Below, piece by piece: positions 1-64,000 of a stretch of 64,000 nt of DNA. Numbering within the stretch: the first letter of the stretch is position 1; every line of letters starts with the position of its first letter. The notes beneath the pieces were generated by a model, which saw nothing but the letters and a program-made list of their open reading frames with translations, was not told where the DNA came from and made no database searches. A program made the translations under genes and the position numbers. Origin of the DNA: Thermostichus sp. DRC_bins_24 (lineage in GTDB: Bacteria > Cyanobacteriota > Cyanobacteriia > Thermostichales > Thermostichaceae). The stretch is from positions 1 to 64,000 of the forward strand of contig JAUQVK010000035.1 of NCBI GenBank assembly GCA_039794845.1, in the 5' to 3' direction.

Positions 1-2378
1 CTAGAACCAGGCACCGATTTCAGCACTTGCGCCCAAAGTTCCAGAACTTTTGGAGTAATTTTTGATGGATTGTTGCAACAGCCAAAAGTGATATACCCGT
101 TCCTTAACACAGGTGGATCAACAACTTCTGGAGCTGCTTCACTGGGCCTGTAACAGAGAAAACTATGTGGCATCCTGACTAATTTTTCGGTATGTAACCC
201 ATCAGTCATGTCTTCGGGATCAGCATAATTGTCTGTAATTCGATAGTCAACCACTGACATTCCCGTTGTATCAGGATACCCAATGTATGTGACTTGTACG
301 GGTGCTGCTCTTAAAGCCAATAGGTGCACTCTAGAACCTCCTGTATGTCCACCCAGATCTACCAGGATGTCTATTTGATCCTCACGAATCATCTCCGCAG
401 CTTTCTGATCAGGAATCTTTGCTATAGTACGCCAGCCCGTGGCAAGTTTCTCGATCTTCCTAGTAACATCATCTGGGCCTTCAACATTTGAATAGCAATA
501 AATAAGGAACTTTTCTTGGTCATGATTTTCGTAAATTCCCTCCATAAAGAAGTTGACAGAATGCTTTCGAAAGTCCCCTGATAAGTAGCCGATGCGGATT
601 GGCCGGTCAGGATTATTCTCGTTAGGGTATGGTAACCAGTATTGTCGATGTCTATGTTGGAAATTGAGTCCCCATCTTTGATGTTCTAGAAAAGTTTCTT
701 GTGGATCGAAGTCTTCCGAATAGTGCATTGACATAAGAATATTCGATGCTGCACTTGGAAGGCCCGGTGCAAGTTCACCTGCTTTGCGATAAGAGGCTAA
801 TGCCTCTTGCAAACGACACTGCTCCAGATAAGCTCCCCCCAAATTGAGGTGAGCCATTACAAAGTTTTCCTTCAGTCTTATGGCAGTTTGGTAACTGTCA
901 ATCGCCTCCTGCAAACGTGACTGCTTAACTAGCGCTAGCCCTCGGTAAAAATATGCATCTGGTAGCTTGGGATCAAGATTGATTGCCTCTTCTAGATGAG
1001 ATAACGAATCATCGATCTTATTTTGTCCATAGAGCATAGCGCCAATGTTGCAATAGGCCTCAGCCAAATTGGCATCCACCTCAATTGCTCTCTGGAAGTA
1101 TAGCTGCGCCTCATCTTCTTTCTGTAACATTTGATAAGCTCGGCCAAGGTTGTTGTAAGCCCTAGCGAAAGCTGGTTCTAGATCTATCACTTGCTTGAGT
1201 TTCTCTATAGCTGTTTCATACTGACCCAAATCTAGATGGTAACAAGCTAGGCTATGTAGATATTCTGGATTAGTAACATCTAAGTCACAAGCAATCTTCA
1301 GATGGAACCCCGCTCGATGTATTGACTTCTGAGTACGATACAGCAACCCAAGATTATGATGGGCCTCTGCATATTTCGGATCCAGTGCTATGGCCATTTG
1401 AAAGTAGTCAAGCGCACGATTGGATCCCTTGTATCCAGATAGCTGAGTATCTGTAGCGATGTTACTTTCTTCTGCCCCAATATTTGTCTTTACTTCTTCT
1501 CTAAGGCCCCGGCTGATTGCAGCACCGATGTTGTTGTAGGCACGAGGGTATGACTGACGATGCTGCAGAGCGAGATGATAACAACGGAGTTCCTTTTCTA
1601 GATTGTCTTGTTCTCCATAGACTCGTCCGAGATTTAGGTATGCCTCCGCATATTGAGGATTCAAATCAATTGCCTTTTCTAGTAAGACCTGTGCTTCTTC
1701 TAACCTGCCCATCTCTGCCATAAGCAGGCCAACTTGGTGAAAGACTATAGGCTGATCTGGAAATTCACTGATCAGAATCTTAGATTGGTTGATCGCTGTT
1801 TCTAGGCGCCCAGACTTTTGATACGCAGTAAGTAGATCGATGCGCATCTCTAATTTATCTGGAGAAAGCTTAACTGCACGCTCAAGGGCAGCAATAGCGC
1901 TGTTCCAGCTACCTTCATGAATGTATACTTTGCCAAGTTGATAATGAGCTTCTGAATAAGCTGGCTCTAAATCTATAACAACCAATAAGCTAGCCTGCGC
2001 TTCTTCAAAATTTCCAGTCTGCAAGCTGGCAAGAGCCAAGTTAAAGTGTGCCGAAACGTTGTCTGGAGCTAGCTTGGTTGCTATCTTATAATGCTCAATC
2101 GCTTTACTCCAATTTTGGCTGGCTTGATACGCGGCCCCTAAGTTTACATGAAATGAGGGTTGGTCAGGTCGATGAGCAATTGCTTTGGAAATAAAATCGA
2201 CTGCTTGTTGATGTTTTCCTTGTTGATAGGCAAGTATGCCCCGATAATGGAGGGTCTCAACGTGATCAGGGTCAATAGCCAGAACTCTTTGGTAGTAGTC
2301 TTCAGCTTCCTTCCACTTCCCTTCTTGGTGATGCTTTATGCCTTCTGAAAGTAGAAAGTTTATAGAAGAATCTGACAT
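1..2378 (-). CDS. TPR-repeat GT41 glycosyltransferase (SPINDLY/OGT-like O-GlcNAc/O-fucosyltransferase), runs off the left edge of the window
   Basis: Manual translation from ATG 2378: MSDSSINFLLSEGIKHHQEGKWKEAEDYYQRVLAIDPDH..., many TPRs (e.g. AFARAYNNLGRAY), then GT41 motifs RIGYLSGDFRKHSV, IDILVDLGGHTGG, APVQVTYIGYPDTTG and FGCCNNPSKIT. The start codon and the last codons (LWAQVLKSVPGS) share one frame. Absent from the ORF track because there is no stop in the window. Confidence 0.9.
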   Translation of the reverse strand, partial: MSDSSINFLLSEGIKHHQEGKWKEAEDYYQRVLAIDPDHVETLHYRGILAYQQGKHQQAVDFISKAIAHRPDQPSFHVNLGAAYQASQNWSKAIEHYKIATKLAPDNVSAHFNLALASLQTGNFEEAQASLLVVIDLEPAYSEAHYQLGKVYIHEGSWNSAIAALERAVKLSPDKLEMRIDLLTAYQKSGRLETAINQSKILISEFPDQPIVFHQVGLLMAEMGRLEEAQVLLEKAIDLNPQYAEAYLNLGRVYGEQDNLEKELRCYHLALQHRQSYPRAYNNIGAAISRGLREEVKTNIGAEESNIATDTQLSGYKGSNRALDYFQMAIALDPKYAEAHHNLGLLYRTQKSIHRAGFHLKIACDLDVTNPEYLHSLACYHLDLGQYETAIEKLKQVIDLEPAFARAYNNLGRAYQMLQKEDEAQLYFQRAIEVDANLAEAYCNIGAMLYGQNKIDDSLSHLEEAINLDPKLPDAYFYRGLALVKQSRLQEAIDSYQTAIRLKENFVMAHLNLGGAYLEQCRLQEALASYRKAGELAPGLPSAASNILMSMHYSEDFDPQETFLEHQRWGLNFQHRHRQYWLPYPNENNPDRPIRIGYLSGDFRKHSVNFFMEGIYENHDQEKFLIYCYSNVEGPDDVTRKIEKLATGWRTIAKIPDQKAAEMIREDQIDILVDLGGHTGGSRVHLLALRAAPVQVTYIGYPDTTGMSVVDYRITDNYADPEDMTDGLHTEKLVRMPHSFLCYRPSEAAPEVVDPPVLRNGYITFGCCNNPSKITPKVLELWAQVLKSVPGS

Positions 2379-2442
2379 TTTTTATTGGTCTTCCTGGTAC
2401 TCATCCAGTATAACTGAACGGATCTCAAAGTCTTTCGCTCAC

Positions 2443-2476
2443 AAAAAAGAGCAGGGATAATACATTACCCCTGCTC
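2443..2476 (-). terminator. Rho-independent terminator downstream of the lipoprotein gene
   Basis: GAGCAGGG...CCCTGCTC stem with an A6 run on the + strand, i.e. a U-tract on the - strand. Confidence 0.7.
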
Positions 2477-2530
2477 AAACCTAGACCAAAGCCCTCAAGA
2501 TGAGGATATAGAACTGTGTTAGCGACTCAC

Positions 2531-4237
2531 CTAGCGAGGAATGGTGAAGGTCACATCCAGGCGAGGGGCGCTAGAGGTGGTAAGTGGCTCAGGAGCACCT
2601 CTGTCGAACTCAGCACGGCAAACACCGTCAGAGCCCTGACTGACCTCAAAGCCAGCGGTCACAGTGGTAGTGGTCACACCAATAGGAGCCGTCACCGTGA
2701 TGATCGCTGTCTCAGTGACAACACCAATGCTGGTAGCAGTCTGAGTGCCAGGGGCAGTGGCAGTTACACTGACAGTGACATCAGCTTCAGCACTGGCCGT
2801 TACAGTGACAACAGGGCCAAGGGTAAAAGTACCAGTCTCAGTGACCAGTACAGTCGCCGTACCAGCCGCTGAGCCCGTAGCTACTGCAGTGAAACCGTCA
2901 ACCGCGACCGTACCGCTGAAGGTACCCGAGAAGGTAAAGCTTACGGAGCCGGTCTCAGTAATGCTAACCACAGCAGGCACGGTGCCACTGATGGTGCCGG
3001 AACCAGTTAGCGTAACTGCCTGAGTCTGAGTTTCAACAACGATGGCCGTCTGGGTAACAATGCCGGTAGCAGTTGCAGAGGCAGTACCAGTTGCCGTAGC
3101 TCCACCTGTTGCGGTAGCAGCCCAAACTGGGAAGGCTTGGTTGTTGAACACTTCACGAGCACACTGCAAGCGCACCTGATAGAAGCGGCTGCCAGAAACA
3201 GAACGCTGCACACCAGGGGCAACATCGGCAGTACGCGGCCCGGCAGAGACATCCCCACCCAACACGTTGCCGTTGATGCTCAAGGCAATGAAGCTGGGGG
3301 TTGAAGCCGGAGCAAAGAAATCGGTAGAGACAATGTTGTTGGGCGCGCCCAAGGTCACTTCTTGGAACACCACGTTGTTGGCCGGAACGTTGCTCGGCGT
3401 GGGATCCAGGAAGAAGAAACCAAGACCAATGTCACCAAACCCAGGGATGAAAGCCGAGTCATTCGAGGGCAACTGCACCAAGGTAAGCTGGGCAGTTTGC
3501 ACCACCGCGTTGGATGGAATCGAGCTCGGGATGGGGAAGGAAAGAATGGCACGGTAGTCGGTGTAAACGCCCACCGGAACATTTTCCGCCGGGCTGGCGC
3601 GGCGAATACCGTAGCCAACAGGGATCGCCCTTGGACTAGAGAAGATCTGACCGTTCGGGGTCACCGCAGCCAGTTGGGTAGCCAAGAAGCTGATCGGCCC
3701 ACCAGGAACAGCAACGTTACCGGTGGTGAAGGTGGCAACAAAGTTCTCCGCCAAGCCCAAACCAGAAGCAAACAGATTCGGCACCGTGCTGGAGATGGTA
3801 ACCCGGTACACCGCATCGTTGGTCAGCGGAGTGGCGAAGGTGATGGTGGCCTGAGTTCTGTCATCGTTGAAGGTGACGGTGCGGCTGGGCACAACACCCT
3901 GCTGGGGAGCAATGGAGGTGATGCTCAGAGCGGTGTTGAAAGGCCCTTCGTTAACCGGCTCGCTAAAGCGAATAACAATAGAAGTGGTGGTAGCAACGTT
4001 GGTCGAGCCATCCGTCGGAGAGAAGAAAATAACGCTGCCCGTTGGAGCCGGGGGAGGTGGCGGCGGAGCTGGGGGAGCTGGCGGCGGAGCCGGGGGCGGA
4101 GGTGGAGGCAGGGGCACCACGCTGGAAGAGCTGTCTTCGCTACAGCCGGCCAAAATAATCGGTAGCATCACCACCGCAGATGCCAGCGACAGAGACCCAA
4201 GTGACTTCATCAGCCACTTATATGTTTTTCCGTTCAT
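2531..4237 (-). CDS. Surface lipoprotein: poly-Pro linker, Ig-like (Big_5/SbsA-type) domain, DNRLRE/CBM96-like domain with a long Thr-rich insert
   Basis: Lipobox ILAG-C, PPPPPPPAPPP linker, Big_5-like SPTDGSTNVATTTSIVIRFSEPV...YRVTI...FTTG, DNRLRE-like RAILSFPIPSSIPSNAVVQTAQLTL and C-terminal APRLDVTF. Confidence 0.75.
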   Translation of the reverse strand: MNGKTYKWLMKSLGSLSLASAVVMLPIILAGCSEDSSSSVVPLPPPPPPAPPPAPPAPPPPPPAPTGSVIFFSPTDGSTNVATTTSIVIRFSEPVNEGPFNTALSITSIAPQQGVVPSRTVTFNDDRTQATITFATPLTNDAVYRVTISSTVPNLFASGLGLAENFVATFTTGNVAVPGGPISFLATQLAAVTPNGQIFSSPRAIPVGYGIRRASPAENVPVGVYTDYRAILSFPIPSSIPSNAVVQTAQLTLVQLPSNDSAFIPGFGDIGLGFFFLDPTPSNVPANNVVFQEVTLGAPNNIVSTDFFAPASTPSFIALSINGNVLGGDVSAGPRTADVAPGVQRSVSGSRFYQVRLQCAREVFNNQAFPVWAATATGGATATGTASATATGIVTQTAIVVETQTQAVTLTGSGTISGTVPAVVSITETGSVSFTFSGTFSGTVAVDGFTAVATGSAAGTATVLVTETGTFTLGPVVTVTASAEADVTVSVTATAPGTQTATSIGVVTETAIITVTAPIGVTTTTVTAGFEVSQGSDGVCRAEFDRGAPEPLTTSSAPRLDVTFTIPR

Positions 4238-4530
4238 TCTTTCTCCTCTTTACCAAAAAGTAGGGTTCGGCTGAACACTTCCCTTAACTTACCCGATCAA
4301 CCTCCCTAAGGCAACTGAAAGCCATAGAAGATAGCCACTCGGGCGGGAGACGCATACACGCCTGTGTCAGCGGTTGCTCTGGTTACTCCGTAAATCATAC
4401 AGGCAGATCCGGCCGGTTTGACAAGTGCCGCCGTTTTTTTCTGGATCGTTGGGGGATCCAACCTCAAGTCCGAAAGCTTGCCCGATGATCCTGATGATGT
4501 TGAACGGCGAGAAGGTCGCCATGGCTAAAC

Positions 4531-4790
4531 TCAACCTGTAGCGTCTTGTAGAAATTGCCCCGCTTGGGCTAGGGAAATCTCCAGCAGTTCGGCAATTTGG
4601 ACGGGATCCTGACCCTTGCGATGCAGGCGCTGCACAGGCCGCAGCTCAGCTTCGATGCCCTACTGGATACCTTCTTGTCGGCCAACGGCCACGAGGTCTT
4701 GGTGGAAGTGGGTTTTTTTGAATGGTTCGGGAATGATCAACATGGCTTGGATCTCCTCCCGGCTGAATTTGCCGAGCAAAATGCCGCCGA
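4531..4790 (-). pseudogene. C-terminal remnant of an Rpn-family (recombination-promoting nuclease/putative transposase, DUF2887-like) gene
   Basis: Minus-strand frame reads ILLGKFSREEIQAML...KKTHFHQDLVAVGRQEGIQ*GIEAELRPVQRLHRKGQDPVQIAELLEISLAQ...TG*. This is a typical Rpn tail (EGRQEG repeat plus HTH-like 'QIAELLEIS') with an in-frame TAG at 4660-4662 and no nuclease domain. Confidence 0.7.
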
Positions 4791-4849
4791 TGCCCAAGGG
4801 CTGAGAGAGCCGCAGCAAGTCGTCAGCATGAACCGAGGAAGCCACTCAA

Positions 4850-5104
4850 GTGCCAGAGAGGCTGATGGCGCTCTCGGACAGACAAGACCTCGCTCTAGAA
4901 GAGATGCGCCGGTATCGGGCAGAAGCTGACCAAAGGTTTCATGTCTTGCTTGAGAAAGTGCGCTACCTCATTCGTAGGCAAATCGCAGGAGCCACCACTA
5001 GAAACTTAGAAACTCGGCCGGGAACTTTTGTTGGTAGGGGAAAATTGTCTGCCCTCTGGCCGTTTCAATCTTCATCTATTTCCCATTCCAGCAGGTGCGC
5101 ATAG
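4850..5104 (+). pseudogene. Fragment of a small cyanobacterial coiled-coil hypothetical protein
   Basis: EEMRRYRAEADQRFHVLLEKVRYLIRR resembles the C-termini of small cyanobacterial coiled-coil proteins. It has no convincing start and a read-through tail. Confidence 0.3.
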
Positions 5105-5313
5105 GGAGCTACCAGACTGGGAGAGTAAAAGGCGATGGCTCGCAGAGCATGCCAGTCTTCCAAACAGCCAAAGACGGTCGGGTAATCGTTCCGTTCCAAC
5201 CGCTCTGCAATGGCCGCCACATCAGATTCGGTAAACCGGCGGGGATCCGCCCCCATAACCGGGGCTTCGGCTAACACCCCCGCGTCGTTTCGAGAATGGG
5301 ATCGAGCAGACAT
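5065..5313 (-). CDS. DUF2555 family protein
   Basis: Conserved cyanobacterial motif VAAIAERLERNDYPTVFGCLEDWHALRAIAF...PYAHLL. Start codon uncertain. Confidence 0.8.
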   Translation of the reverse strand: MSARSHSRNDAGVLAEAPVMGADPRRFTESDVAAIAERLERNDYPTVFGCLEDWHALRAIAFYSPSLVAPYAHLLEWEIDED

Positions 5314-5425
5314 AGGCAGCCTGAACACGCTACAAGCCGATCTTAACTTCTGAACCCGAAAGGCTCGCGCTTAAGAAGTAGATTTGTACAGGTTCTACAT
5401 ACAGCTGGCTCGAAACGACCCTTAC

Positions 5426-5776
5426 CTAGCGCAAGATTTCAAAATCCAGAACAGGCTCCGTTTGGGTGACCCGGTAATATCCCGCCTGGGTACGAACCGA
5501 GGCTTGATAAGGACTGGGTAAATCCAGAGACCGCAGGGGTGGGGCACTGGTGCGCTGATTCAGCAGGGTGGTGAAGTAAGCGGTGGTCTGTCGAGCTTGG
5601 GAACGCACCACCTCTTCGGGGTAAACGACCGGGTCAACATCCCTGCCCGTATCCAGCAGGATCGCATCCAGGGCATTCCCCACAGGATGAGAAGGATAGG
5701 TAATCTGAGCAAAAGCAGATCTCAGTGGGATCCCAGCCGACAGACAGCCCAGGGCAATTGCCAACATAAGACGCAT
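5426..5776 (-). CDS. Small secreted hypothetical protein (cyanobacterial)
   Basis: Signal peptide ending AFA-Q, GAGG RBS upstream of the ATG, C-terminal PLRSLDLPSPY motif. Confidence 0.7.
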   Translation of the reverse strand: MRLMLAIALGCLSAGIPLRSAFAQITYPSHPVGNALDAILLDTGRDVDPVVYPEEVVRSQARQTTAYFTTLLNQRTSAPPLRSLDLPSPYQASVRTQAGYYRVTQTEPVLDFEILR

Positions 5777-6024
5777 GTGTTGTGATTCCTCTTGCGCGAC
5801 AGCTCGTTCCTCAACACCAGAAAAAGGGGAGATTTCGATAGCGCTAATCAGCCCTTATCTCCGAAAAACATATTTTGACCCTTGACCGACAGCTGAAGCC
5901 GATTCTACTCGAAACAACCAAATCGGCAAGGGTTTCAGGTGGATACGACTGATATGACAACCGATATGACAAAAGATCCCACCGCCGACTAGGATCTGGA
6001 TGCTCCTGTTGGGATCCCTCGCCT

Positions 6025-7461
6025 GTGACTGTTTGTGTTCGCATCGCCCCTAGCCCGACCGGCAATTTGCACATCGGCACCGCTCGGACGGCGGTGTTCA
6101 ACTGGCTGTATGCCCATCGTCACGGTGGCAAATTTGTTTTGCGCATCGAAGATACCGACCGTGACCGCTCCTTGCCTCGGTATACCCGCAACATCCTGGC
6201 GGGGCTGGCTTGGTTAGGGCTGGACTGGGATGAAGGGCCGATTTATCAATCCCGCCGTATCGAACGGTATCAAGCGGTGGTGCAACAGCTTTTGGATCAA
6301 GGGTTGGCCTACCGTTGCTACGTTAGTGAGGCAGAACTGGAGGAGATGCGCACTGCTCAAAAAGCCGCCGGTAAGGCTCCTCGCTATGACAATCGCCACC
6401 GCTACCTCACGGAAGAGCAACGACAAGCCTACGAAGCCGAGGGGCGGCAACCGGTGATCCGCTTCAAAATCGAGGAGCCTCTGGAGGTCTCTTGGGTGGA
6501 TCTAATCCGGGGGCAGATCACCTGGAATACCCAAGATTTGGGAGGGGATATGGTGATCGCCCGAGCGGATGGTTACCCACTTTACAACCTGGCGGTGGTG
6601 GTGGATGACATCGATATGAAAATTACCCATGTGATTCGCGGTGAAGATCACATCGGCAATACTCCCAAGCAAATTTTGCTCTATCGTGCCCTTGGTCACC
6701 AACCACCCCAGTTTGCCCACTCTCCTTTAATTTTGAACCCGGAAGGCAAGAAGCTCTCTAAGCGGGATGGAGCCACCTCTGTGGCGGAGTTTCAACAGAT
6801 GGGCTTCTTGCCGGAAGCCCTGAAGAACTATTTGGCCCTGCTCAGTTGGTCGCCCCCCGATGGGGAGGAGATTTTCTCGGTTGAGAAGGCCGCCACCCTC
6901 TTTGATTTCGACCGGGTCACTCGTTCGGCGGCCCGCTTCGACTGGGATAAGCTGAACTGGATTAACAGCCAGTACATCAAACAGCTCTCGGCGGCAGAGT
7001 TGGTGGAGCGGCTCAGCCCCTTTTGGCAAGCAGCAGGGTTGGATCTAACCACGGTGCCGGATCCCACTTGGCTAGAAGACTTGGCCCGCCTAATTGCCGA
7101 TGGCATTGACCGCCTGACGGATGCCCCACCGCTAAGTCGGTTTTTGCTGCAGGATCCCCTCAGCTACACGGTGCCGGCCCTAGAACAACTGCGGCTCCCT
7201 GGGGTGGCTGAGGCCATGGCTGCCATGGCAGAAATCCTAGCCAGTGCCGATCTGCCCGAGATTTCGGTGGACAGCCTGAAACCGCTGGTGGATCAGGTGG
7301 CCAAAGCCCAGGGGATGAAAAAGGGCGTGCTGATGAAAAGTCTGCGGGCGGCCCTAACGGGAGATTTGCAGGGGCCAGACTTGATGGAATCGTTTGTGCT
7401 GCTGCAGCGGCGGGGTTGGGCCTTGGGGCGGCTAGAGATGGTGCAAAAGCTGGTCTCTTAA
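6025..7461 (+). CDS. gltX: Glutamate--tRNA ligase
   Basis: RIAPSPTGNLHIGT (HIGH motif), LRIEDTD, HVIRGEDH, KLSKR (KMSKS motif). Confidence 0.97.
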   Translation: MTVCVRIAPSPTGNLHIGTARTAVFNWLYAHRHGGKFVLRIEDTDRDRSLPRYTRNILAGLAWLGLDWDEGPIYQSRRIERYQAVVQQLLDQGLAYRCYVSEAELEEMRTAQKAAGKAPRYDNRHRYLTEEQRQAYEAEGRQPVIRFKIEEPLEVSWVDLIRGQITWNTQDLGGDMVIARADGYPLYNLAVVVDDIDMKITHVIRGEDHIGNTPKQILLYRALGHQPPQFAHSPLILNPEGKKLSKRDGATSVAEFQQMGFLPEALKNYLALLSWSPPDGEEIFSVEKAATLFDFDRVTRSAARFDWDKLNWINSQYIKQLSAAELVERLSPFWQAAGLDLTTVPDPTWLEDLARLIADGIDRLTDAPPLSRFLLQDPLSYTVPALEQLRLPGVAEAMAAMAEILASADLPEISVDSLKPLVDQVAKAQGMKKGVLMKSLRAALTGDLQGPDLMESFVLLQRRGWALGRLEMVQKLVS

Positions 7462-7627
7462 TGGGCTATCTGTTGAGTTCGAGACAGGTTGAGCTTGGAG
7501 TAGCAGCGGCTACTGTGCAGGAAGACACATGGGTCAGAAGGGATCTCTTTTATGATTGAGCCAATAGGGCGTGTTCTCTCGCTGGCTCAGCCTTGGCCAC
7601 CATCCTTGAGCTGGGTGCTTTGTTGCT

Positions 7628-10600
7628 ATGTCTTCTGTTGCGCTGACGGGTTTGGATCCCACCTTGTTGGTTCAGCTCCAGGCTGCTAACGAAATTGTGC
7701 AGGAATTGGTGTTGCTGGCTTCGCCTCTGCCCGGGGAGGGTGGAGAAGTGGAGTCGGCGGTAGCGGGATTAGAGCATTGCCCCCTGAACCTGGCCCAAAC
7801 TCTGGTGCAGCAGGTGGTGAATCGCTTGGGGGCGGCCTCTGCCCGCATTTGGTTTTTCGACCCACAGCAGGGCTGTTTTCGGTCGGTGGCTCATGCTGGT
7901 TTGCTCAGCCCTGCCCAGGAGCAGGTGGAGCGGATTTACCCCGATAGCAGCCCCTTGGGGCGTGTGGCGCAGCAAGGGTTGCCGCTCTTGAGCAACAATC
8001 CGGCTCAAGAACCCTGGATGCCCGCCCCGGAGTGGGTGGAGGCCCATCATCTGCGCAGCTTTGTTGCTTACCCGATCAGCCGGGGGGAGGAGCGGTTGGG
8101 GGCTTTGGCCTTGTTTAGCCATACCCCTTTGGATGGCAGCTTTCTGGAGGTGGTGAAGTTTCTCTGCTCTTATGCCGCCAGCGCCATCATCAACGCGCAG
8201 CTGCTGGAGCGCAGCCAACGGCAGGCGGCCCGAGAGGCTTTGTTGAACCGCATCACCAGTACGGTGCATCGCTCTTTGCATTGGGATCAGATTGTCGCCA
8301 GAGCTTTGCAGGAGCTGCAGCAGACCCTCTTGGGGCTAAAAGGGCTCAGCCGCTGCTGTTTTTACAGCCTCAACCCCAGCCAACAAACCATTCAAGTGAC
8401 CCACGAGGCCCACAGCGCCGGGTTAACCCCCTCTCTGGGCCGGGTCTACCCCATGCAAGATTTTGGTCCTCTGTGTGAGCCGCTGCGGCAAGGGCAAGTG
8501 GTACAAATTGCTCTGCCTCTGCCGCCAGACCAAGATCCCTTGCCACCGGAAGGACTGGCGGCTTTTCAAGCGTTGCAGGCCCGCTCGGCGGTGTTGATCC
8601 CGGTGCAGTCGGTTGGCTCGGCAGGGGTGGAGTTTTTTGAATCGGGGTCGGGAGATCCCCACTTGGGAGGGTCGGCTCCAGAACCGGAGGGGATGATCGG
8701 CTTGTTGGGGGTATACATGACCACCCCCCACCCCTGGCAACCGGAAGAGATCGAGCTGTTGCGCTCGGTGGCCTACCAACTGGCCATTGCCCTGACGCGC
8801 TCCAGCTTGTTCGATCATGCCCGCCAACAGACGGAACGGCTGGCCCTGTTGCACTCAATCACTGCGGCGATTCGCTCTAGCTTAGAGCCAACCACCCTCT
8901 TCCATGCGATCACGCAGCAGATCGGGGTGGCCTTTCAGGCGGATGTCTGTACCTTGGCCCTTTGGCAGCCGGAACAGGAACTGTTGCATCCTGTCGGCAT
9001 TTATGCCCCGCAGCTTACCCCCACTCAATTGGAAGCACTGTTGCCGGGGATGGCTTTGCTGGGGGGATCCCCAGAACTTCCCTGGGTAGAGCCCGGGATC
9101 CCGCAAGCCCTGCCGGAAACCATCAAGGCCAAGTTGCGCTTGGGGGGCAGTTTGCTGGCTAGGTTAACAGGGCCAGTGGTGCTGCCGGATCCGAAGACGC
9201 TGCTGCACTGCTTGGCGGATCTGGAGCCGCGACGTCAGGGCAGTGGGCTGTTGCTGGTTCCCCTTTTCGCCGCCGGCAATCCCGGTTCTACTCCACAAGG
9301 TGCAGAGCACCGCAGGCAGGAGCTTTTGGGGGGAATCGCCTTGATGCGTCATCCCCAACCGGGATCCCTGGTTCCCCCCCCTTGGCAAGCGGATGATCTG
9401 GAACTGGCAGAAGCGGTGGCGGAGCAGGCGGCTATGGCCATTGGTCAGGCGCGACTGTTGAAACAAACCCAGCACCTCTTGGTACAAACCCGGCAACAGG
9501 CGGAACAGGCTTCCCTGCTCAACCGCATGACCGATCGCATTCGTCATTCTTTGGATCTGGATGAGATTTTGCAGTCGGCAGTTGAAGAAGTTGGCCGAGC
9601 CCTGCAAGCCTGCCGGGCCCAATTTGTCTTTTTCGACCCGGCTCAGGAAACCGGTATCTTTCGTTATGCCTACGCACGACCCGGTATTGATAGCTGGCTG
9701 GGTCGTCGCATTCCCATCCGGGACAACCCGATTGCCCCCTACCTGGAGGCACAGGCGGATCCCTTGGAAATTCGCATTTGGTCGGGGCTGGAAAGTTTCG
9801 ACGCAGAAAGTCGCAGACGGTTTCAGGAGGCGGGGGTGAGGACGGTGATCTCCGCCAGTTTGCAACTGGGATCCGGCACCTTTGGGGTGTTGAGCGTGCA
9901 TCGCTGTCATGCCGACTATCTTGCTGTGCAAGGTGCGGAACACCCTCTTGCTGTGGAAGGTGCGGAGTCCCTTGGCCAAGCTGGGGATCGCCCTGCCTGT
10001 TTAGAGGATTGGTCGCCTGCGGATCAAACCCTGTTGCGCTTGGTGGCTGAACAGCTGATCTTGGCCATCACCCATTCCCGCCTCTACGAAAAAACTCAGC
10101 AGCAGGCCCGCCGCGAGACCCTGTTGAATGAGTTGACTGCTCAGATTCGCACCTCTTTGGAGCCGCGCCAGGTGTTGTACTCCATCGTCCGGTCTTTGGA
10201 GGCAGCTTTGCAGTTGGATGGGGGTGCACAGGGGTCGCCGGACGCCAGCAGCCGGGGATCCCGTGACCGCTGTGAGATTATCCTCTACCGCTCGCAGCCC
10301 AGTGTGCGGCAGGACTGGATCGAGCATTGCCACTCCTTTTTGCGCTGGATGGATACCCGACCCCTGGCGGATGGAACCCCCTTTGTAGAGGGGCTGGCCC
10401 AGATGCGGCAGCCGGTGGTTTGGTCGGAGGGGATCTTTGTGCGTGGCTCAATGCAGGAGGATCCCCTCAAGGAAGTGCCGATTCCCTTTCATTCCTTCCG
10501 GGATCCGCGGCTGGTACTGCATACTCCCCAGCTGGGGCAAGCGGGGGATGGTGCTCCGCCCCTTGCCGAGCAAGAACGCTTTTTGGAGGCCCGTTTGGAG

Positions 10601-12343
10601 TTTTGCCTCATGCACCCCGATACCTACGAGCTGTTGCGGCGGGGGGAACCGTTTCTCCTCAAGGATGCCCGGCGGGATCCCCTCTACCCGGATTTGGGCG
10701 AAGAGGTAACGGAGCGGCTGCGCTACCTTTTCCAGGTGTTGGCCATTCGCAGCATGGCCCTGATCCCCATTCGTCAGGAGGGGGAGTTGATCGGCACAAT
10801 TGCCCTGATCGCCGATCCGCACCCGCGGGAGTTTCGCCCGGAGGAGCTGTCCTTGGCCATGGCGGTGGCGGAACAGGCGGGGATCGCCCTCAAACAGGCG
10901 CAGCTCTACGAACAAACCCGCATCTCTGCCCAACGGGAAAGCCTACTGCGTCAGATTGCCCAGCGCCTCAGTGGCACCTACGATCCTCAGCAGGTGGTGC
11001 AAATCGCCCTCGAGGGTATGGCGGATGCTCTGCAAATTAGCCAGTGTGACTTTATCGCCCTGCAGGATCCCTGTGCTGCGGGGTTGCCCGGTCGGAGGAC
11101 ACAGGATCAAGCCGCTGCGGATCCTTTGCCCCATTGGCCAACTCCCTCCGAACCCCTGAAGGTTCTACAAGAATATCGCCGTCAACCGGGGATCCCTTCT
11201 CATTTGGGGCAGACGGTGCCTCCTGATTTGAATTGGCTGCTCCTGCTCAACTGCTATGGCAGCCGCGATACCCTCTTGATTCAGGATGTGAACCAGTTCC
11301 CGTTGCCCGCCCAAACCCGACGAAATCTGTTGCAGTCGGGGATCCGCTCTTTGTTGTGTGTGCCCATGACCACCGATGCCGACCAGATCGCGGGGGTACT
11401 CTGTGCCTTTACTCCACCGGAAGCCGCGGATGCCGGCGGTACCCTCACCCGTTCCGAAGGAACGGGCTTTTCCGAAAGCGAGACGGATTTGGTGAAGGCC
11501 TTGGCGGATATCGCAGCGGTGGCTTTGCAACGGGCCTTGTTTTACGAACGGGTGCGGCGGCAGGAAGCAACGGCAGCGGCCTTGCGGGGCCTCACGGAGG
11601 GGCGAGAGGCAGAAAGTCGGCGTTTGGCAGCGGATTTGCACGATCAAACCCTGGCGGATCTGGGGGCCTTGTCTCGCCAAATTCAGGAGCTTTCCTGCGA
11701 TCCCACCATCGGTCAGTCGGGGCAGGATCGGTTGCAGGCCATGAGTGCCCAACTGCGGGAGACCATCGCTGAGCTGCGCGGAATTGTAGAAGACTTGCAG
11801 CCGACGGCAATGCGGGCCTTTAACCTCGGCCCCGCCCTGCGCAGCCTTCTGGAACGTGCCGCCCAACGCTCCGCCCATCCCCTTGTAACCCGCTTTGATG
11901 ATCGGGCCAATGGGTTGCTGTCCCGTCTTAGCCCCGCTTGCCAGAGCAGCATTTTCCGCATCGTGCAAGAAGCCCTGAACAACATCGTCAAACATGCCGG
12001 GGCGCAGCGGATCGACATCACCATTCAGCCGAAGGCACTGGGCACCCGTCCGTCCGGGGGGTACGACTCAGGGGACGGTTCCTTGCCCGACCCTCGAGAT
12101 CCCTACACCCACCTGGAGTTGAAGATCATCGACAATGGCCGGGGCATGCCGCAAGGTGACCCAGAGCTTGGGTCGCAAGGGGAGCCCAACCCAGAAACCC
12201 CCGGGCCGCGCAGTCATGGGCATGGCCTTCTAAATATGCGCTACCGGGCCGAGTTGATTGGGGCGACAATCGCCTGGCGTACTCGCCGCTTTGGCAGTGG
12301 CACTGTGGTGGAGTTGCTGATCCCTTTGCCCCCACCCCCCTGA
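7628..12343 (+). CDS. Cytoplasmic multi-GAF sensor histidine kinase, NarX/HisKA_3 type
   Basis: About six GAF repeats with LxxVAxQxAIAL linker helices, H-box RRLAADLHDQ, FRIVQEALNNIVKHA, DNGRG, GHGLLNMRYRA. No transmembrane segments. Confidence 0.9.
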   Translation: MSSVALTGLDPTLLVQLQAANEIVQELVLLASPLPGEGGEVESAVAGLEHCPLNLAQTLVQQVVNRLGAASARIWFFDPQQGCFRSVAHAGLLSPAQEQVERIYPDSSPLGRVAQQGLPLLSNNPAQEPWMPAPEWVEAHHLRSFVAYPISRGEERLGALALFSHTPLDGSFLEVVKFLCSYAASAIINAQLLERSQRQAAREALLNRITSTVHRSLHWDQIVARALQELQQTLLGLKGLSRCCFYSLNPSQQTIQVTHEAHSAGLTPSLGRVYPMQDFGPLCEPLRQGQVVQIALPLPPDQDPLPPEGLAAFQALQARSAVLIPVQSVGSAGVEFFESGSGDPHLGGSAPEPEGMIGLLGVYMTTPHPWQPEEIELLRSVAYQLAIALTRSSLFDHARQQTERLALLHSITAAIRSSLEPTTLFHAITQQIGVAFQADVCTLALWQPEQELLHPVGIYAPQLTPTQLEALLPGMALLGGSPELPWVEPGIPQALPETIKAKLRLGGSLLARLTGPVVLPDPKTLLHCLADLEPRRQGSGLLLVPLFAAGNPGSTPQGAEHRRQELLGGIALMRHPQPGSLVPPPWQADDLELAEAVAEQAAMAIGQARLLKQTQHLLVQTRQQAEQASLLNRMTDRIRHSLDLDEILQSAVEEVGRALQACRAQFVFFDPAQETGIFRYAYARPGIDSWLGRRIPIRDNPIAPYLEAQADPLEIRIWSGLESFDAESRRRFQEAGVRTVISASLQLGSGTFGVLSVHRCHADYLAVQGAEHPLAVEGAESLGQAGDRPACLEDWSPADQTLLRLVAEQLILAITHSRLYEKTQQQARRETLLNELTAQIRTSLEPRQVLYSIVRSLEAALQLDGGAQGSPDASSRGSRDRCEIILYRSQPSVRQDWIEHCHSFLRWMDTRPLADGTPFVEGLAQMRQPVVWSEGIFVRGSMQEDPLKEVPIPFHSFRDPRLVLHTPQLGQAGDGAPPLAEQERFLEARLEFCLMHPDTYELLRRGEPFLLKDARRDPLYPDLGEEVTERLRYLFQVLAIRSMALIPIRQEGELIGTIALIADPHPREFRPEELSLAMAVAEQAGIALKQAQLYEQTRISAQRESLLRQIAQRLSGTYDPQQVVQIALEGMADALQISQCDFIALQDPCAAGLPGRRTQDQAAADPLPHWPTPSEPLKVLQEYRRQPGIPSHLGQTVPPDLNWLLLLNCYGSRDTLLIQDVNQFPLPAQTRRNLLQSGIRSLLCVPMTTDADQIAGVLCAFTPPEAADAGGTLTRSEGTGFSESETDLVKALADIAAVALQRALFYERVRRQEATAAALRGLTEGREAESRRLAADLHDQTLADLGALSRQIQELSCDPTIGQSGQDRLQAMSAQLRETIAELRGIVEDLQPTAMRAFNLGPALRSLLERAAQRSAHPLVTRFDDRANGLLSRLSPACQSSIFRIVQEALNNIVKHAGAQRIDITIQPKALGTRPSGGYDSGDGSLPDPRDPYTHLELKIIDNGRGMPQGDPELGSQGEPNPETPGPRSHGHGLLNMRYRAELIGATIAWRTRRFGSGTVVELLIPLPPPP

Positions 12344-12493
12344 GGGATCCGTTGCCCACAAAGTAGCCGACGCATCATTCCCCGTTCCAACATGATTTAT
12401 AGTCATTGAAGCTCTGGGGATCCCTGACCCGGCAAGCCCCAAAGCGAGGAGCACCTGCCATCTGTCAATGCCGGGTTGTGAGGAGAAGCATCT

Positions 12494-13564
12494 GTGACCT
12501 ACCGTGTAACTTTGATCCCTGGGGATGGTATCGGCCCGGAAGTGGCCAAAGCGATGACCACTGTACTGGATGCTACCGGGATCCCGTTTGAATGGATCCC
12601 GGTGGATGCGGGGGTGGATGTGATCGAAAAATACGGCACCCCCTTGCCGCCGCAGGTGTTGGAGTCGATTCGAGAAACCCAACTGGCGATCAAAGGCCCG
12701 ATTGGCACGCCTGTGGGCACGGGTTTTCGCTCGGTAAATGTGGCGATTCGCAAGGAGCTGGATCTGTATGCCAACCTGCGCCCCGCCAAATCCATGATCG
12801 GGGTGAAAAGCCCTTTCCAAAACATCGACCTGGTGGTGGTGCGGGAAAACACCGAGGATCTCTACGCGGGCATTGAATTTGAGCACGGCACGCCCGAAGC
12901 CATCCAGGCGCGGGAACAGATGATGCAACTGTCTGGCAAACCCATCCGCGAGGGATCCGCCATCGGCATTAAACCGATCTCAGATTTTGGCAGCCGCCGC
13001 ATTGTGAAATTTGCCTTCGACTATGCTCGACAGAATGGCCGCAAAAAGGTGACGGCTGTTCACAAGGCCAACATCATGAAGTTCACCGATGGCCTGTTTC
13101 TGGAGGTGGCGCGGGATGTGGCCAAGGAGTATCCCGACATCGAATTCGAGGATCGCATCGTGGATAACATGTGCATGCAGTTGATGCAGAAGCCGGAACT
13201 CTACGATGTGTTGGTGCTAACCAATCTCTACGGTGACATCATTTCCGATTTGTGCGCGGGCATGATCGGCGGCTTGGGGGTGGCGCCTGGGGCCAATATC
13301 GGCGATGGCATGGCGGTGTTCGAGGCGATCCATGGCTCTGCACCGAAATATGCCGGCCAAAATAAGGTGAACCCGGTGGCTTTGATCCTTTCGGGGGTGA
13401 TGATGTTGCGCTACCTCGGGGAACGTGAGGCTGCCGAAAAGGTGGAGGCGGCAGTTCAGGCGGTGATTGCAGAGGGCAAGCGGGTCACCTACGATCTGGC
13501 CAAAGGGGATCCCGTCGGTACCCAAGAGATGGCCGAAGCAATCGCGGAGCGGGTAGCCGCTTAG
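12494..13564 (+). CDS. Isocitrate/isopropylmalate dehydrogenase family protein (NAD-dependent IDH-like)
   Basis: [44 protein letters not shown]. Confidence 0.92.
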
Positions 13565-13629
13565 CCATAGCCGCCAAAGTTCCGGGTTGGGTTTGTTAGG
13601 CTGGGATCCCTAGGGATCCGGTTGTACCC

Positions 13630-14103
13630 ATGTTGAGTCCTGCGTTTGCCGATGACTTCTCCTCTAGCTTGAAGATCGGCCAAGTGGCGCTGGCGGCGGG
13701 TTTGCCCGTGCGGACGGTGCGCTACTACGAGTCGATCGGCTTGCTAGACCCGACGGTGGAACGGGCGGAGTCTAACTATCGCTTATTTGCCCCGGCGGTA
13801 CTGGGGCGTTTGGCCTTTATCCGCCGTTGCCAAAGCTTGGGCCTGAGCCTGGAGGAGATCCGCGACATTCTCCGGATCCATGACCAAGGGGAACTGCCCT
13901 GCCAAGACCTTCGGGATCATCTGCAGGACAAGCTCCAAGAGATCGAACAGCGGATTGCCGATCTGCAAACCCTGAAGGGCCAAATTCAAAGCCTACTCTC
14001 GGACTGGCGCATCCCGCAGGGATCCCCGGCTGAAAACACCGTCATCTGCCCGATTTTGCAAAGCCCCGTTCGCGCCAGCGAGACGGAGTTCTTCGCCAGC
14101 TAG
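13630..14103 (+). CDS. MerR-family heavy-metal-responsive transcriptional regulator
   Basis: IGQVA...TVRYYESIGLL HTH, NYRLF, LSLEEIR, metal-site Cys residues in GELPC and CPIL. Confidence 0.92.
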   Translation: MLSPAFADDFSSSLKIGQVALAAGLPVRTVRYYESIGLLDPTVERAESNYRLFAPAVLGRLAFIRRCQSLGLSLEEIRDILRIHDQGELPCQDLRDHLQDKLQEIEQRIADLQTLKGQIQSLLSDWRIPQGSPAENTVICPILQSPVRASETEFFAS

Positions 14104-14244
14104 GTTTGGGGGCGCGCCATCTTTGAGTTAAGCATCATTAGTTAAGCATCATTTCAGCTTCTATTTTTTGGTGCTGAACCAAGGTTGAAAGGTCAAAAGA
14201 AGTACGATTGTGTTTCTTAGGGTTGTTCTATTACTGCTCCCTCT

Positions 14245-14305
14245 GGTCGCCCGCTGCCTCACCACCCCCTAACCCCTTCGGGGTATAGGCGGAGCACTGC
14301 AACGG
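14245..14305. mobile_element. Possible isolated IS200/IS605-family end (subterminal hairpin) remnant
   Basis: Imperfect palindrome CCTA-ACCCC-TTC-GGGGT-A-TAGG (cGAAg loop on the - strand) inside GCTGCCTCACCAC...GGAGCACTGC. Resembles the ssDNA hairpins at IS200/IS605 ends. No transposase nearby. Confidence 0.35.
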
Positions 14306-14445
14306 ATCTTGGTAGAGTTATTAGAAACAAATGCCTAACCACGCTCCTGCACGCCGACCGCTGGGTTTGTCGGTTACGGGCTCAAGGAGATCCATAGCAG
14401 GTGATGGACAACGTTGACCCTCCGGGTCGTGCGGAGCACGGCCAG

Positions 14446-16320
14446 CTACTCCACCGTCACCGATTTCGCCAAATTGCGGGGTTGATCCACATCCGCCCCC
14501 CGACGCAAAGCCATCGCATAAGAGAACAACTGTAACGGGATCGTATTCAAGATCGCCGACAGCAGTGGTGTGGTGCTGGGAACTTCGATGATGTGGTCGG
14601 CTTTTTCCCGCACCTGCGTGTCTTCGGGATTGATCAGGGCGATCACCCGTCCCCCCCGTGCCCTCACCTGTTCGATGTTGGAGAGCATTTTTTCGTAGAC
14701 GGGATCCCGGGTGGCAATACAGACCACAGGCATGCGCTCGTCGATGAGGGCAATCGGCCCGTGTTTCATTTCTCCCGCCGGGTAGCCTTCTGCGTGGATG
14801 TAGCTGATCTCTTTCATTTTCAGGGCCCCTTCAAGGGCAATCGGCGCATTCACCCAGCGGCCCAGGTAGAGCATATCCGTAACGTGGTGGTACTGATCCG
14901 CCAAGTAGTCGTAGAGGGTGGTGTCTTTCAGAAGCAGGCTAATTTTGCCCGGTAGCTCGATCACCGATTGCAGGTGGGTTTGTATTTGGGCCGGGGTGAG
15001 GATCCCTTTTGCTTGGGCGATCTGTAAAGCCAACAGGTACCCCGCCGTCAACATGCCCGTAAACACTTTGGTGGAGGCAACGGCGATCTCTGGCCCTGAG
15101 TGAATGTAGATTACCCCCCCATCCGCCAGGCGGCTGGCCTGGGATCCGATGGCGTTCAAAATACCCAATGTTGGGATCCCTTGCTCACGAGCCTCCGCCA
15201 TGGCTGCCAAGGTATCGACGGTCTCTCCCGACTGGGTCAGGGCCAGCAACAGGCTGGTTGGCTCCTCCGCATGGTTCGTCTGAACAGGCCGTAAGACAGG
15301 GTTGCGGTAGCGAAACTCCGAGGCATAGTCCACCTCCACACGGGTACGGGCAAGGCTCTCGATGAAATATTTGATTACCAGGCAGGCGTGCCAAGCGGTG
15401 CCACAGGCCACGGCATAAATGTGCTCCACCTTGGCCAGTTGCGCCTCCGAAAGGGCTAGCCCCTCCAGCGTGACCCGACCATGCTCAAGATCCACCCGGC
15501 CTCGCAGGGTATCGGTGGTGGTGCGGGGTTGCTCGAAGATCTCCTTTTGCATGAAATGCTTGTAGCCGCCCTTGGCTGCGGAGATCGGATCCCAGGCAAC
15601 GGTGGTGCTGCTTTTGCGCAGTTCTTCGCCGGTAATGCGCTGGTAACGTACGCTCGATTCGGTAAGGATGGCCATTTCCCCATCTTCCAAAAACACCACC
15701 TTGCGGGTATGGCGCACAATGGCGGGCAGATCCGAAGCCACGAAGTTTTCCCCTTCCCCTTCCCCAACCACTACAGCTCCGGCATTGCCCAAGCGAGCGG
15801 CGATCAGCCGATCCGGCGATTCCCGATCCAGGGCTACCACGGCATTGCCCCCGCGCAGTTGCCTCATCACCTGGCCGAAGGCCGCCTCAAAGGATCCCAG
15901 TTCTTCGGTGTAGAGGCCGAGCAGATGGGCGATCACTTCCGTATCGGTTTGGGAACGAAACGGGATCCCACGCGCCAGCAGGTGTTCTTTCAGCTCCAGG
16001 TAGTTCTCAACAATGCCGTTTTGGATCACCACAATGCGGCCCCGCTCATCGCAGTGGGGGTGGGCATTCTCCTCGGTAACACCGCCATGGGTGGCCCAGC
16101 GGGTATGGCCGATCCCCAATTTGGCCGTGGGCATATCGGCGGTGAGCTTCACCAGCAGATTGTGCAGTTTTCCGGTGGAACGGGCGATTTTCAGCCCCTG
16201 CTCAGGATCGACAGTGGCAATTCCGGCGGAGTCGTAGCCTCGATATTCTAGGGTGCGCAAGCCCTCCAACAGGATCGGAGCAGCCCACTGAAAGCCGACA
16301 TAGCCGACAATGCCGCACAT
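14446..16320 (-). CDS. glmS: Glutamine--fructose-6-phosphate transaminase (isomerizing)
   Basis: N-terminal MCGIVG, LEYRGYDSAG, GHTRWATHG, SQTDTEV, TQSGET, VASTK, GEMKHGP, C-terminal PRNLAKSVTVE. Confidence 0.98.
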   Translation of the reverse strand: MCGIVGYVGFQWAAPILLEGLRTLEYRGYDSAGIATVDPEQGLKIARSTGKLHNLLVKLTADMPTAKLGIGHTRWATHGGVTEENAHPHCDERGRIVVIQNGIVENYLELKEHLLARGIPFRSQTDTEVIAHLLGLYTEELGSFEAAFGQVMRQLRGGNAVVALDRESPDRLIAARLGNAGAVVVGEGEGENFVASDLPAIVRHTRKVVFLEDGEMAILTESSVRYQRITGEELRKSSTTVAWDPISAAKGGYKHFMQKEIFEQPRTTTDTLRGRVDLEHGRVTLEGLALSEAQLAKVEHIYAVACGTAWHACLVIKYFIESLARTRVEVDYASEFRYRNPVLRPVQTNHAEEPTSLLLALTQSGETVDTLAAMAEAREQGIPTLGILNAIGSQASRLADGGVIYIHSGPEIAVASTKVFTGMLTAGYLLALQIAQAKGILTPAQIQTHLQSVIELPGKISLLLKDTTLYDYLADQYHHVTDMLYLGRWVNAPIALEGALKMKEISYIHAEGYPAGEMKHGPIALIDERMPVVCIATRDPVYEKMLSNIEQVRARGGRVIALINPEDTQVREKADHIIEVPSTTPLLSAILNTIPLQLFSYAMALRRGADVDQPRNLAKSVTVE

Positions 16321-16643
16321 GATTCCACCTCACCTCAACCGGAATATCCCCCAAGTGACCCGGAACCCCGGTCACCAAAGCCTATCGCAGCTCCGGGATC
16401 CCTTCAATGGCCTTCGCCGTACTCAGGGGTGGAATGCCCTTCTGGACTCTGCCCAGCGCTCTGTTCAAATCGAGAGGGCATCAAAAGGGAGACTCGTTTG
16501 AGCCGTCCCGGCGGGCTGCCCACGTTTGATCTCAGATGATCTCAGAGTGGTTGTTGGTCGATGCTCACCTGAGTGGGGTGTCGGTTGGAACAGATAGAAC
16601 AGATAGTTAGAGATTTCAAATGTGGGGAATGAGCTCTTATCCC

Positions 16644-17189
16644 TCACCCTTTTGAGGAGCGCTCCAGCCGTGTCCGGTGGGGATCCGAAATTTCTGCCTT
16701 GACGCTGCGAAAATCCACCCGCTCGGTGTAGCGATCAAATTCTTCGTCGGTGAGGTTGGCGCTGGCATAGTAACCTGCTGTTACATCGCTGCTGAAGATG
16801 ATGATGTCGCCGTGAGCCAGATCGTGGGCCTGGACGCGGTGCCCATTAACGGTGATGCCGTTGGTGCTGCGCTTACCTTCCAGGTTGCCATCGATAATGC
16901 GGAATTGATATCCCTTGCCTCTTGGCCCTGGCATGCGCAGCAGAATGGCGTGTTGGCGAGAGACAAAGTTGGAATTGAGCAGGATGGCGCTGGCGGGATC
17001 CCGTCCGATGGAATAAGTGGCCGCCTCGAGGGAGATGGTGCGCCGTCCCTTGGTATCTTCCACCACCAAGACGTGACGAACCTGTCGGCGTTGGCCCTGG
17101 GTATCGCTTTCTTTGTCGAGGGGCGCCACATTCACTCCTAACAGAAGCACGGGATCCCAAGCGGATTGGGAATGCCTTGTTTGTATCAT
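16644..17189 (-). CDS. FHA domain protein
   Basis: SIGRD, VSRQHA, STNG and LAHGDII FHA motifs. Confidence 0.9.
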   Translation of the reverse strand: MIQTRHSQSAWDPVLLLGVNVAPLDKESDTQGQRRQVRHVLVVEDTKGRRTISLEAATYSIGRDPASAILLNSNFVSRQHAILLRMPGPRGKGYQFRIIDGNLEGKRSTNGITVNGHRVQAHDLAHGDIIIFSSDVTAGYYASANLTDEEFDRYTERVDFRSVKAEISDPHRTRLERSSKG

Positions 17190-17360
17190 TATCGACGTTC
17201 GCCCTCCAAGCCATTAGCTTGATAGTGGCAAGTCCAGCCTTGGAGGAGTGGTGATCTGGATCGCTTGTCCGGTTGGGTTTTGGCCAGATCTGCTCGAGCT
17301 TCCCTAGATAGGACAACGTCTCTGTATAGGTATTAAACTCTACATCCTCTGCACCTTCAC

Positions 17361-18137
17361 ATGGTTCCTTTTCGGCGGCGCGCCTTGAGACTTTGGGTGA
17401 TGGGCTGGGCGATGGCCCTGGCTTGGGTGGTGGGGGGCTGGGGATCCCTGCCGTTTTGGGCTCCCCATAGCTTTGGGATGGAAACGTTGCAGGCCCAGGC
17501 TCAAACTCAGGCACTGCCGGAGCCGGTTCGCCTGGAATTACCCCCGGGCTTGGCTCGTTACACCTACGATACGTCGGTGGGGGATTATCTGGAGGAGATC
17601 GACCTACGTCTGCCGGGAGGGGCCTATGTGCAGTGGGCGATTTACCCCATTCCGGTCTACATCCAAGCGGATCACCCCCAGTGGAAAACCTTTGTGGAAC
17701 AGGCGGTGAAGGAATGGGCGGTCTACATCCCGATGAGAGTGGTAGCCAAAGAGGAAGATGCTTTTTACGGGCTGAGCATTTACCGTGTCCCTCCGATTGG
17801 AGGTGGGGTGGCAGGGGCAGCCCGTCCGGAGTTTTTCTTCGCTTCTGATGGTTCTTTGCAGCAGCGGGTGCGCATCATCATCGGGGAGGGGCAGGGGTTG
17901 GCGGAGGTGACGGCGGTAGCCCGACATGAGATCGGCCACGGATTGGGGTTGTGGGGGCATAGCCCGAATGTGCGGGATCTGATGTTTGGAGGGCACCATG
18001 CGGCGGCCACGGGCAATCGGCGGGTGCTGCGCCTACCCAAGATCACCAACCGCGACCTGAACACCCTGAAGCGGGTTTACGAACAACCGACGTTGATTGG
18101 ACGGGTGTTTCCCGAGGCTTATCGCCGTTTGTTTTAA
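17361..18137 (+). CDS. Secreted matrixin-family (metzincin) Zn metalloprotease
   Basis: HEIGHGLGLWGHS zinc motif, Met-turn DLM, ITNRDLNTLKRVY, hydrophobic N-terminus. Confidence 0.88.
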   Translation: MVPFRRRALRLWVMGWAMALAWVVGGWGSLPFWAPHSFGMETLQAQAQTQALPEPVRLELPPGLARYTYDTSVGDYLEEIDLRLPGGAYVQWAIYPIPVYIQADHPQWKTFVEQAVKEWAVYIPMRVVAKEEDAFYGLSIYRVPPIGGGVAGAARPEFFFASDGSLQQRVRIIIGEGQGLAEVTAVARHEIGHGLGLWGHSPNVRDLMFGGHHAAATGNRRVLRLPKITNRDLNTLKRVYEQPTLIGRVFPEAYRRLF

Positions 18138-19366
18138 GGGTCTACTCCCTGTTGATCCTGCTGATCCAGAGCACGACTGAGCCAGCGATCCGCCAGCATC
18201 AGGGCGCGTGGCACATGGAAGCAGCCTTTGTAGGGGCCGCCCTTGAACCGCTGCGAGACCCGTCCTTGTCGATCCAGATAGCCAAACCACTCCCCGTATT
18301 CGGGATCCGGAAAATGGGCAAAGGTATAGTCGGCGACTTGCTCAAAACGTCGCCACCACTCCAGGGATCCGGTGGTCACAAAAGCCGCTAGCGTCGCCAC
18401 CAGAGCCTCACAATGGGGCCACCACAGCTTCAGGCTCCACTCCAGTTGCACCGGGGAATAGCCCTCCCGATCCAGAAAATAAAATAGCCCGCCCTCCTCG
18501 GGATCCCACCCCACCTGCAGGGACCAGGCGATCATCTCCAAGGCCATGGTTTGCAGGGATCCCTCCAGAGCCCCCGTCCGTTCCCCGTACTCCAGCAAAA
18601 ACCAGCCGGCTTCAATGGCATGGCCGGGGTTGAGCAGCCGCCCTTCGGGAGAGTTCAGTAGGGATCCGTCGAGGGCGACGGTTTCTAGAACCAGCCTCAA
18701 TTCTGGGCGATGGTGCAGCCGGATACGGGCCAAACACCACTGCTCCTGTTCCGGGTAGGAGCCCGCCAATTCCCCTATCACATTCAGCAAGATCATGGGA
18801 ATGGCCAACTCGCTCACCGCAGGGGATCCCGGCCAACGGGGGCGGCCCAAGGGAAGGGGAGAAGACGGACTGTGACCTACCCAGCTCCAAATGGCAGCAA
18901 ACATCTGTTCGGCTTCCTGTATCAGGCTGGGATCCCCGAACAAACGAGAGCACTCCGCCAGAGCCATCACATAAAAGCACTCCGAGAAAATCTTTCGCTG
19001 TAGGTAAATGGGCTGGCCCTCCCGGCTCAAGCAGAAATACACCCGCTGATCTTGGGGGCGATAGGCAAACCGACGCAAAAAATTCAGGCCCAACAGAGCA
19101 GCTTCCAGCCACCGCTGCCGCTCAGGGTGCTCAGGATACAGTCGGCAAAGACGAGCCAACATCCACACCTGTCGTCCCTGTAGCCAGACATATTTTTTAT
19201 CGTCGTAGCGCTGGCCGTTGCGATCCAGGCAGTTGAAATAGCCGCCGCACTGCCGGTCAAGGGAGTAATTGAGCCAGAAGGGGATGACCTGTTGCCAGAG
19301 TTCCTGTCGGATGCGCTCTTGCCAAGTTTTCAGGGTAACGGACAGATTTGACACGGATTTGACCAA
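18134..19366 (-). CDS. AGE-family epimerase (N-acylglucosamine 2-epimerase-like)
   Basis: GGYFNCLDR, WLQGRQVW, NPGHAIEAGWF, KLWWPHCE, GEWFGYL, KGCFHVPR. Confidence 0.92.
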   Translation of the reverse strand: MVKSVSNLSVTLKTWQERIRQELWQQVIPFWLNYSLDRQCGGYFNCLDRNGQRYDDKKYVWLQGRQVWMLARLCRLYPEHPERQRWLEAALLGLNFLRRFAYRPQDQRVYFCLSREGQPIYLQRKIFSECFYVMALAECSRLFGDPSLIQEAEQMFAAIWSWVGHSPSSPLPLGRPRWPGSPAVSELAIPMILLNVIGELAGSYPEQEQWCLARIRLHHRPELRLVLETVALDGSLLNSPEGRLLNPGHAIEAGWFLLEYGERTGALEGSLQTMALEMIAWSLQVGWDPEEGGLFYFLDREGYSPVQLEWSLKLWWPHCEALVATLAAFVTTGSLEWWRRFEQVADYTFAHFPDPEYGEWFGYLDRQGRVSQRFKGGPYKGCFHVPRALMLADRWLSRALDQQDQQGVDP

Positions 19367-19539
19367 TTGGCCAACATCAAGAGGGCCTGCATCGAACTTA
19401 CGTCTTAAAACTTACATCTTTAAACTTTACATCTTTAAACTGTGGTCTCCTGCTACGGGATCCTTCCGTAGGCTGCACAACCCTTTACGCCAAGGACACA
19501 CCAGCGCGTTCGCCCATAGCGGCCCATAGGGCACCACCG

Positions 19540-19680
19540 GTCACATGGAACAACCGTGGAAGTTGAGATCCCCTCTCTAGAGGGATAGCCCTCCGGGCCC
19601 CGCAGCACCTCGCGGAGGGAAAACAGGAATCACAATCTCTACCGTAGAAAACCCACACAAGGGCTGTAATCTGTAGTCAA
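19540..19680 (+). repeat. Dispersed structured repeat, copy A (TnpB 3' tail / IS200-IS605 right-end-like)
   Basis: Aligns by eye with 44408-44530 (shared GTCA.ATG.AACA...TGGA.GTTGA, GCACCTCGCG, GTAGAAAACCC.C.CAAGGGCTGTAATC). Encodes TTGHME...KQESQSLP* and ends in GTAGTCAA. Confidence 0.65.
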
Positions 19681-19792
19681 ACCTCTAATTTTAGACCGCA
19701 ATACTTCTTCTGTTAAGAAGGGTTAGCAACTCACCCGTTTTTTTGTATCATCTCTTTGCTTAAACCTGAAGAAATTGTTGGAGAAGGTCAGT

Positions 19793-19822
19793 CTTAAACT
19801 TCGCTTGGTCTGCTCTTAATCT
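19793..19822 (+). promoter_or_regulatory. Cyanobacterial pho box (SphR/PhoB site) upstream of phoX
   Basis: CTTAAACT-N3-CTTGGTCT-N3-CTTAATCT: three PyTTAAPyPy(T/A)-like units at 11-bp spacing, followed by a TAGCCT -10-like hexamer at 19831. Confidence 0.75.
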
Positions 19823-19938
19823 TGAGCCACTAGCCTTAGGGTGACCTATTGGATGTGTAATAAAAAAGCACATCAAGTTGGTGTTTTTTCTTGCAAAACA
19901 TCCAAGCATCCAAGAGCTTGACAAGAGGAGAACTCGAC

Positions 19939-21984
19939 GTGAGTATCAACCCGAATAACCCCAAACCTCGTCCTGGGGATGAGCCCATTTGCAATTTCTC
20001 CAACAACCCCACCTTTAGCAGCATCTTAAGCAGTCGGCTGCAGCGTCGCCAGGTGCTCCAGGGTGGGATTGCCGCAGCCGTTGCTTCCTTTTTCGCGGCT
20101 CCTGCGTTGAACATGATCTCGGGTTCGGCCAAGGCTGCCAGCGGCAGCGCTCTGCTGGGCTTCAAGGCCATTCCCGTCAGCGATGAAGATACCCTTGTGG
20201 TGCCGGAGGGCTATACGGCCCGGCCCCTGTTGGCTTGGGGAACCCCCATCACTGGCAACTATCCCGCCTACAAGTTGGAAAACACCGGGGCCGAACAGGG
20301 GATGCAAGTGGGCAGCCACCACGACGGCATGCACTTCTTCCCCATCGAGGGTGAGGATCCCTGGCAGGGCAGTTCCACCGAAGGCCTGCTGGTGATGAAC
20401 CACGAGTATGTGGAGCCACGCTACATGCACGCCGCTGCCGTGGGCCAAAAGCTGGATGCCGATCAATACCCCACCACTGCCGATGGCAAACGGGATCCGG
20501 ATCAGGTGCTGAAGGAACTGAATGCCCACGGGGTGAGTATTGTCCACATTGCCCGCCAAGAAAACGGCACTTGGGAAGTGGTGCGGGACAACCTCAACCG
20601 CCGCATTACCGGCCTTACCCCCATGGAAATTCATGGCCCGCTGCGGGGATCCGACTTTGTCAAAACCAAGTTTAGCCCCGATGGCACCATGACCCGTGGC
20701 ACCTTGAACAACTGTGCCCACGGCGTCACCCCCTGGAATACCTACCTTACCTGCGAAGAAAACTGGGCCGGGTACTTCTCCAACCTCAAGACCGAGGATC
20801 AAAAGCCCAGCTTGCCCCGCGAGCAATCCCGCTATGGGGTGAGCACCGGCACCTCCCGCTATGGGTGGGAATTGGCCAGCAACAATGCGGATGAGTTTGC
20901 CCGCTTCAACGCCACTCCCACGGCGGCCGATGCCACGCAAGACTATCGCAATGAGCCGAATGGGTTTGGTTGGGTGGTGGAAATTGACCCGTTTGATCCC
21001 AACAGCATCCCGAAAAAACGCACCGCCTTGGGTCGGTTTGCCCACGAGGGGGTGGTGTTCCAGCCGCCGGTGGAAGGTCAGCCGGTGGTGGCCTACTCCG
21101 GCGATGATGCCCGCTTTGAATACATCTACAAGTACGTGTCTGCCCAACCTTATGTGAAGGCGACCGCGGGTGGTCATCTGTTGGATAACGGCACCCTATA
21201 CGTGGCCAAGTTCAATGAAGATGGCTCCGGCGAGTGGCTGCCCTTGGTGTTTGGGCAAAATGGCCTCACCCCTGAAAATGGCTTCAACAGCCAAGCGGAT
21301 GTGTTAGTGAATACTCGCACGGCGGCGGATTTCGTCGGGGCCACCAAAATGGATCGTCCAGAGTGGGGAGCTGTGGATCCGAAAACCCGCATGGTGTACT
21401 TCACTCTGACCAACAACAGCCGCCGGGAAGAAGCCCAAATTGATGCGGCCAACCCGCGGGCCAAGAACAACTGGGGACACATCATCCGTTGGAAAGAAGC
21501 CAACAACCAGCCCAGTGCCAAGCGGTTTGAATGGGATATTTTTGTCTTGGCCGGCCCACCCGATGACAGCCGCAAGTTGTCGGGTGAGTCTTTGAATGAA
21601 GACAATATGTTCAATTCTCCCGATGGCCTTTGGTTTGATGCCAGCCGCCGCCTCTGGATTCAAACCGATACTAGCGAAAGTGTGTTGAACCAAGGTGAGT
21701 TTGCCCCGTTTGGCAACAACCAAATGTTGGCAGCTGATCCGGAAAGCGGGGAAATTCGTCGCTTCCTAACCGGCCCGATTGGTCAGGAGATCACGGGTGT
21801 GGTGACAACCCCCGACCAGCGCACCATGTTCATCAACGTGCAGCACCCCGGAGCGAGTACTGGCGAGGAGGAGTTTGCAGCGGGCAATCAAAAGTCCCGT
21901 TGGCCTGACTTCGATAACAACATCTATCCTCGCTCGGCCACGGTGGTGATCACCAAGGATGATGGCGGGATCATCGGTGCCTGA
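19939..21984 (+). CDS. phoX: PhoX-family alkaline phosphatase, Tat-exported
   Basis: GAGGAG RBS before GTG 19939, twin-arginine QRRQVLQG, HHDGM, MNHEY, NNCAHG.TPWNTYLTCEEN, GRFAHEG, MDRPEW, NVQHPG. Confidence 0.95.
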   Translation: MSINPNNPKPRPGDEPICNFSNNPTFSSILSSRLQRRQVLQGGIAAAVASFFAAPALNMISGSAKAASGSALLGFKAIPVSDEDTLVVPEGYTARPLLAWGTPITGNYPAYKLENTGAEQGMQVGSHHDGMHFFPIEGEDPWQGSSTEGLLVMNHEYVEPRYMHAAAVGQKLDADQYPTTADGKRDPDQVLKELNAHGVSIVHIARQENGTWEVVRDNLNRRITGLTPMEIHGPLRGSDFVKTKFSPDGTMTRGTLNNCAHGVTPWNTYLTCEENWAGYFSNLKTEDQKPSLPREQSRYGVSTGTSRYGWELASNNADEFARFNATPTAADATQDYRNEPNGFGWVVEIDPFDPNSIPKKRTALGRFAHEGVVFQPPVEGQPVVAYSGDDARFEYIYKYVSAQPYVKATAGGHLLDNGTLYVAKFNEDGSGEWLPLVFGQNGLTPENGFNSQADVLVNTRTAADFVGATKMDRPEWGAVDPKTRMVYFTLTNNSRREEAQIDAANPRAKNNWGHIIRWKEANNQPSAKRFEWDIFVLAGPPDDSRKLSGESLNEDNMFNSPDGLWFDASRRLWIQTDTSESVLNQGEFAPFGNNQMLAADPESGEIRRFLTGPIGQEITGVVTTPDQRTMFINVQHPGASTGEEEFAAGNQKSRWPDFDNNIYPRSATVVITKDDGGIIGA

Positions 21985-22020
21985 TCAGGATTGATCAAGT
22001 CCGTGACATCCTAAAGTAAT

Positions 22021-22058
22021 GTGGCAGGGATCCCAAATCTCTGCCACTTTTTGCTTTT
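22021..22058 (+). terminator. Rho-independent terminator after phoX
   Basis: GTGGCAGGGAT...ATCTCTGCCAC stem followed by TTTTTGCTTTT. Confidence 0.8.
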
Positions 22059-22107
22059 TCGAATCAAGTCTGGATTAAGTGACTGGGATTTGGATTCCAG
22101 ACCCATC

Positions 22108-23808
22108 TCAATCAAACAACCCCAAATCCGTCACTGCCCCAAGGCTGCTGCTGGAGACCAACTTGGCATATTTGGCCAATGTGCCCCGTTCGTAGCGGGG
22201 TTTGGGGGCAGACCATTTCGCCCGCCGCTGGGCCAATTCTTCGTCGCTCACGTTCAATTGCAGCAGCCGAGCAGGGGCATCGATGGTAATGGAATCCCCT
22301 TCTTCAACCAAGGCAATCGTGCCCCCCACATAGGCTTCTGGGGCCACATGGCCGACCACCAAGCCGTAGGTTCCCCCCGAGAAGCGGCCATCGGTAATTA
22401 AGCCGACGCTATCCCCCAACCCCGCCCCAATAATCGCTGAAGTGGGGGAGAGCATTTCCCGCATGCCTGGGCCGCCTTTGGGCCCCTCGTAGCGCACCAC
22501 CACCACATCGCCTGCTCGGATCTGGCCGGAAAGCACCGCCTGCAAACAGGCTTCTTCCGATTCAAACACTCGAGCTGGCCCGGTGATCCTCGGATTCTTC
22601 ACTCCCGTGATCTTGGCTACAGCACCTTCGCTCGCCAAATTCCCCTTCAAGATTGCCAGGTGGCCTTGGGCATACATCGGGTTATTCCAAGGGCGGATCA
22701 CCTCTTGGTCTGGGCTCGGTTCATCCGGCACTTCTCGCAATACTTCTGCAAGGGTTTGGCCGGAAATGGTCAGGCAGTCTCCATGCAGGAGGCCCTGATT
22801 GAGGAGCATTTTCATCACCTGTGGGATCCCTCCAGCTCGATGCAAATCAGTAGCCACAAAGCGCCCTGAGGGTTTCAAATCACAGAGCACCGGCACCCTG
22901 GCTCGGATTGTCTCGAAGTCATCCAAGGTGAGGGGCACCTCAGCCGCATGGGCAATGGCCAAAAAGTGCAGCACCGCGTTGGTGGATCCCCCCACGGCCA
23001 TGATTACGGCAATGGCATTTTCGATGCTTTGGCGGGTGATGATGTCTCGCGGTCGGATGTTGGCTTTGATTGCTTCCGCCAAAACCTTGGCGGATTCGGC
23101 AGCGCTATCGGCTTTTTCGTCGTCTTCGGCAGCCATCGTAGAGGAATAGGGCAGGCTCATGCCCATGGCTTCAAAGGCGCTGGACATGGTGTTGGCCGTG
23201 AACATGCCGCCGCAGGAGCCGGCTCCAGGGCAAGCATGGCGTTCCACAGCCAACAGCTCTTCCTCTGAGATTCGCCCAGCACTAAACTCCCCTACCGCTT
23301 CAAAGGCACTCACCACCGTCAAGTCGCGGCCATTGTAGTGCCCCGGTTTGATGGTGCCGCCATAGACGAAAATGGCCGGAACGTTGATGCGGGCAATGGC
23401 GATCATCGCCCCTGGCATGTTCTTATCACAGCCACCGATGGCCAGCAGTCCATCCATACTCTGCCCGTTAACCGCCGTCTCAATGGCATCGGCAATCACT
23501 TCCCGTGACACCAGTGAGTACTTCATCCCTTCGGTGCCCATGGAGATGCCATCGCTGATGGTGATGGTGCCAAACATTTGGGGCATGCAGCCGGCAGATC
23601 TCAGGGCGGCTTCGGCGCGGTTGGCTAAGGGTTGGATCCCCATGTTGCAGGGGGTGATGGTGCTGTGGCCGTTGGCAATGCCGACGATGGGTTTGCTGAA
23701 GTCTTCATCTTGAAAGCCCACTGCCCTGAGCATGGCTCGGTTGGGGGAGCGCTGCACCCCTTGGGTGACGACTCGGCTGCGCAGGGGGGAGGAAGAGTTT
23801 GCGGTCAT
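22108..23808 (-). CDS. ilvD: Dihydroxy-acid dehydratase
   Basis: [57 protein letters not shown]. Confidence 0.98.
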
Positions 23809-24125
23809 GAGGAAATAGAAACGGGAACAGGAACAGTCAAGAATCCAATGATTGGAGTGGGATTGATCCTATCCTGTTTTTTCCGGTGGGTAGTGCCCAT
23901 CCCAGCAGGCTAAATCTGAAGCAACTCTGTAAGTTCCCACCGAGGGTGAAGATCATCAGCCAGCCTACCTAGTAAAGGGATCCCCATGGGCTGGATCCTG
24001 GCCCCTCAGCTTGCTCTTGAGGTAGCCCAAAGCACAGGGGATCTAGCAGAGAATCTATAGAAGTAGGTCGCTTCTGTGGGATCCCTTTCCTGGCCTTTCC
24101 CCTTCGCACTCGCGAAGCCTAGCCT

Positions 24126-25181
24126 ATGGTTTTGAGTTCTCCCTCCTCCCCTACTGTGTTGCCTAGCAGCACCGAACGAGAGATGTCGCGGGATGTGCTC
24201 ACCCTCTCTCGCCACGTTCTACAGCAGTTTGAAAGTTTTACCGCCGAAGCCCAAGATTTCAGTGCTCTGCTCAACCGCATTGCTCTGGCTGGCAAGATGA
24301 TCGCCCGTCGTTTGGGCCAATCCGGCCTGATCGAAGATGCCCTCGGGATCACCGGCAGCGTCAACGTTCAGGGGGAAGAACAACAGCAAATGGACGACTA
24401 TGCCAACCGGGCCTTTATCCGCGCCCTGGAACAAACGGGCCTGGTGTGTCGGCTGGTGTCTGAGGAGATGAAAACCCCTGCCCGCCTCCCGGAAAACTGC
24501 TCCCTCAGCCGTTTGGCCTTGCTGATCGACCCACTGGATGGCTCTTCCAATATCGATGCCAACCTTACCGTCGGTTCGATTTTCTCGGTACTACGCCCTC
24601 TCGAAAACCGTCCTGAAACCGATAACGAGGATCTGCTGCAACCGGGGCGCAACCAACTGGCGGCGGGCTACATTCTCTACGGCCCCAGCACCCAACTGGT
24701 GTATTCCATCGGCAAAGGGGTGCACAGTTTCACGTTGGATCCCAGCCTGGGAGAGTTTATTCTTTCTCAAAGTCATATTCGCACCCCCGAGCGCGGCTCT
24801 GTTTACAGCCTCAATGAAGGGTATTTCTGCCACTGGAGCGAAGGGATCCAAAACTTTGTCCGGTATGTGCATCGTCGGGATGGCTATACCTCTCGATACA
24901 GCGGCGCCTTGGTGGCGGATTTTCACCGCATTCTGCTGCAGGGGGGGGTTTACCTGTATCCCGGCACCGACAAGAAACCGGAAGGGAAGTTGCGTCTTAT
25001 GTATGAGGCTGCCCCGCTGGCTTTTTTGGCGGAACAGGCGGGGGGCGTGGCCACCACTGGCACGGAGTCGATTTTGGATATTCCTCCCCAAGCCTTGCAC
25101 CAGCGGGTGCCCTTGATCATCGGCAGCCGCGAAAATGTGGCGGAAGTGCTGAACTGCCTGAAGGGTTCCCTAAGTCCCTGA
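24126..25181 (+). CDS. fbp: Class 1 fructose-1,6-bisphosphatase
   Basis: [45 protein letters not shown]. Confidence 0.96.
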
Positions 25182-25238
25182 CTGCTGTTTCCTGATCCCA
25201 TGCCCATCTATCCCATCTCTCCAACCTGAGCTAACCCT

Positions 25239-26792
25239 ATGGTGACCCTGGCTGAAAATCCCCTCCGCGTTGGCCTCAACCAAGAGCGCACTCCGGATCC
25301 CTGTATCTTGGTGCAATTTGGCGCTTCGGGAGACCTGGCAGCTCGTAAGCTGATCCCGGCCTACTATCGACTGTATGTACAACGCCGCCTACCGCCGGAG
25401 TTTACCTTGGTGGGGGTGGCGCGCCGCGATTGGACCCACGAGGTTTACCGTGAAAAAATGCGGGCCGCCATGCAAGAATTTGCCGCCAAAGATCTCGGCC
25501 CTGAGGCCCTCTGGGAAGAATTTGCCAGCCGGTTGTTTTACTGCCGCTTGGATATCGGGGATCCTGACAGCTACAGCCAGTTGAACCAATTGCTCAGCCA
25601 ACTGGATGCAGAACGGGGCACCCGTGGCAACCGGGTCTTTTACCTCGCAGTCTCCCCAGACTTTTATGCCCAGGCCATTCAGCAGTTGGGGGCAGCAGGC
25701 ATGGTGGCGGATCCTGTGAAGACACGGGTGGTGATCGAGAAGCCCTTTGGCCATGACCTGACTTCGGCCCAGGAGTTGAACCGGATTGTGCAGCGGGTGT
25801 GCCAGGAGGAGCAGATCTACCGCATCGACCATTATCTGGGCAAAGAAACGGTACAGAATCTGTTGGTGTTTCGCTTCGCCAATGCCATTTTCGAGCCCCT
25901 CTGGAACCGCAACTTCATCGACCATGTGCAGATTACGGTGGCAGAAACCGTTGGCGTTGAAGATCGGGCCGGGTACTACGATTCTTCCGGTGCGCTGCGG
26001 GATATGGTGCAGAACCATCTGATGCAGGTGTATTGCCTCACGGCGATGGAACCTCCGGTCTCTTTGCGAAGTGACGGGGTACGCAACGAAAAGACCAAGG
26101 TTCTACAGGCCACTCGCCTGGCAGATACGCGCAATGTGGCGGCGGCAGCCGTCCGAGGTCAGTACGGTGCCGGTTGGATGGCGGGCAAACCGGTGGTGGG
26201 CTATCTGCAGGAACCCAACGTGAACCCGGCTTCCACCACTCCCACCTATGTGGCGCTGAAGCTGGAATGCGATACCTGGCGGTGGAAGGGGGTGCCCTTT
26301 TACCTCCGTACCGGCAAACGCCTGCCCAAGAAAATCTCGGAGGTGGCCATTCACTTTAAGCAAGTGCCCCTTTCCCTGTTTCAGTCGGCGGCGCGGGAGG
26401 TGAGTCCCAATATTTTGGTACTGCGCATTCAACCCAATGAAGGGATCTCGCTGCGTTTCGAGGCCAAGATGCCGGGGCCGGAGATCCGCACCCGCTCTGT
26501 GGATATGGATTTTCGCTACGGTTCGGCTTTTGGCGCCGGGACTCCCGATGCCTACGATCGCCTGTTGCTGGATTGTTTGTTGTCGGATCCCACTCTGTTT
26601 ACCCGCGCCGATGAAGTGGAGGCGGCTTGGCGGGTGGTCACCCCGGTGTTATCGGCGTGGGAATCGGAACCCAGCAGCGCCAATGGCAGTGGTGCGGCTC
26701 CACCGATCTACACCTACGAAGCAGGAACGTGGGGGCCAAAGGCTGCCGAAGATCTGCTGGCCCAGTCGGGACGGCGCTGGCGACGACTGTGA
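25239..26792 (+). CDS. zwf: Glucose-6-phosphate 1-dehydrogenase
   Basis: [39 protein letters not shown]. Confidence 0.98.
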
Positions 26793-26822
26793 TGCGGGAT
26801 CCCCCGCCTTCCTAAGGGATCC

Positions 26823-28184
26823 TCACCGGCGGCCGGCCGTTTGTAAGGCCCGTACCTTGCCGGGGTTCATCAACCCATAGGGATCCACGAGCTGCTTGAA
26901 CTGCAACTGTTGCGGCTCCATCGCCTTGCGCCCCACCTCTTCGTAAACAAAGGCATGCACGTTCGCTCCTACTGCCCCCTCGGCTTCAAAAGCAGCGGCG
27001 ATTTCCTTGAGTCGTTCTGGAGTGGTGAAGCGCACCAACGGTACACCGGCGGGCATCAGCCTGCCATGAATGCGGCGAAACTCGATGTGGATCATCACCT
27101 CCTCTGGAAATTGGCGGTAGAGGCGCTCTAGGTTGTGCAGCTCTGGATCGAAAATGGCCGAGAGATAGGTGAGGGAGGGATCCGCCGTGGTGGCGTGCAG
27201 GGTGGTGTGATTGAAACTGTACTCGATCAGGGTCAGTCCTTTGCCGCTAGATTCAGAAGGTTTGTGGTAGCAAAGCTCGCCACCGTAGTCTTGCACCAGC
27301 CCCAAGAAGGGATCCCAGGTATGGTCAGACACCAATACCAATACGGCATGATGACCGATGGGAATGTAAGACTTCAAGGCAGCAAAATAGGTGGGGATGG
27401 GCCAAGCATGAAGGCTGATCAAGCGGGTGGGGATGCCGTCACAGTTGCCCAACTCGTTGCAGAAGCGGGCCGCCGTCATGAAGTCTTGAAAGCAGACGAT
27501 CCCTTCCGACCAGGGTTGGGCCGGAGCCAGAGCCACTTGCAATTCCGTTAAAATGCCGTTGATGCCCCAGGAATGGGCCACCTTCTGTAGGTCGGATCCC
27601 TGTAGTTCCAGCACCTGCGGCGGCTCCTGCAACGTCACCAGCCGAGCAGCCAGCAGATGCCCCCGCTCAAATTGCAGCCCGTAGGTGGTAGAGCCAGCCC
27701 CGCCACTCCCCCCCGACAGATGCCCCCCCAAGGTGGCGGTGCGAAAGGTAGAGGGCAAAATGCGCATTTCCCAGCCAATGGCCCGCGCTCGTTTTTCTAA
27801 GGTGGCCAGCTTCACCCCCGCCTGCGCCCGTGCGGATCCCGGTTGTACAGAGACTATCTTCGTCAAAGCGCTGGTATCCAGTACCAAGCCCCGCCGTAAC
27901 GGGATCCACTGCCCCTGATTGGCTGAGCCGGATCCCCGCAGGGTGAGGGGGATGCGATGCCGCACACAAACCTGAGCCACCTGCAGAACTTCCGCCTCTG
28001 TTTTCGGGCGTACCACCCCATCCGCACCTTTGCCTTGCAAGACACGATTCAGGATCGGGCTGTAGGTATGTTCAACGCGGGTAAACCGCTCCGTCTGCTC
28101 AGGGCCACGCAACACCTCGATCCCGGCCAACTCGGAAAAGACCTGTTCCCAGGCGATTAGGGGGGCAGAATTCGGTGCAACCAT
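26823..28184 (-). CDS. FAD-binding oxidoreductase (FAD_binding_4 / GlcD-like)
   Basis: VVRPKTEAEV, IPLTLRGSG, ATLGG, C-terminal DPYGLMNPGK. Confidence 0.88.
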   Translation of the reverse strand: MVAPNSAPLIAWEQVFSELAGIEVLRGPEQTERFTRVEHTYSPILNRVLQGKGADGVVRPKTEAEVLQVAQVCVRHRIPLTLRGSGSANQGQWIPLRRGLVLDTSALTKIVSVQPGSARAQAGVKLATLEKRARAIGWEMRILPSTFRTATLGGHLSGGSGGAGSTTYGLQFERGHLLAARLVTLQEPPQVLELQGSDLQKVAHSWGINGILTELQVALAPAQPWSEGIVCFQDFMTAARFCNELGNCDGIPTRLISLHAWPIPTYFAALKSYIPIGHHAVLVLVSDHTWDPFLGLVQDYGGELCYHKPSESSGKGLTLIEYSFNHTTLHATTADPSLTYLSAIFDPELHNLERLYRQFPEEVMIHIEFRRIHGRLMPAGVPLVRFTTPERLKEIAAAFEAEGAVGANVHAFVYEEVGRKAMEPQQLQFKQLVDPYGLMNPGKVRALQTAGRR

Positions 28185-28308
28185 AAGCCGATAGAAAATG
28201 CCTGGGCTTAATCCTGAGGGGCGAACCCCAAGGCTGTGGTGTTGTCAGCTACGAAGTCTGGGCCGGGCTCCCACCTAAAATGCACCATGGTCGAGCTCTC
28301 CGAAATGG

Positions 28309-29553
28309 GTGCGCCCCGCTCTTCAGCCACAACTCTCCATCCAACCCAATCGCCTGAATCACCGTCTGGCTCAACTGGCCGAAATAGGCCGATTGCCGGA
28401 AGGGGGTGTGCGACGCATTGCCTATTCACCGGAAGACGGGTTGGCCCGCCAACAGGTTCAAGCCTGGATGCAGGCCGCCGGAATGCAGGTGAACATCGAT
28501 GCCGCCGGCAACCTGATCGGCACCTACCCCGGTCGAATCCCAGGGTTGCCCGCTTTGGCCAGCGGATCCCATATTGATACGGTGCCCAGTGGCGGACGCT
28601 ACGATGGGGCCTTGGGGGTCTTGGCGGCGATTGAAGGGGTACAAACCTTGCGGGATCACAACCTCAGGCTGCGGCACCCGCTACAAGTTATCGTGTTTAC
28701 CGATGAAGAAGGGGGGATGCTCGGCAGCAAAGCCCTCTCCGGCAGCCTTCATCCCGACCCCGAACGCTACCGACGCTGCGATGGCACCCCCATCCAAACC
28801 TGCTTGGCCCGCATCGGCGGCAACTGGGATCAGATCGCCTCCGCCCGCCGTACCCGCCAAGACCTGGCCGCCTTTGTGGAATTGCACGTGGAACAGGGGG
28901 GATCCCTAGACCGAGAAGGGATCCAAGTCGGAGTAGTGGAGGGGATTGTCGGCATGCGCCGCTCCCAGATTCGGATTACCGGGCGACCGAACCATGCGGG
29001 TACCACGCCGATGCCCCTGAGAAAAGACGCCCTTGTTGCCGCCGCTCAGGTGATTTTGGCCGCTCAAGACTTGGCCTTGCGGATCCCGGGGGAACAGGTG
29101 GCGACGGTGGGGATGTGTCAGGTGTGGCCCAATGCCAGCAACATTGTGCCGGGGCGGGTGGAATTAAGTCTCGATCTGCGGGATTTGTCCTCAGAGCATT
29201 TGGACCGGTTGATGCACCAGTTCCGGCAAGCCCTAGACGAGATCGAAGGGCAAAGTGGGTGCAGGGTGGAGTGGATCCCTGGGTTGCAGGTGGATCCCGC
29301 TCTGGCGGCACCCAGGATCCAGCAGACCATCACCACTGTGTGTACGGAGTTGGGGTTAAGTCATCGTCGTTTACCCAGCCGGGCCGGTCATGATGCCCAA
29401 GAAATGGCCCGCTTCACGGATATGGGCATGATCTTTGTACCCAGTCTTGGGGGCATCAGCCATGCAGAAGATGAATATACCTCCCCGGATCAGTGTGCCT
29501 ATGGAGCGAATGTATTGCTGCAGACGCTGATGCAGCTGGATGAGCAGTATTGA
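28309..29553 (+). CDS. Zn-dependent amidohydrolase, M20 hydantoinase/carbamoylase family (allantoate amidohydrolase / N-carbamoyl-L-amino acid hydrolase-like)
   Basis: GSHIDTV, GRYDGALG, DEEG, ELHVEQG, NHAGTTPM, GHDAQ, GISH. Confidence 0.92.
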   Translation: MRPALQPQLSIQPNRLNHRLAQLAEIGRLPEGGVRRIAYSPEDGLARQQVQAWMQAAGMQVNIDAAGNLIGTYPGRIPGLPALASGSHIDTVPSGGRYDGALGVLAAIEGVQTLRDHNLRLRHPLQVIVFTDEEGGMLGSKALSGSLHPDPERYRRCDGTPIQTCLARIGGNWDQIASARRTRQDLAAFVELHVEQGGSLDREGIQVGVVEGIVGMRRSQIRITGRPNHAGTTPMPLRKDALVAAAQVILAAQDLALRIPGEQVATVGMCQVWPNASNIVPGRVELSLDLRDLSSEHLDRLMHQFRQALDEIEGQSGCRVEWIPGLQVDPALAAPRIQQTITTVCTELGLSHRRLPSRAGHDAQEMARFTDMGMIFVPSLGGISHAEDEYTSPDQCAYGANVLLQTLMQLDEQY

Positions 29554-29843
29554 GTTGGTTTGAGCCATCTCAAGGGATCCCGGCTGCAATCCGGCCGGTT
29601 CTTACCGGATCCCTGCAGCCAGGCTCACCCCTCAGCTGCCGACCGAACCCACCGACGAAGAGAAAACCCTGGCCCTAATCGCGCAATTGGCCCCCCTAGC
29701 CGGATATGGGGTTGGCTTTGGCCAGATCATTAGCCCTGCCCAAAACCCGAACGCAGGAAGTGTGCAACAATGACGGGGCCGAGGCTAGTCGGGATCCCCT
29801 TGGCTAGCTGCGGTCATGGGTTCAGCCAGGAGGATAGTTGCGG

Positions 29844-31961
29844 ATGTTTGTTCCCCTCTGGCCAGGTGAGGTCTATCCACTCGGAGCCCGCTGGGATGGG
29901 CGAGGCACCAATTTTGCCCTTTATTCTGAAAATGCTACGGCTGTGGAGTTGTGCCTGTTCGATGGGCAGGGCCATGAAAGTCGGATTCCGCTGACGGAGC
30001 GCGATATTTTTGTCTGGCATGGCTATATCCCCGGCATTGCCCCTGGGCAACGCTATGGTTTTCGGGTGCATGGCCCCTACGATCCGCAAAATGGCCAGCG
30101 CTTTAACCCCAACAAATTGCTGATCGATCCCTACGCCAAGGCAATCGATGGGCGGATTGGTTTTGGCCCGGAAATTTTTGGTTACGACTGGCAGGCGCCA
30201 GAAGCGGATCTGAGTTTTTCTGAGAGCAACAGCGCCCCCCTAGTACCCAAAGCTGTGGTGATCGATGGCTCCTTCGACTGGCAAGGGGATGAACCTTTGC
30301 GCATCCCGGCCCACGAGACGATCATCTACGAGCTACATGTTAAGGGCTTTACCCAACTGCACCCAGAGATCCCGGCCCATTTGCGGGGTACCTACGCGGG
30401 TTTGGCTCATCCTGCCGCCATTTCCCATCTGCAACGGCTGGGCATTACGGCAGTCGAGCTGTTGCCGGTGCATCACTTTCTTTCCCATCCCGGCCACTTG
30501 GTAGACAAAGGGCTGGTGAATTACTGGGGTTACGACTCGGTCAACTACTTTGCCCCCTTCAGCGGTTACAGTGCCAGCGGTTCCTGCGGCCAACAGGTGC
30601 GGGAGTTCAAGGAAATGGTGCGGGCACTGCACAAAGCAGGCATTGAGGTGATTTTGGATGTGGTTTACAACCATACGGGCGAGGGCAATCACCTGGGGCC
30701 AACCCTGTCTTTCCGGGGCATCGACAATGCTGTCTACTACCGCCTTGTGGATGGGGATCCCCGCTACTACATGGACTTCACCGGCTGCGGCAACTCCCTA
30801 AATGTGCGGCATCCGCAGGTATTGAAGCTGATCATGGATAGCCTGCGCTACTGGGTAACGGAGATGCACGTGGATGGCTTCCGCTTTGATCTGGCCTCGG
30901 CGCTGGCCCGGGAACTGTTTGCGGTGGATAGCTTGGCCGCCTTTTTCGACATTGTCCATCAGGATCCCACCCTTTCGGATGTGAAGCTGATCGCCGAGCC
31001 CTGGGATGTGGGGGAAGGGGGCTACCAGGTGGGGAATTTCCCGTTGCGCTGGTCGGAGTGGAATGGCAAGTACCGAGATACCGTGCGGGATTTCTGGCGT
31101 GGGGAAGATCAAACCCTGGCGGAGTTTGCCTATCGCTTTACCGGCAGCTCCGATCTTTACCAAACCAATGGGCGCACCCCCAACGCCAGCATCAACTTCA
31201 TCACTGCCCACGATGGCTTTACCTTGCGGGATCTGGTTAGCTACAACGACAAACACAACGAGGCCAACGGCGAAGACAACCGCGACGGCGAGAGCCATAA
31301 CCGCTCCTGGAACTGTGGGGTCGAGGGGGAGACCACGGATCCCCGGGTTTTGAATTTGCGACGCAAGCAACAGCGCAATTTTTTGGCCACCCTCTTTTTA
31401 TCCCAGGGAGTACCGATGCTCCTGGCGGGGGATGAAATGGGCCGCTCCCAGGGGGGCAACAACAACGCCTACTGCCAGGATAATGAGATTTCTTGGATCA
31501 ACTGGGATCTGCCGGACGAGAACAGCTCCCTTTTGGATTTCACCCGACAGCTGATCTTCTTTCGGCGACAACATCCGGTGTTTCGGCGCCGCAAGTGGTT
31601 CCAGGGGCGATCGATCCGAGGGGTAGCGGATATCACCTGGTTTAATCCCGATGGCGGCGAAATGACCGAAGAACAGTGGCAGGTGGGCTTTGCCAAGGCC
31701 ATCGGCATTTTCCTGAACGGCGAAGGGATCGTCACCCCCGGCCCCCGTGGAGAACGGATCCTCGACGACAGTTTTCTGCTGCTGTTCAATGCCCATTACG
31801 AGCCGCTGGAGTTTGTCTTGCCGGTGGGGTTACAAAGTCGGCAATGGGTGCTGGTGATCGATACCTGCAGAGCCCGTTTCGTGGAGGTCGGGATCCACTA
31901 CGAGGGAGATAAACCGATCCAAGTTCAAGATCGATCCCTGCTGGTGTTGCGCCGTCTATAG
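29844..31961 (+). CDS. glgX: Glycogen debranching enzyme (isoamylase)
   Basis: [65 protein letters not shown]. Confidence 0.97.
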
Positions 31962-32140
31962 GGATCCCGAGAGAACCCCTCGCACGGTAGCAAAAAGTGT
32001 AACGGTTCCTAAGCCATTTTGTGGAAGCAAGACGAACCCTTACACTGTCTGACGGGAAGTGGAAGCAAAACGGAAGCTTTATCCCCGAGGGGTAGAAATA
32101 TGACAGAAGGAATGGTAGTAAGGCTAGCTGGCCCTTGCCT

Positions 32141-32380
32141 ATGTTTGACGATCTGCTCCGTGCGATCCGTAGCCGCGACCTCGAGGCCGCTACCCTAGCC
32201 GTACAGGACTTGCGCTCCCGTCATTTGAGTGAGGCTGCCATTGCCTCGATGGTGATGGTGGCGGTAGAACGGTTGGCCTGGGATGAAGGCGATCGGGCCG
32301 CTGCCAATTGGCTCTTGCGCCGCTGCTCCAAACGTCGTTCCTCGCCAAACCCGAAGAACCCTTCCGTTCCTCACCGCTAG
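32141..32380 (+). CDS. Small hypothetical protein
   Basis: Amphipathic helical ~79-aa ORF with host-like codon usage in an otherwise empty gap. Confidence 0.55.
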   Translation: MFDDLLRAIRSRDLEAATLAVQDLRSRHLSEAAIASMVMVAVERLAWDEGDRAAANWLLRRCSKRRSSPNPKNPSVPHR

Positions 32381-32461
32381 ACTGAGGGAACCGCCATCTT
32401 GGGGGGAAATGGGCGGAAATGCAAGCCTGTCACTCCCAGTCGGCCATGACCCCAGGGATCC

Positions 32462-33295
32462 CTAGGGCCGCAGGAACCCCATCGCCAAACCCAGGATAAT
32501 AAACAGGCCAAACCCAATCCGATAGAAGATGAACAGCCAGGTGCTGCTGCGTTGCAAAAACTTGATCAGCCAATCGATGGAAAGATAGGAAAAGACAAAA
32601 GCAGAGAGGGTTCCCAGCCCCTGCGGTAGCAACGCTTCGACTTCAAACTCTGAGACGAATTCCAGCACCCCGGCCAAAAACAGCGCCGGGATCCCGAGCA
32701 AAAAGGAGTACCGGGCGGCAACCGAGCGCTGCAAATTAAGAAATAACCCCGCGGTAATGGTGGATCCCGAACGGGATACCCCCGGAATTAAGGCCAACGT
32801 CTGGGCTAGGCCCACCCAGATCCCATCCCAGATCCCGAGACTATGCACATCTCGCCGCCGCTTGCCCGTTCGCTCCGCCCAACCCAGCAGCAGAGCAAGA
32901 CCAATGGCAGCCCCGGCGATCACCCATAGCTGGCGCGGCGGGGATCCCCAGATCACCTTGACCGCCAACCCCACCCCCACAATTGGCAGCGTTCCCACCA
33001 GGATGCCGACCAGTAGCCGCCAGGATTCTTGGTGAAAATCCCGCTTTTGCCAGGCGTTCCAGGACTCCAAAACCAGTTTGCGCAAGTCAGCAGCAAAATA
33101 GATCAACACCGCTACCAAGCTGCCCAGCTGGATCACCGCCGTAAAGGAGGCCCCCGCATCCGGCCACCCCATCAACGCCGGGAAAACCCGTAAATGGGCG
33201 GTACTGCTAATTGGGATAAACTCAGTGATCCCTTGTACCATGCCCAAAATCAGGGCTTGCCACCAATTGGGGTACCAGATGTCGGCAAACAGCAA
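32462..33295 (-). CDS. uppP: Undecaprenyl-diphosphate phosphatase (BacA/UppP)
   Basis: QGITEFIPISSTAH, IQLGS, PGVSRSGST, polytopic membrane protein. Confidence 0.96.
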   Translation of the reverse strand: MLFADIWYPNWWQALILGMVQGITEFIPISSTAHLRVFPALMGWPDAGASFTAVIQLGSLVAVLIYFAADLRKLVLESWNAWQKRDFHQESWRLLVGILVGTLPIVGVGLAVKVIWGSPPRQLWVIAGAAIGLALLLGWAERTGKRRRDVHSLGIWDGIWVGLAQTLALIPGVSRSGSTITAGLFLNLQRSVAARYSFLLGIPALFLAGVLEFVSEFEVEALLPQGLGTLSAFVFSYLSIDWLIKFLQRSSTWLFIFYRIGFGLFIILGLAMGFLRP

Positions 33296-33334
33296 AGAAC
33301 CTCACTCCTCTCCCAGACCAGAGCCGATCCGGCC

Positions 33335-33856
33335 CTAAAACCCAATCCGTTCGGGATCGTCAATGGTGATCAGCCAGTTGCCCACGTTGCGAAAGAGGGG
33401 GTTGGGTTCGGTGCCTCGCACCCGCGCCTCAACGCGATAGATCCCGGCTGCGGCAGGATTGCGCACATTGGAGAGCACCAAGCGTATTTCTTGCCCGGCG
33501 GCGATCGGTTGGCGAGCCACCACTTCTAGGGAGCGAAATTCTTCGTTCCAGTACACTTCCTCCAGGTCGACCGGGGTGCCCTCCACCTCCAGCCGCACAT
33601 TCTCGGGATCGATGCGGGCATCAAAGTTTCTGTCCCCGTTGATCTGCACTTCTGCCACCGCCAGATCCTGGGGGGGAATGGTAAGGCGGTAGCGATCAAG
33701 GCGACCGCGAATACCCCGAAAATCCAGCCGATACCTGAGGACCGGAACGCCTTCGCTGCCGGTGATCACCAAGCCCGACTGCGCCTCTACAGAAGAGGTG
33801 GGCAGGATCAGGGCTCCCAGACCACCCAGCACCAAGCCCAGCAGTACCAGCTTCAC
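33335..33856 (-). CDS. DUF2808-like secreted cyanobacterial protein
   Basis: Signal peptide ending VEA-Q, LRYRLDF, DRYRL, LSNVRNP..GIY, VGNW. Start uncertain; the ORF is open to 34000. Confidence 0.75.
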   Translation of the reverse strand: MKLVLLGLVLGGLGALILPTSSVEAQSGLVITGSEGVPVLRYRLDFRGIRGRLDRYRLTIPPQDLAVAEVQINGDRNFDARIDPENVRLEVEGTPVDLEEVYWNEEFRSLEVVARQPIAAGQEIRLVLSNVRNPAAAGIYRVEARVRGTEPNPLFRNVGNWLITIDDPERIGF

Positions 33857-34101
33857 CCTTAGGGGGGCCAAGCTAACCCAATGCGAACGCTCCCTTGCTC
33901 TCAACACCCGAACCTCCGTTCGCCAAAACACTTCAGCACGTTCAAAACTGACGCTGGAACTTAAAAATGTGGCCGGCGGCCAGCACCCCAAAGGCCACAC
34001 CGTAGTTCATTGTAAGGGATGGGATCCCATCCCACCGGGAGGGCTTCTTGCTCCCCCCGCTGCGGAGGTGCGCAGTTTTGGTGCCATCCCTCAGCCCACC
34101 C

Positions 34102-34581
34102 TCAACTTAACAAAGCCGTACACTCCAGCAGCAGCCGTTGGTTGATCAGGGCATAGGGCTGAATGTCCAGTGCTTTCTGAAAAGCAGCGATCGCCCCCCG
34201 ATAATCTCCCAGGGCGGCTCGACACAGACCCAGTCCATGCCATGCCCCAAAATGAAAGGGGCACAGTCGTACCACTGCCTCACAATCCTGGGCTGCCTCG
34301 GGATAGCGCTTCAGGGTGTAGAACAAAACCGCCCGGCGGTTCCAAGCTTCCACAAAATCCGGCAGTTGCCCGATCAACTCACTTAACAGCGCCTCTGCTG
34401 CCTCGGGTTGGCCGCTGTCGATCAGCCGTTGCGAGTGTTCCAAAGCCGCTCGACCGGCAATTCCCTTTTGCCCAAACCACAGATCCCACAGAGCTTCGGT
34501 GGCCTCCTGACGCACCTCCGGCGACTCCTCCCGAAGGGCGGCCAAAAGCTGTTCGATCTGGGCCTTGTCGAACTCTTCCAT
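34102..34581 (-). CDS. TPR repeat protein with HEAT-like N-terminus
   Basis: PDFVEAWNRRAVL, PFHFGAWHGLGLC, AIAAFQKALDIQP. Confidence 0.88.
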   Translation of the reverse strand: MEEFDKAQIEQLLAALREESPEVRQEATEALWDLWFGQKGIAGRAALEHSQRLIDSGQPEAAEALLSELIGQLPDFVEAWNRRAVLFYTLKRYPEAAQDCEAVVRLCPFHFGAWHGLGLCRAALGDYRGAIAAFQKALDIQPYALINQRLLLECTALLS

Positions 34582-34637
34582 GCTTCCCTCTGTTGCCCAT
34601 GTATCCCTGAAGTCTAGAGGGGATCACGGATACCTCG

Positions 34638-35399
34638 TCAGCGATCCACCAAGCGCAGATCGAAAGTGAGGATGTTGGCGGCCAAAATTTCTAGGGCTCC
34701 CCCTTCGATGATGTCGCGGGTGGTGGCGGCCCCAGAGCCGGTTTGGATGAGCTCGCGGCTGCGCCGTACCGTTTCTTGTCGCTGAGGATCGTCTACGATC
34801 ACCTGCCGCTGATTGGACAAGCTGAGGCGATAGTAGTTGGGCAGATCGCCCCGGGTGGCGTCGATGGCCAAATTGGTCTCCTCAGGGGCAACCCGAAAGG
34901 GAGCACGGGCGGTAAGCAAGGCCACCTGAATGTCCTGATCTCGACCGTCTAGGCCCTCCAGCTCCGAGAGATCGATTTGAAAATTCAGGGTGTCTCGGTC
35001 ACGGCTGAGGCGATCCACTCGCACCTCGTTGAAGCCCACCGCAAATTCCCGCTCCGGCTCACCAAACCGCTGGATCGTTGACTGCAGCACCGACTCCTCG
35101 TTGAGGGGAGTGACCCGAATCAGATAATCCCAGTCCCGCACGAAGGCATAGTCATTCGGCCCCAAGCTGACGTTCGGATCCACCAAGTTGGCAGTGGGGC
35201 CGGGGCTTCCGGCACGGCTGAGGGCGACGATATACCAATAGTTGGAGTTAATGGGCAAGCCCATGGTCATGCGCACCTCTAACACCGGCCGCGCCCAGGC
35301 CGCAACAGCCGTGAGGGCCGCCATGGCCACACCCCCAAAACAACTCCACAGCCAGTGCTGCGGGCGAAAATCAAGTTTAGGCAGGCCAGATCGAGGCAT
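34638..35399 (-). CDS. Secreted hypothetical protein
   Basis: Long ORF with signal-peptide-like segment (AALTAVAAWA) and beta-rich mature part; no family recognised. Confidence 0.7.
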   Translation of the reverse strand: MPRSGLPKLDFRPQHWLWSCFGGVAMAALTAVAAWARPVLEVRMTMGLPINSNYWYIVALSRAGSPGPTANLVDPNVSLGPNDYAFVRDWDYLIRVTPLNEESVLQSTIQRFGEPEREFAVGFNEVRVDRLSRDRDTLNFQIDLSELEGLDGRDQDIQVALLTARAPFRVAPEETNLAIDATRGDLPNYYRLSLSNQRQVIVDDPQRQETVRRSRELIQTGSGAATTRDIIEGGALEILAANILTFDLRLVDR

Positions 35400-35716
35400 G
35401 GCAGGAGTCCTTATCAAGCTCAAGCGTCCTTAACAGCAGTTGACGATTCTTTAGGCAGCGGGCAAGGGGGTTGCCCCGATTTTGCTGCCCATTCTTAGAC
35501 TGTTTAGACAGTTTAGCCAGGAATGGAGTGCCCCCAGTAGCTTCCTCAGAGCCCTGAACAACCTGAAGTTTTTGTTAAGGATCTACCTTAATTCTGTATT
35601 GCGAAGATTTCAAGCGTTTTTGTACAGGCGGAGGGCAGCTTCGGTTCATTACCCTGATCAAGCAAGTGCAGTGGTGGGATCCCTCTGCCCACATGCCAGT
35701 TGTTGGAGCCACTTCA

Positions 35717-37030
35717 ATGATGCGATTGCGGACAACCTTGCCGGTACTGTGTCTTTCCTTGCTGTTGGTGGCCTGCCGAGCTGAGGGGCCATCGGAGGGG
35801 ATGGACGGCATGGGGGGAGGAGAGGGACCACCCCCTACGCCGGTGGAAATGGGCAGGGTGGAGGAGCGGATGATCCAGGAGACCTCTGAGTTGATTGCCA
35901 GTCTTGGATCGCAGCAGGTGGCCAGCATTAACCCGCAGGTGAGTGGTCAGATCACGCAGGTCTTCGTACAGTTGGGATCCCAAGTTGCCGCCGGATCCCC
36001 AATGTTTGAGATTGATTCCAGCCAGCAGCAGGCAGCAGTCGCCAGCCAAGCTGCCGCGATTGCCTCTGCCCAAGCGATTGTCGAAAGCAGTCGGGCTAAC
36101 CTGAGCCAATTACAAGCGGATCGTCTGCGTCTGGAGGCGGAGGTAGAGTTTGCCCGCCAGCAGCACGAGCGCAACACCCAATTGTTGGCAGAAGGGGTGA
36201 TCACGCGGCTACAGGCGGATCAGTCCAGCCGGGATCTGCGTCAAGCCGAGGCAGCCTTGGCGGCGCAGCAGGAGCAGATCCGTGCTCAGGAGGCCGCCAT
36301 TGTTCGGGCGGAGCGGGATGTTCAACGGGCCCAGGCGGATGCCGCTCAGCAACAGGTGCAGTTGCGCTTTTTCCGGGTCAGCGCTCCTTTTGCCGGCGTC
36401 GTTGGAGAAGTGCGGGTTCGGCAAGGGGACTCCGTTACGCCCCAGACGGTTCTGACTACCCTTAGCCAGAGCCAATCCTTGGAGATCAACTTGAATATTC
36501 CGCTGGAACGGGCACCGCAGCTGCGCATCGGTACGCCGGTGGAGATCTTGGACAGCCGCAATCGGGTGATCGCCACCAGCCAAATTTCCTTCATCGCTCC
36601 CGAAGCAGAAGCCAATACCCAGTCGGTTTTGGCCAAGGCTTTGCTGGACAACCCAGATGGGCAGTTGCGCTCGGCGCAGTTCGTGCGAGCCCGCATCCTC
36701 TGGGAAGAACGACCGGCGTTGTTGGTTCCGGTATCGGCAGTGGCGCGGGTGGCAGGGCAAAATTTTGTCTACATCGTCGAAACGACCGATCCTCCGGCCG
36801 AGGGTATGCCCCCTGGCGCAATTGCCGTCCAAAAGCCCGTACGACTGGGATCCATCCAGGGCAATCACTATGAGGTGCTGGAGGGTCTGGAGGCCAATGA
36901 GCCGATCGTGCTGACGGGTCTCCAGAAAATCCGCGATGGCGCACCGATTGTGGACGAAGTGATCTTTCAACAAATGATGATGCAACAGGGGGGCGAGGGG
37001 CCACCGCAGGGATCCCCACCCCAGCCCTAG
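35717..37030 (+). CDS. RND efflux periplasmic adaptor (membrane fusion lipoprotein)
   Basis: Lipobox LLVA-C, INPQVSGQI, coiled hairpin, SAPFAGVVG, LLVPVSAV. Confidence 0.93.
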   Translation: MMRLRTTLPVLCLSLLLVACRAEGPSEGMDGMGGGEGPPPTPVEMGRVEERMIQETSELIASLGSQQVASINPQVSGQITQVFVQLGSQVAAGSPMFEIDSSQQQAAVASQAAAIASAQAIVESSRANLSQLQADRLRLEAEVEFARQQHERNTQLLAEGVITRLQADQSSRDLRQAEAALAAQQEQIRAQEAAIVRAERDVQRAQADAAQQQVQLRFFRVSAPFAGVVGEVRVRQGDSVTPQTVLTTLSQSQSLEINLNIPLERAPQLRIGTPVEILDSRNRVIATSQISFIAPEAEANTQSVLAKALLDNPDGQLRSAQFVRARILWEERPALLVPVSAVARVAGQNFVYIVETTDPPAEGMPPGAIAVQKPVRLGSIQGNHYEVLEGLEANEPIVLTGLQKIRDGAPIVDEVIFQQMMMQQGGEGPPQGSPPQP

Positions 37031-37107
37031 ATTTTGGGATCCGATCCCCAGCGTGAGGATCCCCTGAACTAACCCACCCCCACCCATTTGGAGCGGATCC
37101 CTGGCTT

Positions 37108-40100
37108 ATGTTCGTTGATTTTTTCATTCGTCGCCCTGTCTTTGCCACCGTCTGCTCCATCATCATCGTGCTGGTGGGGGCCGTGTGTATTCCGCTGTTG
37201 CCGGTCGATTATTACCCCCAGGTGGCACCTCCAGCTGTCACCGTGACAGCGGTCTATCCGGGGGCCAATGCCGAGACGGTGGAGACCGCGGTAACCAACG
37301 TCCTAGAACAAGAGATCAACGGCGTGGAGGGCTTGCGCTACATCTCCTCGGTGAGCAGTAGCAACGGCACCAGTCAAATCACGGTCACCTTCAACCCCGA
37401 GCGAAACCTCGATGCTGCTGCCATCGACGTGCAAAACCGGGTCTCCCAGGTGCAGGGGCAGTTGCCGGAGGAGGTGAACCAAAACGGCATTACGGTACAA
37501 AAATCCGGGGACAGTGCCTTTGTTCAGGTGGTGTCGCTGCGCTCGCAGGCGGGGGAATACGACGAGCTGTTTGTCAGCAACTATGCCGATCTGTACGTGC
37601 GAGATGCCCTGCGCCGCATTCGCGGGGTGAGCGATGTTTTAATTTTTGGGGATCGCAGATATGCCATGCGCATTTGGCTGGATCCCTCTCGGTTGGCCGG
37701 CTACGGGTTGATTGCCCAAGATGTGGTGAACGCCATCCGCCAACAGAACATTCAGGTGCCCGCCGGACAAATTGGCAGCCAACCCAGTGCCCCTGACCAG
37801 CAGTTTCAGATCAACGTGCAGGCGGTTGGACGACTGGCGGAACCGGAGGAATTTGCCCAGATTATCCTCAGAGCCAACCCGGATGGCAGCCTGGTGCGCA
37901 TTGCCGATGTGGGGCGGGTGGAGTTGGGGGCGCAAAGCTACGATACTTTCTTCCGCATTGGCGGTCAGGAGGCGGTCGGGATCGCCATTACCAAGCAGCC
38001 GGATGCCAACGCCCTCGAAGTGGCGCGGCGGGTCAAGGAAACCCTCGAGACCTTGGCCCAGAGCTTCCCGCCGGGTCTGATTTACGAGATCCCCTTTGAT
38101 GCCACTCTGTTCATCAACGAGTCGGTGCAGGAGGTGATTCGGACACTGCTGCAGGCGATTGGCTTGGTGGTGCTGGTGCTGTTTATCTTCCTGCAGGATT
38201 GGCGCATCACCCTGATCCCGACGATCACGATCCCGGTGGCGTTGCTGGGTACCTTTATTTTCGTGCGCCTGTTTGGTTTTTCCATCAACACCCTGACCAT
38301 GTTCGGCCTGACCTTGGCCACGGGCTTGGTGGTGGACGACACGATCGTGGTGGTGGAGAATATCTCCCGCTACATCCGGGATCGGGGCATGCGGCCTTTG
38401 CAGGGGGCCTCGGCGGGCATGAACGAGGTATTTGGGGCTGTGCTGGCGACCACGCTAGTGCTGCTGGGGTTGTTTCTGCCGATCGCCTTCTTTCCCGGTA
38501 CCAGTGGCCGCATTTATCAGCAGTTTGCCGTCACCATTGCCGTGTCGGTCTCCCTTTCTACGTTTAATGCCATTACCTTGGCCCCGGCTTTATCGGCCCT
38601 GCTGATTCGCCCACGATCGGGGCAGATGTTCTGGCTGTTGCGCTGGTTTGATCAGGCGGTGGAAGGGATCCGCGCCGGCTACCGTTGGATGTTGGGGCTT
38701 GTGGTCAAGCTGCGGCTGCTGGTGGTGGCCCTGTTTATCGGCTGTTTGGGCCTTACCTACTGGCTGTTTCAGATCGTGCCGACGGGCTTTGTGCCGGATG
38801 AAGATCAGGGGTATTTCATCACCTTTATTCAGGGGCCGCCGGGGGTCTCCCTGAACTACACCGACGAGGTGATCCAGCAGGCTACAGGAATCATGCAAGG
38901 GATCCCGGAAATCCGCGATACGGCAATTGTGGGGGGCTTTAGCTTCAGTGGCCCGTCGCCAGGCAACGGCTTGATCTTTGCCGCCCTCAAACCCTGGGAG
39001 GAGCGGCGGCGGCCGGAGCAATCGGCTCAGGCCATTGTCAGGCAACTGTTCGGGCCTTTCTTGGGAGGGATCAGCAGATCGTTGGTGATCCCGATTTTGC
39101 CTCCGGCGATTCCCGACCTGGGGGTTACGGGCGGGTTTAGCTTTCAACTTCAAGATCGCGGCGTTAACGATTTCAACCTGCTGGAGCAGACGGCAAACAC
39201 CCTCTTTTTTGTCGGCAACTCGCCGCCGCAACCGGGGCAGCCACCACTGGGTTTGCAAATTAACCCGCCCACCTTCAGTGCCAACTCGCCCCAAATCCAG
39301 GTGCGGGTGGATCGCAACATGGCCCAACTGCTCGGAGTTCCGCTCGCAGATGTGTTTGGCACCCTACAGACGCTGCTGGGGGGCACCTACGTCAACAATT
39401 TTGATCTGTTCAATCGCAACTACCGGGTGTACGTGCAGGCGGATCAGCCCTTCCGCTCCAACCCAGAAAGCATCCATCAGTTTTACGTGCGCGGCGGCGA
39501 GGGCCAATTGTTGCCCTTGAGCAGCTTGGTGCAGGTGCAGGAGACCACCGGCCCAGACATCATCAACCACTTCAACCTCTTCCGCTCCACGGAGATTCAG
39601 GGCAACCCGCTGCCGGGCTTTAGTTCGGGTCAGGCGATTCGCTCCATGGAAGCCTTGGCAGCACAACTGTTGCCTCAAGGGTTTGGCTTCGAGTGGTCGG
39701 GTATTTCCCTAGAAGAGATCGAGTCTGGGGGGCAAGCGCCGATCATCTTTGCTCTGGGTTTGGTCTTCGTGTTTTTGGTCTTGGCAGCTCAATTTGAGAG
39801 CTACGTGGATCCCTTTATTATTCTGCTGGCGGTGCCGCTGGCGATCTTGGGGGCCCTTTCGGCACAGTTGTTGCGTGGATTGGAAAACGACATTTTCTGC
39901 CAAGTGGGGCTGGTGATGTTGATCGGTTTGGCCAGCAAAAACTCGATTTTGATCGTGGAGTTTGCCAACCAACTGGTGGAACAAGGGATCCCGATCCTCA
40001 AGGCCGCCGTCCAGGCCGCCGAGACTCGTTTCCGGGCCATTCTCATGACTGCCCTGAGCACCATCTTGGGCATTTTCCCTTTGGCCGTGGCTGCAGGCGC

Positions 40101-40302
40101 GGGGGCAGGTAGCCGTCAGTCCTTGGGCACAGCGGTAATGGGCGGCATGTTTGTCTCGACGATCCTCAGCTTGTTTGTGGTGCCGGTGCTCTACATCCTG
40201 ATCAAGGGAATCCAGACTCGCGTGATGGGATCCCCTGTGGATCTGGCTCATTTGCCCCCGCCGGAGGAGTCCAAGGGATCCCTGCCGGAGGAAACCTCTT
40301 GA
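37108..40302 (+). CDS. RND efflux permease, HAE1 (AcrB-like)
   Basis: FFIRRPVFA, YAMRIWLDP, GLVVDD, GLASKNSILIVEFA, RFRAILMT. Confidence 0.96.
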   Translation: MFVDFFIRRPVFATVCSIIIVLVGAVCIPLLPVDYYPQVAPPAVTVTAVYPGANAETVETAVTNVLEQEINGVEGLRYISSVSSSNGTSQITVTFNPERNLDAAAIDVQNRVSQVQGQLPEEVNQNGITVQKSGDSAFVQVVSLRSQAGEYDELFVSNYADLYVRDALRRIRGVSDVLIFGDRRYAMRIWLDPSRLAGYGLIAQDVVNAIRQQNIQVPAGQIGSQPSAPDQQFQINVQAVGRLAEPEEFAQIILRANPDGSLVRIADVGRVELGAQSYDTFFRIGGQEAVGIAITKQPDANALEVARRVKETLETLAQSFPPGLIYEIPFDATLFINESVQEVIRTLLQAIGLVVLVLFIFLQDWRITLIPTITIPVALLGTFIFVRLFGFSINTLTMFGLTLATGLVVDDTIVVVENISRYIRDRGMRPLQGASAGMNEVFGAVLATTLVLLGLFLPIAFFPGTSGRIYQQFAVTIAVSVSLSTFNAITLAPALSALLIRPRSGQMFWLLRWFDQAVEGIRAGYRWMLGLVVKLRLLVVALFIGCLGLTYWLFQIVPTGFVPDEDQGYFITFIQGPPGVSLNYTDEVIQQATGIMQGIPEIRDTAIVGGFSFSGPSPGNGLIFAALKPWEERRRPEQSAQAIVRQLFGPFLGGISRSLVIPILPPAIPDLGVTGGFSFQLQDRGVNDFNLLEQTANTLFFVGNSPPQPGQPPLGLQINPPTFSANSPQIQVRVDRNMAQLLGVPLADVFGTLQTLLGGTYVNNFDLFNRNYRVYVQADQPFRSNPESIHQFYVRGGEGQLLPLSSLVQVQETTGPDIINHFNLFRSTEIQGNPLPGFSSGQAIRSMEALAAQLLPQGFGFEWSGISLEEIESGGQAPIIFALGLVFVFLVLAAQFESYVDPFIILLAVPLAILGALSAQLLRGLENDIFCQVGLVMLIGLASKNSILIVEFANQLVEQGIPILKAAVQAAETRFRAILMTALSTILGIFPLAVAAGAGAGSRQSLGTAVMGGMFVSTILSLFVVPVLYILIKGIQTRVMGSPVDLAHLPPPEESKGSLPEETS

Positions 40303-40440
40303 GGCAGCACTGAGTTCTGGGAAGAGACCGCCGGCCCAGGGGCTTGCTCTGGGCTCACTCTATATAATCGGAGCAACGGCGGTTCGGATCCCGTGACCAA
40401 TCCCTGAACAAAAACCACCTCAACTCAGGAGCTGGGCGAC

Positions 40441-41997
40441 ATGAAGGCACTGTTGCTCTATCCGCTGTTCCCCCAATCCTTTTGGTCTTACAATCGCACG
40501 ATTGAGATGGTGGGGTTAAAGTCGGTGATTCCCCCCCTCGGCCTGATCACCGTTGCCGCTCTGTTGCCTCCAGACTGGGACATTCGCTTTTTTGATCGCA
40601 ATGTAACTTTTGAAACAGAAGCAGACTGGCAATGGTGTGATGTGGTCATTTTGTCTGCCATGTTGGTGCAGAAGCAAGATTTCCATGCCCTTATCCGCAA
40701 GGGAGTTGCCCTTGGCAAGAAAGTGGCGGTTGGGGGCCCCTATCCCACCTCGGTACCGCAGGATGCCCTTGACTCAGGAGCCCACTACCTGGTTTTGGAT
40801 GAGGGAGAGGTTACCATCCCCCTATTTGTACAAGCCTGTCAGGCCGGCCAAGAGTCGGGGATCTTTCGGGCTACCGAAAAGCCGGATGTAACCACAAGTC
40901 CATTGCCGCGATTTGATTTACTGCAGAGGGAGCAGTATTTCATGATGTCGGTGCAATTTTCGCGGGGTTGCCCCTTTAACTGTGAGTTTTGTGACATTAT
41001 CTCCCTTTACGGTCGCAAGCCACGCACCAAAGAGCCAGGTCAAATGTTGGCAGAGTTGCAAGCTCTTTACGACTTGGGCTGGCGCGGATCGGTATTTCTG
41101 GTGGACGACAATTTTATCGGCAATCAGCGCAACGTCAAGCGGTTTTTACGGGAGCTGATCCCATGGATGCAGCGCCACAACTATCCCTTCACATTTATGA
41201 CCGAGGCTTCGGTTAACTTGGCGCAAGACGACGAGCTGCTCAGCTTGATGGTAGAAGCCGGGTTTTATTCCGTCTTCTTGGGCATTGAAACCCCAGATCA
41301 AGATAGTCTACAGGCGACTCAAAAGCATCAAAATACCCGCCATCCCCTTGTGGAAGCCTGTCGCAAGATCAACAATGCCGGGCTGCTAATCTACGCTGGA
41401 TTTATTCTCGGGTTTGACGGCGAACGCCCAGGCGCCGGGGAACGAATTCAAACCTTTGTGGAACAAACCCAGATCCCGCAGCCCATGCTAGGCATTTTGC
41501 AGGCTTTGCCAAATACACAACTTTGGAATCGCCTGAAAGCCGAGCAACGTTTGGTGGAAGGGATCGGCGTTACCGAAGTTGGCGATCAGAATACCTTGAT
41601 GAATTTTATTCCCACTCGTTCCTTGACAGAGATTGCCCAGGAATATGTGGAAAGCTTTTGGAAGTTGTATGAGCCTGCCCGATATCTATCCCGTTGCTTG
41701 CAGCAGTGCCTGAATATCGGCGTGAACAATGTTCGGCGACAAACCATGAAGCTACCCCTTCGCAAAGAGCTTTATCTCCTCCTTCAGCTGATTTGGCGGC
41801 AGGGAGTCTTGCGCTCTGGGATTCGGGCTCAATTTTGGCGACAACTGTGGATTATTTGGCGTCAAAAACCCACCCTGTTGAATATGTATTTGGGGCTCTG
41901 TGCGGCTGGAGAGCACTTTTGGGAATATCGAGAGGTGGTAAGGGCGCGGCTGACCCAGCAGCTGGGTTGGGATCCCCTGCTGGCAACCCACTCCTGA
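40441..41997 (+). CDS. B12-binding domain radical SAM protein (DUF4070 C-terminus)
   Basis: PPLGLITVAA, VGGPYPT, CPFNCEFC radical SAM motif, VDDNFIGN, GFILGFD. Confidence 0.93.
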   Translation: MKALLLYPLFPQSFWSYNRTIEMVGLKSVIPPLGLITVAALLPPDWDIRFFDRNVTFETEADWQWCDVVILSAMLVQKQDFHALIRKGVALGKKVAVGGPYPTSVPQDALDSGAHYLVLDEGEVTIPLFVQACQAGQESGIFRATEKPDVTTSPLPRFDLLQREQYFMMSVQFSRGCPFNCEFCDIISLYGRKPRTKEPGQMLAELQALYDLGWRGSVFLVDDNFIGNQRNVKRFLRELIPWMQRHNYPFTFMTEASVNLAQDDELLSLMVEAGFYSVFLGIETPDQDSLQATQKHQNTRHPLVEACRKINNAGLLIYAGFILGFDGERPGAGERIQTFVEQTQIPQPMLGILQALPNTQLWNRLKAEQRLVEGIGVTEVGDQNTLMNFIPTRSLTEIAQEYVESFWKLYEPARYLSRCLQQCLNIGVNNVRRQTMKLPLRKELYLLLQLIWRQGVLRSGIRAQFWRQLWIIWRQKPTLLNMYLGLCAAGEHFWEYREVVRARLTQQLGWDPLLATHS

Positions 41998-42117
41998 AGT
42001 GGGTGCTGATTGTTGAGCTTCTGCCCATTGCTGCAGTGAGGGGATTCTCATCCATCGATATCCCCTTTGGGCAGTTTTTGGTAGGCTCCTGAGCAGTTCT
42101 ATGCCGCCTTTTCCTCC

Positions 42118-44418
42118 ATGAGACACCGCTGGGATCTGTTGCCCACTCCTCCCCAATTCAATCTGGAGATGAGCCGCGAATATGGTAAGTATGGCGCCAA
42201 GTTGCTGGCCTTGCGCGGGTTACACACCCAGGAGCAGGTACGGGCCTTCTTGGATCCCGACTACTACTCCCCCACCCCGGCGGGATCCCTACCGGATATG
42301 GATCGGGCGGTGGCACGGCTGTTGCGGGCGCGGGAACGGGGAGAGGCCATTTGCATTTGGGGGGATTTCGACTGCGATGGGGTTACCAGCACTGCCCTGT
42401 TGCTGTCGGCGCTGCAACCTTTGGGCTTCCGGGTTGAGTTCACCATTCCCCTGCGCAGCGGAGAAGGGCATGGGCTGAACCCACAACGGCTGCAACAGGT
42501 GTTGGCCCGAGGCTCTCAGGTGATTGTGACGGTGGATTGTGGCGTGGGCAATGCTGCCGAAATTGCCATGGCCCAGGCCGAGGGGGTGGATGTGATCGTG
42601 ACGGATCATCACACGCTGCCGGATCCCTTACCTGCGGCCCATGCGGTGGTGAACCCTCTCCGTTTGCCTGCTGAGCACCCGTTGCGCTTTTTGCCGGGGG
42701 TGGGGGTGGCCTACAAGTTGGCAGAAGCCCTCTATGGGGTGCTCGGGATCCCGAATGTAGAGCAGCATCTGGACTTGGTAGCGGTGGGGATCGTGGCGGA
42801 TGTAGCGGTGCTGCAGCGGGAGTGTCGGTATTTGGTGCAACGGGGCCTGCCGATTTTGGCCAACACCCAACGCTTGGGGCTACGGGCCCTGCTGGAGCAG
42901 GAGATGAGCCAGACGAAGCGGGAGCTGTCTGCCCAGGATATTGGTTTTCGCATTGCCCCGAAGTTAAACGCGATTGGGCGACTGGAGGATGCCCGTCTGG
43001 CGGTGGAGCTGCTGACCACGGCAGATCCAATGCGGGCTCAGGAGCTGGTGCAACGCTTTGTCGCCACCAACGAAGAGCGCAAACACCTCACCCAGCAGGT
43101 GGTGCAGGAGGCCAGCCAGCAGGTGGACAGTCTGGATTTGGCGCAGGAACGGGCGATTGTCTTGGCGGGATCCGGCTGGAGCCAAGGGGTGGTGGGGATT
43201 GCGGCGGGACGGCTGGTGGAGCAGTACGGCTGCCCGACGGTGTTGATCGCCAAGGATGAAGGGGCGGGCCGGGGCTACGGATCGGGCCGTTCCATTCCGG
43301 GGGTGAGCTTGGTGGAGGCGATCGAGGCGGTGCGTCCGTTGTTGTTGGGGGGAGGCGGACACCCGATGGCGGCAGGGATCCAAGTGGAACTGTCTTGTTT
43401 ATCGGCTTTGCAACTGGCTTTGCGGCGGGAGTTGGCAGCTCGAGTGGGCCCGGATCAACACACCCGTGCCCTAACACTGGAGATCGTCATCGATCTGGCC
43501 CTGTTGGAGTCCCAAGGGCGGGATCCGGTGGCCGAACTGGATGAGCTCTATCGGCAACTGCAGCCTCTGCAACCCTTTGGGCATGGCAACCCCATCCCGA
43601 CGGTGGCGCTGATGAATTTTCGCCCCAGCCGTTCCAACCCGAAAGCCTCCAAAAATGGGCAGCACCTTAGCTTTCAACTGACCGGCCCGCAGGGATCCCG
43701 CACCTTGTGGTTCTGGCGCGAGGGGGAACAATTGGCCACCCTGGGAAAGCTCCCCGCTTTGGATATTGCCCTGCACCTAGAAGCCAGCGACTGGGGCCCT
43801 TGGCAGGGAAAAGTGCTGGCGGTACGGCCCTCCGGCGATTGGCACATTCCCGTGGTGTCCTCCAGAAGCCTGCAGGTGGAGGATCGGCGACAAAACCCTC
43901 TTCCCACCCCGGTGAGCGCTGCCAGCCGTTACGACGGACAGATCCCACCCCCAGCAGCAGAACTTCTTTTGACGCGCTGGCCTTGGCTACCGACAGACTT
44001 GGCACACCTGCTGCAGCAGGTGCAACCCCAAAAGCTGATCCTGGCGGCTTCCGGCCATCGCTGGGAGCAGATCCCCACCCAAATCACCCAGCTGATGCAG
44101 CTGTGGCAGGCGGGACAACGGGATCCCTTGCAACTGTCTGAGGCGACGGGCTTGCCGCCGGAATGGTTGGCAGACTTGCCTGGTTCTGAGCCAATCGCCC
44201 CCCTCCTGATGGGTCGCATTCAAGAGTCGCAAGCGTTTCATCGCTGGTTGGATGAGGCCAGCCCCGCCGAGATCCGCCAACTGTGTCAACGGCTGCTGCG
44301 ACCGGATCCCATTCCAGAGGTTGTTTCTATGGGACAAGACCTCCCAGAAGAGTCTTCATTCATCCCTGGGGCAAAACCGGGATCCCCCTCTTACAGCCCT
44401 TTCGCTAGTCATATGTAA
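42118..44418 (+). CDS. recJ: Single-stranded-DNA-specific exonuclease RecJ
   Basis: WGDFDCDG, TVDCG, TDHH, GIVADV, PKLNAIGR, GSGRS, GGHPMAAG, LQPFGHGNP. Confidence 0.95.
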   Translation: MRHRWDLLPTPPQFNLEMSREYGKYGAKLLALRGLHTQEQVRAFLDPDYYSPTPAGSLPDMDRAVARLLRARERGEAICIWGDFDCDGVTSTALLLSALQPLGFRVEFTIPLRSGEGHGLNPQRLQQVLARGSQVIVTVDCGVGNAAEIAMAQAEGVDVIVTDHHTLPDPLPAAHAVVNPLRLPAEHPLRFLPGVGVAYKLAEALYGVLGIPNVEQHLDLVAVGIVADVAVLQRECRYLVQRGLPILANTQRLGLRALLEQEMSQTKRELSAQDIGFRIAPKLNAIGRLEDARLAVELLTTADPMRAQELVQRFVATNEERKHLTQQVVQEASQQVDSLDLAQERAIVLAGSGWSQGVVGIAAGRLVEQYGCPTVLIAKDEGAGRGYGSGRSIPGVSLVEAIEAVRPLLLGGGGHPMAAGIQVELSCLSALQLALRRELAARVGPDQHTRALTLEIVIDLALLESQGRDPVAELDELYRQLQPLQPFGHGNPIPTVALMNFRPSRSNPKASKNGQHLSFQLTGPQGSRTLWFWREGEQLATLGKLPALDIALHLEASDWGPWQGKVLAVRPSGDWHIPVVSSRSLQVEDRRQNPLPTPVSAASRYDGQIPPPAAELLLTRWPWLPTDLAHLLQQVQPQKLILAASGHRWEQIPTQITQLMQLWQAGQRDPLQLSEATGLPPEWLADLPGSEPIAPLLMGRIQESQAFHRWLDEASPAEIRQLCQRLLRPDPIPEVVSMGQDLPEESSFIPGAKPGSPSYSPFASHM

Positions 44419-44530
44419 CAGCTATGGAGGTTGAAACCCACCTCCTGGAGGGGTGGTGCTCCGCACCTCGCGTAGCGAGAGGAGGAAGCATAAACCCTGC
44501 TGTAGAAAACCCGCGCAAGGGCTGTAATCC
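44408..44530 (+). repeat. Dispersed structured repeat, copy B (homologous to 19540-19680)
   Basis: Same conserved blocks as copy A; overlaps the recJ stop codon at 44416-44418. Confidence 0.65.
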
Positions 44531-44734
44531 TGAAATAGCGACAAAAAAGCCCAAAACAGTCTAGAAAAATGTTGTCCATCCCTCGAAATGGGATCCCTTT
44601 TGAGTACCCTAGATACAACATCCTCAGGACTCCGTTCCACTGATGCAATAGGAAATACCCGATTTCCCGAAATGGGAAGCTTGTCCATTGCAAAGATCAA
44701 ATCAACCCTATTTTCTCCGCCCCTTTGTGAACGA

Positions 44735-47700
44735 GTGATCCCGGTTCGCCTTACCCTACAAGATTTTCTCTGTTATCCCCAGGCTGTTTTGGATCTGCGT
44801 GGGATCCATACCGCCTGTATTTGTGGCCCCAACGGTGCGGGAAAATCCGCCCTCCTCGATGCCCTCACCTGGGGCATTTGGGGACAAAGTCGAGCCAGCA
44901 ACGATGGGGATTTAATTCGCAAGGGGGCCAGCGAAACCCAGGTGGAGGTGATCTATCTCTCGCGGGGGCAAACCTACCGCATCCTCCGTAGCCGCCATTT
45001 GTCCGGGCAAGGATCCCTGGAGTGGCAAATTCAAACCGGCGAGGCCGCAGGTCAACCCCGGTGGCGAACCCTGACCCGGCGCGGCATGAGAGCCACCCAA
45101 CAGGCGATCCAAAGCCAGCTCAGCCTTGACTACGACACCTTTATTCACTCCGCCTACCTGCGCCAAGGGCAAGCGGATGCTTTTACCCTGAAGCGACCCG
45201 GCGAACGCAAGCAAATCTTGGCGGAAATGCTCAAGCTGGGGCAGTACGACCTGTTGGCAGAACGCTGCCGGGAACAGGCGCGCGGCGCCAAGCTCAAAGC
45301 CGATCTGCTGCAAGAACAGCTGCACAAGCTCGACCAACAGCAGGCCCATGTCGGCCAAATCCAAGCAGAGCTGGAGCAACTGCAACACCGGCAAACTCAC
45401 CTGCAGCAGCTTCTAACCCAGCACCAACAGGAGCTGCAAACCCTGGAGCACCGCCGTGAAAATCGCCGCACCCTGCAGGATCGCCATCAGCACCTCACCC
45501 AACACCTGCACAAGCTCAGCGCCACCCTGCACCACACCGAACAGCAGTGGCGGGCCCAACGGCAACACCTGCTGCAGCTCGAAGGGTTGATTGCCGAAAG
45601 CGAGGAGATCCTGGCGGGCTACGAACGCTATCAAGTTTTGATGGCCCAAGATCGTCACCTCAACCACCTTTTCGAGCAACAGCAACATCTGCTCGAAGAA
45701 CGACAAAGGCTGCAAGCCCAACAGGCTGAGCACCAGCACCAGCAACTCCAGCAGATACAACAACTGCAACAGGAACTGGTCACCTGCCAAGCCCAGGCTC
45801 AAGCGGATGCACAACTGCTGGCAGAACGAGAGCGCATTGAAACCGCCCTGCACCACTTTCATCAGGCTCAGGAGCGCCTACAGCTCTTGAACCAAGGGCA
45901 AGAACAAGCCACCACCCTGCTGGAGCAGCAACAGCACTGCCAAGAGCAAATCCACCGCGAACGGGAACGCCTGCAGGCCCGCGTCCAACTGCTCAAACAG
46001 CAACTGCAAGCCCAGGAGACGATGGCCCAACAGTTGCAGCAGCTACAACAGAAAATTGCGGAAGGGGAAGCTGCCCTGGCGGAACTGGAGCGACGGCGGC
46101 TCTATCAGCAACGGGTGTTGGAAAAAGGCCAGGAACGACGGCTGTTTGTGCAGCAGCTACAGGAACGGCAGCGGGCGCTCCAGCAGCAGTGGCAACAGGA
46201 GGAAGAACGCTGCCGATTGTTGGAGGATCCCTGGGATGAGGTTCGGGATAAGCCTCCGGAGCCTGCAGAGCAGGAACATGGGGCGCATCTCTTGGCGGGG
46301 GTTGTTGCCGTTGCCGAAGGTGAGGAAGACTGGCCGCCGGGATCCGAGCCAGCAACAGAGACCCTGGCTATGCAGGAATCCCGCCCCGACTCCTCGATCT
46401 GTCCTTTGTGTACCCGCCCCCTCAGCCCACAGCTGCGGGATGTGGTCTTGAAAAAACACCGAGCCCTTCAGGAAGAGATCGCCGGAGAACTGTTTGTGAT
46501 CCGCGAACAACTGGCGGTGGCCGACCGAGAAATTGAGCTACTGCGAGAAGAATATCGCCACCTCAGCCAAGACCTATCCAGCCGGGAGGAGCGCTTGCAC
46601 ATTCAGGGGCGACTGCAACAGCAGTGGGAAGCCGAGCAAGAACGCCGGCGACAAATGGAAGCTTGGCAAGCGGAATTGGCGGAACTGGAGCAAACGCTCG
46701 CCAACGAAGCCTACGCCGAAGGGGCCCGGCAGCAGTTGGAGCAGATCCAACAGGCGTTGCAACAGCTTGGCTACGACGACCGCGAACACGCCCTGCAACG
46801 GGGGGAACTGGAGCGCTGGCGTTGGGCATTGGGCCGCTCCCGCGAACTGCGCAGGGCACAGGAGCGCCATCCCCACCTGAGTGAGCAGATTCGCTCCCTC
46901 CAGGCGCAACTGGACTCTTTGCAACAGACGGGATCCCACTCCTCACACCCAATCACCGAGCGGCTCACCCAACTGGAACAAGCCTTGCAACGCCTGGGTT
47001 ACGACGGATCCCGGCATCAGCAGGTAAAAGCAGAGCTGATCCAAGCACAACTGTGGCCGGCACGTCTGCAAGCCCTACAGGTGGCCCGCCAGGAATTGCC
47101 GGAAGCGGAAGCCCACAGCCAAGCCCTATCCCAACGTCTCCAGGAAAGCCGACAGCAGTTTGCTCAAGCCACCCAAGATTTAGAACAGGTACACCGGCAG
47201 CTCAGCGCCTTGCCCAGCATTTCCGAAGCCTACCGACAAGGGATCCGCCAGTCCATTCAGGAGTGCCGCCAGCAGCTTGACCAAGTGCTCTCCCAACTCG
47301 GAGCCACCCAACAGCGGCTACAACAGGTAACCCAACGGGGATGTGAACGAGCCGAGCTTGAGCAGCAACTGCAGCAGGCCCGCCGCCAGCAACAGGTGTA
47401 CCAAGAACTGGCCACTGCCTATGGTCGCAATGGCATTCCCGCCCTGATCATCGAGAATGTGTTGCCGGAACTGGAAGCCCAAGCCAACCAGATCCTCTCT
47501 CGCCTCACCCAACATCGTCTGCACCTGCAATTTGTCACCCAGCGCTCGGGGCGGCGCTCCACCAAGCTGATCGATACCCTCGACATTCTCATTGCCGATC
47601 CCCACGGCACCCGCCCCTACGAGACCTACTCGGGGGGAGAAGCCTTTCGCATCAACTTCGCCATTCGTCTGGCCTTGTCCCGCCTGCTCACCCAACGCTC

Positions 47701-47914
47701 CGGGTCGGATTTGCAAACGCTGCTGATCGATGAGGGGTTTGGATCCCAGGATGCCAACGGACGGGCCCAACTGTTGGCCGCCATCAACGCCGTGGCCCCT
47801 GAGTTTGCCTGTATTTTGGTGATTACCCACATTCCCAGCTTGCAAGATGCCTTTCCCCATCGCATCGAGGTAGAACCTTCCCCCCAGGGATCCCGTCTGC
47901 AGATCCGAGGTTAA
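44735..47914 (+). CDS. sbcC: SbcC/Rad50 SMC-family ATPase
   Basis: GTG start (MIPVRL), Walker A GPNGAGKS, Q-loop YLRQG, long coiled coil, CPLC zinc hook, signature YSGGE, Walker B LLIDEGFGSQD, ITH. Confidence 0.93.
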   Translation: MIPVRLTLQDFLCYPQAVLDLRGIHTACICGPNGAGKSALLDALTWGIWGQSRASNDGDLIRKGASETQVEVIYLSRGQTYRILRSRHLSGQGSLEWQIQTGEAAGQPRWRTLTRRGMRATQQAIQSQLSLDYDTFIHSAYLRQGQADAFTLKRPGERKQILAEMLKLGQYDLLAERCREQARGAKLKADLLQEQLHKLDQQQAHVGQIQAELEQLQHRQTHLQQLLTQHQQELQTLEHRRENRRTLQDRHQHLTQHLHKLSATLHHTEQQWRAQRQHLLQLEGLIAESEEILAGYERYQVLMAQDRHLNHLFEQQQHLLEERQRLQAQQAEHQHQQLQQIQQLQQELVTCQAQAQADAQLLAERERIETALHHFHQAQERLQLLNQGQEQATTLLEQQQHCQEQIHRERERLQARVQLLKQQLQAQETMAQQLQQLQQKIAEGEAALAELERRRLYQQRVLEKGQERRLFVQQLQERQRALQQQWQQEEERCRLLEDPWDEVRDKPPEPAEQEHGAHLLAGVVAVAEGEEDWPPGSEPATETLAMQESRPDSSICPLCTRPLSPQLRDVVLKKHRALQEEIAGELFVIREQLAVADREIELLREEYRHLSQDLSSREERLHIQGRLQQQWEAEQERRRQMEAWQAELAELEQTLANEAYAEGARQQLEQIQQALQQLGYDDREHALQRGELERWRWALGRSRELRRAQERHPHLSEQIRSLQAQLDSLQQTGSHSSHPITERLTQLEQALQRLGYDGSRHQQVKAELIQAQLWPARLQALQVARQELPEAEAHSQALSQRLQESRQQFAQATQDLEQVHRQLSALPSISEAYRQGIRQSIQECRQQLDQVLSQLGATQQRLQQVTQRGCERAELEQQLQQARRQQQVYQELATAYGRNGIPALIIENVLPELEAQANQILSRLTQHRLHLQFVTQRSGRRSTKLIDTLDILIADPHGTRPYETYSGGEAFRINFAIRLALSRLLTQRSGSDLQTLLIDEGFGSQDANGRAQLLAAINAVAPEFACILVITHIPSLQDAFPHRIEVEPSPQGSRLQIRG

Positions 47915-47997
47915 CTAAAGAGGTTAACTAAAAGGGATCCCTTGCCCATGTCAGAATGGTGGCGACATCATTCTCCATGTTTGTTCACGTTGGGTTC

Positions 47998-50103
47998 ATG
48001 CCTTCTGTCAGCCCTGCCGAGACGATTGCCGAAGCCACTGAGCCAGCCTCTGCCCCCCGCTCAGAAGCCTCGCCTCCCGCTGTTGGCGCGTCAGGGCGAA
48101 CGGAAACGGGGATCCCAGCCGGCATGGGATCCCTGCGGCGCTGGTGGGCGCAGTGGAAACAGAAGCTGCGGCTGGAAACTCAGCTGCTGTTTGTGGCAAC
48201 GCTGGTGGTGTCTCTGGTGGTGAGCAGTTTCACCTTTTGGGCCGTCAGCAACGTGCAGCAGGATGCCCAGTTTAACGAAGCCCGCTTTGGTCGAGATCTC
48301 GGGTTGCTCTTAGCGGCCAACGTTGCCCCGTTGGTGGCCGAGGACCGCATTGGGGAAGTGGCCCAACTATCCCGGCAGTATTTCGAGAGCACCAGCAGCA
48401 TCCGCTATCTGCTCTACGCCGACCCCAATGGAGATATCTACTACGGGATCCCCTTTTCCAACCAAGAGGTGAAAACCTCCCTCAGCCTTACCCGCCGCAT
48501 TCAACTGCCGGACAATCGCCCCCCCGCCGAAGGCCAACCGCTGGTGCGCACCCACCTCACCCCCGCCGGTCGCGTCACGGATATTTTCGTTGGCATCTAC
48601 CAACAGGGGCAGTTTCTGGGCACCCTCGGCCTTGGGATAAACCCCAACCCCACCCTGATGCGCTCGACGCAACTGGCCCGTGAGGTCTCTATCGGGGTGT
48701 TTTTGGCGGTTTGGGTTCTGGCCATTCTCGGCTCGGTGGTCAATGCCCTCACCATCACCCAGCCGATCAAAGAACTGGTCAGAGGCGTTCAGGAGATTAC
48801 CAAGGGCAACTTCAAGCAGCGCATCGATCTCCCCTTTGGCGGCGAGCTGGCCCAGCTGATCGACAGCTTTAACGAGATGGCGGAGCGGCTGCAAAGTTAC
48901 GAGGAGCAAAACATCGAAGAGCTGACGGCAGCCAAAGCCAAGTTGGAAACCCTAGTCTCCTCGATTGTCGATGCTGCCATTTTGCTCGATGCCGAGTTTC
49001 GGGTGCTCTTGCTCAATCCGGCGGCCTCACGAATGTTCGGCTGGGAAGGGGATCCCGTGCTGGGAAAACCCTTGCCGGAGCTTTTGCCGGAAGATCTGCG
49101 GGCGCAACTGGCGCGCCCCCTGCTGCAAATTGCCCGTGGCGATCAAGAGGCGGAAGAAATTCGCGTTAACCTAAGCGGTTCCACTGCCCGCATCATCCGC
49201 GTCATGCTCTCGCCGGTGTCGGATCCGCGGCGGCAAAATCTGAAGGGGATCGTGGTGACGGTGCAGGACATCACCCGCGAGGTGGAGTTGAATGAGGCCA
49301 AGGCCCAATTCATCAGCAACATCAGCCACGAGCTGCGCACCCCCCTGTTCAGCATCAAGTCTTTCATTGAGACCCTCTACGAGTATGGCGAGCAGATGTC
49401 TCCGGCCGAGCGGCAAGACTATCTGGAAATTGCCAACCGCGAAACCGACCGCCTCACCCGCTTGGTCAACGATGTTTTGGATTTGTCCCGCCTAGAATCG
49501 GGCAAACAGTATCACTTTGAGGCCATCGACATCTCAGCAGTGATCGAGCAAACCCTGCGCACCCACCATCTGCAGGCCCGCGACAAAGGGATCCACCTGC
49601 GCAAATTTGTGGATCCGGATCTACCCATGGTGTGGGGTAACTACGATCTGCTTTTGCAGGTGCTAACCAATTTGTTGGGCAATGCCCTCAAGTTCACGCA
49701 GCCGGAGGGGTTTGTGAGCTTGCACGCCCACGTGGTCACCCAGCCGGATGGATCCCCGCAGGCGGTGCGGGTGGCGGTTGCCGATACGGGTATTGGCATT
49801 GCCCCAGAGGATCAAGAGCGCATTTTTGACCGCTTTTTCCGAGTTGAGAACCGTGTGCATACCCTGGAGGGCACGGGCCTAGGGCTGGCCATCGTGCGCA
49901 ACATTCTCGAAAAGCACCACAGCCGCATTCACCTGGAAAGCAAGCTAGAAGAGGGATCCACCTTCTGGTTCGATCTACACCTGCATGCGGATGGTTTGCC
50001 CATCGAGTTTGCGGCCCTCCAAACCGAGACGGATCCCCCCAGTTGTGATTGGCGGGAGGGCCCGGCGGTGCAGGCCGGGTCCGAACACCTAAGATCCGAA
50101 TAA
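47998..50103 (+). CDS. nblS: Sensor histidine kinase NblS/Hik33/DspA (TM-HAMP-PAS-HisKA-HATPase)
   Basis: RFGRDLGLLLAANVAPL, FKQRIDLPFGGEL, YEEQNIEELT, SHELRTPLF.IKSFIETL, RVENRVHTLEGTGLGL. Start uncertain. Confidence 0.93.
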   Translation: MPSVSPAETIAEATEPASAPRSEASPPAVGASGRTETGIPAGMGSLRRWWAQWKQKLRLETQLLFVATLVVSLVVSSFTFWAVSNVQQDAQFNEARFGRDLGLLLAANVAPLVAEDRIGEVAQLSRQYFESTSSIRYLLYADPNGDIYYGIPFSNQEVKTSLSLTRRIQLPDNRPPAEGQPLVRTHLTPAGRVTDIFVGIYQQGQFLGTLGLGINPNPTLMRSTQLAREVSIGVFLAVWVLAILGSVVNALTITQPIKELVRGVQEITKGNFKQRIDLPFGGELAQLIDSFNEMAERLQSYEEQNIEELTAAKAKLETLVSSIVDAAILLDAEFRVLLLNPAASRMFGWEGDPVLGKPLPELLPEDLRAQLARPLLQIARGDQEAEEIRVNLSGSTARIIRVMLSPVSDPRRQNLKGIVVTVQDITREVELNEAKAQFISNISHELRTPLFSIKSFIETLYEYGEQMSPAERQDYLEIANRETDRLTRLVNDVLDLSRLESGKQYHFEAIDISAVIEQTLRTHHLQARDKGIHLRKFVDPDLPMVWGNYDLLLQVLTNLLGNALKFTQPEGFVSLHAHVVTQPDGSPQAVRVAVADTGIGIAPEDQERIFDRFFRVENRVHTLEGTGLGLAIVRNILEKHHSRIHLESKLEEGSTFWFDLHLHADGLPIEFAALQTETDPPSCDWREGPAVQAGSEHLRSE

Positions 50104-50166
50104 GATCTGCCCCCTGTGGTGGAATTCCCTCTCTGCGGGGTGACCCGAGAAAGGGTCGACCCCTGG

Positions 50167-50514
50167 CTAGGAGGTGGGCTGATAGTGGGGACAGCCCCGG
50201 CAGGGCCCGGTTGGATTGACGGCGCAGCGCAACAGCGGCGAATGGGCGTTGAACTGACACGAGGGATCCCCGAGGAAGTTCCCCGCTTCCGGGGGCAGAA
50301 GTACAGGCCGGACTATGGCGCGGATCCCGCAAAGGCGATACTTCCCCTGCCGCAGCTGATAGGAGTGGCGCTTCTCCAAAACCAAGTAATGTTGATCGGC
50401 TAGCTGGATGTAGGTGCCCGGATGGGGGCTGATCTCCCAGGGACCTTCTTCCAGCACTTCTCCCGAATCCGCATCGATCCATTGAATGGGCAAGGTCGGG
50501 TTTATGGAAGACAT
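50167..50514 (-). CDS. DUF6464-like cyanobacterial protein
   Basis: YLVLEKRHSYQLRQGKY, LGDPSCQFNAHSPLLRCAVNPTGPCRGCPHY. Confidence 0.82.
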   Translation of the reverse strand: MSSINPTLPIQWIDADSGEVLEEGPWEISPHPGTYIQLADQHYLVLEKRHSYQLRQGKYRLCGIRAIVRPVLLPPEAGNFLGDPSCQFNAHSPLLRCAVNPTGPCRGCPHYQPTS

Positions 50515-50713
50515 AGAGTGCCGAGGGAGCCAGCCTAGGGCAGCAAACTACAGAGATGGGGTTCGACTCACATCAGTGTAGTTCAGTGTAGTGGATTTTC
50601 CTCGGGGGCGAACGCTGGAGAGCTGAGTTAAAGAATTCTAGCATCTTTCCGGGATCGGCCCCATCTCTCTAGGGAGATCCTTACAATAACGAACAGTCAC
50701 TTCTCCACTTCTA

Positions 50714-51097
50714 ATGTCCCAAAAGATTTTGATTGTTGACGATGAACCCCACATTCGCCTGCTGTTGGAACAAACGCTGGAGGAATTGGAGGGAGAAGGG
50801 GTAGAGTTGCTCCTGGCTGCCAATGGAGAGGAAGCATTGGAATTGATCCGCAGCGAACGACCTCGGGTGGTGTTTTTGGATGTGATGATGCCCCGCATCA
50901 ATGGTTTCGATGTCTGCCAGAGGGTGAAGCAGGATCCCGGCCTCAAAGACACCATCATCATCATGCTGACCGCCAAAGGGCAAGAATTTGATAAACAGCG
51001 GGGACAGGAGGTGGGTGCTGATCTCTACATCACCAAACCCTTCGATCCGGATGTGCTGACGGCCAAGGCAGCGGAACTGTTGGGTTTGGAGGGGTAG
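50714..51097 (+). CDS. Single-domain response regulator (CheY-like)
   Basis: ILIVDDE, FLDVMMP, MLTAKG, YITKPF. Confidence 0.95.
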   Translation: MSQKILIVDDEPHIRLLLEQTLEELEGEGVELLLAANGEEALELIRSERPRVVFLDVMMPRINGFDVCQRVKQDPGLKDTIIIMLTAKGQEFDKQRGQEVGADLYITKPFDPDVLTAKAAELLGLEG

Positions 51098-51101
51098 GCA
51101 G

Positions 51102-54100
51102 ATGTTGGGTTGGTGGCGCTCACACATTGGGTTACGGATCTCGCTGGTGGTAACCCTGATTTCCTCGGTTTCGGTGCTAACTCTCATCCAGATTTCCTCA
51201 AGGCGCATTCGGGAGTTGGGGGAATTTGCCGCGACCGAAAATGAAGCCACCATTCGTGCTCAGGTCGATGCTGCCCTGACTCGCATTACCGCAGAACAAG
51301 CCGCCCACTACACTGCCATTTTTAACCAGGTGGGATCCGCCGCCAGCCTCATTGCTCAACAAGCTGCCGTGTATCTGGCGGATCAAGCCTTTTATGGGCA
51401 GCAAAACCACAACCCCCAGGAAAGCCTGACCCTTTACCCCAACCGACGTTGGATCAATGCTGCCGAAGATGCGGTGTCGGTGTTTTACTCGGCTGCTGAT
51501 GAAATTCCACCCGAGATTACCCAAGAGCTCAACGCCATTTCTCATTTGGATCCGCTGTTGCGGGCTTTGAAGGGGAGTCAGTCCAGTATTGTTGCCAGTT
51601 GGCTGATTTTGGAGTCTTCTTCCACCCGTTATTACCCCAATACTTTTTTTGCGCCGGAGTTGCCCCCTCTCTCGGAGTTTGATGAGCGGGTCGAGGGCAC
51701 CTACTACATCATCGCCCGCCCCGAAAACAACCCCGGTGGCGCGGTGCGCTGGACGGAGGTTTATGAGGATACAGCCGGGCAAGGGTTGCTCACTTCCGCT
51801 GTTGCCCCAATTCGGGATGCCGAAGGGGATTTTTTGGGGGTGGCGGGCATCGATTTGAGCCTGGATACCATTGTGGAGGAAATTTTGCGCAGCCAGGTGT
51901 TGGGCAATGCCAGCAGCACCGGGATCCCCACAAATTCAATCTCCGCAACCCACCTAGGGGAGTTTGCCTTCTTGCTGGATGAGCAAGGACAGATCATCGC
52001 CTTTCCGGAACCCTATACCGAGCTGTTTGGGTTGACCAACCCCGGAGCCCAGCAACTGCAAAGGGGTGAGCTGCTTAGGCTCAACTTGCTGGACTCTCAG
52101 CAGCCGTCGGTGGTGGAATTGGCTCAGTCCATTGGGGTTGAGGAGCAACTGCTGCAAGATTTGGAATTGCCCCAGGGGCGCTATCGGGTTGCGGTTCATC
52201 CCCTGGGGGATCCCAATTGGAGCCTGGGCGTCGTGGTGCCTCAAGAACAGATTCTCTCTTCGGTTCAGCAAACGCGGCAGGCTGTTGGGGACACTGTCGA
52301 GCAGGTGAATCAACAGTTGATCCTCCTTTGGTTGGCCTTGCTGGGAGGCGGGATCCTCTTAATTCTGGTCTTTTTGCTGCGGGATCTGATCAGCCCACTG
52401 CAGCAGTTGGCAGCAGCAGCAGGTCAAGTGGAAGAGGGGCAATGGCAAGAGATGCCGCTGAGCAGCCGCACCGACGAAATCGGTCTGTTGTCTCAGGCGT
52501 TTCAACACATGCTCCAGCGCCTCAAGAGCTATACGGAGCGGCTGCAGGAGAGCAACCGAACCCTAGAGCAACGGGTGGAACACCGAACCGCCCAGTTGGC
52601 CCAAGCGGTGAACGAGCTGCAAGACACTCTTGCGTATCTGGATGCCTTGATTGAAAACATTGCCGATGGCCTTTTGGTGACGGATCCCGCCGGGCTGATT
52701 TTGCGGGTGAATCCAGCCTTGCTGGCCCTGTTCGAGCTGCCTGCTACGGGCGAATCGCCCTTGGGGCTGCCTGTGGGACAGGTGTTCGGGGCCGATCTGG
52801 TGGCCTTGGTCGAACAAGCCTTGGCAGATCCCGGTCGACCCGTTGCCGCAGAGCTAAAGCTGGGCAACCAACGGGTGGGCAAAGCCGTTGCCGCCACCAT
52901 TCGACGCCCACAGGAAGAAGGGATCCCCGCCAGTTTGGGCTGTGTGATGTTGATTCGGGATATCACCAGCGAAAAGCAGGTGGATCAGATGAAAACGGAT
53001 TTCATCTCGACGGTTAGCCACGAGCTGCGTACCCCCCTCACCTCGGTGTTGGGCTTTGCCAAGTTAATCCAAAAGCGCCTGGAGGAGGTGATTTTTCCCA
53101 GTGTGGCCGGCGGGGATTCCCCGGATGGAGTAGGCGACCGCAAGCTACACCGCGCCATCGGCCAAGTGAGGGACAACCTTGACATCATTCTTTCCGAGGG
53201 TGGGCGGCTCACCACCTTGATCAACGATGTACTGGATGTGGCCAAGATGGAGGCCGGTCAGATCGAATGGCAGATGCAACCGCTGGCTCTGGATCAAATC
53301 CTAGAGCGGGCCATCGTCGCCATGACCCCGCTCGCCGAGCAAAAGGGGCTGCCCATTCTGAAAGAAATCGACCCGGCCCTACCTTGGGTCTACGGGGATC
53401 CCGACCGGCTGGTGCAGGTGCTGATCAACTTGCTTTCCAATGCCCTCAAGTTCACAGAACAGGGATCCATTACCTGTCGGGCCAGAGCCTTACCCAACCA
53501 GGTGGAAGTTGCCGTGATCGACACAGGCATCGGTATTGCGGCAGCCGACCAAGCTCGTATCTTCGATAAATTCAAGCAAGCGGGGGATACCCTTACGGAT
53601 CGCCCCCAGGGCACAGGCTTGGGCCTGCCGATCAGCAAACAGATTGTCGAGCACCACGGCGGCACCCTTTGGGTGGAAAGCACCTTGGGTCAGGGCAGCC
53701 GCTTTGTGTTCACCTTGCCGGCCTGGAAGGCCGATTCAGGAGATTCAAGCGGCCCCGGCGAAGTCATCGATTTGCAAAACTTGGTACGCCAACTGCGCGA
53801 CCATGTGGTGGCCACCACCGACCCAACCCCATCCGAGGGCCAGCCCGACTCGGGTTCACAGGGATCCAAAACCGTTCTCGTGGTGGATGACGAGCGGCAT
53901 CTGCGCCAGTTGCTTAAGGAAAACCTGGAGACAGAGGGGTACCGGGTGATCGAGGCCCAAGACGGCGTAGAAGCCATTGCCCAGGCGCGTACACACCATC
54001 CAGATCTGATCCTCTTGGATGTGATGATGCCGGAGATGGGCGGGTTTGATGTGGCGGCGGTGCTCAAAAGCAACCCGGAAACCGTAGAGATCCCGATTGT

Positions 54101-54539
54101 GATTCTTTCGATCGTGGAGGATCGGGAGCGGGGCTATCGGCTTGGCATCGACCGCTATTTCACCAAACCCATTGACATGGAGGCCCTTCTGGAGGCCATT
54201 CAGTCTCTGATCCTGCTACCCACCAGCCGTAGAGCTGTACAGCCCCCCTGTTGCAAGGTATTGGTGATCGATGAAAATCTGCCCACCCTAAGGCTGTTGA
54301 TGGAGGCTTTGCAAGCGCGAGGATACCAGGTATCAGAAGCCAGCAATGGCCGGGAGGCCATTCAAAAGGCACTGGCGGATCAGCCGGATATGATCATCGT
54401 CAACACGTTGCTGGCACGGGAACAGGGGATCGTCAAAACGCTGCGCTTTGAAAAGGGCTTGGACAATATCTTCTTTATTCTGCTGGCAGAAGCACCCCCC
54501 GCCGATAATCTCTCAAATAACACCGCAGCTCCCTCCTAG
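51102..54539 (+). CDS. Hybrid sensor histidine kinase (Cache-HAMP-PAS-HisKA-HATPase-REC-pseudoREC)
   Basis: Two TM segments, Cache-like WTEVYEDTAG...GVAGIDL, HAMP DEIGLL, SHELRTPL, GTGLGL, REC LLDVMMP, degenerate second REC. Confidence 0.93.
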   Translation: MLGWWRSHIGLRISLVVTLISSVSVLTLIQISSRRIRELGEFAATENEATIRAQVDAALTRITAEQAAHYTAIFNQVGSAASLIAQQAAVYLADQAFYGQQNHNPQESLTLYPNRRWINAAEDAVSVFYSAADEIPPEITQELNAISHLDPLLRALKGSQSSIVASWLILESSSTRYYPNTFFAPELPPLSEFDERVEGTYYIIARPENNPGGAVRWTEVYEDTAGQGLLTSAVAPIRDAEGDFLGVAGIDLSLDTIVEEILRSQVLGNASSTGIPTNSISATHLGEFAFLLDEQGQIIAFPEPYTELFGLTNPGAQQLQRGELLRLNLLDSQQPSVVELAQSIGVEEQLLQDLELPQGRYRVAVHPLGDPNWSLGVVVPQEQILSSVQQTRQAVGDTVEQVNQQLILLWLALLGGGILLILVFLLRDLISPLQQLAAAAGQVEEGQWQEMPLSSRTDEIGLLSQAFQHMLQRLKSYTERLQESNRTLEQRVEHRTAQLAQAVNELQDTLAYLDALIENIADGLLVTDPAGLILRVNPALLALFELPATGESPLGLPVGQVFGADLVALVEQALADPGRPVAAELKLGNQRVGKAVAATIRRPQEEGIPASLGCVMLIRDITSEKQVDQMKTDFISTVSHELRTPLTSVLGFAKLIQKRLEEVIFPSVAGGDSPDGVGDRKLHRAIGQVRDNLDIILSEGGRLTTLINDVLDVAKMEAGQIEWQMQPLALDQILERAIVAMTPLAEQKGLPILKEIDPALPWVYGDPDRLVQVLINLLSNALKFTEQGSITCRARALPNQVEVAVIDTGIGIAAADQARIFDKFKQAGDTLTDRPQGTGLGLPISKQIVEHHGGTLWVESTLGQGSRFVFTLPAWKADSGDSSGPGEVIDLQNLVRQLRDHVVATTDPTPSEGQPDSGSQGSKTVLVVDDERHLRQLLKENLETEGYRVIEAQDGVEAIAQARTHHPDLILLDVMMPEMGGFDVAAVLKSNPETVEIPIVILSIVEDRERGYRLGIDRYFTKPIDMEALLEAIQSLILLPTSRRAVQPPCCKVLVIDENLPTLRLLMEALQARGYQVSEASNGREAIQKALADQPDMIIVNTLLAREQGIVKTLRFEKGLDNIFFILLAEAPPADNLSNNTAAPS

Positions 54540-54646
54540 AAACTATTTCTCCTCCACTTATTTCGTGGGATCCGCCCCTGTGGCATGATTGGTCTGAAAA
54601 AGCCGTATCCTCCCTGGGGATGGGGCCATATGTGACTGGAGTCCTT

Positions 54647-56878
54647 ATGGTAGGGCAAACCCTCGGTGGCCGCTATCAGCTGATCAAGGAACTGGGATCC
54701 GGCGGATTCGGACAGACTTACCTGGCCCAAGATGGCCATCGCCCCGGACACCCCTGGGTGGTGGTCAAGCACCTAAAGCCCCGCTCCCACGACTCAGAGG
54801 TGCTCTCGGTTGCCCGGCGCTTGTTTCAGCAGGAGGCGGAAATCCTGGAACAACTGGGATCCCACGACCGTATTCCGCGCCTGTTGGCCTATTTTGAGCA
54901 AGAGGCGGAATTTTATTTGGTAGAGGAGTGGATCGAAGGACAAACCCTAGAGCAAGTCTTCGAGAATGGGCAGCTCTGGACCGAAGCGGAGGTGCGGGCC
55001 TTTCTGCAGGATGTGCTGCAGACTCTGGCCTTTGTCCACCAGCAGGGGGTGATCCATCGCGATCTGAAGCCCTCCAACCTAATCCGCCGCCAAGGGGATA
55101 ACCAATGGGTACTGATCGACTTTGGTGCAGTTAAACAATTGGCCCAGAGCCCCCGGCCCCAAGCGGATCTGGCCGAACCCTCCAGCGACTACACCATCGG
55201 CATCGGATCCCCTGGCTACATGCCCAGTGAGCAGCTGGGGGGGAATCCACACCTGAGTAGCGACCTTTATGCTCTGGGGTTGATCGCATTGCAAGCCCTG
55301 TCCGGGATTCCACCCCAAAAGCTGTTTCACGATCCGCTCACGGGGGAGCTGCGCTGGCACGATCTGGCCTCCATCACTGCCCCATTGACTGCTTTTTTGG
55401 ATCGCTTGGTGTGTTACGACTGGCGGCAACGGTTTGCTTCTGCAGCCGAAGCACTGGCCGCTCTGGAAGCTTTGCCAGAATTATCTCTCCCTGGCGTCAG
55501 CACCGAGATTTTGCCCAATCCTGTCCCTTCTGCTGAGAGGTTTCACGGGCCAGACCTTGGCCCACCCTTGCACGAGCCGACCACTCCACCCTGTTCCCGA
55601 CCCTCTCTACGGGCACGCCTTCAGGTCCCACCCGCTTGGGTGGGGGGTACCCTAGCAGCTTTGCTGGTCTTAATCTTGGGAGGATCCTGGCAGATGGGGG
55701 CAAACCTTGGTCTCTGGAAGGGTCGGGGGCTGTCTGCCAACGCACCTGAAGCTGAGCCACTGCAAACCGATCGGGCTGATGCTCTATCGAACGACCTGAA
55801 GGCTTCTGACCGGTCGCAGTCACCCGCCGGCATCTCGACTCTCAATCCGGTGCGCTGGGCTAAGGCCTTGCAACTCAAAGCCACCCTAGAAGGCCCTGCC
55901 GCCATTACCGCCCTGGCCATGAACCCGGAGGGAACCCTTCTGGCCTCAGGAGGAGATGATGGCTTGGTCAAACTCTGGGATCCCCGCACCGGAGATCGCC
56001 TAGAGACCCTGGTGGGCCACGAAGGCTCGATCGAAACCCTGGCCATCAGCCCGGATGGAACCTTTCTGGTGAGCGCGGGGGCAGATAGAACGGTGCGCCT
56101 TTGGGATTTGGCCACCCTGAGCGAACGGCTGCAATTGCAGGGGCACACCGAGTTGATTAACAGTGTTGCCATCAGCCCAGACAGCCGCTGGATTGCCAGT
56201 GGCAGTGCCGACCGCACCATCCGCCTTTGGCAAGCCGATAGTGGCCAGTTGCTCCGCACAGTAGACAGCACTGCCCATGAACTCACGGCAGGGGCAGGAA
56301 TTACGGCGGTTGCCTTTGGCCCGGGGCGCACCCCACCCACCCGGATTGCCGCCCTCGGAGAGGCCGGCGAAGAAGGGATCCCGCTGGCTCCCCCGCCTTT
56401 GCTCCTGGCGGCTGCCAATGCCGATCCCACCATTCACCTCTGGGATCCGAGCAGCGGAGCGTTGCTGGAAACCCTGGAGGCCGACTACCCCGTCGAGCAG
56501 GTGCTTTTGAGTCGAGATGGTCGTTATTTGTTCAGTGGCAGCGCCAACGGCATCTCGATTTGGAACCTGGGCACCGGATCCCTTGAACGCACCCTGCCGC
56601 AACATTTCTCCAGCCTAGCCACCCTTACCCTCAGCCCCGATGACCGCCTACTGGCCAGTGGCACCGATCATCGCGCCAAAGCGATCCAACTCTGGGATCT
56701 GCGCACGGGAGAATTGTTGCGTACCCTGGGTGGCCATACTTGGACGGTGAGTGCCCTGCTGTTTAGCCCCGATGGACAAACCCTCTACAGTGGTAGCGTC
56801 GATGGCTCGATTCGAATTTGGGGGCCTGAGGTAGAGCCAGAGGCTTCGGCTGAAGGGGAGAGTGGGGGGCAGCCTTGA
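54647..56878 (+). CDS. Ser/Thr protein kinase with TM segment and WD40 repeats
   Basis: LGSGGFG, VVKHL, HRDLKPSN, DFG, GYMPSEQ, GH...WD repeats. Confidence 0.95.
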   Translation: MVGQTLGGRYQLIKELGSGGFGQTYLAQDGHRPGHPWVVVKHLKPRSHDSEVLSVARRLFQQEAEILEQLGSHDRIPRLLAYFEQEAEFYLVEEWIEGQTLEQVFENGQLWTEAEVRAFLQDVLQTLAFVHQQGVIHRDLKPSNLIRRQGDNQWVLIDFGAVKQLAQSPRPQADLAEPSSDYTIGIGSPGYMPSEQLGGNPHLSSDLYALGLIALQALSGIPPQKLFHDPLTGELRWHDLASITAPLTAFLDRLVCYDWRQRFASAAEALAALEALPELSLPGVSTEILPNPVPSAERFHGPDLGPPLHEPTTPPCSRPSLRARLQVPPAWVGGTLAALLVLILGGSWQMGANLGLWKGRGLSANAPEAEPLQTDRADALSNDLKASDRSQSPAGISTLNPVRWAKALQLKATLEGPAAITALAMNPEGTLLASGGDDGLVKLWDPRTGDRLETLVGHEGSIETLAISPDGTFLVSAGADRTVRLWDLATLSERLQLQGHTELINSVAISPDSRWIASGSADRTIRLWQADSGQLLRTVDSTAHELTAGAGITAVAFGPGRTPPTRIAALGEAGEEGIPLAPPPLLLAAANADPTIHLWDPSSGALLETLEADYPVEQVLLSRDGRYLFSGSANGISIWNLGTGSLERTLPQHFSSLATLTLSPDDRLLASGTDHRAKAIQLWDLRTGELLRTLGGHTWTVSALLFSPDGQTLYSGSVDGSIRIWGPEVEPEASAEGESGGQP

Positions 56879-56936
56879 TGGAATCCGCTCAGGCAAAGAA
56901 CACTCGCTCTCGACACAGGAGGGATCCCGACAGGGC

Positions 56937-58238
56937 ATGGGCAAAGTGGTGATTATCGGTGCCGGATTGGCGGGCCTGACCTGCGCCAAGGTGCTGAATC
57001 AGGCGGGCCGGCGGGATGTGCTGCTGCTGGAGAAAAGCGATGGCCCCGGCGGGCGGGTACGAACCGATGCGGTAGAGGGGTTTCGGCTGGATCGGGGCTT
57101 TCAAGTGTTGTTTACGGCTTACCCGCGGGTGCAACGACACCTCAACTTGTCTGCGCTGCACCTGCGTTCCTACCGACCGGGGGCTGTTTTGGCCCAACCC
57201 GGCAAGGCTTTTTTGCTGGGGGATCCCTTGCGGGATGTTTCCGGTGGGATCCCTGCTTTGCTCAACCCACTGGCTACCCCTCTCGATAAACTCAAAGTCC
57301 TGCAACTGCGGGCTCAACTGGCCCTTCGCAGCCCGGAGCAGGTTTTCCGGACGGGATTGGGTGGGGCAGATACCTCGATTCAGGTGTTTCTTGAGCAGTA
57401 CGGATTCTCCAAGGCAATCCGCAGCCACTTTTTTGTACCCTTCTACCGGGGCATTCTCTTGGATCCCGACTTGAACAGCAGCGCTCGCCTCTTCAACTTC
57501 TATTTCAAGATGATGGCCGAGGGAGCCATCGTGACCCCGGCTTTGGGCATGGGCGAAATTGCACAACAACTGGCCAGCCACCTTTCCCCTGAGCAAATTC
57601 GTTACCAAACGGAAGTGACCCAGATTCTGGTGGAGCAAGGGCAAGCCCGCGGCATCCGCACCCTTGCGGGAGAAGAAATTGCCGCCGATTGGGTGATCTG
57701 TGCCACTGCCGCCCCCCAAGCCCGTGCCTGGCAGCAACAGCTTTTGGCCCAACCCGCCCCATCGCCGATTCCTACGCAAGCCCGCGCCGTGACCTGTCTC
57801 TACTTTTGTGCCCCCTTTTCCCTCACCCGCGGCGGCTACATTCACCTCAACGCCAGCGGTCGGGGGTGGCTTAACCATTGGGTTGAACTCACCCACATCA
57901 GCCCAGAACTGGCCCCCGCCGGTCAACACCTTTATTCTCTGGTGGTGTTGGGGGATCCCCCCCTCAGTGATGCGGATTTGGCCCAAACCTGTCGGGCGGA
58001 GCTGCAGGATTACTTTCCCAAAGCCCCGCTGGAGCACTTGCAGCTGTTGCGGGTGTATCGGATCCCGTTCGCTCAGTTTGTGCAGCCGCCGGGGTTTCAG
58101 GATCACCTGCCCGCAACGGACAGTGGCATCCGGGGCCTCCTGTGGGCGGGAGAATACACCCACCAGAGCAGCATTGAGGGATCCCTTCGCAGCGGCGAAC
58201 AGGCAGCAGACTGGGTTTTGAAGGCGAGGCAGGATTGA
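56937..58238 (+). CDS. FAD-dependent oxidoreductase (amine oxidase / phytoene dehydrogenase-like)
   Basis: IIGAGLAGL, GGRVRTD, LDRGFQV, SIEGSLRSG. Confidence 0.9.
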   Translation: MGKVVIIGAGLAGLTCAKVLNQAGRRDVLLLEKSDGPGGRVRTDAVEGFRLDRGFQVLFTAYPRVQRHLNLSALHLRSYRPGAVLAQPGKAFLLGDPLRDVSGGIPALLNPLATPLDKLKVLQLRAQLALRSPEQVFRTGLGGADTSIQVFLEQYGFSKAIRSHFFVPFYRGILLDPDLNSSARLFNFYFKMMAEGAIVTPALGMGEIAQQLASHLSPEQIRYQTEVTQILVEQGQARGIRTLAGEEIAADWVICATAAPQARAWQQQLLAQPAPSPIPTQARAVTCLYFCAPFSLTRGGYIHLNASGRGWLNHWVELTHISPELAPAGQHLYSLVVLGDPPLSDADLAQTCRAELQDYFPKAPLEHLQLLRVYRIPFAQFVQPPGFQDHLPATDSGIRGLLWAGEYTHQSSIEGSLRSGEQAADWVLKARQD

Positions 58239-58415
58239 AGGAAAAGACCGCTCAACGACCTCTCAACAAGAGAGAATGGCTCAGATTCAGCTTTGCCCCG
58301 CCCGAGTCCATGCTTGCCAATGAGGAGCTTTTTCCTTAAGTCAATTCACAGAAATGAGACGGGGTTCCCGTGATATGAAGGGGTTGGACTTGTTCCTTGC
58401 GAGGATCCCTCTGCC

Positions 58416-59093
58416 ATGCAAAACGCCACGCTTAGCCCGATCCCGCTCCTACAGCGGTCGCTTCAACTGCTCAACCCGATCTATACGCCCCTGCTGATTC
58501 TCGCCTCTCCCAGCTTTTTTATCCCGATCCTTGGTGAACTGATCCCTGTCTTGGGCGGTTTGCTCAACTTGGCCTATGTGGTGGTGGGCGCGCCCATTTT
58601 GGGTGGGGCAGCCCTTTTGCTGGTGGATCAGCACCTGAAGCAACAATCCCCTGTGGTGGGCAATACCCTTGATCAGGCAATTTCCAAGGCGGTGCCGTTG
58701 GTGTTGGGCAATATTTTGCTATCGTTGATTGTCTTTGGGGGTTCTCTACTACTGTTGATCCCTGGCATTTATTTGGGGGTAAAGCTGGCTTTTCTAAGCT
58801 GTGCCATTGCCTTAGAAGGCAATGGGGCTACGGAAGGATTGGGCTATAGCTGGAACCTGGTAAAGGGTCGTTGGTGGGGGGTGTTTTGGGCCTTTTTGGC
58901 TCTGAGCCTGATTTTCGGCATCCCGATCCTGATTTTGTCGTTCATTGTAGGGGGGATTGCAGCTGCCCTGAACTTTAGGTTGTTGGGGATTGTGGTTCTC
59001 GGGGCGGTCACAACGGCGATTATGCCCATCCTCAACATCTTTACGGTGCTCTTGTTCCGCTCTCTGCAGGAAACTCAAGGCCAATCCGCCTAA
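58416..59093 (+). CDS. Integral membrane protein (YciC/DUF975-like)
   Basis: About five TM helices, LLLLIPGIYL, SWNLVKGRWW. Confidence 0.8.
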   Translation: MQNATLSPIPLLQRSLQLLNPIYTPLLILASPSFFIPILGELIPVLGGLLNLAYVVVGAPILGGAALLLVDQHLKQQSPVVGNTLDQAISKAVPLVLGNILLSLIVFGGSLLLLIPGIYLGVKLAFLSCAIALEGNGATEGLGYSWNLVKGRWWGVFWAFLALSLIFGIPILILSFIVGGIAAALNFRLLGIVVLGAVTTAIMPILNIFTVLLFRSLQETQGQSA

Positions 59094-59107
59094 CCCCATC
59101 TACCCTC

Positions 59108-59150
59108 AAAAAACAAAAAAACGGGATCCCAATCCTCGGCCTGGGATCCC
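59108..59150 (-). terminator. Terminator hairpin built from two GGGATCCC palindromes, between convergent genes
   Basis: GGGATCCCA-N10-TGGGATCCC stem with an A-tract (U-tract on the - strand) at 59108-59121, downstream of mnmA. Confidence 0.65.
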
Positions 59151-59188
59151 TTCGCTATTGGAAGCTATTGGAACAAAACCAAACAGAA

Positions 59189-60301
59189 CTAACGGGAAGG
59201 ACGCTCCAGGATCCCTCCCCCCAGCAAAACCTCTCCGTGGTACCAAACGGCGGCTTGTCCCGGGGTGACACCAAACTGGGGTTCTGCAAACTGCAAACGG
59301 GCTCGCCCTGAGGATTCCGGGATCAACGTCGCCGCAACCGGGGCGGTACGGTAGCGCACCTGCACCTCCACCGCCAAGGGCTCTCCGGGGTCGGCAATCG
59401 AGACCCAGTTCACCTGACGTACGGTGGCTTCCGCTTGGGTGGCTTCTTCCCGCTCTCCGACAATGACCCGGTTCATGGCCGCATCGATGCGCACCACGTA
59501 GAGCGGATGGGGGGCGGCAATGCCCAAGCCCTTGCGCTGGCCGACGGTGTAGTGGTGAATGCCCTCATGGGATCCCAGCACCCGCCCTCGGGTATCGACA
59601 ATTTCCCCCGGCTTTTGCCCCAGGTACTGATCCAAAAAGCTCCGCATCGAGCCATGGGTTTCGATCAAACAGAGATCCTGACTTTCCGGCTTGGCGGCGG
59701 TGGCCAGACCATACCGAGCGGCGATCTCGCGGGTTTGGGCTTTGGTGTACTCTCCCAAGGGAAATAGGGTACCGGCCAGATGTTCTTGGCTGAGGTCGTA
59801 GAGAAAGTAGGACTGATCCTTCTGGCGATCCACCGCCCGCAGCAGTTGATAACGCCCTGATTCCCCATCGAAGCGCACCCGCGCATAGTGGCCGGTGGCG
59901 ATCTGCGGAATCCCGAGCGTGTCGCGGGCATAGGTGAGCAGGGGGCCAAATTTCACCGTTTTGTTGCACTGGGAGCAGGGCAGTGGCGTAATGCCGTCGG
60001 CGTAGCCCGACACCAAGTAATCGACGATATGGGCTTGAAACACCTCGCGGCTATCCACCACATGGTGGGGGATCCCCAACTGCTCACAAATGGTGGCGGC
60101 ATCCACCAAGCCATCGGTGCAGCACTGGCCCTTTCCTTTCATCAGCCAGAGGGTTACCCCCTCTACGGCATAGCCCTGTTCGTGCAAAATAGCAGCAACC
60201 GTGGAGCTGTCGACTCCACCCGAAAGTGCCGCCACAATGCGGGGCCGCGACGTAGGGGCCGTTGAAGCTGGGGAAGCCGGTGGGTGCACGCCGGTAACCA
60301 T
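59189..60301 (-). CDS. mnmA: tRNA-specific 2-thiouridylase MnmA
   Basis: [51 protein letters not shown]. Confidence 0.98.
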
Positions 60302-60362
60302 GGGAAAGAGCTGCTCAAACAGCAGACTACCTGAGGATTTCTACTTTAGCCTTCTTCAGCTT

Positions 60363-62159
60363 TCAAAACACCATCAGATGAACCGGATCCAGGCTAATCC
60401 ACCAGGGGGATCCCCAAGTTTGGATCTCCTGCCACCGCTCTCGAAAGACTTCCGCTTGCAGATGATAATCCTGCCCGTGGTCGGGGGGATGATTCAGTTT
60501 CAAGAATAAGGTGAAACGATGGGGGGTTTCACTGACCTTGGTGAGCCAGGCGGGAAAGGTATTGGGGGCATCGCCGTGTTGTGAAAACTTAAGGTGATGG
60601 GCGCGGATGGCGATGTGGTCTACGGGCTGGGATCCCTTGACCTGGAGCTGACACTGCCAATCGAGGGCCTCCACCCGCTCAGGGCTGAGGCGGCGGGCAG
60701 CGGAGATGTTTTTACAGCCCGTCAATTGGGCCACACTCAGGCAGGGGGGAGCCTGAAACAGGTGATATTTGCTGGCTTGGGCGATGATCTGCCCCCGTTC
60801 CAGTACCGCCAGATCCTGGCAGAGGCGAAAGGCTTCCTCCATGTTGTGGGTAACCAGCAGGGTCACCCCCTTGTAGTGGGTCAGGATCTCGCCCATCTGC
60901 TGCTCCAACTGGCTGCGCAGATGGGTATCTAGGGCGGAAAAGGGCTCATCCAGCAAAAGAATCTCGGGATCCGAGGCCAGGGCCCGGGCCAGGGCGATGC
61001 GCTGTTGTTGCCCACCGGAAAGCTGGGTGGGATAGCGGCCTTCGTAGCCTGGTAAACCCACCAACTCCAGATGGGTTTGGATCCGCTGCCAGCGTTCAGC
61101 TTTGTTCAAGCTAGCCGGGATCCCGAAGGCGATATTCTCGGCGATGGTCAGGTGGGGAAAAAGGGCATAGTTTTGGAAGATCACCCCCACCCGCCGCTGA
61201 TCCGGGGGGACTCGGATCCCCTGCCGGGAGTCAAACAGCACCCGCTCATTGAGCACAATGCGCCCCTGATCCGGGGTTTCGATGCCGGCGATGCAGCGCA
61301 GCAGCAAACTTTTGCCGGATCCGGAGGCCCCCAGTAGCCCCAGGGGTTGACCGTCCCCTGTTAACCGGGCGTTCAGCTGAAACGAACCCAGTTGTTTGCG
61401 GACATCCACCCACAGGCGGGGGGCTTGAGCCGGGGGATCCTCCAACAAATCAACCCGGGGAGCCGCTGCTATTTGTAGGGATCCCTGGCCGGAGGGGGAT
61501 TGTAACCGGCGCTGAAACCAGAGGTTCACCAGTGTCAGCAGCCCCAACGACAGGGCCAAAATCACCCCGGAGCCGATCCAAGCGGCCCGCAGATTGCCCG
61601 CCTGCACGGCAAAAAACACAAACATCGGCAAGGTTTGCGTCCGACCGGGGATGTTGCCCGCCACCATCAACGTCGCCCCAAATTCCCCCAGGGCGCGGGC
61701 AAAAGCCAGCGTCACCCCCGCCACGATCCCCGGCAGCGCCAGCGGGATCATCACCCGCCCAAACACCCGCCCTCGGCCTGCCCCAAGAGTGCGCGCCGCC
61801 GCCAACAGATTGCCATCGATCTGCTGAAAGGCCCCCAAAGCGGTGCGGTACATCAACGGAAAAGCCACCACTGCCGCCGCAATCACCGCCCCATACCAGG
61901 TGAAAATCAACGAGATATCCCACCGGGCCAAGAGCTGGCCCACCCACCCCCGCCGGCCCAGCAGCAACAACAGGGCAAACCCCACCACCGTCGGCGGCAA
62001 CACCAACGGCGCGATCAAGGCCGCCTCAATCCACGACCGCCAGCGGCCCCGGTAGTACACCATGCCCCAAGCCGCCAGAGTACCCGCCACAAAGGTGAGC
62101 ACCGTGGCCAGGGAGGCCACCCGCAGCGAGATCCAGACCGGTGCTAAGTCAAACTCCAC
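60363..62159 (-). CDS. modB: Fused molybdate ABC transporter permease/ATPase (ModB-ModC)
   Basis: PLVLPPTVVG, FARALGEFGAT, GNIPGRTQT, followed by [27 protein letters not shown]. Confidence 0.94.
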   Translation of the reverse strand: MEFDLAPVWISLRVASLATVLTFVAGTLAAWGMVYYRGRWRSWIEAALIAPLVLPPTVVGFALLLLLGRRGWVGQLLARWDISLIFTWYGAVIAAAVVAFPLMYRTALGAFQQIDGNLLAAARTLGAGRGRVFGRVMIPLALPGIVAGVTLAFARALGEFGATLMVAGNIPGRTQTLPMFVFFAVQAGNLRAAWIGSGVILALSLGLLTLVNLWFQRRLQSPSGQGSLQIAAAPRVDLLEDPPAQAPRLWVDVRKQLGSFQLNARLTGDGQPLGLLGASGSGKSLLLRCIAGIETPDQGRIVLNERVLFDSRQGIRVPPDQRRVGVIFQNYALFPHLTIAENIAFGIPASLNKAERWQRIQTHLELVGLPGYEGRYPTQLSGGQQQRIALARALASDPEILLLDEPFSALDTHLRSQLEQQMGEILTHYKGVTLLVTHNMEEAFRLCQDLAVLERGQIIAQASKYHLFQAPPCLSVAQLTGCKNISAARRLSPERVEALDWQCQLQVKGSQPVDHIAIRAHHLKFSQHGDAPNTFPAWLTKVSETPHRFTLFLKLNHPPDHGQDYHLQAEVFRERWQEIQTWGSPWWISLDPVHLMVF

Positions 62160-62168
62160 TGGGATCCC

Positions 62169-62939
62169 TCAAAGAGCCGAAAACCCATAGCGCTCAAAGA
62201 CTTCCGCGGCCTCCTCCCCCGCCAAAAACTCCAGATAGGCCCGGGCCGCCTCACTGTCTCGGATAATCGCCGCCGGATAGATGATCGGGGTGATCGGATC
62301 GGCGGTGGCCAATACCCGCACCTGATCCGAAAGCTGGGCATCGGAGGTGAACAGGATCCCGGCATCGGCATTCCCCTGCTCCACCGCCGTGAGGATCTCC
62401 CGCACCGTGCTGGCAAAGACCATCTTGGGCCGCAGCTCCTCAAAGACCCCCGCTTCTGTCAAAATCTCCTGGGCATAGCGTCCGGCGGGCATGGCTTGCA
62501 GATCCCCAATGGATAGCACCCGGATCCCGTCGTCCGTCAGGCCGGCAAAATCATCAAATGATGCCGTAGAATCCGCGGGCACAATCAAGGCCATACGGTT
62601 GCTGAGCAGATCCCGCCGGGATCCCTCCACAATCAGATTTTTGTCTTGCAGGTTCTCCATAAAGCTGGCGGCGGCAAAAAACACCACATCAATAGGGGCT
62701 CCCTGCTCCACCTGCTGCTGGATGGATCCCGAATTGGCGAAGTTGTACTCCACCTTGATCTCCGGGTTGGCTTCCGTAAAAAGGGTGTCAATTTCCGTCA
62801 GGGCCGGCTGCAAACTCACCGCCGCCCCCACCAAAAGCAGGGTCGACTGGGCCAAGGCCGGAACCTTGACCGCCAAACCTGCAACCCAAGCCGCCCAGGA
62901 TCCAACGGCCAGCATCAATGCTCTGCGTTTCAGTTTCAT
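62169..62939 (-). CDS. modA: Molybdate ABC transporter substrate-binding protein
   Basis: Signal peptide MKLKRRA..., AAVSL, NSGSIQQQVEQGAPIDV, PAGRYA, VREIL, ADAG; adjacent to modBC. Confidence 0.9.
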   Translation of the reverse strand: MKLKRRALMLAVGSWAAWVAGLAVKVPALAQSTLLLVGAAVSLQPALTEIDTLFTEANPEIKVEYNFANSGSIQQQVEQGAPIDVVFFAAASFMENLQDKNLIVEGSRRDLLSNRMALIVPADSTASFDDFAGLTDDGIRVLSIGDLQAMPAGRYAQEILTEAGVFEELRPKMVFASTVREILTAVEQGNADAGILFTSDAQLSDQVRVLATADPITPIIYPAAIIRDSEAARAYLEFLAGEEAAEVFERYGFSAL

Positions 62940-62988
62940 ACGAGATCGGGATGAAGTAAAGTTAAGATTACCAACCAGACTAAAAGAA

Positions 62989-63007
62989 ATACCAACTTTT
63001 TTGGTAT
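62989..63007. promoter_or_regulatory. Candidate operator in the divergent modA / regulator promoter
   Basis: Perfect inverted repeat ATACCAA-N5-TTGGTAT, plus an extra TACCAA half-site at 62969-62974. Confidence 0.55.
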
Positions 63008-63043
63008 CGGACTTAACCAAACACACAAAAATTGAGGGATACA

Positions 63044-63427
63044 ATGCCAAGGAAAGAACAAGGGTGGATTACCTTTCAAACTTCGGCCGCCGAGCGGCAA
63101 CATCTGGAGCAGTATTGTCAATTGGCCCAGCGCTCCAAAACGGATGTGCTGCGGGAATTGCTACGGAGCCTAGATGCTTCGACTATCAAATCGTCTAGTT
63201 TCATGGAGCCAAAAGCCATGCAAATCAGTGCTCGCAATGTGTTTAAGGGAACGGTTAAGTCCATGAATGTGGGTATGGTAAGTGCGGAAGTTGTGTTGGA
63301 GATTGCTCCAGGGATCGAGATCACCGGCATCATTTCTAAGGCATCAGTGGAGCGACTGGGTCTGGCTGAAGGGAAGGAGGCCTATGCCGCCTTCAAGGCT
63401 TCCGATGTCATGTTGGCGATTGACTAA
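63044..63427 (+). CDS. Ribbon-helix-helix (CopG-like) + TOBE/Mop molybdate-binding fusion, probable mod regulator
   Basis: N-terminal [15 protein letters not shown]...[14 protein letters not shown] (RHH-like); C-terminal [13 protein letters not shown]...[20 protein letters not shown] (Mop). Confidence 0.88.
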
Positions 63428-63515
63428 GGGAGTAAGGTTGACGGTATCCGGCTTATCCTCCCGTAGAATGGGGGAACTGTTTCCCTACTCCCCTTGCAGG
63501 CTGCTCGAACTCACC

Positions 63516-64000
63516 ATGACCCTGACTCCTCTTGCTCCTTCTGTTGACCCTGCGGCGTTGGAGCTGCAGGTGCGCCCCGATGCCCAGGGGCGCTTTGGGC
63601 CGTTTGGCGGCAAGTTTGTGCCGGAAACCTTAATGAGTGCCCTAACCGAGTTGGAGCAAGCCTTTGCCCAGCATTGGCGGGATCCCAGCTTTCGGGCGGA
63701 GTTTCACAGCCTCGCGCGGGATTTCGTCGGGCGGCCCAGTCCGCTCTACTTTGCCCAACGGCTGACGGAGCACTACGGCGGTCCCCAAATTTACCTGAAG
63801 CGGGAAGATCTCAACCACACGGGGGCTCACAAGATCAACAATGCCCTTGGCCAGGCTCTGTTAACGGTACGCATGGGCAAGAAACGGGTGATTGCAGAGA
63901 CCGGGGCCGGACAACACGGGGTGGCCACAGCAACGGTCTGTGCTCGCTTCGGCTTGGAATGTGTGGTGTACATGGGGGCACTGGATATGGAGCGGCAGGC
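63516..64000 (+). CDS. trpB: Tryptophan synthase beta chain, runs off the right edge of the window
   Basis: Manual translation: [52 protein letters not shown]. Confidence 0.97.

Follow-up and report, generated by a model that had tools for sequence, protein, structure and literature searches.

At the start of the window, the 64,000-nucleotide stretch of a Thermostichus genome analysed here, the ORF list contains a lipoprotein gene and a TPR-GT41 glycosyltransferase gene that are co-oriented on the minus strand, with the GT41 gene as the downstream partner and a gap of 152 bp (2379-2530) between them (Table 1). The GT41 reading frame is open at the window start because the contig itself begins there: base 1 of the window is base 1 of its contig, and the assembly cuts the gene, so that about 190 residues are missing from the C-terminal end of its catalytic domain. 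A sequence-only reading had described co-oriented neighbours about 150 bp apart, a Thr/Ser-rich segment and a Ser run after the lipidated Cys of the lipoprotein, a terminator between the genes and a SPINDLY (SPY)-type GT41; these descriptions all agree with the data given below.

Table 1: Features of the lipoprotein-GT41 locus (window coordinates)
Feature	Position	Strand	Basis
Lipoprotein gene, presumed acceptor	2531..4237	-	ORF, 568 aa
Signal peptide with lipobox ILAGC (residues 1-32)	4142..4237	-	sequence; invariant lipobox residues
Ser run (SEDSSSS) and Pro-rich linker (residues 33-66)	4040..4141	-	sequence
Bacterial Ig-like domain Big_5 (residues 68-172)	3722..4036	-	PF13205, E 2.2e-13
Conserved central domain, no known family (residues 176-370), ends at invariant Cys359	3128..3712	-	homologue alignment
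Hypervariable Ser/Thr-rich insert (residues 371-528), presumed acceptor region	2654..3127	-	composition, 45 homologues
Conserved C-terminal motif (residues 529-568), invariant Cys540	2534..2653	-	homologue alignment
Intrinsic terminator: 12-bp stem, 4-nt loop, tail TTTTTTGT	2441..2476	-	hairpin scan
-10-like hexamer TATACT, 28 nt upstream of the GT41 start codon (ATG)	2407..2412	-	read from sequence
TPR + GT41 (SPINDLY-type) glycosyltransferase gene, truncated at contig end	3..2378	-	Pfam; 792 of ~980 aa

The N-terminus of the lipoprotein, MNGKTYKWLMKSLGSLSLASAVVMLPIILAGC, has the lipobox at its end; L29, G31 and C32 do not vary across 49 homologues, the hydropathy of the signal peptide has its 19-residue maximum (2.05) at residue 13, and both Lgt and LspA are encoded in the genome. 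After the lipobox come SEDSSSS and a Pro-rich linker of 26 residues, and this leader-plus-linker module is also borne by unrelated lipoproteins in genomes that do not have the gene cassette described below. Big_5, which is the only match in a Pfam scan of the whole lipoprotein, has a pLDDT >90 in the structure model and is missing in a naturally occurring short version of the protein. The central domain is about 80% identical among homologues; it has no Pfam match even at E<=10, and a profile search against 1.84 billion representatives returned its own family only (9 hits). A CBM96-like fold for this domain is a lead only, taken from the Atlas; the Atlas structure rows align residues 176-568 as a single unit, likewise a lead only.

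The insert consists of 28% Thr and 35% Ser+Thr in the window copy, and its Thr content per 100 residues ranks 6 among the 2547 ORFs of the genome, the five richer ORFs being (TP)n linkers. Among 45 homologues the insert is 142-190 residues long with 25-42% Ser+Thr and 0-9% charged residues, and shares about 22% identity with the window copy: that the composition remains steady at such low identity suggests selection on composition, as in glycosylated regions. GC3 of the insert is below that of the core in 24/24 genes. The lipoprotein is the sole Ser/Thr-rich protein of the block, flanking proteins having 12-16% Ser+Thr.

Downstream of the lipoprotein gene, the terminator stem (2476..2449) runs into TTTTTTGT. 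There is no excess of terminator-like sites in positions 1-6200 (6 found, 5.8 expected from shuffles) and, as such sites are no commoner than in shuffles, the weight of this terminator comes from its conservation: an equivalent hairpin with a T-run follows the lipoprotein stop codon in 11/11 intergenic regions examined, with dG values of -16 to -22 kcal/mol. It separates the two genes, which thus form no obligate operon. The TATACT hexamer is a tentative candidate for a promoter of the GT41 gene's own; a consensus promoter scan found no full two-hexamer promoter at this site.

The GT41 of the window has 11 TPR stretches and matches PF13844 with 122 bits (cut-off 25), carries the motif GDFRKHSV, and has full-length orthologues of 942-989 residues. 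The best solved match of one of these (genome G007) is Arabidopsis SPINDLY (7y4i/8dtf), with 464 bits overall and 379 bits in one piece for the catalytic stretch (residues 505-969 against SPINDLY 389-855). The SPY residues H495, S496, N661, K665, H728, Y744, T747 and T748, whose active-site roles are described in PMC9715652, are conserved in 6/6 full-length orthologues, and the window copy keeps the four that lie inside the contig; by its residues, the enzyme looks active. GlcNAc is an unlikely donor sugar and a 6-deoxyhexose such as fucose a possible one: a Tyr at the Y744 position is, according to PMC9715652, also present in bacterial GT41s of unknown donor, and so counts against GlcNAc but is no proof of fucose. 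A GDP-mannose 4,6-dehydratase, above cut-off in 12/12 genomes of the genus, would fit a GDP-6-deoxyhexose donor but has no discriminating value.

The two genes lie at one end of a longer, conserved cassette, and the system is therefore bigger than the pair of the earlier reading: the lipoprotein is followed by the GT41, two FkbM methyltransferases (PF05050 and TIGR01444 above cut-off), a GT-B glycosyltransferase with weak, below cut-off GT4/GT1-like matches and, sometimes, a small class-I methyltransferase. These additional genes strengthen a glycan-building reading. In this genome the far end of the cassette lies at the end of another contig (C68). Gene content differs between strains, the small methyltransferase being present or absent, and in G005 and L088 the short FkbM occupies the opposite side of the lipoprotein. 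None of the cassette enzymes has a signal peptide, an N-terminal hydrophobic segment or membrane segments, and all are predicted to be cytoplasmic.

Co-occurrence of both genes elsewhere, proposed as a check with the sequence-only reading, was found: the GT41 gene is directly downstream and co-oriented in 6/6 same-genus genomes that have a full-length orthologue on a continuing contig (G003, G004, G005, G007, G008, G011). Of the 30 lipoprotein genes from metagenomes that have 400 bp or more of downstream sequence, 28 are likewise followed by it, the two exceptions with no convincing GT41 downstream being L089 and L096. The arrangement is kept between two clades whose GT41s are only 41-43% identical; GT41 clade and Thr content of the insert do not covary. 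Tandem duplication affects the lipoprotein alone in G008. In the four same-genus genomes that lack the pair, the single flank gene looked for (encoding a 215-aa protein) gave no match either, and the co-absence of lipoprotein and GT41 is uninformative. All instances go back to a single ancestral arrangement, and these counts lack independence. The claim that the two genes are an enzyme-substrate pair, with a putative surface stalk protein as the substrate, is supported in part: the adjacency recurs and the enzyme is of the SPY type, but the lipoprotein family is restricted to one genus (database matches are named Thermostichus or hot-spring Synechococcus) and in most genomes synteny extends over the block, from ferredoxin to the two flank genes, so that the adjacency may be inherited rather than selected.

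On balance, we lean towards a dedicated cytoplasmic O-glycosylation system that would act on the lipoprotein before Sec export. An abundant lipoprotein precursor would be made from its own transcription unit, ending at the conserved terminator, and the unfolded precursor would be gripped in the cytoplasm by the TPR superhelix of the SPINDLY-type GT41. The enzyme would then move a small sugar from a nucleotide sugar to Ser/Thr hydroxyls, mainly those of the 142-190 residue, nearly uncharged insert; the adjoining GT-B enzyme may lengthen the glycan, and the FkbM and class-I methyltransferases would O-methylate it, so that the sugar added is probably small and methylated. The decorated precursor would finally enter Sec export, be lipidated by Lgt and cleaved by LspA, and be held on its poly-Pro tether, presumably at the cell surface. 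The gene anatomy, the conserved arrangement, the family assignments, the kept active-site residues and the lack of signal peptides on the enzymes are observed, whereas the acceptor role of the lipoprotein, the residues modified, the sugar, the order of these steps and the surface location are what we infer from here.

The GT41 island could instead glycosylate other proteins, for example pilins, the (TP)n-linker proteins or, in the manner of SPY/OGT, cytoplasmic regulators, with the adjacency to the lipoprotein reflecting shared inheritance within the genus. We regard this as unlikely but deserving serious weight. Genus restriction and synteny would be expected, the intergenic terminator fits, and Thr richness is matched or exceeded in five other proteins of the genome; in addition, a cyanobacterial GT41 acts on PilA (PMC9306852), and the closest GT41s from outside the genus (36-40% identity) have different neighbours, with no such lipoprotein adjoining. 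For at least four of the lipoprotein genes (L094 second copy, L101, L102, L117), the GT41 that follows bears an internal, in-frame deletion removing its catalytic core, and persistence next to such remnants speaks for other targets and also for a coincidental link. Against other targets, order, orientation and spacing from lipoprotein to GT41 are fixed while accessory genes and one flank are rearranged (gltX, upstream in this genome, is on other contigs in 5/5 other genomes), and the tandem duplication in L094 carries lipoprotein and GT41 together. General targets could be handled by the second, complete TPR-GT41 of this genome (contig C37), and GT41 genes next to their substrate are the rule in the studied cases described in PMC12397347 and PMC4875605.

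A coincidental link is also implied if the insert folds into a beta-rich domain, structural or of the variable-antigen kind, and is unglycosylated or glycosylated otherwise in the periplasm. Its polar and hydrophobic residues alternate, short strands are predicted at low confidence, the invariant Cys359 and Cys540 frame it, and its hypervariable sequence resembles an exposed antigen; yet its composition is kept at 22% identity and a complete glycan-tailoring gene set adjoins the lipoprotein, and we consider this reading improbable. We give similarly little credence to a polysaccharide or LPS modification cassette that would methylate O-antigen or exopolysaccharide sugars and not protein. O-antigen loci typically contain FkbM enzymes and GT-B transferases, and low GC and strain-variable gene content are usual for surface-polysaccharide loci. 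The cassette has all of these (GT41 gene GC 0.44 compared to a genome mean of 0.569; GC3 0.38, the 0.3rd percentile of the genome's ORFs), and its long FkbM protein weakly matches the V. cholerae RfbT family. However, the biggest of its enzymes is a TPR-GT41 that has the SPY active-site residues, its genes include no flippase, polymerase or lipid-carrier transferase, and its enzymes lack membrane segments; the studied GT41 members cited here all glycosylate proteins (PMC9715652, PMC9306852).

The proposed dedicated system would not be new in kind, as Microcystis MrpC/CT pilin and Synechococcus elongatus Ogt precede it. The Microcystis aeruginosa cluster is described as a pilin gene, a pilin-like gene, a SPINDLY-family 'O-GlcNAc transferase' and an FkbM methyltransferase; the CT pilin (MrpC), whose gene adjoins the latter two, reportedly bears ten O-linked monosaccharides with masses of 160 and 174 Da (PMC12397347), and MrpC was proposed as a potential target of the adjacent SPINDLY-family enzyme (PMC2442094). 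Going by these descriptions, both systems are cyanobacterial and have an exported structural protein, Ser/Thr-modified there and presumed to be so here, beside GT41 and FkbM genes. In contrast to the 12-kDa pilin, the putative acceptor in the present system is a lipoprotein of 568 aa that has an Ig-like and an orphan domain, and the cassette further contains a GT-B enzyme and another FkbM, sometimes along with a third methyltransferase. S. elongatus Ogt, which is cytoplasmic and reported as required for PilA glycosylation, and Nostoc punctiforme OgtA are likewise cyanobacterial TPR-GT41s needed for the glycosylation of a protein ending outside the cell (PMC9306852); their described target is a type IV pilin, with UDP-GlcNAc as donor in vitro, whereas the enzyme studied here is nearer to SPY and would target a lipoprotein. 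With Arabidopsis SPINDLY, a GT41 protein O-fucosyltransferase, it shares the TPR and catalytic domains and the absence of the OGT intervening domain, but SPINDLY modifies nucleocytoplasmic regulators with a single fucose, and not an exported lipoprotein such as the presumed target here. HMW1C/NGT of Haemophilus and Actinobacillus is described as a cytoplasmic GT41 that works ahead of export, its gene adjoining that of the HMW1 adhesin, its substrate (PMC3012730, PMC3983070); it attaches N-linked hexoses at Asn sequons, unlike the O-linkage proposed here, and the score for the NGT model NF049992 is 56 bits (cut-off 1000). In the strain-variable flagellin glycosylation islands of Enterobacteriaceae, as described in PMC4875605, SPINDLY-domain GT41s and FkbM or AdoMet methyltransferases also adjoin the presumed substrate gene; the target is flagellin, exported by the flagellar apparatus, the role is there also only predicted, and many of the GT41s are fused to a methyltransferase.

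Stretch 1-4237 of the window is taken up by two minus-strand genes: a lipoprotein gene and, downstream of it, a gene for a GT41 glycosyltransferase with TPRs (TPR-GT41). The sequence-only reading had described these two genes with a terminator in between, and the observation is confirmed, with a spacer of 152 bp. A hairpin with a T-run follows the lipoprotein stop codon in 11/11 intergenic regions examined, with about eight distinct stem sequences, and because the terminator is so conserved, the separate and presumably stronger transcription of the lipoprotein gene appears to be a conserved design.

Coordinates of the gene pair, its parts and related loci (window positions unless a contig or locus is named)
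Feature	Position	Strand	Description
Lipoprotein gene	2531-4237	minus	568-aa ORF, upstream member of the pair
TPR-GT41 gene	3-2378	minus	downstream member of the pair
Terminator	2476-2441		12-bp GC-rich hairpin, then TTTTTTGT; between the lipoprotein and GT41 genes
Ser/Thr-rich insert	2654-3127	minus	bounded by the invariant motifs NNQA and FE[VI]SQG
ORF	5426-5776	minus	116 aa
gltX	6025-7461
ORF	7628-12343	plus	1571 aa
Cassette's far end	C68:12503-14559		contig end, same genome
Tether-module lipoprotein	C23:5264-7498		same genome
Tether-module lipoprotein	L015:1483-3255		genome G001
Tandem lipoprotein copies	L061:6815-8602, 8861-10648		genome G008
Deleted GT41	L094:8282-9076		about 270 aa
Deleted GT41	L101:2475-3269		about 270 aa
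Deleted GT41	L102:2087-2881		about 270 aa
Deleted GT41	L117:1123-1917		about 270 aa

When 60 relatives were searched with the lipoprotein and the GT41 protein each, full-length lipoprotein orthologues were found only in the same genus, in genomes G003, G004, G005, G007, G008 (there as two tandem copies) and G011; the G010 copy, on a very small contig, is cut. A TPR-GT41 of 942-989 aa lies directly downstream and co-oriented in all six assessable genomes. Metagenome contigs, scanned with the lipoprotein alignment, yielded 51 loci, including 30 lipoprotein genes with at least 400 bp of sequence past the stop codon. Co-oriented GT41-like sequence follows 28 of these 30, in most cases from 130-170 bp past the stop and in one case from about 1.4 kb; locus L089, with 438 bp available downstream, had no GT41 sequence, and L096 gave a 38-bit match only. 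Co-occurrence in other genomes, which the sequence-only reading had named as the test of its enzyme-substrate pair, thus holds within the reach of the family, which is one genus.

Behind at least four lipoprotein genes (the second copy of L094, L101, L102 and L117) the GT41 carries an in-frame internal deletion: the remnants retain residues 16-168 and 846-956 only (G007 numbering), that is, the first TPRs fused to the last 110 residues, and the catalytic core is gone. Each remnant stands behind a gene for the short form of the lipoprotein, and the one of L094 belongs to a tandem second cassette that follows a complete cassette. In G008, the two lipoprotein copies are near-identical, have their own terminators and are followed by a single GT41 gene.

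Beyond the GT41 gene, the cassette encodes a short (279-294 aa) and a long (496-514 aa) FkbM methyltransferase, with PF05050 and TIGR01444 over cut-off in the orthologous cassettes, and a GT-B-like protein of 369-384 aa with weak GT4/GT1 matches below cut-off; G005, G007 and G011 also have a small class-I methyltransferase (171-187 aa). The GT-B-like and long FkbM proteins matched nothing among the PDB sequences below E 0.01. No cassette enzyme has an N-terminal hydrophobic segment, and the chemistry of the cassette would therefore be cytoplasmic. The block is flanked by two paralogous small secreted proteins. The upstream flank of our genome is unique: here gltX adjoins the lipoprotein gene, and in 5/5 other genomes gltX is on other contigs; these have a ferredoxin gene upstream in common. 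An ORF seen upstream in the relatives ('up156') was discarded as an antisense artefact of this ferredoxin gene.

Position 1 of the window is base 1 of contig C35. As the contig starts inside the GT41 gene, the truncation of this gene stems from assembly, not biology: about 190 residues of the catalytic C-lobe lie beyond the contig edge, and the missing C-terminus was found on no contig of the genome. The far end of the cassette is at the end of contig C68 and consists of the flank genes, the long FkbM gene and the start of the GT-B-like gene (190 residues). Since C68 ends within the GT-B-like gene and C35 begins within the GT41 gene, about 1.7 kb would be missing between the two contigs. Contig C54 was ruled out as the continuation of the GT41 gene: its GT41 fragment is another one, high in GC, and does not overlap. 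The GT41 gene is AT-rich (GC 0.44, versus a genome mean of 0.569, sd 0.035, in 1-kb windows) and its GC3 of 0.38 is at the 0.3rd percentile of 2157 ORFs. Many further low-GC stretches of this genome are likewise at contig ends.

Lipoboxes follow the pattern [LVI][ASTVI][GAS]C. In the lipoprotein, the signal peptide is closed by ILAGC at residues 28-32, with L29, G31 and C32 the same in all 49 sequences, and the genome encodes both Lgt (PF01790, two matches) and LspA (PF01252, one match), all over cut-off; the protein is thus a predicted Lgt/LspA substrate. The lipobox is followed by a Ser run (SEDSSSS), a Pro-rich linker of 26 residues, a Big_5 Ig-like domain (residues 68-172; Pfam, E 2e-13), a conserved domain of no known family (residues 176-370), a hypervariable Thr-rich segment (residues 371-528; the insert) and a conserved C-terminal motif of 40 residues. 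There is also a short natural form of 467-490 aa (P0071, P0074; loci L093-L112) that lacks Big_5 and has the linker joined directly to the central domain. The module of leader, lipobox, Ser/Thr stretch and poly-Pro or (TP)n tether recurs on unrelated lipoproteins with beta-helix-like passengers, for example on contig C23 and in G001, and G002, G006 and G009, which like G001 are cassette-free, have it too, so that the Ser run is no cassette-specific feature.

The central domain had no Pfam match at E<=10, and a profile of it, run against 1.84 billion representatives, matched no other family than its own (9 matches). A lead came from the ESM Atlas, where the domain was linked to PF24517, a CBM96 / TGF-beta-propeptide-like jelly roll (feature score 0.90, 140 shared features), and the structure rows gave CBM96-type jelly rolls with weak TM scores (0.36-0.41 by query), aligned across residues 176-568. 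By this weak lead, the central domain may be a CBM96-type jelly roll, into which, given the aligned range, the Thr-rich part would be inserted. An AF2 model from the 49-sequence alignment has a mean pLDDT of 52 and is confident in Big_5 only, with values below 50 in the central domain. No CBM96 was found in 151 cyanobacterial genomes at E<=1e-10.

Across 45 homologues, the insert is 142-190 aa long and consists of 25-42% Ser+Thr, 0-9% charged residues and 28-44% Ala+Gly+Val. Its identity to the window copy is about 22%, versus 80% for the central domain, and as its make-up is kept at such low identity, length and composition appear to be constrained and the sequence free. Two invariant cysteines, Cys359 and Cys540, bracket the insert. 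These features would fit a glycan-carrying or exposed variable region. The genome has five further Thr-rich proteins, all with (TP)n linkers. A co-transfer of the insert with the low-GC island was considered and ruled out: GC3 is lower in the insert than in the gene core in 24/24 homologous genes, whatever the GC3 of the GT41 gene (0.38 to 0.79), and GT41 GC3 correlates equally well with the GC3 of the core and with that of the insert.

To our knowledge, bacterial SPINDLY-like GT41s are widespread, and for very few of them is a substrate or donor sugar known. The cassette enzyme begins with a TPR superhelix (11 TPR_11 stretches, residues 1-560; Pfam) and matches Glyco_transf_41 (PF13844) with 122.4 bits for the window copy and 210.9 bits for the full-length G007 orthologue (cut-off 25). 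An HMW1C-like N-glycosyltransferase was not indicated, with 56 bits to the NGT equivalog NF049992 versus a cut-off of 1000. The best solved match of the G007 orthologue is Arabidopsis SPINDLY (SPY; 7y4i, 8dtf; 464 bits), to which the catalytic domain aligns as a single stretch of 465 residues; human OGT reaches 372 bits and truncated OGT constructs (e.g. 3pe3) align in three separate stretches. By these alignments, the cassette GT41 is nearer to SPY than to OGT and has no intervening domain between the catalytic lobes. In SPY, K665 and H495 are described as essential, S496, Y744 and T748 as important and Y744 as the residue that bars GlcNAc (PMC9715652). When the SPY positions were transferred via an HMMER alignment, the equivalents of H495, S496, N661, K665, H728, Y744, T747 and T748 were kept in all six full-length cassette enzymes; the window copy has the H, S, N and K, and its C-lobe positions H728, Y744, T747 and T748 are beyond the contig end. 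The motifs GDFRKHSV and CNNPSKIT, which hold the H495/S496 and K665 sites, are in the window copy and in 6/6 orthologues. The SPY-type call made from the sequence is well supported by this best match and these active-site residues. The Tyr at the Y744 position argues against UDP-GlcNAc as donor but does not prove GDP-fucose, as it is also reported for bacterial GT41s of unknown donor (PMC9715652). GDP-mannose 4,6-dehydratase (gmd) is encoded in all 12 genomes of the genus, which is compatible with GDP-fucose and not discriminating.

A GT41 next to its substrate is an established theme in the literature consulted. Ten O-linked monosaccharides, with masses of 160 and 174 Da, are reported on Ser/Thr of the Microcystis CT pilin MrpC, whose gene has as neighbours an 'O-GlcNAc transferase' gene, an FkbM methyltransferase gene and a gene for a pilin-like protein (PMC12397347); a SPINDLY-family O-glycosyltransferase had earlier been proposed to have MrpC as a potential target (PMC2442094). 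A cytoplasmic Ogt is reported to be required for PilA glycosylation in S. elongatus (PMC9306852), and flagellin glycosylation islands of enterobacteria to hold SPINDLY-domain GT41s along with methyltransferases of the FkbM or AdoMet kind (PMC4875605). The MrpC cluster resembles our cassette in that a GT41 gene adjoins the gene of an exported Ser/Thr-rich protein and an FkbM gene is present in both. The authors interpret the 160 and 174 Da sugars as processed O-GlcNAc (PMC12397347). By our own arithmetic, these masses equal a deoxyhexose residue (146) that is methylated once or twice (other compositions, for example dimethyl- or acetyl-pentose, would match as well), and a methylated deoxyhexose would, on this arithmetic, suit a SPINDLY-type transferase with FkbM better than processed O-GlcNAc. 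For the same reason, a methylated small sugar is favoured for the lipoprotein.

The most likely reading, and in our view a somewhat probable one, is that the genes form a cassette dedicated to cytoplasmic O-glycosylation and methylation of the lipoprotein. Its main rival, which we consider rather unlikely, is that the island serves other targets and that the lipoprotein is linked to it by inherited synteny only. Adjacency weighs less than the counts suggest: all database matches to the lipoprotein are named Thermostichus or hot-spring Synechococcus and, as the family is confined to one genus, all instances come from one ancestor and are kin, not independent cases. The order lipoprotein-terminator-GT41 is constant while the accessory genes shift position: the short FkbM gene is upstream of the lipoprotein gene in G005 and at locus L088 and the small methyltransferase is present or absent by strain, and the flanks are less variable than these accessory genes. 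The lipoprotein is also the only Ser/Thr-rich protein of the block. Insert Thr content does not covary with GT41 clade (0.14-0.29 in clade A, 0.12-0.23 in clade B). The absence of the pair from G001, G002, G006 and G009 says little about the pair itself, because the 215-aa flank gene is unmatched in these four genomes too.

Outside the genus, the closest GT41s (36-40% identity) have no such lipoprotein as neighbour. More distant GT41 homologues of G029, G051, G040 (two loci) and G023 likewise lack a Thr-rich lipoprotein beside them, and of 76 GT41 loci on genome contigs outside the genus, two have an FkbM gene nearby (L151, L152) and one a small methyltransferase gene (L139). Tandem arrays of two or three genes are formed by the closest SPINDLY-type GT41s in several MAGs of Proteobacteria and Planctomycetes (L124, L131, L164, L168, L188). 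A motif scan, weak as a test, found no pilin beside the second GT41 of our genome on contig C37.

Within the dedicated-cassette reading, a more specific version is possible if doubtful: the SPINDLY-type enzyme would O-glycosylate the insert in the cytoplasm with a methylated 6-deoxyhexose, and the Sec-exported lipoprotein would form a glyco-coat. If this were true, hot-spring cyanobacteria would have a mucin-like, strain-variable coat of glyco-lipoprotein, pressure from phages or grazers would make the insert peptide diversify along with the low-GC enzymes, and the same chemistry would account for the 160/174 Da sugars of the Microcystis CT pilin. Our literature search, which had most subscription journals outside its range, turned up no publication about this lipoprotein or about lipoprotein modification by a GT41; new are the acceptor class, a lipoprotein with an orphan domain, and the enlarged enzyme set, and the principle is not new. 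The pair is directly testable: the thermophilic cyanobacteria that carry it can be cultivated, and the apparently dedicated enzyme has just one obvious candidate acceptor next to it. If the lipoprotein is the target, cytoplasmic O-glycosylation prior to export would reach lipoproteins, beyond pilins, adhesins and flagellins, and the product of the recurring GT41 and FkbM pairing would be revealed; if it is not, the finding shrinks to an ordinary variable glycosylation island. Together, the hypervariable insert and the strain-variable glycan genes probably mark a spot where cell-surface diversity is concentrated in the well-studied populations of hot-spring mats.

Two neighbouring ORFs of the window are of further note. 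The 116-aa ORF between the lipoprotein gene and gltX, in the upstream flank specific to this genome, has a signal-peptide-like N-terminus, and the 1571-aa ORF downstream of gltX reads like a multi-domain sensor histidine kinase.

Follow-up and report, generated by a model that had tools for sequence, protein, structure and literature searches.

A hypervariable, cysteine-bounded insert in a hot-spring cyanobacterial lipoprotein: a probable variable surface recognition module with mirror-coupled halves

A lipoprotein gene of Thermostichus sp. DRC_bins_24, located close to the beginning of the 64,000-nucleotide stretch of contig JAUQVK010000035.1 that was analysed here as a whole (the window), raises a twofold question: which shape is adopted by the long Thr-rich segment that two cysteines enclose within its C-terminal domain, and why does this segment differ so strongly between strains? 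The gene (2531..4237, on the minus strand like all features named below; stop codon at 2531-2533) was taken from the list of open reading frames and its translation, encodes 568 residues (P0001) and is present in only one copy in its own genome; the dN/dS of 0.21 in the flanks of the segment indicates that it is real and constrained. The signal peptide (residues 1-32; 4142..4237) was read from the sequence: residues 29-32 form the lipobox L-A-G-C downstream of a hydrophobic core, in line with the consensus [LVI][ASTVI][GAS]C that closes signal peptides of this type, L29, G31 and C32 are invariant among 34 aligned homologues, and Cys32 is the predicted lipidated residue. A Pro-rich, PPII-like linker (residues 42-65; 4043..4114), recognised from sequence and alignment and reading TPTPTP in some homologues, leads to a bacterial Ig-like domain of the Big_5 family (residues 68-172; 3722..4036; Pfam PF13205, 51.3 bits against a cut-off of 23.6, E 2.2e-13), which according to the alignment is missing from a shorter form of about 470-490 residues found in some strains. 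The remainder is a beta domain, referred to as the host domain, whose N-terminal part (residues 180-358; 3164..3700) and highly conserved C-terminal strands (residues 541-568; 2534..2617; CRAEFD...PRLDVTFTIPR) are separated by Cys359 (3161..3163), a Thr/Ala/Val/Gly-rich insert (residues 360-539; 2621..3160) and Cys540 (2618..2620).

The dominant feature of this insert, overlooked by the first-pass annotation together with the linked glycosyltransferase described below, is that it is hypervariable under positive selection. About 125 homologues were found, all of them from hot-spring Thermostichus/Synechococcus, and across seven genomes the host domain is 74-91% identical, whereas the insert reaches 24-46%. 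Per 10-residue bin, identity over 82 homologues amounts to 56-93% (about 80%) in the flanks, including the N-terminal part of the host domain, as opposed to 7-39% in the insert. The length of the insert is bounded (163-213 residues in 125 members), and both clamp cysteines are present without exception in the 116 aligned sequences; they are also kept in a distant homologue, P0231, whose insert is acidic, not Thr-rich and unrelated in composition. For instance, two genomes carry an identical host domain and an entirely identical neighbouring glycosyltransferase gene but differ in the centre of the insert, where 154 columns hold about 20 substitutions plus two 6-nt indels, against a single substitution in the other ~600. 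Likewise, one metagenome contig connects window 2649 to 3121 by a segment of the same length but diverged sequence. Used alone as a homologue query, the insert (residues 366-535) retrieved the protein itself only, through a word-based prefilter that is weak on such a composition, and phmmer with the whole protein against 1.84 billion representatives gave, outside the family, matches to Big_5 or the N-terminal part only. A PDB sequence search with the family profile yielded no relevant match, the best E being 0.037 for the signal/linker region, and a literature search, with subscription journals outside its coverage, found no description of this lipoprotein family or its hypervariability.

The selective regime was assessed on 73 pairs from 40 loci, in which the median dN/dS is 1.99 for the insert (n=64) versus 0.21 for the host domain (n=62), with dS values of 0.033 and 0.201, respectively. 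Within one class of eight sequences, 96 of the 107 variable sites in the insert fall at codon positions 1 or 2, compared with 25 of 53 in the host domain. Variation is organised in discrete patches with near-zero synonymous change between them, and the patch haplotypes are re-assorted among insert sequences. These traits recall the targets of diversity-generating retroelements (DGRs), such as lipoproteins with C-type-lectin variable regions, where a hypervariable patch changes almost purely non-synonymously on a conserved scaffold, and they would suit a programmed diversification in which the gene is either a DGR target or an expression site that silent cassettes supply; the conserved signal peptide and linker, common to other lipoproteins, point the same way. 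However, the 99.93%-complete genome contains no reverse transcriptase (RVT_1), a further copy of the insert is absent from it at both the DNA and the protein level, neither a template repeat nor a silent cassette was found, and the variable columns of the insert reveal no adenine bias (A in 59, C in 61, G in 66 and T in 41 of 107). In addition, the variable region spans about 500 bp, and DGR variable repeats are typically much shorter. The lipoprotein was consequently rejected as a DGR variable protein, and programmed diversification in general can be regarded as largely refuted; given these absences, selection plus recombination is the likely cause of the hypervariability.

With regard to shape, the first-pass annotation had described the insert as a mirror-symmetric, Cys-clamped giant beta-hairpin, and its landmarks are indeed present: C359 and C540 are the only cysteines apart from C32 of the lipobox, V446-D447-G448 (2894..2902) lies near the midpoint, 88 residues from C359 and 92 from C540, the glutamates of two TETG motifs (E428 and E467) stand 19 residues from D447 and G448, respectively, and prolines P421 and P475 follow 26 and 27 residues out. 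At the level of residue identity, however, the symmetry does not hold, as 15 of 88 positions match across the DG mirror, a value that 86 of 500 composition shuffles attain as well; residue-level identity was therefore rejected as evidence, and the mirrored placement of TETG and Pro is no proof by itself. The alternation of Thr/Ser with other residues, in turn, proved far above chance. The 182-residue stretch from Cys to Cys contains T45, A28, V28, G21 and S14 but only five prolines, and Ser plus Thr account for 35% of the insert core versus 16% of the host domain. The autocorrelation of Thr/Ser amounts to -0.45 for lag 1 and +0.51 for lag 2, with none of 2000 shuffles as extreme, and an alternation fraction of 0.66 compares with 0.46 +/- 0.04 for shuffled sequences; the amphipathic period-2 pattern stays coherent out to lag 6, whereas the host domain has no alternation (-0.03 and -0.03 at lags 1 and 2). 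This strong periodicity and the bounded length argue that the insert is a folded domain and not a linker.

Much of the information on topology comes from how the two halves of the insert change together. Paired indels of the same sign are nested in three tiers, placed at roughly 0.12/0.84, 0.27/0.66 and 0.45/0.50 of the length of the insert; the three are independent and mirrored about one centre, and the indels of 2+2 and 6+6 residues on either side of the midpoint bear out the suggestion that homologue indels would be paired across the strands. Segments specific to the window, 379-383 and 509-513, are also mirrored, and in the sequences designated class B the loops vary in length together, from 7/7 to 21/19 (r 0.76, n=52). 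In a global alignment, the length correlation is strong for the N1-C1 pair of segments (rho 0.73) and absent for N3-C3 (rho -0.03), and some adjacent segments that are not mirror partners show correlations no weaker than those of the mirror pairs, reaching 0.92. An anti-diagonal covariation signal, likewise proposed beforehand, was detected by mfDCA as a modest enrichment of long-range pairs at i+j = 884-894. Among the top 60 long-range pairs from 137 sequences (Meff about 50), 16-17 fall in the band 888-892 +/-6 (4.5-4.9 expected) and 13-16 at the pre-specified i+j of 894 (4.6-4.9 expected); once gap-rich columns are left out, 12 of the top 40 lie on the anti-diagonal against 2.7 expected. 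It is important to stress that the aligned sequences are kin, so that p-values overstate the case, and that the alignment is ambiguous in the middle of the insert. The signal is centred at about residues 442-447, which agrees with V446-D447-G448 as a probable central tight turn: DG in the window corresponds to NG in the three closest relatives, and G448 is conserved. A further signal, for a local hairpin centred at residue ~511 (12 of 80 pairs versus 2.2 expected), was rejected as probable co-gapping, since 37-90% of sequences have gaps in the columns involved and the pairs are arranged as a block and not a ladder.

Structure prediction contributed a strand pattern only. AlphaFold2 gave a pLDDT of 40.9 for residues 176-568 (model 1, 83-row alignment; the C-terminal strands of the host domain score best, at 67-69) and of 46.3 for residues 352-545 (model 2, 116 rows), and neither model is usable as a structure; model 2, despite its low confidence, places strands 440-446 and 449-455 on either side of V446-D447-G448, symmetric about 447/448. 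A monomer prediction, which the first-pass annotation had put forward as a check, thus agreed with it in strand placement and was of poor quality otherwise, and the Foldseek comparison of model 2 with the PDB that went with it brought no match at E <= 0.001 (TMq <= 0.20, rmsd about 12-23 Å). The insert alone gave no usable feature match in the ESM Atlas either (TM <= 0.32). Put together with the covariation and the paired indels, the strand pattern of model 2 suggests that the halves of the insert pair in antiparallel fashion about the DG/NG turn. The giant-hairpin claim is partly supported to that extent, its mirror coupling being retained with a centre within about three residues of DG; the unbroken two-stranded pair is not, because Gly, Pro, Asn or Asp break up the chain at intervals of 7-12 residues and leave no clear run longer than 19, and the co-varying segments of variable length carry turn-like, N/G/P-rich centres of their own.

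The same annotation had placed the insert inside a DNRLRE-like domain, for which only weak structural and feature leads were obtained. Neither PF24517 (CBM96; no match at E <= 10) nor NF033679 (DNRLRE; none at E <= 1) recognised the host domain, and hhalign of the family profile against a protein with four CBM96 copies gave a probability of 0.6 (E 0.089, 32 columns). As a weak lead, the ESM Atlas neighbours of the host domain are CBM96 clusters. The two motifs that stand at either end of CBM96 (structure 7VBO; compared here together with the TGF-beta-propeptide-like beta-sandwich) have counterparts in the host domain: 'LSFPIPSSIPSNAVVQTAQLTLV' in an early strand of the host domain versus 'FRFDVSSIPQNAHVIQATLSLY' in CBM96, and PRLDVTF versus PKLTVTY in the final strand. 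A database match of P0231 to a DNRLRE protein (E 3.4e-5) was discarded as proof of homology, the pairwise BLASTP value being about 5. The host domain may be CBM96/DNRLRE-like; a cysteine-bounded hypervariable insert of ~180 residues ahead of the last strands is not known from CBM96.

Downstream on the same strand lies a gene for TPR repeats followed by an OGT-like Glyco_transf_41 domain (3..2378; Pfam PF13844, E 2.2e-35, plus TPR families), its 3' end truncated at the contig start. A TPR protein gene follows the lipoprotein gene in all six loci of relatives' genomes; among the 25 metagenome loci that continue for 600 bp or more past the lipoprotein gene, 23 have the same neighbour. A GT41 domain is present in all five of the relatives' neighbours scanned with Pfam, and in these five loci a GT1-like gene and FkbM methyltransferases come next. 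GT41 paralogues are common in the genus (three to five per genome), and in the four same-genus genomes that lack the lipoprotein no orthologue of the neighbour was found, only paralogues of 30-31% identity. P0231 has no GT41 within 1.8 kb downstream. The TPR part, the presumed substrate-binding module, is the most divergent part of the neighbour (32-77% identity), and the GT41 tree is discordant with that of the lipoprotein: the host domain of the window is closest to genome G004 (91%), its GT41 to G005 (76%). GT41 enzymes are protein glycosyltransferases, not polysaccharide polymerases, and pairs such as Aah/AIDA-I and FlmG/flagellin likewise combine a cytoplasmic glycosyltransferase with an exported substrate. 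Two further systems offer parallels: the TPR-GT41 Ogt of Synechococcus elongatus is needed for glycosylation of the exported pilin PilA, and HMW1C/HMW1 is another cytoplasmic glycosyltransferase with an exported substrate. What the present locus would share with the Ogt case is a TPR-GT41 enzyme whose gene adjoins that of a secreted, Ser/Thr-rich surface protein or which acts on such a protein. The insert of the window contains no NxS/T sequon, so N-glycosylation of the HMW1C type does not fit. By analogy, the adjacent GT41 is a putative O-glycosyltransferase of the lipoprotein, with the Thr/Pro linker as an equally possible substrate; it could alternatively serve another substrate or a polysaccharide pathway.

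The explanation that we favour, at a probability of roughly 0.55, is that of a nested out-and-back beta domain displaying a variable, exposed recognition surface that GT41 O-glycosylates. Along the protein, lipobox, Pro-rich stalk, Big_5 domain and host domain, the latter perhaps CBM96/DNRLRE-like, would carry a beta-rich domain of about 180 residues between Cys359 and Cys540, nested in the conserved C-terminal beta domain. Its chain would run out and back, the halves pairing antiparallel and nested around the midpoint DG/NG turn, and the two invariant cysteines at the base would probably be joined by a disulfide, closing the loop at the point where the insert leaves the host domain; the resulting ribbon may be extended, or rolled or stacked into a compact sandwich. 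The insert would present a strain-specific recognition surface diverged by positive selection, pieces of which are swapped between strains by homologous recombination while the insert retains its length and amphipathic beta pattern. The selective agent would most likely be something that binds it, such as phages or other mat cells, and GT41 would most likely modify the Ser/Thr face of the insert or the Thr/Pro linker in the cytoplasm before export. The lipoprotein is thus probably a variable surface recognition module. A more detailed version, which we offer as speculative and hold to be unlikely in its entirety, sees a new type of display scaffold, a disulfide-clamped beta-ribbon of about 2 x 85 residues that is extended or else wound into a double-stranded beta-helix of unusual length and whose Thr/Ser face would be O-glycosylated by a dedicated, co-diversifying TPR-GT41, forming a polymorphic 'identity antenna' of Yellowstone-type mat cyanobacteria to be read by phages or neighbouring cells, with the tip and paired side loops evolving by positive selection and inter-strain gene conversion and no dedicated mutator.

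Other readings take up parts of the same evidence. The one closest to the first-pass annotation, a single extended two-stranded hairpin of about 85-90 residues per arm that has a Thr-lined face and oligomerises into a stalk, fibre, barrel or pore to bury its hydrophobic face, draws on the anti-diagonal covariation, the paired mirrored indels, the central DG/NG turn, the mirrored strands of model 2, the lack of a compact PDB match for that model, as an elongated shape would lead one to expect, and the persistence of the period-2 pattern to lag 6. Nevertheless, the frequent turn-formers and the N/G/P-rich centres of the variable segments, as in separate small hairpins, speak against it, model 2 reaches a pLDDT of only 46, and a jelly roll, being a rolled-up hairpin, gives the same anti-diagonal signal, so that covariation alone fits both shapes; the poor models do not separate ribbon, rolled-up hairpin and oligomer, and we consider the extended form rather unlikely. 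A mucin-like, largely disordered O-glycosylated spacer, drifting because composition alone matters, would account for the Ser/Thr enrichment, the low-confidence predictions, the adjacent glycosyltransferase gene and the very low conservation, but hardly for strict alternation with hydrophobic residues, the scarcity of proline, the bounded length, a dN/dS well above 1 instead of about 1, position-specific covariation with paired indels, or invariant cysteines at both ends, and is very improbable. Carbohydrate tuning merits somewhat more credit, yet remains an improbable alternative: the host domain would be a CBM96-like lectin, the insert would reshape its groove to fit strain-specific polysaccharides made by the adjacent GT41/GT1/FkbM genes, and the protein would be a glycan anchor and not a glycoprotein. 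CBM96 is an alginate-binding beta-sandwich, and divergence and low GC also mark the adjacent genes for glycosyltransferases and methyltransferases; on the other hand, no significant HMM or profile match links the host domain to CBM96, no binding-site residues could be mapped, and a protein glycosyltransferase such as GT41 is not expected to polymerise polysaccharide.

The favoured recognition surface has several counterparts among known systems. The polymorphic cell-surface recognition receptor TraA of Myxococcus, with its variable PA14-like domain, is also surface-anchored, strongly polymorphic between strains in one domain and conserved elsewhere, and also belongs to a dense, social or mat-forming organism in which recognition is the supposed driver. 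Fold and family differ, and the variable part of the lipoprotein is nested inside another domain. DGR targets, similar in the traits given above, differ in the reverse transcriptase, template repeat, adenine-specific spectrum and size of the variable region. As to architecture, the jelly roll, or double-stranded beta-helix, pairs first with last strands in nested antiparallel order and shows the same anti-diagonal contact pattern, although an arm of about 85 residues is roughly twice that of a standard jelly roll. The hairpin stems of pore-forming toxins and phage fibres share the alternating polar/apolar pattern; for neither class did the fold searches with the insert bring a match.

The Synechococcus/Thermostichus populations of hot springs serve as a model in which recombination and microbial population genetics are studied, and this locus provides a concrete, single-copy candidate for strong diversifying selection within them. 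Since a bounded module combines a dN/dS well above 1, gene-conversion patches and a linked protein glycosyltransferase, hypotheses of a phage receptor or of cell recognition become testable in cultured isolates. On the structural side, no relatives of the insert could be detected and current predictors fail on it, although its covariation indicates a simple nested topology. The insert could be a new beta scaffold able to absorb extreme changes of sequence at 55-65 °C, and as such would also be of interest for protein engineering.

The gene under study (window 2531..4237, minus strand, from the ORF list and its translation) encodes a 568-residue lipoprotein with a signal peptide (residues 1-32), a poly-Pro linker (42-65), a Big_5 Ig-like domain (68-172; Pfam E 2.2e-13) and a single conserved beta domain (~180-358 and 541-568), here termed the host domain, which is split by a Cys-bounded insert. 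The only cysteines are C32 of the lipobox LAGC, C359 (3161-3163) and C540 (2618-2620), and the span from C359 to C540 comprises 182 residues, among them 45 Thr, 28 Ala, 28 Val, 21 Gly and 14 Ser. Two plus-strand ORFs of 92 (2745-3023) and 267 residues (3362-4165) overlap the gene in antisense and are most likely by-products of an ACN/GCN/GTN-rich and Pro-rich coding strand rather than genes. Elsewhere in the window, a 1571-residue ORF (7628-12343, plus strand) resembles by eye a multi-GAF sensor with a C-terminal histidine-kinase-like region, and the 478-residue ORF upstream of it (6025-7461) resembles, also by eye, a glutamyl-tRNA synthetase.

The main feature of the insert is its hypervariability. 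Identity to the window protein, taken per 10-residue bin, is 56-93% over residues 176-365 and 66-72% over 526-545, against 7-39% over 376-525; across the seven genomes compared, the insert is 24-46% identical and the host domain 74-91%, with the Cys-to-Cys length bounded at 163-213 residues (125 members). A homologue search with the insert alone matched nothing besides the protein itself. Between genomes G007 and G011, the host domain and the entire neighbouring gene are identical, and the centre of the insert carries ~20 substitutions and two 6-nt indels in 154 columns, compared with one substitution in the other ~600. One hot-spring metagenome contig matches in both flanks, with 471 nt of the insert swapped for an equally long, diverged sequence. 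An otherwise near-identical contig from metagenome run X1 shows 7 differences within 15 nt (window 2816-2830, insert residues ~470-474), a small, conversion-like patch.

Nei-Gojobori estimates from 73 pairs of 40 loci (75-99.5% insert identity) give a median dN/dS of 1.99 for the insert (n=64) versus 0.21 for the host domain (n=62); these magnitudes are rough, since the pairs are kin and the estimates take no account of recombination, but insert and flanks clearly stand far apart. The insert has a higher dN (0.122 versus 0.044) and a lower dS (0.033 versus 0.201), and in one class of eight sequences 96 of 107 variable insert sites fall at codon positions 1 or 2, versus 25 of 53 variable flank sites. 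Substitutions cluster in discrete patches, whose haplotypes are re-assorted among sequences. The low insert dS and the incongruent flanks point to insert alleles that spread recently by recombination and then changed rapidly in amino-acid sequence. Programmed variation is an unlikely source, given that the 99.93%-complete genome contains neither a reverse transcriptase nor a second copy of the insert as DNA or protein, and that no adenine bias was seen at variable insert sites.

The first-pass annotation had read the insert as a Cys-clamped, Thr-rich giant beta-hairpin that probably oligomerises, and every sequence fact it gave is correct. V446-D447-G448 (2894-2902) lies near the midpoint, 88 residues from C359 and 92 from C540; the two TETG motifs place E428 19 residues from D447 and E467 19 from G448, and the mirrored prolines P421 and P475 are 26 and 27 residues out. 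The Thr/Ser alternation is highly non-random: 0 of 2000 shuffles matched its autocorrelation of -0.45 (lag 1) and +0.51 (lag 2), and outside the insert the lipoprotein has no such pattern. Mirror identity about the DG is at chance level (15 of 88 residues, reached by 86 of 500 shuffles), so the mirrored TETG and Pro motifs alone do not count as evidence.

As for the fold, the out-and-back topology around the DG is supported by covariation (DCA), paired indels and the sequences of relatives, whereas an unbroken two-stranded ribbon is not. AlphaFold2 confidence is low (pLDDT 40.9 for residues 176-568 and 46.3 for 352-545), and at the latter value model 2 places strands symmetrically about 447/448, pairing 379-394 with 505-520, 406-410 with 487-491, 415-420 with 477-482, 432-435 with 460-463 and 440-446 with 449-455; compared with the PDB, it matched no compact fold (TMq <= 0.20). 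Mean-field DCA, applied to kin sequences whose central alignment is ambiguous, supports antiparallel pairing in a nested topology. Among long anti-diagonals, i+j 893 and 895 have the highest mean scores for 116 unique inserts (Meff 43); for 137 (Meff 50), the band 888-892 +/-6 holds 16-17 of the 60 best long-range pairs where 4.5-4.9 are expected, an enrichment with p about 3e-6 to 7e-6 for these kin sequences. At the pre-specified centre of 894, the anti-diagonal takes 13-16 of the top 60 pairs (4.6-4.9 expected), and without gap-rich columns 12 of the top 40 (2.7 expected). The pairs form a ladder: 371-518/522, 398-499, 404-484, 408-479, 411-477, 413-476, 417-474 and 428-465. An apparent local hairpin near residue ~511 in the DCA is probably a gap artefact.

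Indels are likewise paired across the arms, and length varies in mirrored fashion at each of three levels. At the tip, the midpoint is flanked by indels of 2+2 and 6+6 residues; loops at ~0.27 and 0.66 of the insert range from 7/7 to 21/19 residues (r 0.76 in a 52-sequence class) and co-vary in composition too (e.g. NNNN with NNN, EEGD with EEDG); near the base, at least ~90% of the other aligned sequences have gaps opposite the extra window segments 379-383 and 509-513, and the outermost segments correlate in length (rho 0.73). The three closest relatives have NG in place of DG. Against a simple reading, however, the mirror pair N3-C3 gives rho -0.03 in the global alignment, adjacent non-mirror segments correlate in length at up to 0.92, turn-formers recur every 7-12 residues, and the co-varying loops contain turn-like centres of their own. 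The same signals would be expected from a rolled-up hairpin as from an unbroken ribbon.

Homologues (150 proteins at E <= 0.001 in one search) are limited to Yellowstone-type hot-spring Thermostichus/'Synechococcus'; outside the family, all matches from a scan of 1.84 billion representatives were to Big_5 or the N-terminal part. Its own genome carries one copy of the gene, and full-length forms occur in 7 of the 11 other same-genus genomes; none was found in the remaining four or in other families. One of the seven, G008, has a tandem duplicate (L023, 2815-4602 and 4861-6648; 595 residues each), whose inserts differ at a single residue near the second Cys. A shorter form (~470-490 residues; P0072-P0103 in homologue alignment A1) is without the entire Big_5 domain, though signal peptide, linker, host domain and insert are all present; among Thermostichus isolates, both forms are found. 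P0231, a distant 448-residue homologue from another genus (L025, genome G015, region 102-3184), retains the signal peptide, host domain and both cysteines, and the stretch from one cysteine to the other (~170 residues) is acidic, rich in Leu rather than Thr and unrelated in composition to the window insert; it is followed by two small predicted lipoproteins of 234 and 285 residues with no Pfam match. Residues 1-65 (window 4043-4237) recur at 50-70% identity in 754-784-residue proteins (P0233-P0235; L010-L012) that are otherwise unrelated, come from same-genus genomes without the 568-residue type and have no Pfam domain, which suggests that signal peptide and Pro-rich linker may be a common export/anchor cassette carrying different cargo.

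Downstream by 150 bp on the same strand starts a gene for TPR repeats and a Glyco_transf_41 (GT41) domain (window 3-2378, truncated at the contig start). Downstream of the lipoprotein gene, 6 of 6 relatives' loci also encode a TPR protein, with GT41 in all five neighbours scanned with Pfam, then a GT1-like gene and FkbM methyltransferases; the same neighbour occurs at 23 of 25 metagenome loci with at least 600 bp downstream, and the four genomes without the lipoprotein have only GT41 paralogues at 30-31% identity. Between genomes, the enzyme is 32-77% identical in its TPR part and 53-86% in its catalytic part, and its tree is incongruent with the lipoprotein tree. Its GC content is 0.44 versus 0.58 for the lipoprotein gene and surroundings (genome 0.569), and in 5 of 6 genomes (L020-L023 among the loci) the lipoprotein gene has the higher GC; the sharp GC step at ~2400-2500 resembles a horizontally exchanged island. 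Since a TPR-GT41 is reported in a published account to be required for glycosylation of an exported pilin in Synechococcus elongatus, linkage and composition suggest that the Ser/Thr-rich insert, or the Thr/Pro linker, may be O-glycosylated before export.

The best-supported picture, weighed against a literal giant hairpin or oligomer, a lectin-tuning insert, a mucin-like spacer and programmed variation, is that of a lipid-anchored protein that would hold out a putatively disulfide-clamped, out-and-back beta module, whose putatively exposed sequence is under strong diversifying selection, exchanged in pieces between strains and probably decorated with sugars. Searches of the literature outside subscription journals found no account of the family or of how variable it is. 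Hypervariable surface proteins beside glycosylation genes are an already-known kind; what is new is a nested, Cys-bounded module of mirror topology without detected relatives or a dedicated mutator. In a dense mat, a phage receptor or a determinant of cell-cell recognition would be expected to show such a pattern.
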